In this document: piece after piece, positions 1-39,499 of the stretch | How the letters are laid out: each line of letters starts with the position of its first letter | How positions within the stretch are numbered: the stretch's first letter is position 1 | From: a virus | Lineage: Duplodnaviria; Caudoviricetes | DNA: 39,499 bases | IMG/VR virus record: IMGVR_UViG_3300011439_000009 | Location: 1 to 39,499 of that record | Reading direction: 5' to 3' (one strand) | Program-made: the position numbers and the translations under genes | The notes under the pieces: model-generated | The model's database searches: none | Seen by the model: the letters and a program-made list of their open reading frames with translations, nothing else | Told to the model about the DNA's origin: nothing

Positions 1-123
1 AAGCCGTCAGCTCCGCGATCTCCAGCTGCGCCTTGAGGCCAGCGATCTCCGTCATCAGCTCGGCTTCGCGCTTCAGCAGCATGTCGCGCTGGTGCGCCAC
101 CTCTTGGTGCAATCGATGCGCCT
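1..123. repeat. Direct terminal repeat (identical to 39377-39499); circular assembly overlap
   Basis: Bases 1-123 match the last 123 bases exactly, and an ORF reads continuously across the join. Confidence 0.97.
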
Positions 124-190
124 GATCGATCACGGCCTCCCTTGCCGGTGGCAGCTCGACGTTTCCGTTGGTTGCGTTAGAGGCCGCCAT
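1..190 (-). CDS. 5' part of a coiled-coil hypothetical protein spanning the circular junction (continues to 39177)
   Basis: ATG at 190 preceded by GGAGA; reads MAASNATNGNVELPPAREAVIDQAHRLHQEVAHQRD..., in frame with ORF 39177..39488. Confidence 0.8.
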   Translation of the reverse strand, partial: MAASNATNGNVELPPAREAVIDQAHRLHQEVAHQRDMLLKREAELMTEIAGLKAQLEIAELTA

Positions 191-668
191 AGAATTTCTC
201 CACCTTGCTGTTGCTGACGCGAGTGTGATTTTTGTTGTGATGCTCAAGGCAGTACGAGCTGCCGTCGGCCTGCTGCCTGCCGCAGTAAAGGACCGACGGC
301 TTCTCCTGCACGATCTCGCGGCAGTGCCAGCCCTCCAGCTCCATGATGCCGACGTGCTTGCCGGACAGCCTCTTCATCCTGATCTCCTCCATCATGGGTT
401 TCTCCCGCTTCACGATGATCTTAATCCTCGGACTGATCTTCGGTTTTAGTGTCGTGAGAACGCGCTTCGGGCCACGCCGCGCCGGTCGCATGCGATGATC
501 GGACTGCAGGCCGAGACGCCGCGCCTTGCCTATGATCGCGTTGCGCGTGAACAGGTAGCCAAATTCCTTGGCAATGTTCTCTGCCAGCATGGTTCTGTAG
601 TTGTCGCGCAGGAACTGCACCCGCTCGTCGGTCCAATCGGGATTGAAATTGACGTTCTTCGCGGGCAT
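177..668 (-). CDS. gcrA: GcrA cell-cycle regulator homologue
   Basis: N-terminal WTDERVQFLR...TRNAIIGKARRLGL and C-terminal LEGWHCR...LYCG...SYCLEHH motifs are typical of GcrA. The start at 668 overlaps the upstream stop (TGATG). Confidence 0.9.
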   Translation of the reverse strand: MPAKNVNFNPDWTDERVQFLRDNYRTMLAENIAKEFGYLFTRNAIIGKARRLGLQSDHRMRPARRGPKRVLTTLKPKISPRIKIIVKREKPMMEEIRMKRLSGKHVGIMELEGWHCREIVQEKPSVLYCGRQQADGSSYCLEHHNKNHTRVSNSKVEKFYGGL

Positions 669-892
669 CAGATCATGCCCCACAGGCTGTCGTCGCCGAC
701 GTAGCCCTTCGCCGCCAGCTCGTCCTGTATCCGGCGATAGGTTCTGGCCGGGAGCCGGTCGTACAGGTTCTTCCAATTCAGCGCGACACGATACGGCACC
801 TCTGTGATCTCGCTGACCTTGTGCGTGTCGCCCAGCGCGTTAAACACGGCCTCGACGCTGTCGAGCCGCTTCAACCTCTTGTTAGGCATCAT
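668..892 (-). CDS. Small Cro-like/HTH DNA-binding protein
   Basis: ~74 aa with VFNALGDTHKVSEITEVPYRVALNWK, resembling a Cro-type HTH. First gene of a leftward operon next to a divergent AT-rich intergenic region. Confidence 0.55.
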   Translation of the reverse strand: MMPNKRLKRLDSVEAVFNALGDTHKVSEITEVPYRVALNWKNLYDRLPARTYRRIQDELAAKGYVGDDSLWGMI

Positions 893-925
893 GTGTGATG
901 TCCACATTTCCATTTGCTATGACAT

Positions 926-960
926 GCGGTTTCATATTATATGACGGCCACTTAGTCAAG
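926..960 (-). promoter_or_regulatory. Divergent promoter region with TCAT-N5-ATGA palindrome
   Basis: Minus strand reads TTGACTAAGTGGCCGTCATATAATATGAA. The palindrome at 932-944 resembles the CCAT-N5-ATGG boxes elsewhere. Confidence 0.5.
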
Positions 961-976
961 AAACGAGGGAAGGGCC

Positions 977-1060
977 ATGTTTCACACACTTTTCGAGCTG
1001 ATCTCGATCGGCGTTTTCCTTGCCGCCGTCGCGGTGTTCGCCATCGTGGTCGGAGGCTGA
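977..1060 (+). CDS. 27-aa single-TM hydrophobic peptide
   Basis: MFHTLFELISIGVFLAAVAVFAIVVGG; purine-rich RBS (GAGGGAAGGG); stop lies 1 nt before the next ATG. Too short for the ORF track. Confidence 0.6.
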   Translation: MFHTLFELISIGVFLAAVAVFAIVVGG

Positions 1061-1061
1061 G

Positions 1062-1961
1062 ATGACGGCCATGAAATACGCACCCGGCGACTACACCTAC
1101 TGGCATGCCTGCATCGCCGGTAAAAAGCCGACGCATTATCTCAACGAGCAGAACGCCGGTTGCTATCGTCGTCACCGCAAGGGCGTTGACGATGCCGTGC
1201 TGTTCTTCTGGCACGGCAGCGAGATTGCCTGCCTCGTAAACGGTCAGAAGCAGTCGCCGCTCGATGGCGTGGAAATCTGGAACAGCTGCGGCAACAACGC
1301 CGTGACGCACGAAGATTATATGCACCGCATCGAAAAAGGTCGCTGGCCCAATGACGCGGAGATGGTTGCGAAATCCAATCAGCCGCCCGACGATAACAGC
1401 ATGGAGGCTGTGCTGGCGCGGCTGGAGGATTTCGAGCGAGAGGCCAAGCGGCTCATCGAAGCCGGTGCCGCGCAAGACCAAGCCGCCGCCGACCGCGCCT
1501 CCGACGTCGCCAACTCAATCGGCGAGATCGAGAAAAAAGTGATCGGTCTGCACAAGGTCGAGAAGGAGCCGTCGCTGGTCGCCGGACGGATGATCGACCG
1601 GAAATGGTTTCCGGTGCGGGATCGCGCCGTCGCGCTGAAGCAGGACGTCAAGGCCAAGGTGGTGACGCCGTTCCTCGTCCAGCTGCGGCGTGAGGCGACA
1701 GCCGAAGCTGACCGTGCGCGTGAGCTGGGCGTCGAGGAGTTCTTGGAGCAGCCCAAGATCGGCGCTGGCTCGATCAAGCGCACCGTCGCGCTTCGCACCA
1801 AGGTGTCCGCGAAAATTGTGGATTACGATGCCCTGATCCGCGCGATCAAGGATAGTTCAGAGGTTCGCGAGCTGGCTCAAAAGCTGGCGGATGCATCGTG
1901 CCGGGCAACAGGTATTGCATTGCCCGGCACGGTCAAAATCGAAACCGAAATTGCAACATAG
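1062..1961 (+). CDS. Hypothetical protein in recombination operon (globular N-terminus, coiled-coil C-terminus)
   Basis: Long ORF with GGAGG RBS before the ATG at 1062; directly upstream of RecT. Confidence 0.75.
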   Translation: MTAMKYAPGDYTYWHACIAGKKPTHYLNEQNAGCYRRHRKGVDDAVLFFWHGSEIACLVNGQKQSPLDGVEIWNSCGNNAVTHEDYMHRIEKGRWPNDAEMVAKSNQPPDDNSMEAVLARLEDFEREAKRLIEAGAAQDQAAADRASDVANSIGEIEKKVIGLHKVEKEPSLVAGRMIDRKWFPVRDRAVALKQDVKAKVVTPFLVQLRREATAEADRARELGVEEFLEQPKIGAGSIKRTVALRTKVSAKIVDYDALIRAIKDSSEVRELAQKLADASCRATGIALPGTVKIETEIAT

Positions 1962-1970
1962 GAGACGACA

Positions 1971-2747
1971 GTGAACGAGGAAACATCTACCGCACTACCG
2001 GCGACCAAGCCGAAGCCGCCACTGATGGCGAGGCTTGGTGCCAGCGTGACGCCGATCATCCCGACGTCGTTCGACGATGTGTACCGCATCGCCAACGCCG
2101 TCGTGCAGGCTGGCATGGCACCGCGCGGCATCGACACGGCGGAGAAGGCCACCATCATCATCATGCACGGGCTGGAGGTTGGCCTCGCGCCAATGGCCGC
2201 GCTGCAGTCGATCTCGCTGATCAATGGCAAGCCGGGCCTCTACGGCGACGGCATGCTGGCGGTGGTTCGCGCCTCCGGCCTGCTGGAAAAATTCAGCGAG
2301 AGGCTGACCGACGGGGTGGCGTTCCCGCTGGCCGCGATCTGCACCGTGAAGCGGCGTGGCGAACCAGCCCTGACCCGCACGTTCTCCAAGGCCGACGCCG
2401 AGAAGGCTGGCCTCTGGGGCAGGCTGAACCGCGACGGTAGCCCGACACCGTGGGTCAGCTACCCCAACCGCATGCTGCAGATGCGAGCGAGGGCGTTCGC
2501 GCTGCGCGACGGCTTCGCAGACGTCACCAAGGGGCTGGGCATGCGTGAGGAGCTGGAGGACATCCCAGACGACGCCGATCTGGTGCCGCCGCCCCCACCG
2601 CCCCCGGCAGAACTGCAGCAGACGCCGCTGGAACGCGCCATCGCCAAGGCGAGAGAAGCCAACCGGGAGATCAAGACCGACGAGGAGGGTCTGGTGGTCT
2701 GGGACGAAACAACCGAGCGACCGCACACTGAGGCCGACCGTGCCTGA
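1971..2747 (+). CDS. recT: RecT/Redbeta-family single-strand annealing protein
   Basis: Motifs GLEVGLAPMAALQSISLINGKPGLYGD and PW..YP.RMLQMRARAFALRDGFAD; GGAG RBS. Confidence 0.8.
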   Translation: MNEETSTALPATKPKPPLMARLGASVTPIIPTSFDDVYRIANAVVQAGMAPRGIDTAEKATIIIMHGLEVGLAPMAALQSISLINGKPGLYGDGMLAVVRASGLLEKFSERLTDGVAFPLAAICTVKRRGEPALTRTFSKADAEKAGLWGRLNRDGSPTPWVSYPNRMLQMRARAFALRDGFADVTKGLGMREELEDIPDDADLVPPPPPPPAELQQTPLERAIAKAREANREIKTDEEGLVVWDETTERPHTEADRA

Positions 2748-3174
2748 CCTTAATGGCATCTGCATGAAGCGGGTCGGCGGGGCGTTGATCCCCGCCGATT
2801 TCAATGCTGACGACACCGTCCACAACATCCCAGAGGGTGGCGAGGTGATGGTGACGCTGCGCCGCGCCCGCAATCCTAAATTCCACCGCTGGTTCTTCGC
2901 GTTGCTCCGCAAGGTGATCGACAACACCGACGGTCGCTGGGCGAACGAGGAGCAGCTGCTCTACGCGCTGAAGATGGCGACCGGCCACGCCGAGCCGTCG
3001 CCCGCGCTGACCGGCGAGGTGCTGCTGTATCCCAAGTCGATCAATTTCGCGGCGATGGACGAGGTGGCGTTCAAGACCTTTGTCGCCAAATGCCTCGACG
3101 AAATTCACCTCAACCTTGGCATCGATCCCGATCTGCTCATGGACGAGATCAATCAGGAGCAGGGTGCCATCTGA
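2740..3174 (+). CDS. DUF1367-family protein
   Basis: RNPKFHRWFFALL and PKSINFAAMDE..F motifs; GTG start overlapping the end of recT. Confidence 0.7.
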   Translation: MPDLNGICMKRVGGALIPADFNADDTVHNIPEGGEVMVTLRRARNPKFHRWFFALLRKVIDNTDGRWANEEQLLYALKMATGHAEPSPALTGEVLLYPKSINFAAMDEVAFKTFVAKCLDEIHLNLGIDPDLLMDEINQEQGAI

Positions 3175-3500
3175 TGCCGCGCCGAAATTTCTCTCCGGCA
3201 ACCAAACGAGCCGCCCACAAACGGTCAGCCGGAAACTGTGAAAGCTGTGGCCTCCCTCACCACAACCTCGTCGAGTATGACCACGACCGGGAGGACACCT
3301 TCGGCGGTGAGCCGACAATCGAGAATTGCGTAGTGATGTGTGTTGGGTGTCATAAATCCAAGACCAAAAAAAATGTCTCCATAATTGCTAAAAGCAATCG
3401 GGTGAGGGACAAAAATCATGGCATCAGATCACCCCGCACCATCACCCGCTGGCGGCGCTTTTCTGGTGAAATTGTCATTAAGCCAAGGGAGAGAACATGA
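3174..3500 (+). CDS. HNH endonuclease
   Basis: CESC...EYDH...GGEPTIENCVVMCVGCHKSKT pattern; TGATG coupling to the upstream gene. Confidence 0.85.
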   Translation: MPRRNFSPATKRAAHKRSAGNCESCGLPHHNLVEYDHDREDTFGGEPTIENCVVMCVGCHKSKTKKNVSIIAKSNRVRDKNHGIRSPRTITRWRRFSGEIVIKPRERT

Positions 3501-3970
3501 TCACATCAGAAAGACTGAGAGAGCTATTGGATTTTGACCCGCCTTCAGGAAACTTAATTTGGCGGCAGCATAAGGGAAAATCTATTGCCGGAAATGTTGC
3601 CGGTGGGTTGAGGCCTGATGGATATGTCCGAATTAAACTTGATCAACGCGATTACATGGCACACAGGCTGATCTGGCTTCACGCAACAGGAAGGTGGCCA
3701 ACTGAAATCGACCACATAAATGGTGATCGATCAGACAACCGGATCGAAAATCTACGGGAATGCACAAGGTCGCAAAATTTTGCGAACAGGGAACCATACA
3801 AACACAGGACGATGCCAAAGGGCGTCAGGGCGAAGGGATCGAAATTTACAGCGAGAATTAGAAAGGCCGGAATAGACAGGCACATTGGCACGTTTAACAC
3901 CATAAGCGAGGCCAGAGAAGCGTACCTCAATTCGGCAAAATCATTGTTTGGGGAATTTGCCAGAGGGTGA
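3497..3970 (+). CDS. HNH homing endonuclease with C-terminal AP2-like domain
   Basis: YMAHRLIW...IDHINGDRSDNRIENLR, then KGV...HIGTF...EAREAY; visibly AT-richer than the flanks. Confidence 0.9.
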   Translation: MITSERLRELLDFDPPSGNLIWRQHKGKSIAGNVAGGLRPDGYVRIKLDQRDYMAHRLIWLHATGRWPTEIDHINGDRSDNRIENLRECTRSQNFANREPYKHRTMPKGVRAKGSKFTARIRKAGIDRHIGTFNTISEAREAYLNSAKSLFGEFARG

Positions 3971-3974
3971 TTGC

Positions 3975-4607
3975 TCAAGCCACCGGAACGCTGGACTGCA
4001 GCGCGTAGAGGAATGCGTGGTGATAGCCCTCGATCAGCTTGCCGATTGACTTGCCGCCGGACCAATTCGGGATCGTGTTCTTGTCGCCGTTGATGATGCC
4101 CCGTGCGTTCAGCGGATCATCGACTGTCACGTTGAAATATCTCGGCAGCGTTTCAGGCTTGCCGTCCTTCGATCTGAACCAGCCCTCGATCATCCCCCTG
4201 AACATCACGTCGCCCGCGATCTTGAGATCGAGCGCCTTGGCGGCGTGGTAGACCAGATCATTCGAGCCGGTCAGGTGCAGCTCCTTGGTGGCGCGTTCGT
4301 AGTTGCTGCGGTGCGTCAGCTGTACGAAGCCGCGCCCGTAGTAGGCTTGCCCGGTTTCTGGATCGACCTTGCCGTAGGACTGCTTCGCGCCTTGGTACTC
4401 CTCGATGGGCCAGCACGTTGAAGCCGTCTCATGGTAAACTGTTCCAAGGGCGTATGAGAGCCAGCGAAAATCCACCGTCGTCGGATCGATCTCCCACCTG
4501 TCGAGGATCGCGTTCTGCCCGTCCACTTGCTGCTGCGTCAGGGTGCCGTTGAACGGATCGTTCCTGACGTTGTCGAAATAAACCCTTCGGTCGATCAGCG
4601 GGATCAT
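3975..4607 (-). CDS. Endolysin, GH19/chitinase-like lysozyme fold
   Basis: YALGTVYHET...PIEE...YYGRGFVQLTHRSNY...ARGIING motifs; last gene of the late operon. Confidence 0.85.
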   Translation of the reverse strand: MIPLIDRRVYFDNVRNDPFNGTLTQQQVDGQNAILDRWEIDPTTVDFRWLSYALGTVYHETASTCWPIEEYQGAKQSYGKVDPETGQAYYGRGFVQLTHRSNYERATKELHLTGSNDLVYHAAKALDLKIAGDVMFRGMIEGWFRSKDGKPETLPRYFNVTVDDPLNARGIINGDKNTIPNWSGGKSIGKLIEGYHHAFLYALQSSVPVA

Positions 4608-4843
4608 CTTGGCTTCTCAGTCGGCGGCGGGATGATGCAGTTGCTGAGTAGCTTCTGCACCTCCTTCTGTATCTCGACGAACAGCCTGACGTTCTCCTGC
4701 CGCTGCGTGTTGAACAGGTGCGACTGATAGTACAGCAGGCCAGACAGCATCAGGCTTATCGTCACCAAGGCGAGGACGATGGGCTGCTTGCTCAGGCCCT
4801 CTACGACGCCCTTCGCTGCCTCGCCTGTTGCTTGGATCATCAT
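4604..4843 (-). CDS. Putative holin / lysis membrane protein
   Basis: 79 aa with one TM segment (IVLALVTISLMLSGLLYY); immediately upstream of the endolysin with ATGA overlaps. Confidence 0.55.
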   Translation of the reverse strand: MMIQATGEAAKGVVEGLSKQPIVLALVTISLMLSGLLYYQSHLFNTQRQENVRLFVEIQKEVQKLLSNCIIPPPTEKPR

Positions 4844-5421
4844 GGCACCGCCGCGTAGGCCGTATCGATCTGTTCCTTGGTCGTCACCGTGCCAGACTGA
4901 ATGCCGTCCTGCAGATTGAGCTGAGTTGTCACGCAATTCAGCACCCGGTCCTCCATCTTCTGCTCGATGGCGAGTAGCGTCGGCTGCGACAGCATCAGCA
5001 CCGTGCTGCCGAAATCGCACGGCCTCGCTGATGGCGCGGCTGGCCGTTCGTGGATCACCCGCAGATCGAAGAACGAGCGGCGCGTCGAGATGTCGGACGG
5101 GATGGTGTAGGTCTGCGGCCCGATCACTTGCTCGACACCGGCATTCTCGCGCTGCTCCCGCTTCTGCCGCGAATACTGCTCCAGCCTCGGCTTCATCTCA
5201 TCTGCCGTGTACGGCGTCGTGAGCCATTGCCACGGCGCAGCCGGATCGGGATAGACGTAGGCATAGAAATCATCAGGACGCGGCTGGTCGTCCTGCCATG
5301 TGATCCCTGCGGCGGCCTGCTCTGCCGGTGTTGCGGATTTGATCCAGCCGGGCGGATACGCCACGCCACCGCTCTCGAATGCGTTGTCAGGTGAAACCGG
5401 GACGCCGTTGAGCAGATACAT
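4840..5421 (-). CDS. Tail fibre assembly/chaperone-like protein (DUF4376-like)
   Basis: Follows the fibre gene; YPPGW...EQAAAGI N-terminus and ITT.EQID-like C-terminus are typical of such proteins. Confidence 0.6.
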   Translation of the reverse strand: MYLLNGVPVSPDNAFESGGVAYPPGWIKSATPAEQAAAGITWQDDQPRPDDFYAYVYPDPAAPWQWLTTPYTADEMKPRLEQYSRQKREQRENAGVEQVIGPQTYTIPSDISTRRSFFDLRVIHERPAAPSARPCDFGSTVLMLSQPTLLAIEQKMEDRVLNCVTTQLNLQDGIQSGTVTTKEQIDTAYAAVP

Positions 5422-5423
5422 GG

Positions 5424-8270
5424 CTACCTCGCTCGCGCGTATTTGAAGGGGTGTTCTGCGAAGGCGGCGTAAATGAAGGTATTGCCGCTCGAATTACCGT
5501 GCGGGTTCGTAGTCCTTAACTTGAACCCATTGCTTAAAATGTCGATCTCCAACCCCGCCGCCGTGTATTCAGGGTCTGCAAGATCGGGAAACAAAATCGA
5601 AACCGTGCCGTTCGTAGGCTGCCGTGCCGTATCCCGCACCCACCAACTAGCTCCTGCTACCGATGTTAGTTTCGTCAGCAACCATCGCGGCCTGAAGCCG
5701 GTCCACACAAACGGGCCGTCTACGAGGCCGTTACCGATGTAGCTGCCGAATGCAGAGAAACCGGGGATGCTCGCAAACAGGTATCCGACAAAAACCTCCC
5801 CGGTAATCTGAATGCCGTTCGCCACAAAAAACTGTGTCGAGGTTGGTTCGCCGCCCCAAATCCCGGCAGAGGTTGCTTTCGCGGCAGTTGTGTTGAGAAC
5901 CAAATAATTATCTTGCATAGACGCGCCTAGCGACTTGTGCGTCAAGAACCAAGTGCGCGGCGCAACGGCGGCCCTTGATCGCGTCAATATCATTTCCGGT
6001 TTGACACCGAGCGAGTGCGGGATTGCAGCCGCCGATGCCGTCAAGTTGACAATATCGACGCCCGGTATCGCCCCCTTGTCCCAAACCCAATCGACGTAGC
6101 TGACCGCGTTGGTATTGATCTGTGCAATTCCGCCACAAGTAAAGCCGTTCGCTGGCGAGAACGTAATGCCACTACCAGCATCGTTCACTTCTGCGTCGGT
6201 AGTGTTTGTCTCAAGCCTCAACCCGCTCCCGCGAGCCGTGTCGCTAACCGCATGATCGGTCGCGACACCTCTGCTCTTGATCCACACTAAATCTGGTGAG
6301 AACCGCAAACCAGACACGATGTTCGCTCCACCGTTTCCGGTTCGCAGATTGACCGTCATCGCATCATCGCCGCGCTTAATCGCTGGCGTCGGGAGGTTCT
6401 GCGTACAGAGCGCCTTGAAGCCAGCGGGGGCGGCGAACGCGAACGGGCGCTGACCGAAATTGAAATCGCCGTTTGCCGCCCCGCCAGAACCGCGCCCGAT
6501 AGAGGCCAAATAGGTATCCGGAACCAAACCGCTAAACGCAGTTCCTTGGCTGGCACCATCTCTGTAAAACGCCAACGTGCCTGCGGTGGCGTCGAACGCA
6601 ACACCAATTACAACACCCGCGCCGTAAGGCGTACCGTAAGCAGCACCCGCGCTATTGGTGTATTTTTGACCATCAACAGCGTAGTATGCCCATCCGCTCG
6701 CACCAAAAGCAGCGGTCGCCCCCGACGAGACAATACCAATCATCTGGTTCACAGTACCGCTGGGCGTAAATTCCCAATACCACTGACCGGCAGACATTCC
6801 AAAAGTCGAAACTTGAGGGAGAGCGCCACTGGCTGCTGTTGCGGCAGTCAGGTTTCCGTTGGTCGGTGTGCCACCATCACCCGTTATCGGAGACAAGGTT
6901 GCGTAATTCCCCCGCACCTCGCCGCCGCCATTCGCGCCGGGTGCGCCGTAGTTGGTCGGCGTATCGACAAGGCTGTCGTTGCCAACGCCAGCGGTGACGC
7001 TGAAAGCGTTTGGCGTCCAATTCTTGTCAGACACCGCCGCGCCGTTGGTGTATTGCAGCTCTGCCGGGATGATGCCGCCGTTCACACTACTAGCGCGGAA
7101 AAATATAATACTCGCGCCGTTGGTGGTCGTTGGATCACCGACAATAATGCGAACAATGGCACTACCAGCCGTGCCGTGAGTTACTGTGACCGAACATTTC
7201 CACCACCCGCCACCGACATTCTCAATGGTCGGGACTACACCGCTCCCGGTCCCAACTATGCCAGATGTCGGTATCGTGCCGGTTGCCAATTCAAATGCAG
7301 CATACCCGCCGTTGACGGCATCGTTGTATAAAGTAAACCGCGAAATCGCTACTGCGGCAGCGTAGACAGTGTAAGTTGTTTGCTGCCCAGCGGCTACGGT
7401 GCGCGAGGCTTGAATATATGGATTTGCGGTAGAGGAACCAACCGCCAAGATGACCGCGCGAGTGCCGCCGAGCGGATCGTTAGCCCCAGCAGTCAAAACG
7501 ACATTGTTGAATTTGCTCCAATACGCATTCAAGAAATCATCCGAATACGTCAACAGGTTCGACATGCCGCTGCGGTCTTTACCGAGCGCCGCCGCCGTCG
7601 CTGCGCCGTTGTCGGCAAAATCCAGCTTGAAACCGTTGGCACCGTAATGGCCAGTGTAGGCTTTCGGCATCCAGACGCCGGTCGCCGGATCAATTTGTCC
7701 GAATGCAGACGCCGGTTGTACCAAGCCGTCGATAAAATGAAGTTCAGCAAGATAGAAATCACTATACGTTGAACCACCTGACGATCGACCAATTCGGTGT
7801 TCGATGCTGCTGTTGATTATCGGATCAATTCCGGTTGCAAGCTGGTTGTTTATTGTAACATCCTGCCGGTTCCCATTGATCCAAAGCTGCATCCTATCCG
7901 CTGAGGTTGCGTTGTCCGTGTCGTAAGTGCCGACAAGATGAAGCCACCCAGCCGGGTCGCGAAACGATCCTGCTGTCGAGATATATCCACGCAATACCGA
8001 CGCCGCCCGGTCATAGAAATCAATCTTGCTCGCCGTCCCAGAAAAATAAATACCACTTTCATCAGTAGTCGTCGTTCCAGCAAAAAACACCGGAGTAACC
8101 CCGGTTGGGATAGCCGCGCGCTTAATCCAAGTCGAAACAGTGTATTTGCGGCGGTTGGTCGCCACACCCAATGTCCGATTGAGATATGTGCTGTCCGCCG
8201 AGTTGAACCGCAGCGACCGCGCGATCCTGTAGCCGCTGTCTGGAATGCTGACCGGAAGATTGAACGGCAT
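5424..8270 (-). CDS. Receptor-binding fibre/spike protein with LamG-like and SPRY domains
   Basis: SLRFNSADSTYLNRT...TVSTWIKR...WLHLV (LamG-like); GQWYWEF...VIGVAFDATAGTLAFYRDG...NFGQ (SPRY); FSPDLVWIKSR and GFRPRWLLTK repeats. Confidence 0.8.
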   Translation of the reverse strand: MPFNLPVSIPDSGYRIARSLRFNSADSTYLNRTLGVATNRRKYTVSTWIKRAAIPTGVTPVFFAGTTTTDESGIYFSGTASKIDFYDRAASVLRGYISTAGSFRDPAGWLHLVGTYDTDNATSADRMQLWINGNRQDVTINNQLATGIDPIINSSIEHRIGRSSGGSTYSDFYLAELHFIDGLVQPASAFGQIDPATGVWMPKAYTGHYGANGFKLDFADNGAATAAALGKDRSGMSNLLTYSDDFLNAYWSKFNNVVLTAGANDPLGGTRAVILAVGSSTANPYIQASRTVAAGQQTTYTVYAAAVAISRFTLYNDAVNGGYAAFELATGTIPTSGIVGTGSGVVPTIENVGGGWWKCSVTVTHGTAGSAIVRIIVGDPTTTNGASIIFFRASSVNGGIIPAELQYTNGAAVSDKNWTPNAFSVTAGVGNDSLVDTPTNYGAPGANGGGEVRGNYATLSPITGDGGTPTNGNLTAATAASGALPQVSTFGMSAGQWYWEFTPSGTVNQMIGIVSSGATAAFGASGWAYYAVDGQKYTNSAGAAYGTPYGAGVVIGVAFDATAGTLAFYRDGASQGTAFSGLVPDTYLASIGRGSGGAANGDFNFGQRPFAFAAPAGFKALCTQNLPTPAIKRGDDAMTVNLRTGNGGANIVSGLRFSPDLVWIKSRGVATDHAVSDTARGSGLRLETNTTDAEVNDAGSGITFSPANGFTCGGIAQINTNAVSYVDWVWDKGAIPGVDIVNLTASAAAIPHSLGVKPEMILTRSRAAVAPRTWFLTHKSLGASMQDNYLVLNTTAAKATSAGIWGGEPTSTQFFVANGIQITGEVFVGYLFASIPGFSAFGSYIGNGLVDGPFVWTGFRPRWLLTKLTSVAGASWWVRDTARQPTNGTVSILFPDLADPEYTAAGLEIDILSNGFKLRTTNPHGNSSGNTFIYAAFAEHPFKYARAR

Positions 8271-10367
8271 TTACGCGATCCCCTGCGCTCTGCCGATTTC
8301 CTCCAGCACGTTGCCAGCGCGGCCAATGAAGGTGAAACGATCCACCGCGCCAGCGGTCGCGGTAATCACTGGCACACTCGCACCCGCGAACTTGAAGTTC
8401 GCCGCTGTCCACGCCACCGTGCTAGCGGCGTTCTGTTGAATGCGGATGGTGTAGACGCGCCCGGTGACAACGTTGGTCGGTGCGGCCATCGTGGCGTTGC
8501 CCGCGAGCAAGAGCGTGCAGACCGGATTCACCAGCACGTCCCACGCGACCGATGCGGCGTAGGTTAGCGCGTTCTCGGTGTAACCAGCCGCCCGCGTAAA
8601 CGTCATCGCGTTGTCGGTGCGGCCCAACGACCACGCAAAACCGGGGGTCGTTGCGGCCCAATTATACAAACCAAGATCGAACACCGCGCCGCCGATTAAT
8701 CCGTTCACATGCCCCATTGTGAAATCGTTTGCGCCGTTCCTGCCCCACGATGTGTTTGCGCCCCCCGTGGAACCGCCCATCGCAACGACACTGGCAACAC
8801 CGGACCCAGTGCCGCCCGGACCAAACAAAGCGTTGCCGGTGCTGCTTATTGTTCCGGTCACAGAAAGATTGCCGGGATTTATGGTCAAGTTGCCGGTCAT
8901 TGCGTCGCCGGTCTTGCTTACTTTCAGGGCCAGACCCGACGTCAGATCGGCGGCAGAAGCCGCGCCGATGTTGGAACGCGCCGTCGCCGGATTGGTGATC
9001 TCGCTCAGGTTGTTCGCGCCGACCATGTCGCCGGAACCGGCACCGGCTGCGCCAGTGTCGCCGGATCGTGCGAATGTGATCTGCACCGCCTCACCATCAA
9101 GGAAGCCGGTGGTTCCAGCGACAAAAAACACCGGGACCGTTCCCCATGTCCCGTTGTCGGTGATGTTGCCGTTGACGCGATAGCTCAGAAACCGCGCTGG
9201 CGTGACCAGCGACTGCACCGTGATCGAGCCGCGATTGCTCGTTGTCGTGCTGTCGTCCCAGCTCGCAAGCACGGCGGCGACGTCCTGCGCCAGCGACGTC
9301 ATCTCACTGATCATAAACGTCGTCGCCAGCGTCGGGTTTGCGTTGTTGGTCTTGACGCCGCCCATCGTGGGATCGGTCGCCGTGGTGTCGGTGCGCCAAA
9401 TGTACCGAGCGCCGCTCGACAATCCGTCAATGCCGTTGGTGCCGTTGGTGCCGTTGGTGCCGGGTATCCCCTGATCACCCTTGTCGCCTGTCCTGTAGAA
9501 CTCGACCTGACAGTTGGCAACGTCCGGCAGCGTGGTGCCGATTGGATTACTCAGCGGGAACGTCGTGAATGCGCCGCCATCGACCAAAGGCCCGCTGATC
9601 GTCGCGATCACGAACTTGGCCGGGTTGCCGGGGCTGTAGACCCGCACCTTGCCGCGATTGGCTGTCGTGGTGCTGTCGTCCCATGACGCGATTTCAGCCG
9701 ACAGGTTGACGCTGTTGCGGTCGAGATCATTGATCCGCAGCGACGTGATCGAGGCGATGGCCGCGTTATTGAAGCCGACGTTGCCCGCGCCGGGATCGCC
9801 GCTCAGTCCGGCGACGAACCGATAGTTCAGGCCGCCAGAGGTGCCGTCAGCGCCGGGAGCGCCCGCGCCCGGCAGCGTCGATGGCACGATTACCCAATCG
9901 GATGGAGTGCCGGAGCCGCCGGTCGCCAGCACGTTGATGGTCAGCGTGGTGCCGCTATACGCCGTCACCTGACCGATCATGTAGTTGGTGATGACCGACG
10001 CGCTGAACGCCTGCACGAACATGCCGGGCAACCAATCCTTGCCCGACTGCGTGGTGAAGGTCTTGCTGCCTGCGCCGATCAGGTTTGGCGTGGTTGAGGC
10101 TCCCCACCACAGCGCCTGCCCCAGACCGGCCAGCGTCATGCGGTTGTAGACGTCGGTGACCGGATCGTGGACCCAGATTTCCTTGGTGGACGGATCGAGC
10201 AGGACGCCGGGCGCGATCAGCTGCAGATCGTCCCACGACGGCTCGATAGTCCAGACGCCGTTCTCTTTGCTGATGCCGATGCCACCGGCACCGACCATCG
10301 TCGCCGGAATTTTCGGGATGACGCGAACCGAGATATTCGGTCGGCTGGATGGAAAGATTGCGTTCAT
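8271..10367 (-). CDS. Tail fibre protein with a duplicated domain and collagen-like linkers
   Basis: G/T/A-rich; G-X-Y stretches (GDKGDQGIPGTNGTNGTNG); two SWDDSTTT.NRG domains; NNLSEI...ARSNIG fibre motif. Confidence 0.8.
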   Translation of the reverse strand: MNAIFPSSRPNISVRVIPKIPATMVGAGGIGISKENGVWTIEPSWDDLQLIAPGVLLDPSTKEIWVHDPVTDVYNRMTLAGLGQALWWGASTTPNLIGAGSKTFTTQSGKDWLPGMFVQAFSASVITNYMIGQVTAYSGTTLTINVLATGGSGTPSDWVIVPSTLPGAGAPGADGTSGGLNYRFVAGLSGDPGAGNVGFNNAAIASITSLRINDLDRNSVNLSAEIASWDDSTTTANRGKVRVYSPGNPAKFVIATISGPLVDGGAFTTFPLSNPIGTTLPDVANCQVEFYRTGDKGDQGIPGTNGTNGTNGIDGLSSGARYIWRTDTTATDPTMGGVKTNNANPTLATTFMISEMTSLAQDVAAVLASWDDSTTTSNRGSITVQSLVTPARFLSYRVNGNITDNGTWGTVPVFFVAGTTGFLDGEAVQITFARSGDTGAAGAGSGDMVGANNLSEITNPATARSNIGAASAADLTSGLALKVSKTGDAMTGNLTINPGNLSVTGTISSTGNALFGPGGTGSGVASVVAMGGSTGGANTSWGRNGANDFTMGHVNGLIGGAVFDLGLYNWAATTPGFAWSLGRTDNAMTFTRAAGYTENALTYAASVAWDVLVNPVCTLLLAGNATMAAPTNVVTGRVYTIRIQQNAASTVAWTAANFKFAGASVPVITATAGAVDRFTFIGRAGNVLEEIGRAQGIA

Positions 10368-10741
10368 AGCGTCACCACACCTTCTCGGATCGGGACCGTT
10401 CCCAATATGAGGCTTTCGGTTTCACCGTCTTTCTCGATGATGATCTCGACATTGTAGACGCCGCCCATCACGCCGCGCATCTCGCTCTTCGTGAACTCGA
10501 ATGCGAACACGCCGGTCTGAACGTGCTGCACCTTGCCGTTCGTCAACGTCGCCGTCAGCAGCGGCGTCGAATAGCTCTGGTTGCCGTAGCCGCCGTAGTC
10601 GGCCTGCTGCTGCGGCGCGACCTGAACCGCGATCTCGGTTGCGGTGCTGATGTCAATCGGCTCGCCGTCCTCGCCGAGCAGCTCGACGCTGTCCGACCAA
10701 GACGCCCGGTTGCTTCGCACCGCCAGTGTGCCGTCGTACAT
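10364..10741 (-). CDS. Small virion adaptor protein (BppU N-terminal-like)
   Basis: GEPIDIS...GVYNVEI...GTVPIREGV pattern; lies among the fibre genes. Confidence 0.55.
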   Translation of the reverse strand: MYDGTLAVRSNRASWSDSVELLGEDGEPIDISTATEIAVQVAPQQQADYGGYGNQSYSTPLLTATLTNGKVQHVQTGVFAFEFTKSEMRGVMGGVYNVEIIIEKDGETESLILGTVPIREGVVTL

Positions 10742-10748
10742 GACGCCC

Positions 10749-11777
10749 TCACAATCGGAAATACACCGTCACCAGCCGGGTTGGCTGCGTGGTGTTGAAT
10801 GGCACACCGCTGCCCTTGTTTGCCTCCGAGATCGTGCCGCTGCCGCTGCCGCTGAACGAGCCGCTGGAGGAGCCGCTCGCGCCAATCGCCGGGATGCTGA
10901 CAGCGGTGCTGCCGCCCTGAACGTATTGGCCGCCGCCGCCGAAATTGCCAATCGCCGCCCCCAGCTGAAATCCGAACGAGCCGGTGTTGGCTGGAACGGT
11001 GACGGATGCGGAGCCGCTGTAGCCGCCGGAGACGCTGATCGATGTGATGGCGACGTCATGCTTGTGGATCGGCATGTTGGACAGCCCAATGGGCGATGCC
11101 TCAAGGCCGCCAAGCGCCTGCCCCAAGATGTCCCAATTCGCCGCCGCCAGACGGTTGGCTCTCGCGCTGCCCATGCCGTCCAAGCCGCCGATGATCATGC
11201 CACGGAAATCCGGCGTCTCGATCTGCTTGTTGGCCGTCCAATCTGCGATGGCTGTCGCGCCGCGCGACGGCAGCACCGTCAGCAGCGGATCGTTGTTCCA
11301 GAAATACTGAAACAGCGCCTGCGCGGTGGCGTCGGCCAGCTCGGTCGCGCCCGACGTCGCGCTGCCGATGGTCCTCGCGTTGCCGCGAACGTACCCAGAC
11401 AGCGGCCCGGTGCCGTATTTAATCTTCATGTCCCCGGTGCCGTACAGCCGGGTGACGTCGGTGGTGTCAACGCCGCCGCCGCCGCCGGACGATCCGATCA
11501 CCGGCACGTTGTCGTAGTCGAACTGCGCCACGCCTTCCTTGTTGGTCAGGATCAGCCGCACCACGCCGTCGGCATAGAACATCTGCGGCACCCGCCCCGA
11601 CGCATCCAGCGTCAGCGGGTTTGGATATTCCGTCCCCGCCGTCAGCGCGGCGGTGCGGAATGCGTTCTGCGGGTTGAGGGTGCCAGCCTGAAACGAATAC
11701 AGCAGGCCGCCAACCAGCGGCTCATGCGTCAGGTTGTTCCACTGTTGCTGCAGGCAGATTGATGTCGTTCCAGACAT
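10749..11777 (-). CDS. Tail fibre/spike protein with virion-anchoring N-terminus and collar-like domain
   Basis: GGLLYSFQAGT...NPLTLDASGR N-terminus; GDMK...NARTIG...PDFRG...GG collar motif; FNTTQP C-terminus. Confidence 0.75.
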   Translation of the reverse strand: MSGTTSICLQQQWNNLTHEPLVGGLLYSFQAGTLNPQNAFRTAALTAGTEYPNPLTLDASGRVPQMFYADGVVRLILTNKEGVAQFDYDNVPVIGSSGGGGGVDTTDVTRLYGTGDMKIKYGTGPLSGYVRGNARTIGSATSGATELADATAQALFQYFWNNDPLLTVLPSRGATAIADWTANKQIETPDFRGMIIGGLDGMGSARANRLAAANWDILGQALGGLEASPIGLSNMPIHKHDVAITSISVSGGYSGSASVTVPANTGSFGFQLGAAIGNFGGGGQYVQGGSTAVSIPAIGASGSSSGSFSGSGSGTISEANKGSGVPFNTTQPTRLVTVYFRL

Positions 11778-11779
11778 GA

Positions 11780-14380
11780 TCAGTCCCCAATGCTTCTGCC
11801 GACTTGCGCCCCGGCGGCTTTAGACCCCGCGTTCTCCGCCATCGTGCGAAGCACATTCATAATACGCGCATCGCCTGCCGCCGCCTGCACCGCGCGTTGG
11901 ATGATCGCGGGATCGTTCGACACCAGCTGCCGCGCCAGATGCTCTGCCATCCTTCGATCTGCGAACTTTCGTGCGCCCAACACGCCGCCAGCATACAGCG
12001 CCGCGCCGCCCGGCGTGGTCGGATCGAAATACGACGTGTTGCCGGTCATCATCGAGATCGGAACGCCGCCGCCACCCAGCACTCCGGCTGCGATCAGCTG
12101 CTGCGCCGTCGAGCTGTTGCCGCGCACCGCATTCCGCAGTCTCTCCATCAGGTTCTCGGCGTGATGCATCGCCTCAAATTCGCGGATCAATCCCTGATCA
12201 CCATTGAACAGCACCCGCAGCTTGGCCTGCGCGTCTGGGCTGGCGTTCATCTTTTTCCACAGGTCGTGGCTGTCGTTCTTCTGCCCCATCTTGTCGAGCA
12301 GCTGGCTCAACGCCGAGCGGCGGAATGCATCCTGCGCGTCCGGCGACATGCCGCGCATGGCGTTCATCGCCATCTGCGGCGTGAACAAGTTGCTCTTGAT
12401 GAACCGCTGCCCCTCTTCGATGGCGCGGGTGACGCCAAAATATGCTTCCGATGTCGCTCGCGCCGTCGCGTAGGGGCCTTGCGGGCCTCCGGTGACGTTG
12501 TCCAGCTCGTTGAGCAGAACACGCTTCAGCCCGGTCAGCGCATTGACGTCGCCAGCGCCACCCGGCGTGGCCCGCGCTGCCGTGATCTGATTGTCGATGA
12601 TCCGCTTGGTGGCATCCCAGAACTCGAGACTGTCAACGCCCGGCGTCACACGCCCCTCGACGGCGGCGCGATCTCCGATCTCGCGCAGCGCCCGTTGCCC
12701 GGCATCGTTCAGCCGCTGATGACCCTGCAGCAGCTGCAGCAGTCGCGGCGACACCACGCCGCGCGAGAACTGCTGCATCACTCCCTGATACAGCGGTGTC
12801 GTGGTCTGCGCCTGCTCCGCGCGAACCGCCAGCTTCGCCATCTCGTTGTCGCCGAGCGGCCCGACCCTGTTCTCCAGCATCGCCACCAGACGCGGGAATT
12901 GTCCACGCGCCCGATCCTCGACGGCACCCTGCATGATGTCGGCGGCGACCGGCGAGATGTTCTTGGTCGAACGCGCCAGCACCCGGCCCGGCTCGCCGAG
13001 AATGTCGGCGACCATCGTGTCCGGCGTCATCTGGCCCGGCAGCACCCGGCTTTGCGGCGAGGTGCGAGCGGCCTCCATCGCCGTCCGCGCGATGGTGTTT
13101 TCGGCCTGCTTGGCTGGCGAAAAAATCCCGTGGACGGCGCGACCGATATAGTCGGCAATCGTCGGAGCCACCCCCGCCACCGCCGCGCCGATCCCGGCCC
13201 CTCCGGCTGTGCCAATCGCCGCCGGGCCGACCCGCTGCGAGATGTCGCCCTCCGCCGATCCCGCGCCACTCAGGCCGCCCGCAAGGCCGCCCTGCAGGGC
13301 GCTGGAGCCGACGCGAGCTGCCGTGGTGCGTCCGGCGCTGGTCAGCGGCCCGCCGGGCAACGGTACAGCGACACCGCCAGCCAGCTCGCCGCCCAGCACG
13401 GTGCCGGGGTAGTGCTGCTTGGCCTCCGCCAGCACCCGCCGCGCCTCGGCGACGGCCTTGTTGTAGGCCTCCGCCGTCACGGCATTGGGGTCTTTCGTGT
13501 AGGAACCCCACGCCAGCTTCGCCAGATCGAGCGCCGAGCCGCCGCCGGGGATGGTCGCCAGACCGGCGGCGAGGCCGCGCAGCTCGTCGGACCAGCCGAA
13601 CGATATGCCCTGCTCGACGCCGGTCGCGAACGCCTCGCCCTGCGACATGGGCGGCTTCACGTCCGGCGGCAGCGTCGGCTTCGGCACCACGTTGCTCTGC
13701 GGCGGCGGCGCGTCGGTCGCGAACGGATTGCCGGGCGTGATCTTGTTCGACGCCAGCGCCACCATGCCGGTCAGCGCACTCGCGTCGTCAGGCGAAATCG
13801 TGGGCGGCGCGGCAGAACGGGCAGCAGCGCCGCCCCGACTTGCCGGAGGGGACGAGGAACCCCCGCGCGGCTCATCCGGTGAGTAGAAGAGATGCCCGCC
13901 GATGTTGGCGAGCGGAGCGCCCTGCGCCCACGACGGGGCGTTGCGGCCCAGCGAAGCCTGCGCCCTCGGCGCGTAGAAATGCGTTGCGCCCTGCGTGGTG
14001 TCCTTCACCGAGCCGCTGAGAACGCTGTCCACGATCTGCGCGATGGATTGATAATTCGGATCGTCCTCGCGCAGCCCCAGCATCCGCGCCCGCGCGTCGG
14101 GACGATGCCACGGCTCGAATGCCCACGGCTTCTTGATCACGCCCTCCGCGCCCTGACCATACTTGCCGGACGTGATGCGGTTGCGGATCACGTTGGCGAC
14201 GGCGGCGCGGCCCGCCTCGTCCTTGTCTGCCGCCTCGCCGAAGATGGTGCGGATCACAAGGTCACGCGCTCGCGGGTCGATCTCAATTGGATCGGCGAAC
14301 ACGCTCGGCCCGACGACGTCGGCGAACGGATTGACGTCCGCTGTCGGCGACGGGACTGTGATGCGAAGCGGCTCGGCCAT
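11780..14380 (-). CDS. Large DNA ejection (internal virion) protein with N-terminal SleB/Hydrolase_2 cell-wall hydrolase domain
   Basis: RTIFGEA...AVANVIRNR...AFEPW...DTTQGATHFY...IGGHLFY motif; the rest is Ala/Gly-rich and helical; third of three ejection-type genes. Confidence 0.8.
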   Translation of the reverse strand: MAEPLRITVPSPTADVNPFADVVGPSVFADPIEIDPRARDLVIRTIFGEAADKDEAGRAAVANVIRNRITSGKYGQGAEGVIKKPWAFEPWHRPDARARMLGLREDDPNYQSIAQIVDSVLSGSVKDTTQGATHFYAPRAQASLGRNAPSWAQGAPLANIGGHLFYSPDEPRGGSSSPPASRGGAAARSAAPPTISPDDASALTGMVALASNKITPGNPFATDAPPPQSNVVPKPTLPPDVKPPMSQGEAFATGVEQGISFGWSDELRGLAAGLATIPGGGSALDLAKLAWGSYTKDPNAVTAEAYNKAVAEARRVLAEAKQHYPGTVLGGELAGGVAVPLPGGPLTSAGRTTAARVGSSALQGGLAGGLSGAGSAEGDISQRVGPAAIGTAGGAGIGAAVAGVAPTIADYIGRAVHGIFSPAKQAENTIARTAMEAARTSPQSRVLPGQMTPDTMVADILGEPGRVLARSTKNISPVAADIMQGAVEDRARGQFPRLVAMLENRVGPLGDNEMAKLAVRAEQAQTTTPLYQGVMQQFSRGVVSPRLLQLLQGHQRLNDAGQRALREIGDRAAVEGRVTPGVDSLEFWDATKRIIDNQITAARATPGGAGDVNALTGLKRVLLNELDNVTGGPQGPYATARATSEAYFGVTRAIEEGQRFIKSNLFTPQMAMNAMRGMSPDAQDAFRRSALSQLLDKMGQKNDSHDLWKKMNASPDAQAKLRVLFNGDQGLIREFEAMHHAENLMERLRNAVRGNSSTAQQLIAAGVLGGGGVPISMMTGNTSYFDPTTPGGAALYAGGVLGARKFADRRMAEHLARQLVSNDPAIIQRAVQAAAGDARIMNVLRTMAENAGSKAAGAQVGRSIGD

Positions 14381-14381
14381 T

Positions 14382-15524
14382 TCAGTCTACCGGCGTGTTG
14401 TCGGTGTAATTCGGGTCCATGTACTGACCCCTGCGCTGCGCGTTGGCGTATTTCTGATTGAACATGATGCGGCGTCGAACCAACGCGGCGGCGTCCTTGA
14501 AAATTCTCTCCCTGACGTCAGCCGCCTGACCGACCGATCCCTGCACTTGCAGCAGGATGGCTCGCTCGCCTTCGGTCGGGTTGCCGCCGAAGGTGGCGCG
14601 GAGCTGCTCCAATGCGCCGCCCGTGATCTTGTTCTGCAGCACCACGGTGTCGGCACCGGCCTTCTTGCCGCCGACGCCGGTCAGCGCCGCGACCTGACCG
14701 CGCTTCTCCGCGAACGGCCCGTGGAACGCCGACCTGTTCAGCTCCAGCATCTCGCCGATTGTGGTCAGCGTGTTGCGGCCCGATTGGATCGCGTCGTCGG
14801 CTTTCTTTAATTCAGGATTGTCGATGCTGGACTGCTCCTTGACCCGGTTCTTGATCCACTCCTGCCGCTGCGAGTAGGACAGGCCCGGCGGCGGCTGCAG
14901 GATCGGCGCTGCCGTCGAGGTCGGTCGCGTGGAGGCTGGCGCTGCCGGTGCCGTGGGCGGCGCAGGCGGCTGCTCGCGCGGATCGGCTTGGCCACCGCCG
15001 CCGAGATAACGCTGCGCCGAGCCTGCGCCGTACACCTCGTCGAACATCCACGCCTTGCTGGGATCGGCCTGCAGGATTTGCAGATGAGCGGGCGTTGGCT
15101 GCTTGCCGACGCCCCCATTGACCGGCGCTGGCGCTGCGGCTCCGGCTCGCGAGTACACACCCGTCTCGACGTCGGTCGTTCCCCTGAGCTGACCGTCCGG
15201 CCCGATATGAAAAATCTTTCCCTCGGCTTGGATGTTGGTGCTTTTGTCCTTCGCAATATCGACGTGCTGTTGCTGAATGCCGAGCGACTGCTTGCGATAG
15301 TCCTGCAGCCCCTTCAGCTCCTCCATCTTCAGGAACTGCGCCGCCAGCCCCGGATTGGTGCGGTACATCGCCGTCGCCGCCGCGCGATAGTCGATGCTGC
15401 CATCCGGTGTGCGCGGAAGGTTCTGCAGCGCCTCACCAGTGCGATAGTCCCTGATGCCGCCAGAGATCGCATCGACAGTGCTGTCGATAGAACCGGCGAT
15501 GCTGGGTGGACCGTATTGCGCCAT
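14382..15524 (-). CDS. DNA ejection/transfer protein (P22 gp20-like position)
   Basis: Synteny; C-terminal LRATFGGNPTEGER motif of a type seen in podophage ejection proteins. Confidence 0.6.
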   Translation of the reverse strand: MAQYGPPSIAGSIDSTVDAISGGIRDYRTGEALQNLPRTPDGSIDYRAAATAMYRTNPGLAAQFLKMEELKGLQDYRKQSLGIQQQHVDIAKDKSTNIQAEGKIFHIGPDGQLRGTTDVETGVYSRAGAAAPAPVNGGVGKQPTPAHLQILQADPSKAWMFDEVYGAGSAQRYLGGGGQADPREQPPAPPTAPAAPASTRPTSTAAPILQPPPGLSYSQRQEWIKNRVKEQSSIDNPELKKADDAIQSGRNTLTTIGEMLELNRSAFHGPFAEKRGQVAALTGVGGKKAGADTVVLQNKITGGALEQLRATFGGNPTEGERAILLQVQGSVGQAADVRERIFKDAAALVRRRIMFNQKYANAQRRGQYMDPNYTDNTPVD

Positions 15525-15531
15525 GTTTCAC

Positions 15532-16422
15532 CTAGCCGTATGTCGGGCCGAACCCAGCCCTCGTTGGATCGCCGCTATAAATTGTGCCGCCGAACAGCCC
15601 TCCGCCCTGCCCCGGTGTGGTGGTCGATCCGCCAAGGCCCAGACTGGGCATCCCGGTCGCCGCGCTCGCCGCCAGCTTGACGCCGCCCATGATGGCGTCG
15701 AAGGCGTTCTTCGACGCTGCGCTTCTGGCATTCTGCGCGTCGATGATGCCCTGCGAGTTTGCGTTCGCGGTGCCGGTCTGGTACTGCGCCAGCGTCTTGG
15801 CGAGATCGGTTTCGAGGCCGGATTGCAGCCCAGCGTACTGACCCTTCTGCGCCTCGTAGCCGCCCTTCTGCGCCTCCAAGCCGCTTCTCGCGACGTCGTA
15901 GCCACCCTGCGCTCCCGCAATCTGCGGCGCGAGCGAGAGGAACGGCTTCAGACCCTCGGCGTACTGCTGCCACTTGGTGTCGGCGATGTTCGCGCCACGG
16001 TCGAACACGCTCTGCATCGCATTGCCGGATGTCAGCATGCCCATCGAGGCGGCGTTGCGCTTCGCCTGCTCCGCTCCCTCGTCCTGCGAGAACTGGTAGC
16101 CGGGCTGCGCCCGCACCGCTGCGGTCGGATCGCCGCCGCCGATACCATAGAGCTGCGCGTAGGCATCGAACCCCTGACCAGCCGTGCTGGCGAGCGGATC
16201 AAATCTGGCCGACGCCTCCGTGAGAGGTTGCTTGGCGGTGTCGAGGTAGCCCTTCGCGGTGTCGAGGTAGCCGGGAATTTGATCGAGATACTGCGAGGCT
16301 TCGCCGTAGCCGCCCTGCAGCGTCCCGGTGGCTTGGTTCAGACCGGCCTGCCGACCAGCCGCAGCTTGGTAATACGGCGCTGCGGCCTTGCTACCGCTAA
16401 ACAGATCGCTGAACAGTCCCAT
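15532..16422 (-). CDS. DNA ejection/transfer protein (P22 gp7-like)
   Basis: MGLFSDLFSG N-terminus; PGYQF...G...RNAASMGMLTSG motif; Gly/Ala/Gln-rich. Confidence 0.7.
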   Translation of the reverse strand: MGLFSDLFSGSKAAAPYYQAAAGRQAGLNQATGTLQGGYGEASQYLDQIPGYLDTAKGYLDTAKQPLTEASARFDPLASTAGQGFDAYAQLYGIGGGDPTAAVRAQPGYQFSQDEGAEQAKRNAASMGMLTSGNAMQSVFDRGANIADTKWQQYAEGLKPFLSLAPQIAGAQGGYDVARSGLEAQKGGYEAQKGQYAGLQSGLETDLAKTLAQYQTGTANANSQGIIDAQNARSAASKNAFDAIMGGVKLAASAATGMPSLGLGGSTTTPGQGGGLFGGTIYSGDPTRAGFGPTYG

Positions 16423-16431
16423 GACAATCCC

Positions 16432-16581
16432 CTACGGTATCTCTGCGCGAACCCGGCGCATGCTTTGATCGAGCGCCCTGAAATACTCAAACCACACCTT
16501 CGTCATCAGCCCGGTCGCCGGGTCGATCAGCGGCACTTGCGGCGGCGGCATGGGCGGGATGATCGGTGACGTCGTCGGCAT
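16432..16581 (-). CDS. 49-aa small virion protein following the gp10-like gene
   Basis: MPTTSPIIPPMPPPQVPLIDPATGLMTKVWFEYFRALDQ...; TGATG coupling; fills the gap in the operon. Confidence 0.7.
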   Translation of the reverse strand: MPTTSPIIPPMPPPQVPLIDPATGLMTKVWFEYFRALDQSMRRVRAEIP

Positions 16582-17999
16582 CACGCCACCGCCCTTCGGC
16601 TGATCTTCGGCATGTCGCCGCCACGGAACGAGACGTAGACCGGGTCCGACACCCGCACCTTCCAGATGCGCCCGTAGGGGCCGGTCGAGCCGGTTAGATG
16701 CACCCGCGCCGACATGGGTGTCGCCACCGCCTGCCGGTTCAGCTCGGCGATGCGGAACGGCACGAACGACAATCCGCCGTCGTCACTCCACGCGATGTTG
16801 ACGCGCGGCCTGCGCTGGATCGGATCGAGGCCCAGCGCCTGACCTTGCCCCGGCACGAAATTGAAATACGCCGGGCCGATCACGGCGCGATACGGGAACG
16901 GCTCGGGCCGCTTGCTCCAGCATTCCCAGATCAGCGGCTTGGTGTATTCGGTAAAATCCAGCGCGTTGATCTTGCCGACGTTGCCGGTGTCCTTGTCGCC
17001 GACAATCCAGAACCCGTAGGCCGACAGCGCCTGCAACGTGCGCGAGGTGTCGGACAGGTACGACTTGCGCTCGACCCAGCACTGCGTGGTGAGGTCGTAC
17101 AGCCAGCACCACGCCGGGCAGCGCACCTTGACCATCATGTGGCCTTCGCTGACGAACGACGTCATCTCGATGGTGGTCTTGTCGGCGACTGCGGCGATGT
17201 CGCGCTCGACGTCCGGCGTCGAGATGCGCTCCGGCGTGTAGCCGTTGATCCGCATCACCTGATCGTTTCTCGACACGATGATCAGGCCGAGATCGATGCC
17301 ATTCTCCGTCCCCGTCACGCAGTCCGGCCCGGCGATGCCGCGCGGGATCACGGTCACCCGGTTCAAGGGGAATAGCGACGGATTGATCGGCTTGCCCCAC
17401 ACCTCGATGCTGTCGGGACCGAGAAGGTAGAGCTGGTCGTTGAAATACAGGCAGCGCAGCAGGCCGTCCGGCTTCGCCTCCGCCGTCACGAAATGCGCCG
17501 GGTCGATGGTGGTGACGTTGATGCCGGACGAGTAGCAGCGCCCGGCTCCGGTGACGAAGAAGAAGAACCCGATGCCGAAGCAGACATCGACCACGGTGCC
17601 GGGCAGATCGACATCCGGGTAGGCGCTGACCGATGAAATCGTAAAGACGAACGCGCCGCCCGGCGGTGCCACCACCACCTGATCAGGCACGGCGTTCTGG
17701 TTGAATGCAAACCGCACCTTGCCGGTGCCGGGCAACGTGCCGACCAGCTGCATCACGCCGCCAGCCGAGCTGTCGATCCGGCTCAGGATTTCGGTGTGCG
17801 CGATGTAGACGATGTTGTCGCGCGAGATCGCCATGCCGCGAAAGTTGACGTTCACCGACGTCGCCCACTCCGTCACGCCGGGTTGCCTGATCCACTTGAT
17901 CAGGTCGCCGGTCTTTTCGACCATCGCGTTGATCAGGCGACCGTCGCCCTCCTGCGGCACGGTGCCGGGATTGGATGAGGTTGGGAAATCGATCTTCAT
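16581..17999 (-). CDS. Packaged DNA stabilization / tail hub protein (P22 gp10-like)
   Basis: AEAKPDGL, SIEVW, ISTPDVE, WLYDLTTQCWVER and WSDDGG motifs; beta-rich; synteny. Confidence 0.85.
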   Translation of the reverse strand: MKIDFPTSSNPGTVPQEGDGRLINAMVEKTGDLIKWIRQPGVTEWATSVNVNFRGMAISRDNIVYIAHTEILSRIDSSAGGVMQLVGTLPGTGKVRFAFNQNAVPDQVVVAPPGGAFVFTISSVSAYPDVDLPGTVVDVCFGIGFFFFVTGAGRCYSSGINVTTIDPAHFVTAEAKPDGLLRCLYFNDQLYLLGPDSIEVWGKPINPSLFPLNRVTVIPRGIAGPDCVTGTENGIDLGLIIVSRNDQVMRINGYTPERISTPDVERDIAAVADKTTIEMTSFVSEGHMMVKVRCPAWCWLYDLTTQCWVERKSYLSDTSRTLQALSAYGFWIVGDKDTGNVGKINALDFTEYTKPLIWECWSKRPEPFPYRAVIGPAYFNFVPGQGQALGLDPIQRRPRVNIAWSDDGGLSFVPFRIAELNRQAVATPMSARVHLTGSTGPYGRIWKVRVSDPVYVSFRGGDMPKISRRAVA

Positions 18000-18367
18000 C
18001 AGAAATAATCCGGCTGCACCGGAGCGCCGACCGGAGCTGCGCGGCTGATCGATCGCAGCCGGTTCTCCGGCGAGAACGGATGCGCCTCCGGCCCGAACAT
18101 CCGTTCCATCTCTTCCACCGTCACGCTGAACCGCGAACCGAGATGACGCGCCACCACCTGACCCAGCGGCACGATCTGCTCGACCGGAATTTGATCGGTG
18201 TTCGACACCGTGACGATGTTGCGCGACGACAGCTCCATCAGGATGCCGTCGAGCCGCTCGTTGACGGCGGCGTGTTCTTCAGCCGACGGCGGCGTCCCAT
18301 AGGACGTCACCTTCAGCTCGTCGAGACAGGATCGGATCAGATCGTCGCGCGTCCCGTATGTCGCCAC
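17999..18367 (-). CDS. Head-tail adaptor (P22 gp4-like)
   Basis: T..DLI...L..L.V...G..PSAEE pattern ending in DYF; synteny before gp10. Confidence 0.7.
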   Translation of the reverse strand: MATYGTRDDLIRSCLDELKVTSYGTPPSAEEHAAVNERLDGILMELSSRNIVTVSNTDQIPVEQIVPLGQVVARHLGSRFSVTVEEMERMFGPEAHPFSPENRLRSISRAAPVGAPVQPDYF

Positions 18368-18368
18368 G

Positions 18369-18659
18369 TCACATCCCCTTGGATTGCCGCTCCTGCCGCT
18401 CCTGCACCGGCTCGACCCTGAACCGCGCCTTCATATTCGGTGCCTTCTTCACGATCTGCTCCAGCACCAGCCGCTCATCCGCGCCCCTCGCGCTGTCGGT
18501 GTCGATCAGCGTCGGCTTGTCCTTATCAAGCCGGACGTGACCCCAGTAGTTGAACGACGGCCCCGGTGCCGGTCGCTTCGTCTCGTTGCCCTGAGGATCG
18601 TACATAACCTCAAAGTGCTGATCGTCCTCGCCAAGCCACGTCACCATCATCTTCGCCAT
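18369..18659 (-). CDS. Hypothetical protein downstream of the capsid gene
   Basis: ORF with GAGGG RBS, in operon context. Confidence 0.7.
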   Translation of the reverse strand: MAKMMVTWLGEDDQHFEVMYDPQGNETKRPAPGPSFNYWGHVRLDKDKPTLIDTDSARGADERLVLEQIVKKAPNMKARFRVEPVQERQERQSKGM

Positions 18660-18677
18660 AGCGTTTCCCTCGTTTTG

Positions 18678-18708
18678 AAAAACCCCCTCCCGGCGAACCG
18701 GGAGAGGG
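18678..18708 (-). terminator. Rho-independent terminator after the major capsid gene
   Basis: Minus strand CCCTCTCCCGG-TTCG-CCGGGAGGGGG-TTTTT. Confidence 0.85.
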
Positions 18709-18731
18709 CAGTTGGCTGTCGGGGTAGCAAG

Positions 18732-19877
18732 TTACGTCGCGGAGGCCGCGTAGAAGCCGGTCACCACGCCCCACTGCTTGAGGGCGGTGCCTGCCTTCGG
18801 GTGCTTCTTGAAGGTCTTGCCGACGCCGTAGCACATCTCGACGCCCGCGCCAGTGTTGAACTGGTAGTCATCTTCCTTGAGGAAGGTCGGCTTCGCCATC
18901 TGGCCCCACGCCATCGAGACGGCGTTCTGTCCGCACAGGAACACCGGGTGGCAAGCCACCGTGCCGGTGTTGGTCAGGATGGTGTTCCACGCGCCGCCGA
19001 CCCGAACCAGATCGTCGATCTCCGGTATCTCGCGGATGATGACGCCGTCGTACATCAGGTCGCCATCTTGGAAGATCGGATTGGTGTCCACGTTGCGCTC
19101 ACGCGCGTCGGCGTTCACCTGTTTCAGATCGACCTTGAGATCGCGGAACGGCAGGCCGCCAGCGAAGCAGACGAAATACTCGCGCCCGTTCTCCAGCATG
19201 TAGGGCCGGATGCGCGGGTTGGCGTGTTTCGCTTGGAACTTGAGCAGCGACACCGCCGCGCCGTTGAACTTGTCGGCGGTGGCGTCGATGGTGTCCAAGG
19301 CGGTGAGGAAGGTGGCGCTGTAGTTTGCGGTGGTGGCACCGAACACCACACGGTCGGCGTTGTCGGCGTTGAACGTGTTGCGCTGACCGGCGGTGGACGA
19401 CTGAAACAAGATGCCGTTGACGCGCTGACCGGCAGCAGACGCAAGACCGGCAGGCGCGGCTTCGCTCGGCAGCGCCATCAACGCGGCGATGATCTCGTTG
19501 CGCTGCAGCTCCTTGCCCCAATCCGACAACGACGGCTTCGCCTCGCCGAAGATGTCGGCGCTGTCGATCTGGTTCTGGTACTTGTTGGTGCGAACGGCGT
19601 TACGCGCAAAATCCACCCAGACGCGATAGCCGTAGTCGTCGAGCGCCTCTTCGGCTCCGGCCAACGTGCCGGTCGAGACGCCTGCGCCGACCAGACGCGC
19701 GAGCAACGGAATGTTGATCTGCTCGCCGCCCTTCTTGGTTTCCATCCGCAAGCGGATGATCGAGTTGGATGCCTCTCCCATGTACGGCGAGAACGCATTC
19801 TCGCGAACGTATTCGCGGTTCACGTCCTTGACGTATTGGATCAGCTTATTGTTAGCCTGAATGGAGGTAACGGCCAT
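18732..19877 (-). CDS. Major capsid protein (N4-gp56/DUF4043 type)
   Basis: GEQINIPL...GTLAGAEEAL...RNAV...NPIFQDG...YDGVIIRE...LCGQNAV...DDY motifs; GGAGG RBS; followed by a terminator. Confidence 0.88.
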   Translation of the reverse strand: MAVTSIQANNKLIQYVKDVNREYVRENAFSPYMGEASNSIIRLRMETKKGGEQINIPLLARLVGAGVSTGTLAGAEEALDDYGYRVWVDFARNAVRTNKYQNQIDSADIFGEAKPSLSDWGKELQRNEIIAALMALPSEAAPAGLASAAGQRVNGILFQSSTAGQRNTFNADNADRVVFGATTANYSATFLTALDTIDATADKFNGAAVSLLKFQAKHANPRIRPYMLENGREYFVCFAGGLPFRDLKVDLKQVNADARERNVDTNPIFQDGDLMYDGVIIREIPEIDDLVRVGGAWNTILTNTGTVACHPVFLCGQNAVSMAWGQMAKPTFLKEDDYQFNTGAGVEMCYGVGKTFKKHPKAGTALKQWGVVTGFYAASAT

Positions 19878-20039
19878 GTCGGCCTCCTGCTGCGATGCCG
19901 ACGCGGATGCGCGGCATCTGTTGATGCGATACGGGCTTCGGTTTCAGACCTCTGTCGCGGGTCCGTCAGCGAGGCCGTCGATGTCGCTCGACGAGCAGGG
20001 CGTGGCCGGGATGTCGCTCCCGGCTGGCGAGTGGCTACT
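19878..20039 (-). promoter_or_regulatory. Structured 5' leader of the capsid gene (three GCGACA-loop hairpins plus an anti-RBS helix)
   Basis: Hairpins at 20005-20024, 19976-19993 and 19947-19963 share one hexaloop; 19967-19977 is complementary to 19880-19892, which covers the RBS. Confidence 0.7.
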
Positions 20040-21005
20040 CTAGCCGCGTCTGCGGCTGGGCGGAAGGCTTTCCTTGAACAGCGTCTCGTCGTCGAGGCCC
20101 ATCGCCACCATCGACGTCTCGGTCGGCGAGCCGGACGGGACGCGCGACAGCGACGGCGGTATCTGCGTGACGTTGTTCTGCCGTGGCGGCGCGGCACCAT
20201 TCGGTTGCGGCGGCGGCTGACCGGCGGCGTAATTCTTTGCCGCCTCCACCGCGCGGGACAGGAATTGCGGATCGGCCAGACGCCGCGCGATCTCCTGCTC
20301 GACGTACTTGTCGGGATCGTCGCCGACCTTCGCCAGCGTCACGGCGCGGCGATACCAATTCACCATCGCCGAGCCGGGATTGGGCGAGTTGACGATCAGC
20401 CGCGCGAAGCCGGGGTCGCCCTGCGCCGCCTGCATGAACGCCTGATAGGCGTGGTCGAACACCTCGCCGTGCTGCAGCCGGTTCAGCTGCAGATTGTTTT
20501 CGAGCTGGATGGTCTTGAGGTCGCTGGTGAACTTGCCCTCCAGCGCGGCGCGGTAGCCCTGCGGGTCGATCAGCGGGTCGGGCAGCTCTGCCGGGGCCTG
20601 CGGCTTCTCGTACTGCTCCATGCGGCGCTGCATGTCGCGCAGCATGAGATCGCGCTCCTGCAGCTGACGCGCCATCGCCTCGCGCTGCTCGCGCTCCTCG
20701 CGCAACCGCCACGACGGTACGTTGGCGTCGTCTTGCGGGGGTTGTGCAGGCGGCGTTGGCGTTCCGGGTGGCGGCTGCGGAGTAGGCTGGCCGGGAGGAG
20801 CTGGCGGTGGTGGTGCCGGTGGTTCGCTGGGCGGCTTCGGGGCCTGATCCTCCGCCCTGCGGAAGCGGCCATGAATGTCGCGGCCCTCGACCTCCGGGTG
20901 AGGCGGCGGCGCGGTGTCCGGCTTCGGCTCCGGCGCGGTGGCGTTGGAGAATAGCTCGCTGTCGCTGACGCCGACGTCCGGCGTCTCGGTTGTTTCAGCC
21001 ATCAA
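20040..21005 (-). CDS. Capsid scaffolding protein
   Basis: Acidic/Pro-rich N-terminus with RDIHGRF; VPSWRLREERE coiled coil; PDPLIDP..Y; PPSLS C-terminus; directly before the capsid gene. Confidence 0.8.
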   Translation of the reverse strand: MMAETTETPDVGVSDSELFSNATAPEPKPDTAPPPHPEVEGRDIHGRFRRAEDQAPKPPSEPPAPPPPAPPGQPTPQPPPGTPTPPAQPPQDDANVPSWRLREEREQREAMARQLQERDLMLRDMQRRMEQYEKPQAPAELPDPLIDPQGYRAALEGKFTSDLKTIQLENNLQLNRLQHGEVFDHAYQAFMQAAQGDPGFARLIVNSPNPGSAMVNWYRRAVTLAKVGDDPDKYVEQEIARRLADPQFLSRAVEAAKNYAAGQPPPQPNGAAPPRQNNVTQIPPSLSRVPSGSPTETSMVAMGLDDETLFKESLPPSRRRG

Positions 21006-21015
21006 TCACCCCTCG

Positions 21016-21243
21016 TTATTTCTGCGTGGTCGCGGCCTTCACCGCCCACATCGCGGCGTTCTCGTAGTGCGTCATCGCCAGCGAGTACAGCCGCCCCTTC
21101 TCAGGGTCGTCGTGCTTGTCGTTCTCGGCGTTGCAGATGTCGATCAGGTCTGCGGTGTACCGCTTCAGCTTGGTGACGAGATCGTCCTTGCTGGGGTTGA
21201 AATCCTCCCTTACGCGCTGCGCTCCGATGCTCCCGGCTGGCAT
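21016..21243 (-). CDS. Acb2/Tad1-like helical-hairpin protein (candidate signalling-nucleotide sponge)
   Basis: FNPS...KLK...ADLID...RLYSLAMTHYENAAMWAVKA resembles the R..slA.T.lE.A.MW..KA pattern of Acb2/Tad1-hairpin proteins; GAGGAG RBS. Confidence 0.6.
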   Translation of the reverse strand: MPAGSIGAQRVREDFNPSKDDLVTKLKRYTADLIDICNAENDKHDDPEKGRLYSLAMTHYENAAMWAVKAATTQK

Positions 21244-21542
21244 GTCGTCTCCTCTTTGGGTTTCTCGTCGTAAGGCTTCGCCTCCGCCGTCGCGTCGTAG
21301 CCGCAGCTCGCGTTGGTGAACTGGTCGGCCATCGTCATCAGCATCTGCGAATGCGTCTGATGTTCCTGATCAGCCGACGCGCCGAGCAGCTTGGCGATGT
21401 GCCGAAAGTTCTTGGCGTCCTGCTCCAGCTTCTCCTTGCGGATCACCAGACCGTGTTCGCCGCCCCAGTTTTTGAAGCTGACGGTCGCGCGGGTTTGCGT
21501 CGGGCCGTCAGCCTCGACCTTGTGCGGATGAAATTCCGTCAT
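21210..21542 (-). CDS. Hypothetical protein
   Basis: MTEFHPHKVEAD...; ATGA overlap with the upstream gene. Confidence 0.6.
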   Translation of the reverse strand: MTEFHPHKVEADGPTQTRATVSFKNWGGEHGLVIRKEKLEQDAKNFRHIAKLLGASADQEHQTHSQMLMTMADQFTNASCGYDATAEAKPYDEKPKEETTCQPGASERSA

Positions 21543-21754
21543 TTCTTTTTCTTCCGCTTCGGCTTGCCGGGTTCGCTCTGGTCGGTTTCGTCCTCGACGA
21601 TGACGCCGGACAGCCAATCCGCCAGCGCGTTCCATTCAGGGTTCTGACCGGCTGCAGCCTTCAGCGCCGCCGCGATCTTGGTCAGCTTGTCGATCTCTTC
21701 CTGATTGAACTCGATGGTGTACTGCGGGGCGGCTTCCGCTTTCGGTTCAGACAC
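21539..21754 (-). CDS. Hypothetical protein with basic C-terminus; first gene of the second late unit
   Basis: GTG start with AAGGAG RBS; ends in PKRKKKK. Confidence 0.65.
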   Translation of the reverse strand: MSEPKAEAAPQYTIEFNQEEIDKLTKIAAALKAAAGQNPEWNALADWLSGVIVEDETDQSEPGKPKRKKKK

Positions 21755-21789
21755 GGCTCGGCTCCTTTGCACGGGTGGGTCTTGCGAAA

Positions 21790-21816
21790 TTTGTAGCACG
21801 TCTCCATCAAATAATC
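21790..21816 (-). promoter_or_regulatory. Putative late promoter (GATTnTTTGAT-N5-CGTGC-TACAAA)
   Basis: Same architecture as the element upstream of terS (33809-33836). Confidence 0.5.
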
Positions 21817-21902
21817 CGCAAGGCACATAAATCGTTGATTTTGTTCAGATTTTGGCTTTCGGATTTGAACGGCATTTTTATCCGACGCGCCGCCGGATAC
21901 GC

Positions 21903-21927
21903 TTGACGGCATCCATTTAATATGGGA
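21903..21927 (+). promoter_or_regulatory. Early promoter/operator motif copy 1 (TTGACGGCATCCATTTAATATGGGA)
   Basis: One of four 25-nt copies, each upstream of and co-oriented with a cluster of non-structural genes. Confidence 0.75.
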
Positions 21928-21975
21928 AAACAATTCCACCGCAGCAGCCGCTGCGGCAAACCAAGGAGAACTAAG

Positions 21976-22848
21976 ATGACCGTCTACACAAACACCGCTC
22001 GCTTCGATGGCACCGCCCGTCCAATGACCGAAGATGAAATCCGCGCAGTAGCACCGTCGGTGTTTGCTGTGACGGCGCATGCTTCGCGCTCGGAACGCTT
22101 CAAGCCGATCCCGACCATCGAGGTCGTGCGCGGTTTGGCGAAGGAAGGCTTCTCGGTGGTTGGTGCCTCGCAGTCCGTCGCCCGCATGGCGGATCGCAAG
22201 CTGTTCACCAAGCATCTGCTCCGCATCCGTCAGCTCGACGAGACGCGCAGCTTCAAGTCCGGCGACGTCGTGCCGGAGATGCTGCTGAAGAACGCCAACG
22301 ACGGCAGCGGCGCATACGATCTGATGGCGGCGCTGTTCCGCATCGCCTGCCTCAACAGCATGGTGTCGCTAGTCTCGCAGCTCTCCAGCTGCAAGGTGCG
22401 CCACACTGGCGACGTCTCCGGCAAGGTGATCGAGGGAACGTTCTCGGTGATCGACGAGAGCCGCAAGGCACTCGCTGCCCCGGAGGCGTGGTCGTCGCTG
22501 CAGCTCGGCGGCGAGGAGCAGATGATCTTCGCCAACGCCGCTCACCAAATCCGCTTCGGTGAGCAGATCGAGGGCGAGGCCCCGGTGTCGGCCATCGAGC
22601 CGGTGCAGCTGCTGCAGCCCAGAAGGTGGGAGGACCGTAGCAACGACCTCTGGACTACGTTTAACAGGGTCCAAGAGAATGCCTTGAAAGGTGGCCTCTC
22701 TGGTCGTCGCACCAACGACAACGGCATCGTCCGTCGCTCAACGACGAGGCCCATCAAGGGCGTGGACAGCAACGTCAATCTCAATAAGGCGTTGTTCGTT
22801 CTTGCCAATGCAATGGCGGAACTTCGCGGGATTAAAATAGCAGCGTAG
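21976..22848 (+). CDS. DUF932 domain-containing protein
   Basis: APSVFA...H.SRSERF..IPT...FTKHLLR...N.NDG...FRIACLN...DLWTTFNRVQEN...N..LNKALF; AAGGAG RBS. Confidence 0.88.
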   Translation: MTVYTNTARFDGTARPMTEDEIRAVAPSVFAVTAHASRSERFKPIPTIEVVRGLAKEGFSVVGASQSVARMADRKLFTKHLLRIRQLDETRSFKSGDVVPEMLLKNANDGSGAYDLMAALFRIACLNSMVSLVSQLSSCKVRHTGDVSGKVIEGTFSVIDESRKALAAPEAWSSLQLGGEEQMIFANAAHQIRFGEQIEGEAPVSAIEPVQLLQPRRWEDRSNDLWTTFNRVQENALKGGLSGRRTNDNGIVRRSTTRPIKGVDSNVNLNKALFVLANAMAELRGIKIAA

Positions 22849-22854
22849 AATAAA

Positions 22855-22887
22855 CGGCGCGGGGTCTGACCACCCCGCGCCGACTTT
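22855..22887 (+). terminator. GC-rich hairpin / probable terminator after DUF932
   Basis: CGGCGCGGGGT-CTGACC-ACCCCGCGCCG followed by ACTTT. Confidence 0.6.
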
Positions 22888-22904
22888 AACTAGGAGAACG
22901 CCAC

Positions 22905-23396
22905 ATGCTTACCGCAGATCGGCTGCGCGAACTACTCGATTACAATCCCGTCACCGGGGTATTTTTATGGAAGATTGACCGGGCCAGCGCCGCTCGCGTC
23001 GGATCGCTGGCTGGATACCGCAGGCGCGACGGCTACACCGGCATGAAGATCGATCAGCGTGAGCTACTCGCCCACCGCGTTGCTTGGTTGCATGTTCACG
23101 GTCGGTGGCCGGTTGACCAGCTTGATCATGTCAACGGCATCAAATCAGACAATCGTCTGACCAATCTGCGCGAGGCGTCTCGCGCTGAAAACAAATGCAA
23201 TACCAAGCGCCCCGCAACCAATACGTCAGGGTTTAAAGGCGTTACTTGGCACACCCACACCAAACGATGGGCGGCTCGACTGACGGTAAATCGTAGGAGG
23301 GTCCACCTCGGATACTTTTCCACAGCGGAGGAAGCGCATACCGCCTACTGCAGCGCAGCCGCCCAACAATATGGCCGGTTCTTCAACCCCGGCTAA
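22905..23396 (+). CDS. HNH homing endonuclease with AP2-like domain
   Basis: AHRVAW...DHVNGIKSDNRLTNLREA...NTSGFKGV...HLGYF...EEA..AY; AGGAG RBS. Confidence 0.92.
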   Translation: MLTADRLRELLDYNPVTGVFLWKIDRASAARVGSLAGYRRRDGYTGMKIDQRELLAHRVAWLHVHGRWPVDQLDHVNGIKSDNRLTNLREASRAENKCNTKRPATNTSGFKGVTWHTHTKRWAARLTVNRRRVHLGYFSTAEEAHTAYCSAAAQQYGRFFNPG

Positions 23397-23399
23397 ACC

Positions 23400-23945
23400 T
23401 TTGTATCGTCTACCGATACCAAAATTGTGCGTGGCCGGACAATTCGCGCTGCCCGGCCACGACTTAGCTGAAGCCGCCCAAGGGGTGATTAGAGCCGCCT
23501 AGCCACCCGGCAAACCCACAACCATCTAGTATGGTTCCCGCTTGCCAGAGCTGGGCAACGAGGCGTAGGCTCAAATGCAAGGGGCTGATCGGTTTGCGCC
23601 AATCAGCCCCTCTAATCCGTTACCATCGTGCGGCGAAGGTAAGGACGTCGGGCCAAAACTAGCAATCCCGGCCCCAGACATCAACCCCAGCCAGCCACGA
23701 ACGGTCGCGGTCGATAACGGCCAAGCTGTTGGACGTCTGCTCGGTGGCTCCCGGTCCATAGAAGCTGGTCGAGATCGCGCTGCCCTGAGCCGTGGGGAAC
23801 GCCGGGTATTGGCCCGGCCCGTTGGCCACTTTCGGACGGCTGATCCAGCGAGGACGAGCGAGTACTCCGGCAGGAGAAAATTCCTGCTCCCAATCGGGAT
23901 GCGATGCCTCTCTGGTGGGGTATCGCTGGAGGAAAGTGGCGGGGG
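23400..23945 (-). ncRNA. Candidate large structured non-coding RNA (~545 nt), family unassigned
   Basis: Longest gap lacking a credible gene; more than 10 helices including nested long-range stems; G-U wobbles favour the minus strand. Confidence 0.6.
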
Positions 23946-23972
23946 TGTATTCTGTGCGCCCATATTAAATGG

Positions 23973-23997
23973 TTGACGGCTTCCATTGGATATGGGA
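23973..23997 (+). promoter_or_regulatory. Early promoter/operator motif copy 2 (TTGACGGCTTCCATTGGATATGGGA), with an extra CCAT-N5-ATGG box at 23960-23972
   Basis: Near-identical to 21903-21927; precedes the small-gene cluster starting at 24038. Confidence 0.75.
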
Positions 23998-24037
23998 GAA
24001 CCCGGCATCGATCCCGTCAACACAAAGGGCCAAGGCC

Positions 24038-24265
24038 ATGACCGTCCGAGTTCAAATTCCCGTCTACACCGACCGCTGGATGCGGGGTGATCGTTACGGC
24101 GTGTTGGTCAAGACGACCAATGGCAAGCGCAACGTCACCACACTTGGCGTTCGCGGCTGCGGCGACGGTAAATACAACGCCAAGGTTAAGATCGCGCACG
24201 TCAAGCTGGATAAGTCCGGCAAGACCATCAAGGTGCTGCTCGACGACTGCGAGTGGTTGCCGTGA
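24038..24265 (+). CDS. Hypothetical early protein
   Basis: MTVRVQIPVYTDRWMRGDRYG...; first ORF after the promoter motif. Confidence 0.7.
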   Translation: MTVRVQIPVYTDRWMRGDRYGVLVKTTNGKRNVTTLGVRGCGDGKYNAKVKIAHVKLDKSGKTIKVLLDDCEWLP

Positions 24266-24471
24266 TGTGTGAAGCAATCCTCATTGCGGCATGGATCGCC
24301 CTCCTGATCGTTTTCGGGTTTCTGGAATTATGTGAATGGCTGAAGCAGCAGGAGATGCTCCGCGCTGCCCGCGTAAAGCCGGTCAGGAGCCGTAACCAGA
24401 AGCTGTTCAGCTACGTCGTGTGTCCGATCTGGTCGCTGGCTGTGATCGTCGGCGTCATGGTGCTGCGATGA
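24265..24471 (+). CDS. Small two-TM membrane protein
   Basis: Two hydrophobic segments; TGATG coupling. Confidence 0.6.
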   Translation: MCEAILIAAWIALLIVFGFLELCEWLKQQEMLRAARVKPVRSRNQKLFSYVVCPIWSLAVIVGVMVLR

Positions 24472-24707
24472 CCAACGAGTTCTCAGTCTGGTGGTGGGAT
24501 CGCGACGGCGGCCAACATGAGGAGCTGCGCTTCGTCGAGGTCGAGCGGGCCTTCAACGCCTGCCGACGCCTCATCCACGGGCCTGCGTCCGTATTCGGGT
24601 TCGTGGATCGCGTCATCATCACTGATGGCGGTGATTGCACTTGCTTTGAGTGGAAGAAGGATTTGGGCGTGACATGGCCGACGCCGCAGAAGGAGCATCA
24701 GCAGTGA
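24468..24707 (+). CDS. Hypothetical protein
   Basis: MTNEFSVWWWDRDG...RVIITDGGDCTCFEW; ATGA overlap. Confidence 0.7.
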   Translation: MTNEFSVWWWDRDGGQHEELRFVEVERAFNACRRLIHGPASVFGFVDRVIITDGGDCTCFEWKKDLGVTWPTPQKEHQQ

Positions 24708-24916
24708 AAACCATCCTCGTCATCGACACGCTGAAGGCTGCGGCGCGTGAGGATCAGAAGCGCCAGCCATCGTTCACCGCCACTGGCGCGGCCCAGCTCG
24801 GGCCGGTCGCCTGCAGCTTCTACCCACGCTGCAACCGGCACACGTTCTGGCTCAGGGGCAGCGTGATCTCGTTGCGCGATCTGCGGACATGGTTGAGACA
24901 GGACGGCTGGCGATGA
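24704..24916 (+). CDS. Hypothetical protein
   Basis: GTGA overlap; AAGGAG RBS. Confidence 0.6.
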   Translation: MKTILVIDTLKAAAREDQKRQPSFTATGAAQLGPVACSFYPRCNRHTFWLRGSVISLRDLRTWLRQDGWR

Positions 24917-25092
24917 ACATCCGCCCAATGGACAAGGTGCCGTGGCTCGCCGTGCTGGAGATCGCCGCTGATGCGATCTATTTCCGCGATGGCGGCATGT
25001 GTGCGAACGAGGACGGCTGGCGCGACGACGAGCTGCGCGAGGCGTGGATCGCGATCCGCAAGGAAATCAGCAGGCTGGAGAGCGAGACGTGA
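24913..25092 (+). CDS. Hypothetical protein
   Basis: ATGA overlap within the coupled small-gene chain. Confidence 0.6.
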   Translation: MNIRPMDKVPWLAVLEIAADAIYFRDGGMCANEDGWRDDELREAWIAIRKEISRLESET

Positions 25093-25223
25093 TCAAGCAG
25101 ATCATGCTGACCCATCGCGGTTGGTGGTTCCTCTATTTCAGCGATGCTGGCACCGTATGCTGGCGAGGCCCGTACCGCCGCAGATGGCAGGCCGTGATCA
25201 TGGGGTGGCTGTGCAGGCGATGA
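25089..25223 (+). CDS. Small Trp-rich hypothetical protein
   Basis: GTGA/ATGA overlaps at both ends. Confidence 0.5.
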   Translation: MIKQIMLTHRGWWFLYFSDAGTVCWRGPYRRRWQAVIMGWLCRR

Positions 25224-25441
25224 GGGGAAAATTTACATACCGGCTATTCCACGGGGCCAACAAACTTGGCGATCTGATCTGGGAAGGGTCGCGGCTGGCG
25301 TGGCGGTGTCCAGAAGGCACCCTGATGCGGAAATTCCATCGCGGCGTCGGCGTCAACAAGGCGGTGCAATTCATATCCGATTTCTACGCTACGCTTGGAC
25401 ACCAAGACACCGTCTCCGCGTTCAGGGAGCGCAGACGATGA
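25220..25441 (+). CDS. Hypothetical protein
   Basis: MRGKFTYRLF...; ATGA overlaps. Confidence 0.55.
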   Translation: MRGKFTYRLFHGANKLGDLIWEGSRLAWRCPEGTLMRKFHRGVGVNKAVQFISDFYATLGHQDTVSAFRERRR

Positions 25442-25611
25442 TTGAGAACTGCCGAGTGGACGACTGCCAGAAGCGCCTGCTGCTGGCCGAGATCGAGCGG
25501 CTGCTGAATGCCATCAAACGGATCGATGGCATCAACGACAACCCGGCAGATTTCAACGTCGCGATCAACGCTGTCTGCGACACGATCTTGAGGCCGGGGT
25601 TGGCGCGATAG
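25438..25611 (+). CDS. Hypothetical protein
   Basis: GGGAG RBS; ATGA overlap. Confidence 0.55.
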   Translation: MIENCRVDDCQKRLLLAEIERLLNAIKRIDGINDNPADFNVAINAVCDTILRPGLAR

Positions 25612-25631
25612 CATCACAGAAGGGGCTGCAC

Positions 25632-25796
25632 ATGACACTCGACGACATTAAGGCCCTCCGGTTGATGGCAGAGGACATTCTAAAGACGGACGGCGACCGG
25701 GATCACATGAACCCCAGCCGTCTCACTGTGAAGCAAACCGTGGCCGTAGCTAAAGCGCTTCGGCTATGTGCCGACGAACTTGAGCGCAGCCGCTAA
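25632..25796 (+). CDS. Hypothetical protein (54 aa)
   Basis: MTLDDIKALRLMAED...; AAGGGG RBS; below the ORF-track cutoff. Confidence 0.55.
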   Translation: MTLDDIKALRLMAEDILKTDGDRDHMNPSRLTVKQTVAVAKALRLCADELERSR

Positions 25797-25889
25797 CAGC
25801 GCAGACGTGCGCGCCGGAGCCGCCCGGTACATAGGGGAACGAGGTCTAGTGAATGCCCAAACGATCCCGACGCGCCGCAGGAGATTAGC

Positions 25890-26168
25890 ATGGGTGACGA
25901 GAACGCAAAGCGATTAGGTGACTACGCCAACCGGCTGCTGGACGAAATGCCACGCGCGTACCCGGAGGTGCATGTGCGGTTGATCGACGCGCTGCGCGAG
26001 TACATCCGCTCTTGCGAGACTGATGGCGAGGACATGCTGAGTGATGGCAGCATCACCAAAGAGAGATACCGGGCCGGGATGGAGGCCCTGCTAAAATATC
26101 GCCAAATTCTTGGTGAGCTGGAAAAATTCAACGTCGATCCGACGCTGCATGGGGCGCTGAAGCGATGA
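25890..26168 (+). CDS. Hypothetical protein
   Basis: AGGAG RBS; 92-aa ORF. Confidence 0.65.
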   Translation: MGDENAKRLGDYANRLLDEMPRAYPEVHVRLIDALREYIRSCETDGEDMLSDGSITKERYRAGMEALLKYRQILGELEKFNVDPTLHGALKR

Positions 26169-26494
26169 GGGACGAGTGGCCGTATTTTTCCCGCAGCGAA
26201 TGGCTCAAGCTGTCGCTGGCGCTGCGCCAGAAATGGTGGCGGGAAACCAACTACGGCCTTCGCGCTCCGACGCCGGAGCTGCTGGACGAACTCAGCGCCT
26301 CGCTAGCCGTGGACCGGCGGCCCAAACACCCGCCAGCCGATCAGCAGGAACAGCACGAACAGCAGCAGGCTGTTGCCGAGCGGGCCGTGCGGCGAGACAC
26401 CGGCCCAGTTGAAATTCCAAGCCAGAGCGAACAGCAGCCAGATCAGCATGATGATCCAGAAGATCAGTCCAATCGACATGGTCGCCTCCCTTGA
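26165..26494 (+). CDS. Hypothetical protein; 3' half overlaps an antisense membrane-protein gene
   Basis: ATGA coupling; protein-like N-terminus (EWLKLSLALRQKWWRETNYG); the C-terminal half is the antisense image of 26303-26479. Confidence 0.45.
   Translation: MRDEWPYFSRSEWLKLSLALRQKWWRETNYGLRAPTPELLDELSASLAVDRRPKHPPADQQEQHEQQQAVAERAVRRDTGPVEIPSQSEQQPDQHDDPEDQSNRHGRLP
26303..26479 (-). CDS. 58-aa two-TM membrane protein
   Basis: MSIGLIFWIIMLIWLLFALAWNFNWAGVSPHGPLGNSLLLFVLFLLIGWRVFGPPVHG; GGGAGG RBS; not in the ORF track. Confidence 0.75.
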   Translation of the reverse strand: MSIGLIFWIIMLIWLLFALAWNFNWAGVSPHGPLGNSLLLFVLFLLIGWRVFGPPVHG

Positions 26495-26499
26495 GCCGT

Positions 26500-27090
26500 T
26501 TATTCAGCAGTCTCCGTCCAGACCACGTTGAGATTGAGCTGTGTCGCTGGCGCTGCGCCGCTGAAGCTAAGGCAGATCGCATGCGTGGCTGATCTGATCT
26601 CGGGCTGCGAGGTGTAGGGATTGTTCGCCTGCGCCGCGATCATCGCCAAGCTGCCGTCCGGCGAGCTGAGTGCGGTGCCAATGTCCCAGCGCAGCCGCCG
26701 GAACACCGATCCCTTCGGCGGTACGTCGGTGTTGCCCAGCGTGGTCGGGCTGACACTCCAGATTTTTAGCTTCGCCAGCGCCGCAGGGTGCGTCGGACTG
26801 CCGGACGTCGGCACCGCCTCGTTGCTGGTGCCGCCGACGTTCAGCGAGATGCGCCGCAGCGTCGTGACGTTGATCGTCGCAGCCGTCAGCGCGGTGCCGG
26901 ACAGGAACGCGCCGTTCAGCTTCACCACCCGGCCAGCTGCGCCCTCGACGCAAGCCACGTCGGTGGCGTTCGCTGGCACCGACCAATCGATGCCGGATGC
27001 GTAGTATGTTGGAACGCCAACGGACGGGAACGGCTGCGCGAGAGCGGACGTCGAGAACAGGAATAGTAGAAACGCGAGAAAACTTTTCAT
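26500..27090 (-). CDS. Signal-peptide-bearing beta-rich protein of unknown function
   Basis: MKSFLAFLLFLFSTSALA|Q is a Sec-type signal with A-L-A cleavage site; ATGA overlap. Confidence 0.7.
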   Translation of the reverse strand: MKSFLAFLLFLFSTSALAQPFPSVGVPTYYASGIDWSVPANATDVACVEGAAGRVVKLNGAFLSGTALTAATINVTTLRRISLNVGGTSNEAVPTSGSPTHPAALAKLKIWSVSPTTLGNTDVPPKGSVFRRLRWDIGTALSSPDGSLAMIAAQANNPYTSQPEIRSATHAICLSFSGAAPATQLNLNVVWTETAE

Positions 27091-27455
27091 CGTCGCATCC
27101 CCAGTTGCGGTGGCACCATCGGCTGCGCCCCGCCGCCGGGTGCTGGCGCGGCAACGCCGGGAGGCCCTTCGCCAGCGCCAGCTCCCGCGCCGGGCATCAC
27201 TTGAGCAAGGGCCGCCTGAATTTGCTCAGGTGTCGCCGGAACGCCTGTCATCGCCTCGATCTGCTGCGCGATCATCTGGATCATCTGCATGATCTGATCA
27301 CCGCCCGCGCCCGGTGCCTGCGGCGCAGCCGGTGCCGCGATCCCCGGTCCAGCTGGAGCCGCAATCGGGCCGCGACCCTGCATCGTCGCCATCGGCATCT
27401 TGCCGGGCGCTGCGATGTTTTGCATCTGCTGCGCCATCGTCGAGAAATTCTGCAT
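27087..27455 (-). CDS. Low-complexity Met/Gln/Pro/Gly/Ala-rich protein
   Basis: MQNFSTMAQQMQNIAAPGKMPM...; AAGGGG RBS. Confidence 0.7.
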   Translation of the reverse strand: MQNFSTMAQQMQNIAAPGKMPMATMQGRGPIAAPAGPGIAAPAAPQAPGAGGDQIMQMIQMIAQQIEAMTGVPATPEQIQAALAQVMPGAGAGAGEGPPGVAAPAPGGGAQPMVPPQLGMRR

Positions 27456-27469
27456 GGGACGCCCCTTGG

Positions 27470-28933
27470 TTACTGCGACTGTATCACGCTGCCCTGCGGC
27501 TTGTATGCCTCGTAGGCCGCGCCGCCCGCCGTCGGGATGCCGAGCAGCCACGCCGCATGCTCACGGCCCATCAGCACCTTGTCGCGCATCGTCGCCGGAT
27601 CGAGGCCCAGCTTCTTGGCGCGTTCCCAGATCATCTGCGACAGCAGCTCCAGCTTCGGTGCGCCGATAGCCGTATCGACGCCGGTCTGCGGCGCGTAGAC
27701 GCCCCACTGGAAGCCTTGCGCCGGGACCGCCTCGATGCCCATCGGCTTGGCGACGTTCTCGCGATACCACGGACCCAGCTCGCCGTACTCCGGCCCCTTC
27801 AGCGAGACGCCGGGGTTCGCGGTGGTGCGAACGTCGCCGACGCCGACCGAGCGGCCCCAGTGCGCGTCCGGCACCGGCAGCTTGGTCTGGAAGCCGGTCT
27901 GCGGGACGCCGGAGGCCTGCATGTACAGCGGCACCTTCGGCTGGCTCATCTCGACCTTGCCGGTTTCCAGATATCGACCGACCGGGCCGCCCTGCGCCGT
28001 CGAGTGATACGGATGCGGGATCACGTCGCGCAGTTCCGGCGGGAAATCCGCGCCGCGCTTATCGACGGCGGTGCCGCCGTGCTGCAAGAATTTATCCCAC
28101 TCGCCGCGATTGATCATCATCCGGGCTGCGGTGCCACGGTTCAGCTCCGACGTCACCGGAGACGCCGGAGAAAACATCGGCACCACCGTGTTGAACTGGT
28201 TGTACTGCTTGATCGCCTCCTCGCGACCGACCAGCTGCTCCAGCCGCTGGAACGCCGGGTCCATGACGTACCAGCTCTGCATGCCGTGAACTAAGCCGGG
28301 ATATTTCTGCGCCTCCGTCAGCGTATCGATCTGCCGCTGCGCGTTGCGCGGGTTCATCAGCGCGTCGGAGACGTAGGAACCCTGCGGCCCCTTCGCTGGC
28401 ATCTTGTAGCTCGGCTCGATGTTGCCCTTGCGCGTCCCGCGTTCGCCGATCTCGTACAAGTCCTCGCGCGTCACGCCGAACAATTCCTTCATCGCCGGAT
28501 GCTCGGGCGCGACGTTCTCCGACGCCTCTCGCGCGATTTCATCTGGCCGCTTGTAGACGCCCGGCTTCAGGATGCGCTGCGCGTCATCGATGCCAAATCC
28601 CTTCAGCACCTTCTGCATCTGCTTGAACGACGGCACCTTCGCCGCCTCCGCCTCGCTCGCCGTCGCGGTGATCCCTGCCGCGCCCAGCCCGACCCGCACC
28701 GCCTTCGGCAGCTGCGCCAGCGCCCGTCCGGCGAGGCCGACGCCCGGCCCCAGCGCCATCATGCCGTATTCCCACGGCTCCTTCGGGATCAGAAAATCCG
28801 CCACCGCCTCCAGCTTGTTGTTGCCCGGCCCGACGTTGCGGTACTTGCGCGACTGCGCGAACGCCGCCCGCTCTGCTGCGCTCGGCTCCTGCGGCAGCGG
28901 CCACGCCACGTCGGTTTCATATCTCTCAGCCAT
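27470..28933 (-). CDS. Post-portal cargo protein with a putative HhH-glycosylase-like (polyvalent-protein-type) domain
   Basis: Start MAERYETD at 28933; motifs SWY, FSP.SPV..E, PKV..Y, VPDAHWGR, AQGFQW. Function is inferred. Confidence 0.55.
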   Translation of the reverse strand: MAERYETDVAWPLPQEPSAAERAAFAQSRKYRNVGPGNNKLEAVADFLIPKEPWEYGMMALGPGVGLAGRALAQLPKAVRVGLGAAGITATASEAEAAKVPSFKQMQKVLKGFGIDDAQRILKPGVYKRPDEIAREASENVAPEHPAMKELFGVTREDLYEIGERGTRKGNIEPSYKMPAKGPQGSYVSDALMNPRNAQRQIDTLTEAQKYPGLVHGMQSWYVMDPAFQRLEQLVGREEAIKQYNQFNTVVPMFSPASPVTSELNRGTAARMMINRGEWDKFLQHGGTAVDKRGADFPPELRDVIPHPYHSTAQGGPVGRYLETGKVEMSQPKVPLYMQASGVPQTGFQTKLPVPDAHWGRSVGVGDVRTTANPGVSLKGPEYGELGPWYRENVAKPMGIEAVPAQGFQWGVYAPQTGVDTAIGAPKLELLSQMIWERAKKLGLDPATMRDKVLMGREHAAWLLGIPTAGGAAYEAYKPQGSVIQSQ

Positions 28934-28959
28934 CACTGCTGCCCCTGCTGCCGCGCCAT
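28933..28959 (-). other. 8-codon mini-ORF (MARQQGQQ) coupled by TGATG overlaps to both neighbours
   Basis: Minus strand ...AGCCAG TGA TG GCG CGG CAG CAG GGG CAG CAG TGA TG GCT... Confidence 0.6.
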
Positions 28960-29948
28960 CACTGGCTCCCCTGCGGTTGATAGACCGACGCCGCACCGCC
29001 GACCATGCCGGGGATCGCCAGCTTCCGCATGATCTCGATGATGTCGGGATTGTTGACGACGTAGTTGTAGGTGCGAGGGTATCGCGCCACCTCGTCGCGT
29101 ATCTGCCGGTCAGCTTTCTCGACCATGTCGCGGTAGTGCTGGACCTCCCAAGCCGGAGCGCCCTTCGTCTCGGCTTCATGCAAGTTGACGCGCTGCCGCG
29201 CCAGATGCTCGTAGGCCGACTGTGCTGCGACCGGCGTTCGTGACGCCGCGTCGGCGTAGCGGATGCCGGGGATGCCAGCGTCTCGCATTGCGTCCATCGT
29301 CTTGTCGGGGCCACCGCTGCGGAATGCGAACTCTCCGGTCGCGTATTCCGGGTTCTTCACCATGTCGTAGAGCTGATCCTGCCGCGCCTTGCTGGTCGCC
29401 GACAGCACCCGGCTGTAGGCCTCCTCCTTCGCGGCATCGAGCAGCTGCGGCACCTTCTTGGTGATGTGCGGCTGCGATCCCAGCATCTCGTCCCACTGCA
29501 AGAAATCATCCGGCTTCGCCTTGATGCCCAGCTCGTAGACGCGGGGGCCGACTTGCTTGTCGGAGGCGAGCAGATCGCGAACCTCCTGAAGCCGTGGCAA
29601 CTGCGGTGCATTGTGCGAGCGGCCTATCGCCTCGTTGACCATCGCGAGAGCGGCCTTCCGGTCGCCGCCGAGATGCTCAAGGTACTGCACCGCATGCGAC
29701 ATCACCGGATCGACGCCGGGACCGCTGCCGGTGAAATGCCCGGCGAACTCCTTCCAATACTCGCCGCCGACGCCGCTGACCTTCGGACTTTCCGCCGCGT
29801 AGATGCCCGGCCCGTAGCTCGCCGCGCCTTGGCCGGTGCCGATCTTGCTGAGATCGAACTTGTCGAAATCGTGCGGTGACGCATGCCACGCCTTGATCTT
29901 CGGCAGCAGCGCCCCGACGGTTTCAAGCAGCGGCTTGACGCCAGCCAT
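28959..29948 (-). CDS. ADP-ribosyltransferase-like (ART-PolyVal-type) domain protein
   Basis: WHASPHDFDKFD...GTGQG..SYGPGIYAAE, VYELGI, GIPGIRY.D and NYVV..P.II motifs. Confidence 0.7.
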   Translation of the reverse strand: MAGVKPLLETVGALLPKIKAWHASPHDFDKFDLSKIGTGQGAASYGPGIYAAESPKVSGVGGEYWKEFAGHFTGSGPGVDPVMSHAVQYLEHLGGDRKAALAMVNEAIGRSHNAPQLPRLQEVRDLLASDKQVGPRVYELGIKAKPDDFLQWDEMLGSQPHITKKVPQLLDAAKEEAYSRVLSATSKARQDQLYDMVKNPEYATGEFAFRSGGPDKTMDAMRDAGIPGIRYADAASRTPVAAQSAYEHLARQRVNLHEAETKGAPAWEVQHYRDMVEKADRQIRDEVARYPRTYNYVVNNPDIIEIMRKLAIPGMVGGAASVYQPQGSQ

Positions 29949-31922
29949 CTACAGCCCCGGTGGTTGGCCTTGTGGCGCGGCGGGGAATTGTCCTCCGGCG
30001 AGCTGCTCCGCCGGGTTGGGTTGTGGCGGCGGCTGCAACGGCGCACCGACGCCGGGCGACGGGCCTCTCATCCCGCCGTCCGGCACCGGCACCCCTTGGT
30101 TGTTGCTCTCATCGGTGTCCAGCAAGTCTGCCAGCCCAAGCAAGTGCGGCTCGTAGGGCAGCGTGGCTGGCGAGATCGCACCCTGCGAGACGTTCAGCAT
30201 CGCATCGGTCATGTTCTTGATAGCCTTGCTCTTCGTCTCCATCACCTTGGCGTCCTCGCTCTCCAGCGCAATCGCCTTGGCCTTCTCCTTCATCGGATCG
30301 GAAGCCTGCGCCTCCTCCATCTGCTTCAGCCACTTTTTCTTGATGCGCGAATTGATCGGAGCCAGCTCGATCAGCAATCCCGGCGGCACCTCTGCGCCGC
30401 GCGAGGCCAGAACGCCCAGCGTGTCGAACGCATCCTGCATCTGGTTCACGGTGTCGCTGCCCTCGTCGATGATCACGTCAACGTCGATGGCGGCCATGCT
30501 GTTGACGGTCTGCGGTGTGCCGTAGGTCGGATCGGAGCGGATGCCGTTGATCTGCAGCATCTGCATCTCGTCGTCGGGATCGGTCACCCTGATCCACCGT
30601 TCCATCGTCCAGTGCTTCTTCGCCGCGCAGAATACCGCGCGATAGACCCGCAGCTTCCAATCCTTGTACTCGATGATGTACGTCCCCAGCTCGGCGATCC
30701 CGGCCTGCTGCAGCAGCGCGATGGCGCGTCCACTCTTCGCGCCCTCCGCCATCCCCATCAGCGCCGGGTTGGGTCCGAAATTCTCCATCTCGGCCTTGGC
30801 GTCCTCGAGAAAGCGCAGCTGGCCCTGCATGTCGGCCAGCGACTTGGCGTCGTCGAACTCCGGCTTCTCGGCATCCCACTCGATCACGCCGTCGGTCTTT
30901 TGCGCCTCCGCCCTCGTCTTGTTGACGTCAACGCTGCCGCGCCGGACGATCATGCGCCGCGTGTTGAGCAGATGCAGTGCCTTGCTGTAGCGGTGATTGG
31001 TTTCGTCTTGCGTGTCCTTCATGTCGCGGAAGAACCCGTAGCGGTCGCCGTCCTGATCGACGTTGGCGGAGAACATGATGAACTTGCTGATCGGCTTGCC
31101 GTCGGGATCGACGAACGGCGACAGCCCCTCCATCAGCACCAGCGACTTGGTGTGCAGCGCCCAGCACCACTGGCCGTTTCTAAAGTACCAGTGATCGACG
31201 AGGCGAACCCGCTTGCGCTTGCTGTCGTACCAGCGGACGGTGCGCTTCTCGTCGTCGCGCGTCCCCTCGCTGTCGTTGGTGGTGGCGATCTCGTCCCACT
31301 TGTCGGGCGGGCAGAACGTCTTGGCGATCTCCATGTCCACCCACTTGGCTGTTCCCATGAACAGGCAGTCGGTGAAATCCGCCTCGAATGAAACCGGGTC
31401 GTAGAAGAATGCGTCGGTCGGCACCCGCGCCTGCGTGACGTCGTAGTCGCCCTGCTTGCTGTTCTCCAGCCCCAGCTCCAAGCCGCCCAGCCCCTCCTTC
31501 GCAACGTCGCTGGCGATCTTGCTCGACAGGCTTTCCCAGCGGTTGTTGTCGAGGACGTAGCGGATCGCAGCCGTCGCGATGTCAGCCGAGCCGTCGTCCT
31601 TCGGATTGCGCGGATAGCATTTCGGGTCTTGCCGCATCCGCTCGACGAGGCCGACCACGCCGTTGATCTTGCGCTTGATGCGGTTGCGTGTGATCGGCGG
31701 CTGGTTACGCCCCTTCAGCTTCTTCAGCTCGTCGGCGGTCCACTGCGAGCCGGAGTAGTAGGCGCGAGCCGTCCCCTTCTCTTCGATCTCGTTCGACTTG
31801 GTGTTGTAGTAGTTCTCATGCTGCTTGGTCAGCTCATCGACGTCGAGGTAGGGCGCGGTGTCCTCATCTTTCGGCGTGGGTCGGGTTTCCTCCTGCACGG
31901 AGGATTGATGGACGTCCGACAT
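29949..31922 (-). CDS. Portal protein (P22-like)
   Basis: YYSGSQW...RNQPPITRNRIKRKINGVVG; YGFFRDMKD.QDE.N; SGRAI; follows terL. Confidence 0.92.
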   Translation of the reverse strand: MSDVHQSSVQEETRPTPKDEDTAPYLDVDELTKQHENYYNTKSNEIEEKGTARAYYSGSQWTADELKKLKGRNQPPITRNRIKRKINGVVGLVERMRQDPKCYPRNPKDDGSADIATAAIRYVLDNNRWESLSSKIASDVAKEGLGGLELGLENSKQGDYDVTQARVPTDAFFYDPVSFEADFTDCLFMGTAKWVDMEIAKTFCPPDKWDEIATTNDSEGTRDDEKRTVRWYDSKRKRVRLVDHWYFRNGQWCWALHTKSLVLMEGLSPFVDPDGKPISKFIMFSANVDQDGDRYGFFRDMKDTQDETNHRYSKALHLLNTRRMIVRRGSVDVNKTRAEAQKTDGVIEWDAEKPEFDDAKSLADMQGQLRFLEDAKAEMENFGPNPALMGMAEGAKSGRAIALLQQAGIAELGTYIIEYKDWKLRVYRAVFCAAKKHWTMERWIRVTDPDDEMQMLQINGIRSDPTYGTPQTVNSMAAIDVDVIIDEGSDTVNQMQDAFDTLGVLASRGAEVPPGLLIELAPINSRIKKKWLKQMEEAQASDPMKEKAKAIALESEDAKVMETKSKAIKNMTDAMLNVSQGAISPATLPYEPHLLGLADLLDTDESNNQGVPVPDGGMRGPSPGVGAPLQPPPQPNPAEQLAGGQFPAAPQGQPPGL

Positions 31923-31937
31923 CGATAACCCCTTGGA

Positions 31938-33365
31938 TCACAACGCCTTGTCGAATGCGCGTTCGTACTCCGGCAGCGCCACAGTATAGCCAGTAATCGC
32001 GCCGCTGTCCCGCTTCGGTTTTGGTTCGCCAAATACCACCTTGTCGAGCAGCTGGCCGATCAGTCCCAATGCGTCCACCTGATCGTCGTGCTTGCCCGCC
32101 GGGAACGACAGCAGCTCGCGCTCAAATTCCGCGTACCACGGTGCGGCCACCGGAACGTGCAGCTTGTTCAGCGCCATCCGGCCTTGGATCGACCGCGCCC
32201 TCGTCGCCTTGTCGCCGCGCGTCGGGAACGCCTCCCGCACGACGTAGGCAGACCGCGCTCGCATCCGCATATCGAGGAACGGCCCGACGCCGCTCTTGAT
32301 TTGCCCCTGCTCCTCGGCTGCGTATAGCGGCTTCCAGCGCCTAACCAGATCGCAGAACTGCTCTATCCAGATGTCTGACGCCGTCTGTCCACGCCACAGG
32401 TCGAGCAGGAACATCTCGCCCGCCGGATCGAGGCCGACCACGACGTGAACCGTGTAGTCGCCGCCGTCCGACGTCACCGCATAGTCCGATCCCATGTAGA
32501 CCCGCATGCGCTCAAGCGGCGGCGCTCGGTCGTAAGGCTTCAGCCAGCTGCGGTTGAAGAAATTGCCCTCGTCGGGCGTCGGGTGCTGCTGGTACAGCGC
32601 CGACCAGTTGCGAGCTGGCTGCGTCAGCTTCGCGGTTCGCATCACCTCGGCGTAGCCGTAGTCGTCGTCGGCCCACAGGTACTCGCCCGGCATGCGACCG
32701 AGCGGATCGTTCTCTTCGGCTTCAGCCGGGATCGAGATCACCTCCCAGCGGCTGCTCTTCTCGGCGAGGATGCGGGCGGCGAGATCGTCCTCATGCCAGC
32801 GCGTCATGATCAACACGATGCGCCCGCCGGGCCTCAGTCGAGGAAGGAGATCAGATTTGTACCAATCCCAGTGACGGTCCCGAAGCAGCTGACTATCGGC
32901 ATCCGCCCGGCTTCGCACTGGATCGTCAATGATTGCAATGTCTGCGCGGAAGCCAGCAATACCAGTATCGACGCCTGCGGCGTAGTATTCGTTGTCCGTC
33001 TCAGTAGCCCAACGACCCGCTGCAGAACTGTCGCCGGACACCTTGAGGTCGAGAACGTCACCATGCTCGACAACAAGGTTTCGTACCCGCCGACCGAAAC
33101 GCTCTGCCAGCTCCGTTGTGTGTGACGCTGCGATAATCTTGCAGCCTCGAATGCGCTGAAGAACCCACGAAGGGAAAACGATGGAGCCATAGGTACTCTT
33201 CGCGCTGCCGGGTGGAAGGAAGAGGGCCAGCCGATCTATGTGGCCGCTAGCTATCGCCTCCAGCCGGTTCAGCATCAGGCGATGATGCTTCGCCGGTTTG
33301 TATTGGAGATGCTCCGCCCACGCCGTCAATGATTGTCGTACCTTGCGTGACGTCTGTAGCTGCAT
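31938..33365 (-). CDS. terL: Terminase large subunit
   Basis: Walker A-like PPGSAKST, Walker B IIDDP, MTRWHEDDL, nuclease GSD...DYT and FPAGKHDDQVDA. Start uncertain (33365 has a GGGAG RBS; 33275 is an alternative). Confidence 0.93.
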   Translation of the reverse strand: MQLQTSRKVRQSLTAWAEHLQYKPAKHHRLMLNRLEAIASGHIDRLALFLPPGSAKSTYGSIVFPSWVLQRIRGCKIIAASHTTELAERFGRRVRNLVVEHGDVLDLKVSGDSSAAGRWATETDNEYYAAGVDTGIAGFRADIAIIDDPVRSRADADSQLLRDRHWDWYKSDLLPRLRPGGRIVLIMTRWHEDDLAARILAEKSSRWEVISIPAEAEENDPLGRMPGEYLWADDDYGYAEVMRTAKLTQPARNWSALYQQHPTPDEGNFFNRSWLKPYDRAPPLERMRVYMGSDYAVTSDGGDYTVHVVVGLDPAGEMFLLDLWRGQTASDIWIEQFCDLVRRWKPLYAAEEQGQIKSGVGPFLDMRMRARSAYVVREAFPTRGDKATRARSIQGRMALNKLHVPVAAPWYAEFERELLSFPAGKHDDQVDALGLIGQLLDKVVFGEPKPKRDSGAITGYTVALPEYERAFDKAL

Positions 33366-33774
33366 CAGATCGCGCTCCCACTGTGAGAGCTGCTCGAATG
33401 TGAGCGAGGGTGGCAGCGATGTCGCCGTCGCTAAGTCCGGCGAAGCTGTTGATGCTGGTGACGTTGACATTCTCGACAGCCTTCCCCCAACCACGGTTCA
33501 AGATTTCGGTTGCCGCTCTGATCTTGTCGGTGTGCGCCGCGTCCTTGTCCTTCAAGCAATCGACATACGCCTTCAACGACAGCCCGGTGTAGTCACGGGC
33601 GCGGAGGCCAAGGGGTCGGATGTCGCTGGCGTCGAACGCGACCGGCTCAAGCCGGACCTTCACCTCGCGAGCTGGCCCCGCTCTCCACTGCGGCCCCGGC
33701 TTCCGCCCAGCGCCGGGCCGTGCGCCGCCGCGACCGGGTCCAGATTGATTGTTCTCGTTAGTTCCCAATGACAT
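33247..33774 (-). CDS. terS: Terminase small subunit
   Basis: RGGARPGAGRKPG N-terminus; IRAATEILNRGWGKA motif; immediately upstream of terL. Confidence 0.8.
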   Translation of the reverse strand: MSLGTNENNQSGPGRGGARPGAGRKPGPQWRAGPAREVKVRLEPVAFDASDIRPLGLRARDYTGLSLKAYVDCLKDKDAAHTDKIRAATEILNRGWGKAVENVNVTSINSFAGLSDGDIAATLAHIRAALTVGARSDAATDVTQGTTIIDGVGGASPIQTGEASSPDAEPAGGDS

Positions 33775-33808
33775 CGTTGATTATTTGATTGTTCTGATTG
33801 CGGTTTCG

Positions 33809-33836
33809 ATTATCGCACGGCTTTAATCAAACAATC
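33809..33836 (-). promoter_or_regulatory. Putative late promoter (GATTnTTTGAT-N6-CGTGC-GATAAT) upstream of terS
   Basis: Extended -10-like TG-C-GATAAT; matches the element at 21790-21816. Confidence 0.55.
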
Positions 33837-33886
33837 AAAGGGGCCGGGTTTCCCCAGCCCCTTCCACAGGCGTGTCCCGTGAAACA

Positions 33887-34195
33887 TCAGCCTCGCAGCC
33901 GCTTCCTCGCGTAGTCGAGAGCGCATCGCAAGGTGCAGAACGGATCGGCGGTGCCGCTGCCCCAAGCGCCGTTCCAGATATCGACCAGCAGGACGTTATC
34001 GTTGGGTCCGTATGACTTGCCAAACATGGTGCCGGTGCTGCTGTGCGGGGCCATCTTGATTATGTCCCGGCGCACATGGGTGCCGGGGTTATCGGTGTTG
34101 GGCTGCGGCTCCCCGCGAGGCCACACCAGACATTCGCGGATGGTCTTGCGCTGTCCGTAAGCCTTGCCGCAGTGGACGCAGATCGGGCGGCTCAT
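33887..34195 (-). CDS. Putative zinc-binding protein
   Basis: CVHC ... FCTLRC pairs. Confidence 0.65.
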   Translation of the reverse strand: MSRPICVHCGKAYGQRKTIRECLVWPRGEPQPNTDNPGTHVRRDIIKMAPHSSTGTMFGKSYGPNDNVLLVDIWNGAWGSGTADPFCTLRCALDYARKRLRG

Positions 34196-34398
34196 GGCCG
34201 CCCCCTCTGCCATCCGCTCAGCTTGGCCTGCGTGGGTCCGATCCGCAGATCGGTCATGCCCTGATTGCGGAGGTCGCGGACGGCGTTCTTGATGGCGTCC
34301 TTGCCGTCAACGCCCTTGGATGATCCCAGCCATGAGCCGTGGCCTTTGGCGTGGTGGTAGTCGATGGTGACGCTGTACCATTTCTCCTTCGCGGTCAT
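34192..34398 (-). CDS. Hypothetical protein
   Basis: MTAKEKWYSV...; ATGA overlaps. Confidence 0.6.
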   Translation of the reverse strand: MTAKEKWYSVTIDYHHAKGHGSWLGSSKGVDGKDAIKNAVRDLRNQGMTDLRIGPTQAKLSGWQRGRP

Positions 34399-34673
34399 GG
34401 CCGCCACCCGCCGCGCTTGCCCTGATCGCTGACAGCCGTGGCGATCACCTCGATCTCTTTGATGATCTCGTTCAGCTTCCGCAGCCGGGCCGTGTGATCG
34501 GTGGCGGCGTCCGTGTAGGCCTGCGATCCCTGCGGGTAGTAGTCGCGCCCGTTGGGAGCGGCTTTGCAAAGGGCCTCGCGCAGATCACGGCCTGCGGCGA
34601 GGACATCGAGGTAGCCTTCCAGAAGATCGGCCTGCGAGGTGCCGTTCAGGTGGATGGTTGGAACTGTAGTCAT
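34395..34673 (-). CDS. Hypothetical protein
   Basis: PTIHLNGTS...PNGRDYYPQ; GAGGAG RBS. Confidence 0.75.
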   Translation of the reverse strand: MTTVPTIHLNGTSQADLLEGYLDVLAAGRDLREALCKAAPNGRDYYPQGSQAYTDAATDHTARLRKLNEIIKEIEVIATAVSDQGKRGGWRP

Positions 34674-34739
34674 GTTTCGTTCTCCTCGTTTGATCTATGT
34701 CAAAGGTATTGGGGTGGGGCATTTGCGCCCCATCCCGGT

Positions 34740-35444
34740 TCAGCCGTGCTGCTGGGCCAGCGCCTCCCAATCGAGACGGCGATCCGCCGCGTCCTCCAGC
34801 CGCCGCTCCTCGCTGACGTCCTCCACCACCTCCACCGCACCCCACGGCAGGCCGTAGTGACCGGCGCAGATTTTGCCGTAGCCGACGTCGGTGCTGCGCT
34901 CGTCGGTCAGCGCCTTGCGGCAGAAGCAGCAGATGCCGGTGAGCCGCCCGTACTCGCTGGCGACCTTGGCCGGTGCCGCAGCGAACGCCTGCAGCGCGGT
35001 TGCGATGGCGGGGATCGCGTCACGCGACGGGCTGTAGCTGCCGTCGAGGCTGACGCGCCCGTACCATGTGCGACCGTATTCGCTGTCGTCCTTCGCACCC
35101 GCAGTGACGTTCAGGGTGCCGGGCTGCTTGGCGCGTTGACCGGCGCGGGAAACGCGAACGCCATCCGGCAAGCCGGGGACGTTCAGCACCACCGCCGGGA
35201 ACTTGAGCCGGTTGGCGGAGAGGTTGAACAGCTGGAGGATGCCGTCGAGCGAGCCGATCTCGACCTTGGCGGCTGGGGCCTGCTGCGCGACAGCGTAGAC
35301 ACCGTCGCCGACGTAGGCACCCAGCACGACTTGCTTGGTCGCGCCGGAGGCCAGCGTCACCGTGACGGTGCAGCCGGGCAGAACGCTGTCCCAGTTGGCG
35401 ACTTGGACGCACCAGCTGTCGTTGATTTTCTTGAAGCGGTTCAT
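34740..35444 (-). CDS. DUF6011 domain-containing protein
   Basis: C-terminal YGRLTGICCFCRKALTDERS...GYGKICA zinc motif; AAGGA RBS. Confidence 0.78.
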   Translation of the reverse strand: MNRFKKINDSWCVQVANWDSVLPGCTVTVTLASGATKQVVLGAYVGDGVYAVAQQAPAAKVEIGSLDGILQLFNLSANRLKFPAVVLNVPGLPDGVRVSRAGQRAKQPGTLNVTAGAKDDSEYGRTWYGRVSLDGSYSPSRDAIPAIATALQAFAAAPAKVASEYGRLTGICCFCRKALTDERSTDVGYGKICAGHYGLPWGAVEVVEDVSEERRLEDAADRRLDWEALAQQHG

Positions 35445-35492
35445 GGTCTTGATCCTTTGGGTTCTGTGTGAACGGGTTCAACACAATCTTTG

Positions 35493-35517
35493 TCCCATAT
35501 TATATGGATGCGGTCTA
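35493..35517 (-). promoter_or_regulatory. Early promoter/operator motif copy 3 (TAGACCGCATCCATATAATATGGGA)
   Basis: Repeat of the 25-nt motif, upstream of the DUF6011 gene. Confidence 0.75.
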
Positions 35518-35648
35518 TTCACGAAATGTTTCAAGCTAAGTTGCTGGTCGCGCAGGACAAAGGACATAGCCCCGCCACCAGCTCTCGACCGTTGTTGACC
35601 GTCACCTGTCGAGTGGACGTCCAGCCGCCTACCATCAGCTGGCTGCGG

Positions 35649-36110
35649 TTACCTTCCCCGGATCGCCTTCAGCGCCGCCTTGCCGGTCAGCGGCATCTTG
35701 CTGGCGTCAGGCCCCAGCCTCTTGCTGGTGACCACGCCCTTGGCGTCCCGCTTGGCCTTGGCGCGGGCCTCCTTCTCCGCCGCGATCTCGGCACGGGCGG
35801 CGGCGTCCTTGGCGTCCCGCTTCAGGAAATCGGGGATCGATAGGTCAGGTCCGCTGTCGTGAACCAGCAGCTCGCCAGCCTTGTCGAACACCGGCTCTTT
35901 CGGCACCCACGCCGGGGCCTTGGGCAGCGGCGTGAACTTTGGCGCGGGCTGCTTGCCCAGCTCCTTCTGCAGACGCGCCAGCCTGCGCCGCTCGTCGGCC
36001 AGCTTGTGCTGGATGATCGCGAGCCGCCGGAACGCCAGCTCGCGTTGCTCGGTCAGCCGGGCGATGGTATTGAGGCACTGACGGTGCCGCTTCTCACGCA
36101 GTGTCGTCAT
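35649..36110 (-). CDS. Basic coiled-coil hypothetical protein
   Basis: MTTLREKRH...; GGAG/AGGA RBS; contains DLSIPDFLKR. Confidence 0.7.
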   Translation of the reverse strand: MTTLREKRHRQCLNTIARLTEQRELAFRRLAIIQHKLADERRRLARLQKELGKQPAPKFTPLPKAPAWVPKEPVFDKAGELLVHDSGPDLSIPDFLKRDAKDAAARAEIAAEKEARAKAKRDAKGVVTSKRLGPDASKMPLTGKAALKAIRGR

Positions 36111-36142
36111 CTTCCTGTTCTCCGTTCTTGCTGTTGCACTAG

Positions 36143-36176
36143 GCCCCGCCCCGGCTGCGATACCGGGGCGGGGTTT
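36143..36176. terminator. Strong intergenic hairpin
   Basis: CCCCGCCCCGG-8nt-CCGGGGCGGGG between two co-oriented genes; T-run only on the plus side. Confidence 0.5.
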
Positions 36177-36180
36177 CGGT

Positions 36181-36396
36181 TTAGCGGTCGAGCCAAGCCT
36201 GCCAGCCCTTGAACCGCGCCTCGTAGGCATTGCTTGCGCGACCGTGCCAGAAGAACTTGTTGGGGCCGTGGAACTCCCACTGGTCGCGCCCGTAGCCGTA
36301 GACCCACGCATCCTTGAGGACGCGCATGCCTTTCTCCTTCAGCGTTGGCACGATCTGCCGAAGCAGCTGCCTGCTGAACTCGATGTCGATGTTCAT
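36181..36396 (-). CDS. Hypothetical early protein
   Basis: WEFHGP..F.W.G.A.NAY.AR..GW; AAGGA RBS; first gene after the promoter motif. Confidence 0.72.
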   Translation of the reverse strand: MNIDIEFSRQLLRQIVPTLKEKGMRVLKDAWVYGYGRDQWEFHGPNKFFWHGRASNAYEARFKGWQAWLDR

Positions 36397-36433
36397 GGTC
36401 GTTGTCCTTTAAGTGTTTTCAACACCATCATCA

Positions 36434-36458
36434 TCCCATTTTATATGGATTGGGTCAA
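36434..36458 (-). promoter_or_regulatory. Early promoter/operator motif copy 4 (TTGACCCAATCCATATAAAATGGGA)
   Basis: Repeat of the 25-nt motif. Confidence 0.75.
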
Positions 36459-36480
36459 CACCTATTATTCACATGCAATA

Positions 36481-36936
36481 TCAAGCACTTACATAGAACA
36501 CCGGCATGGTAGTCAGATGCCTCGCGCGTTTGATGTCGTAGTGGCACATCATCTCGATGTCGTTGTCGTCGCCGCGATCCGAGCGCCCTCCCATGCGCTT
36601 GAACGCACTGTCGTCGGCATGAAACCAGCCGGTCACGTTCGTCCATCGCACCACGATGATCGGCGACACGCCAAGCAGCTTGCGAGCAAGCAGCAACCCG
36701 TTGACCTTTTCCTCGTCGATGAAGAAAGTTGGGAAGGTGCCTGCTTTGTGCTTCCGGCACTTGATCTCAAGCGCGGCGACATACTCGCGAGACAAATTCC
36801 CGTTCACGCGGATGCCAAGCCTGTCAACCACCGACAGATCGCGCAGCCTGTCGATGGTGATGTCCCACTCACGCGCCACGTCGGCGGCAACAGCGTCCTC
36901 GTTAGCCCGGTCCTCGCTAGTCTGCCTTATCGGCAT
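36481..36936 (-). CDS. PD-(D/E)XK-like nuclease
   Basis: E...VD...ALEIKCR motif; GGRSDRGD..DIE C-terminus. Confidence 0.6.
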   Translation of the reverse strand: MPIRQTSEDRANEDAVAADVAREWDITIDRLRDLSVVDRLGIRVNGNLSREYVAALEIKCRKHKAGTFPTFFIDEEKVNGLLLARKLLGVSPIIVVRWTNVTGWFHADDSAFKRMGGRSDRGDDNDIEMMCHYDIKRARHLTTMPVFYVSA

Positions 36937-37267
36937 TCCCGATCTTCCTGATGAATAGAATGTTGTTGGTGTATTTCCAGCGGTCGAACCACGAATGAAT
37001 GTCGCTCACCTGTGGCGAGTAGAACTCCCACTCCGGCACCGCATCCAGCGGCACGTCGTAGAACTGTGATCGAGCGAAGCCGTCGCAGCGCATGTGACGC
37101 TGCCCGGCCACCGCCAGCACCGACCGGCATCTCAGCTCGTAGGGGACGCGCCCGATCCCCGGCTCGACGGTGACGGCTTCGGACTTGCACTTGTCGCAGA
37201 CGTATCGATTGAGCCGTCGCTCCCCATCTGTGGGAGCAGGAACATCAACCCTTCTTCGTTCACCCAT
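36917..37267 (-). CDS. Putative Zn-ribbon hypothetical protein
   Basis: YVCDKC...C...C motif; start uncertain. Confidence 0.5.
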   Translation of the reverse strand: MGERRRVDVPAPTDGERRLNRYVCDKCKSEAVTVEPGIGRVPYELRCRSVLAVAGQRHMRCDGFARSQFYDVPLDAVPEWEFYSPQVSDIHSWFDRWKYTNNILFIRKIGNADKAD

Positions 37268-37407
37268 CGCATCACCCCTTCGGGACCAATCATCCCGTGC
37301 TTCAAGCTGACGCCGATTGCCAGCAGCTCGTTCTCCATCAGCTTCACCTTCAGCACCGCCGCCCGCAGCGCCGCCAGCATGAACTCCCTGCGCCCCTCGT
37401 CGCTCAT
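37132..37407 (-). CDS. Hypothetical protein
   Basis: MSDEGRREFMLAALR...; GGGAG RBS; ATGA overlap with the helicase. Confidence 0.6.
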   Translation of the reverse strand: MSDEGRREFMLAALRAAVLKVKLMENELLAIGVSLKHGMIGPEGVMRWVNEEGLMFLLPQMGSDGSIDTSATSASPKPSPSSRGSGASPTS

Positions 37408-38903
37408 GCCAGCTCCCGCTGCTTCTGCTTGCCCTTGTAGTAAGCGATCATCCGCGACTTGATCCAGCCGCGCATGTCCTCGGTGATCAGCGCCTCGACC
37501 TCTCGCAATCCCTGCGTCCCGACACCGAACAGTTCGCGGTGCGCCAACCCCACCCAGCCCGGCTTGTAGCCCTTCAGCCGCGCATGCATCAGCAGTTGCG
37601 AGTAGCAGGCCTGCCGCCCCTGCGCGATCAGCCGCTCCTTCACCGTCTTGGGCGGCTTCTGCTGCCGGGTATGCCGGTCGATCTCCAGCAGCTCGCCGTC
37701 GGCGCAGACGATGGCACCGTCGCGCGGCGTGTGCGTGAAGCCACAGTGCGGACAGGTCTTGGTCTTGGGCGGCAGCAGGGCGCTGCAGCCGACGCACGGC
37801 TTCGGCAGCTTGATGGTGTCGCTGGCGTCCTTCTTCGCCCGCGCCTTGCCGTCGTTCAGCTCCGGGTGATTGATGTCGGTGACGAACCCCAACCGCTGAT
37901 GGTTGTCGCTGTGATCGAGGATGAGACAGTGATCCTTACCTGTCGCGGTGCGGAGGCCCCTCCCAATGATCTGGACGTGCAGCATCTCCGACTTGGTCGG
38001 TCGCGCCACCACGATGCAGCGAACGTCCCAATCGACGCCCGTGGTCAGCGTCCCGACGTTGCAGACCACCTTGGTGTCACCCTGATGGAAGCGGTGCCGG
38101 ATCAGGTGCCGGGCCTCGCCCTTGGTGTAGGCGTCCTGATAATCGGTCGGCACACCGGCTGCGATGAACTCCCGCTGCAGCGCCTGCGCGTGAGCGCAAT
38201 CCACGGCGAAGCACAGCGTCGGCCTGTTCTGGGCGAGCCGCAGCCACGTCTGCACCACGTCTGCCACCAAGCCGCCCTCGTTCATCACGCGGCTGAGATC
38301 GCCTTCGTGGTAGTCGCCCGCCACCGTGCGGACGCCGGACAGGTCGGGATGGCTCGGCCCGTACACCCTGAAATCTGACAGGTAGCCTTGGTCGATCAGC
38401 TGCTGCGTCGTCACCGGCTGCAGCAGCTTCGTGAAATACGATCCCAACCCCTTCGTCCACGGTGTCGCCGACAATCCGATGATCGGCTTCTTCGCATGCG
38501 CCGGATCGAGAACCATCTTGGCGTAGAACTCAAACCAGCGATGCACCTCGTCGATGATGATCATGTCGCAGTCGGGGAATTGCCGCTTCATCAGCGTCTG
38601 CACCGACGCCACCTGAACCTTGCAGCGACCGTCGGTCATCTCATGCATCGCCTGCATCACGCCGACGTCATCGACGCCCTCGCCCTGCAGGACGCCGACC
38701 GTCTGGTCGATCAATGACAGCGCAGGCACCACGAACAGGATGCGCTTGCCCTTCTTCAATGCGCTGTCGATCAGCGCCGCGCCGACCAGCGTCTTGCCCG
38801 CGCCGGTTGGGGCCTGCACCACGACGCGCGTGTCGCCGCCGCGAACGGTTTCGCGCAGATCGTCGATGGCCCTAATCTGGTAGTCGCGCAGCTCCGTGAT
38901 CAT
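37404..38903 (-). CDS. SF2 DExH helicase (YejH/RadD-like) with Zn finger
   Basis: LRDYQ, APTGAGKT, DEVH, GLSATP, LTTGVD, QIIGRGLR, CVGC...CPHCG. Confidence 0.92.
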   Translation of the reverse strand: MITELRDYQIRAIDDLRETVRGGDTRVVVQAPTGAGKTLVGAALIDSALKKGKRILFVVPALSLIDQTVGVLQGEGVDDVGVMQAMHEMTDGRCKVQVASVQTLMKRQFPDCDMIIIDEVHRWFEFYAKMVLDPAHAKKPIIGLSATPWTKGLGSYFTKLLQPVTTQQLIDQGYLSDFRVYGPSHPDLSGVRTVAGDYHEGDLSRVMNEGGLVADVVQTWLRLAQNRPTLCFAVDCAHAQALQREFIAAGVPTDYQDAYTKGEARHLIRHRFHQGDTKVVCNVGTLTTGVDWDVRCIVVARPTKSEMLHVQIIGRGLRTATGKDHCLILDHSDNHQRLGFVTDINHPELNDGKARAKKDASDTIKLPKPCVGCSALLPPKTKTCPHCGFTHTPRDGAIVCADGELLEIDRHTRQQKPPKTVKERLIAQGRQACYSQLLMHARLKGYKPGWVGLAHRELFGVGTQGLREVEALITEDMRGWIKSRMIAYYKGKQKQRELA

Positions 38904-39226
38904 CTCGGCCATCTCCACTCGATTGGTGAAACCGTCAACGGCGGCATGATGTCGGCCACCGCATCCGGCAGTATCTCCAGCGGATCAGGCACGACCACCG
39001 CCACCGGCAGCAACGGCCTCCGCCTGATCTCGACGCCCTTCGCCATCGCTCGCGCAGCCATCAGCGAATTGCCCCAGCACCGGCCACGGGGGCCAACACT
39101 CCAGTACAGGTGCGTGTTGCGGTACGCTTTCCGCGCCTCGTATCTTGTCAGGCACGTCGCCCCCTGCGCTTCAACGCTAGCCAATATCGGAAGGAACGCG
39201 AGCAGGATGGAGAGCAGCGTCCTCAT
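38900..39226 (-). CDS. Hypothetical protein with N-terminal signal/TM segment
   Basis: MRTLLSILLAFLPILASVEAQG; AAGGAGG RBS; two Cys. Confidence 0.65.
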   Translation of the reverse strand: MRTLLSILLAFLPILASVEAQGATCLTRYEARKAYRNTHLYWSVGPRGRCWGNSLMAARAMAKGVEIRRRPLLPVAVVVPDPLEILPDAVADIMPPLTVSPIEWRWPR

Positions 39227-39499
39227 GGTCTGCCTCCTTGATCAGCGGTTCGTTGGCGATCTGAAACGCCCGGCCCAGCGCCATCATCGATGACAGCACC
39301 GTCTCCACCGCAGCGCGGCGGGCCACCGCCTCGTCGCGGATCGCCGTCGTGGTGTCCATCTTGCTCTGCAGCTGCGAAGCCGTCAGCTCCGCGATCTCCA
39401 GCTGCGCCTTGAGGCCAGCGATCTCCGTCATCAGCTCGGCTTCGCGCTTCAGCAGCATGTCGCGCTGGTGCGCCACCTCTTGGTGCAATCGATGCGCCT
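39177..39499 (-). CDS. 3' part of the junction-spanning coiled-coil protein (start at 190)
   Basis: Open frame to the window end, continuing through the terminal overlap. Confidence 0.75.
   Translation of the reverse strand, partial: AHRLHQEVAHQRDMLLKREAELMTEIAGLKAQLEIAELTASQLQSKMDTTTAIRDEAVARRAAVETVLSSMMALGRAFQIANEPLIKEADHEDAALHPARVPSDIG
39377..39499. repeat. Direct terminal repeat (identical to 1-123)
   Basis: Exact match to the window start. Confidence 0.97.

Follow-up and report, generated by a model that had tools for sequence, protein, structure and literature searches.

A covarying non-coding cassette with two facing promoter-like elements in a tailed phage, laid out like an antisense-controlled replication region

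A stretch of the genome of a soil-type tailed phage, positions 23400-23945 of the window (by which we mean the whole 39,499 nucleotides of DNA that were analysed), is a real, covarying, folded non-coding element that is apparently undescribed; no description of it was found among the literature titles searched, so motif catalogues outside Rfam could hold it. A first-pass annotation had read the stretch as one large minus-strand RNA of about 545 nt. Comparison with its relatives shows instead that the conserved unit is a cassette and not the full 545 nt: two facing sigma-70-like promoters, predicted by consensus, which overlap across two hairpins, plus a rod of about 105 nt on the minus strand. 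We tentatively read this cassette, with a little less than even confidence, as an RNA-primed or RNA-activated replication origin that carries a short antisense RNA.

The window is a complete phage record of 39.5 kb with terminal repeats, and its gene content includes terminase, portal, capsid, SF2 helicase, exonuclease, RecT and at least two HNH nucleases. A homologue of GcrA is encoded by the phage at 177-776 on the minus strand (E 7e-20); upstream of it an 81-aa ORF (668-913, minus strand), Cro-like by eye and with no Pfam match, could be the repressor for the operator-like sites described below. In a GTDB scan the relatives of the capsid protein came mostly from assemblies of Hyphomicrobiales and Caulobacterales, and the host is therefore probably an alphaproteobacterium; together with the GcrA homologue, these relatives support the earlier description of the phage as an alphaproteobacterial podophage. 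No element was detected by nhmmer within 10 kb of the GTDB capsid relatives. A phage-sized plasmid record of 38 kb from Caenibius sp. WL (NZ_CP081845.1) encodes a capsid protein that is 35% identical and may be a phage-plasmid relative.

The element is placed in a plus-strand island within the minus-strand late region, and on the gene map it does look like the only long gap of the genome. It follows a DUF932 gene (21976-22848, plus strand), which in the window's clade borders the slot on the left, and a plus-strand HNH-AP2 endonuclease gene (22905-23396, assigned by Pfam), which is an optional insertion beside the element. On the other side, outside the RNA element, lies a separate early promoter on the plus strand (23959-23996, with TTGACG at 23973) that carries two CCAT-N5-ATGGG operator-like sites; one related locus, L009, has the same arrangement of promoter and operator sites without the element. 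CCAT-N5-ATGGG occurs five times in the genome against 0.31 expected, and the five sites lie at early promoter-like elements (21913, 23959, 23983, 35494 and 36435). A TTGAT-type promoter-like site is also found 5' of the terminase operon, at 33838.

Six relatives were found beyond the window's own copy, giving seven sequences in about four lineages, with the window, L004 and L006 forming one phage clade and L248 and L285 being nearly the same. L004 and L006 are two diverged copies from capsid-linked loci and occupy the same slot as the window's copy. Profile searches of helicase-linked loci brought in L248 (E 4e-9) and L237 (E 2e-4), a 17-mer scan L285, and a relaxed architecture scan L239. Over all loci the relaxed scan returned nine distinct matches, namely the seven members, L038 and L255, where shuffled sequence gave 2 and 3, and the membership of L239 also rests on its position, its rod and a C-rich 17-mer in common with L006. 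A strict descriptor matched only the six members then known (292 loci, 3.5 Mb with duplicates). The copies in the window and L248 are 80% identical over 434 columns. A pattern scan of metagenomes gave 22 loci, four of them copies of three known versions and 18 chance-like, and a search of 78 sources with a sequence-only model added no further copy. No likeness in sequence to any plasmid or phage origin was found by blastn, which gave nothing meaningful against annotated phages and a best E of 0.004 against plasmids (a 39-nt hairpin match), with no origin annotated among the matches listed. Two of the loci, L254 at about 806 and L255 at about 5160 (minus strand), have in common a promoter-like element with a GC-rich hairpin leader behind it, which the relaxed scans picked up and which is not this element.

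The four long-range stems and nine local hairpins proposed at first all pair at their positions, and the folding of 23400-23945 is better than that of shuffled sequence, with z -4.74 on the minus strand and -2.95 on the plus strand and 0 of 100 shuffles as good on either; the whole minus-strand stretch reaches z -4.66 in L004 and -7.79 in L006. When segments of 250 nt were scanned over 151-24900 (99 segments, both strands, 10 shuffles each), the minus-strand segment 23401-23650 gave the lowest of the 198 values (z -5.83) and 23651-23900 gave -0.57. The fold signal is concentrated in 23398-23648 (z -4.88). The same 10-shuffle scan gave z near -5 at 7151-7400 (plus), 12401-12650 (minus) and 22651-22900 (plus), the last of which includes a terminator-like hairpin at 22855-22882.

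The claim that the stretch is non-coding also stands: its three overlapping ORFs are without PHROG match, no ORF of the stretch recurs in L004, L006 or L007, and no ORF of at least 20 aa is common to these three and the window, on which ground a conserved ORF or a type I toxin-antitoxin pair with a small hydrophobic ORF was rejected. Covariation was found as well, in that stem arms change together in the six relatives. The preference for the minus strand is supported by 40 G-U against 7 A-C pairs over helices in six homologues under symmetric scoring, a count that includes one wrongly chosen window helix contributing 1 G-U and 2 A-C; the consensus fold is -125.0 on the minus strand versus -112.6 on the plus strand. 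The two GACGTC copies at 23644 and 23732 are present in the window and absent from all six homologues, so that they do not stand as a conserved feature, and a role as kissing sites was rejected.

The predicted minus promoter (23656-23684) consists of TTGATG (23684-79), a spacer of 17 nt and TAGTTT (23661-56), with a predicted start at G23649. TTGATG-N16/17-TA and a purine at +7 are each found in six of six sequences, and the L239 version reads TTGACG. The predicted facing promoter (23542-23577, plus strand) has TTGCCA (23542-47), a spacer of 18 nt and TAGGCT (23566-71), and its predicted start, G23577, lies at the foot of the second hairpin. Each homologue has one -35-like hexamer for this plus promoter, at 72-75 nt from the base of the first hairpin in five and at 94 nt in L237, whose second hairpin is longer; it is a perfect TTGACA in L237 and L239, and the -10 is good in four sequences and weak in L248, L285 and L239. 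The distance from the minus -35 to the plus start is 107-113 nt in six of the seven copies and 133 nt in L237. The two predicted transcripts would overlap by about 72 nt, exactly the two hairpins.

The first of these hairpins, H1 (23615-23646, minus strand), would open the predicted short antisense RNA; over six sequences its pairs comprise 59 Watson-Crick, 2 G-U and 1 mismatch, and when each sequence's own arms were compared with foreign ones the true combination ranked 4 of 720 on the minus strand. The second, H2 (23579-23612, minus strand), is a strong covarying hairpin with a weak U tail (65 Watson-Crick, 9 G-U, 0 A-C and 0 mismatches in six sequences), ranks 2 of 720 in the same comparison, shows double changes in the alignments, and is a possible terminator of an RNA of about 75 nt. 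The hairpin around the minus -10 ranks 2 of 720, or 1 of 720 with L239 replacing L285, and covaries equally well on both strands. For this hairpin, 23650-74, an extension through G-U pairs had been offered as evidence of strand; the outer Watson-Crick arms do covary, on either strand, and they alone do so, the extension spanning the promoter-like -10. A tRNA-anticodon-like loop was considered here and rejected, the UGCUA loop not being kept in L248, L285, L237 and L239.

The rod (23615-23712, minus strand) is an irregular fold whose 5' arm holds the minus -35, whose tip holds the -10 and whose 3' arm is the H1 region. It folds in seven of seven sequences, and in the arm comparison with six sequences it ranks 1 of 720 on the minus strand and 12 of 720 on the plus strand. 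It is more stable on the minus strand in six of six, by 2.5-21 kcal/mol. The plus strands fold as separate hairpins or as a partial rod. Rod and H1 are mutually exclusive. The rod includes 60 nt upstream of the predicted minus start, and it needs a single minus strand, of RNA or of DNA, begun upstream of 23649.

That single strand could be DNA. The folds would then form in single-stranded DNA and the minus rod would be a priming signal of the sso/ssi/pas type, for host RNA polymerase or the primosome on the displaced strand, beside ordinary promoters. G-T wobble accounts for the strand bias no less well than G-U pairing, every copy keeps the rod, and carriers without a primase need a priming signal. 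In the single-strand promoters that are known, however, the template lies beyond the -10, and here the -10 sits at the tip loop with no template beyond; moreover, most predicted rods leave the invariant TTGA unpaired. We consider this explanation quite improbable.

The single strand could also be RNA, and the main rival of the origin reading is one long minus-strand non-coding RNA of a new class, acting in trans and running from about 23945 to 23575, or to 23400 in the window's clade, whose rod might bind host RNA polymerase as a decoy. The G-U bias, the rod's covariation, which is best on the minus strand, and its need for a long single minus strand speak for it, as do the whole-stretch folds of the window, L004 and L006; moreover, TTGATG is invariant in six of seven copies and the rod carries the -35 and -10 letters at promoter spacing. 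Further support comes from D1, a predicted three-way junction at 23825-23940 (minus strand; P1 23940-32/23833-25, P2 starting CUCC/GGAG, P3 23859-23839), which is conserved with compensatory changes. The same topology is predicted in the window, in L248 and in a consensus of three sequences, and P1 has 32 of 32 Watson-Crick pairs over the window, L248, L285 and L237. The stem 23844-51/23923-30 is an alternative pairing within D1, kept in L248 and L285 with a double change and one bulge (by eye). Between D1 and the rod, a middle block (23715-23824, minus strand) is highly conserved in sequence in the same four copies, L004, L006 and L239 having other sequence there.

Against one long minus RNA, D1 is present in only those four of the seven copies and is replaced in L004, L006 and L239, and no conserved promoter is seen, by eye, upstream of it. 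The 5' halves fold weakly alone (z -2.99, +0.99 and -1.82) compared with the 3' halves (-4.88, -6.41 and -7.31), and L248 reaches only z -2.2 overall. The exclusion of the rod by H1 and the purine at +7 in all copies fit a real internal promoter, and both the facing promoter and the NrdR-like boxes described below are features at the level of DNA. We therefore judge the long minus RNA unlikely, ahead of the other rivals considered here.

The outer parts of the stretch likewise differ from copy to copy. Positions 23400-23500 form a separate module, carried by L007 without the core and with no counterpart seen in L248, L285, L237 or L239. It comprises a slot-specific 3' module (23466-23504, minus strand; in the window, L004, L006 and L007) with a hairpin and a C-rich, anti-Shine-Dalgarno-like loop (23491-23480), and the slot-specific terminal hairpins 23461-30 and 23419-03 (within 23403-23461, minus strand) at the end of the stretch, which are likely to be one or more terminators between converging transcripts. 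The pseudoknot-type pairing 23487-94/23610-17 joins the core to this module, unseen in the four relatives. Thus of the single unit of about 545 nt the 5' domain is borne out by its conservation in L248, L285 and L237, and the unit as a whole is unsupported: its ends are not conserved, no conserved promoter was seen to precede 23945, and it encloses two conserved promoter-like elements that face each other.

Non-coding modules seem to be exchanged in the slot itself. What L007 has in common with the window is limited to about the last 100 nt; its slot (L007:530-860) is filled by another structured sequence (z -3.35), whose hairpins include three TTCATTCCTTG repeats and which is joined to the same 3' module, and L009 has a protein gene in this place. 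The C-rich loop 23480-23491 can pair over 13 nt (2 G-U) with the ribosome site 21003-21015 of a 321-aa gene, likely the scaffold gene, upstream of the capsid gene. Regulation of that gene by the loop was rejected, the 13-nt match being found in the window only, with none of 10 nt or more in L004, L005, L006 and L007.

Among known large phage RNAs, GOLLD and ROOL, to which the first-pass annotation had likened the element, are also phage-borne, structured, several hundred nucleotides long and of unproven function. Neither was found when the window and six homologue loci were searched with the Rfam models at E cutoffs of 10 or 5. GOLLD and ROOL often lie near tRNA islands and GOLLD is often longer than 800 nt, according to passages of PMC12286853; in contrast, the element consists mostly of local hairpins, has unconserved ends and internal promoters, and has no tRNA beside it (0 tRNA genes in the window by ARAGORN, as had been claimed). 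GOLLD and ROOL have a conserved multi-pseudoknot fold over their full length; the parts shared among copies of the element are the rod, H1, H2 and, in four of seven, D1. Membership in GOLLD or ROOL is not supported, given the lack of a covariance-model match and of tRNA, and the element's absence from Rfam is borne out by 0 matches at gathering score in the window. The Rfam models for 6S, tmRNA, RNase P, introns, C4, ctRNA and RNAI gave only weak, unrelated matches, none at gathering score. HEARO RNAs have an obligate linkage to a nuclease ORF on the same strand; a HEARO or other HNH-associated RNA was rejected, since the HNH gene is convergent, L004 and L006 do not have it, and L007 has it without the core.

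The position of the cassette in four relatives, inside the replication module, points to replication. In L237 and L239 it lies between GcrA and the helicase operon, which includes (L237) or begins with (L239) a homologue of a 91-aa ORF of the window. In L248 and L285 it is upstream of an 80-aa ORF followed by a Zn-ribbon/DUF7146/Toprim primase, with the helicase next in L248; tblastn of the 80-aa ORF against annotated phages gave nothing. In these four loci the predicted short RNA always points away from the replication genes. In the window's clade the cassette is intact among unrelated genes and followed by an independent promoter, so it does not rely on its neighbours, and it has most likely moved in the window's lineage, since the interval between GcrA and helicase of the window has no such gap.

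The window's SF2 helicase and the 91-aa ORF that follows it (37132-38918, minus strand) have no primase where most relatives have one. A primase-like gene was seen in 60 of 73 helicase loci, the 13 others, some of them fragments, being without; the element was within the locus in one of the 60 primase-bearing loci, which were covered to 10 kb from the helicase, so that it could sit elsewhere in those genomes. Six-frame profile searches gave no match to a primase in the three complete carriers, namely the window, G001 and G006, and PHROG scans, which covered 54 window ORFs, 21 of 73 ORFs of G001 and 71 of 113 ORFs of G006, turned up neither a polymerase nor an initiator nor an integrase; ParB-like genes were found in G006 and, weakly, in G001. 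The L239 contig ends inside the helicase, which makes its lack of a primase gene uninformative. A small ORF family lies beside the helicase in element carriers (window 37132-37407, minus strand; L237:3934-4398; L239:7788-8123; L214:3791-4069), is 26-66% identical, has no Pfam or PHROG match for the copies tested, and could be a helicase loader or origin factor. In L248 (930-1060) and L285 (1905-2030), on the minus strand, a second conserved TTGACA promoter-like element is followed by a hairpin-rich leader of about 90 nt and a gene of about 190 aa without PHROG family.

Our preferred reading, an RNA-controlled origin, follows from the lambdoid-origin position of the cassette, its intactness away from its genes, its retention where the primase is missing and its RNA II/RNA I geometry. 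Both predicted promoters would fire, giving a long plus RNA of about 370 nt from 23577, made by the host polymerase, and a short minus RNA of about 75 nt from 23649. The long RNA would prime or open DNA synthesis near the purine-rich far end (about 23930-23950), and the short two-hairpin RNA, antisense to its 5' end, would damp this priming. ColE1 initiation uses Pol I, RNase H and PriA-type helicase loading, and the corresponding host enzymes would serve here. The rod and D1 would form whenever the minus strand is single, as a longer minus transcript or as exposed DNA; they favour the minus strand upstream of the sole minus promoter found, so that a plus-strand primer leaves them unexplained. 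Also against an origin, L248 and L285 carry both the element and a primase. The purine tracts (17-20 of 22) are only mildly unusual, 175 of 604 background stretches reaching 17 and 63 reaching 18. A G-rich skew of the plus strand was rejected as a sign of an origin, this G excess not being conserved.

At the level of sequence the element resembles ColE1/pMB1 in having a long transcript with an internal facing promoter and a short hairpin RNA against the long RNA's 5' end. In PMC12966454, the passages on ColE1/pMB1 define this group by an RNAII with an internal antisense promoter and state that no initiator protein is needed. The element differs in having no sequence or Rfam match to ColE1, in its two hairpins of about 75 nt where ColE1 has stem-loops I-III, in its residence in a tailed phage, in the NrdR-like boxes at its long-RNA promoter and in its conserved rod on the opposite strand. 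A ColE1-style alternative pairing of the long RNA with a downstream partner scores no better than shuffles (34-85 of 100 as good), which counts against the origin reading. The element also recalls the pO/oop region of lambda, where a convergent promoter is situated among the replication functions and influences initiation, as described in parts of PMC3985674: in both, a short counter-directed transcript lies in a replication region downstream of a regulator gene, whose place GcrA takes in L237 and L239. The element departs from lambda in that no O/P-type initiator was found, that it brings a facing promoter of its own together with 300-460 nt of conserved non-coding structure, and that it occupies two genomic sites. 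The element is thus laid out like ColE1 RNA I/II or lambda oop and is not a member of either by sequence.

Antisense-controlled rep leaders (pT181, Inc18, repABC ctRNA) and the sar RNA of P22 share with the element convergent promoters and a two-hairpin antisense RNA of about 70 nt. The element differs from the rep leaders in having no rep gene or ribosome site in the overlap, and it matches none of these systems in Rfam; the one weak sar match, in L070, is outside the element. The likeness raises the alternative that the cassette is an antisense-controlled leader of an early replication operon, of the lambda oop type or of the pT181/Inc18 attenuator type (an account of the pT181 attenuator is among the sections of PMC12966454), with the short RNA tuning read-through into primase or helicase genes and the window's copy either controlling small early genes or being a relic. 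The cassette is directly upstream of replication ORFs in L237, L239, L248 and L285, the facing-promoter geometry fits, and the far end of the L239 copy carries a plus-strand hairpin and a U run. Such a distal plus-strand terminator is, however, found in only one of the seven copies, the minus rod is left unexplained, and the downstream genes of the window's clade are served by an operator-flanked promoter of their own, yet the cassette has been retained there at the identity to L248 given above. We hold such a leader to be rather improbable.

The two hairpins that come right after the minus promoter also invite comparison with the put-like RNA antiterminators of HK022, by which the polymerase would read on into the late genes. 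A promoter followed at once by two adjacent hairpins is found in seven of seven copies, and terminator-like sites lie between the element and the capsid operon in the window; but the transcript would run antisense into GcrA in L237 and L239, and the next gene in L248 and L285 has its own promoter-like element. This is the least probable of the explanations that we weighed, and a very improbable one.

Several relatives add a further feature to the origin proposed here, since tandem NrdR-like boxes lie upstream of the plus promoter with spacings of 31, 31, 31 and 32 nt in L248, L285, L004 and L006. Their positions are about 1153-1199 in L248, about 2121-2167 in L285, 3491-3537 in L004 and 7069-7116 in L006. 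The scans used an NrdR-like box consensus, and under the strict pattern, across 284 loci and the window, no versions but those of L004 and L006 had pairs. No tandem pair was found in the window or, with a loose core, in L237; where relatives have the intact pair, the window has a single NrdR-like box (23516-23532) interrupted by one extra base. An NrdR operator consists of two palindromic boxes of 16 bp near a promoter. Their spacing, with 15-16 bp between the boxes, is given as the hallmark of NrdR in passages of PMC2892513 and PMC12051234. No match to a reductase was found in the genomes scanned of phages with tandem boxes. In these relatives host NrdR would gate the plus promoter, and such boxes would couple the transcription of the phage to the nucleotide pools of its host or sequester the repressor; in many genome copies, the putative boxes could titrate host NrdR and raise the supply of dNTPs.

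Taken as a whole, the proposal is that a family of alphaproteobacterial tailed phages has lost its primase and uses a movable, protein-free, RNA-primed origin. An antisense RNA made by the origin would keep it in check, in several members it would be linked to the host's dNTP sensor NrdR, and on the opposite strand a promoter-bearing rod would give either a second RNA or a signal for single-strand priming. In this full form we think the proposal doubtful, less likely than the origin reading by itself. Under either reading, origin or long RNA, the element is a covarying motif absent from Rfam. If the long minus RNA were the true explanation, the element would represent a new class of structured RNAs in phages, with a promoter-like rod built in. 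If the cassette is an origin, it would show by what route replication begins in tailed phages that lack primase, polymerase and initiator, it would extend a ColE1-like logic outside the enterobacterial plasmids, and it would offer a protein-free replicon of about 400 bp for Alphaproteobacteria.
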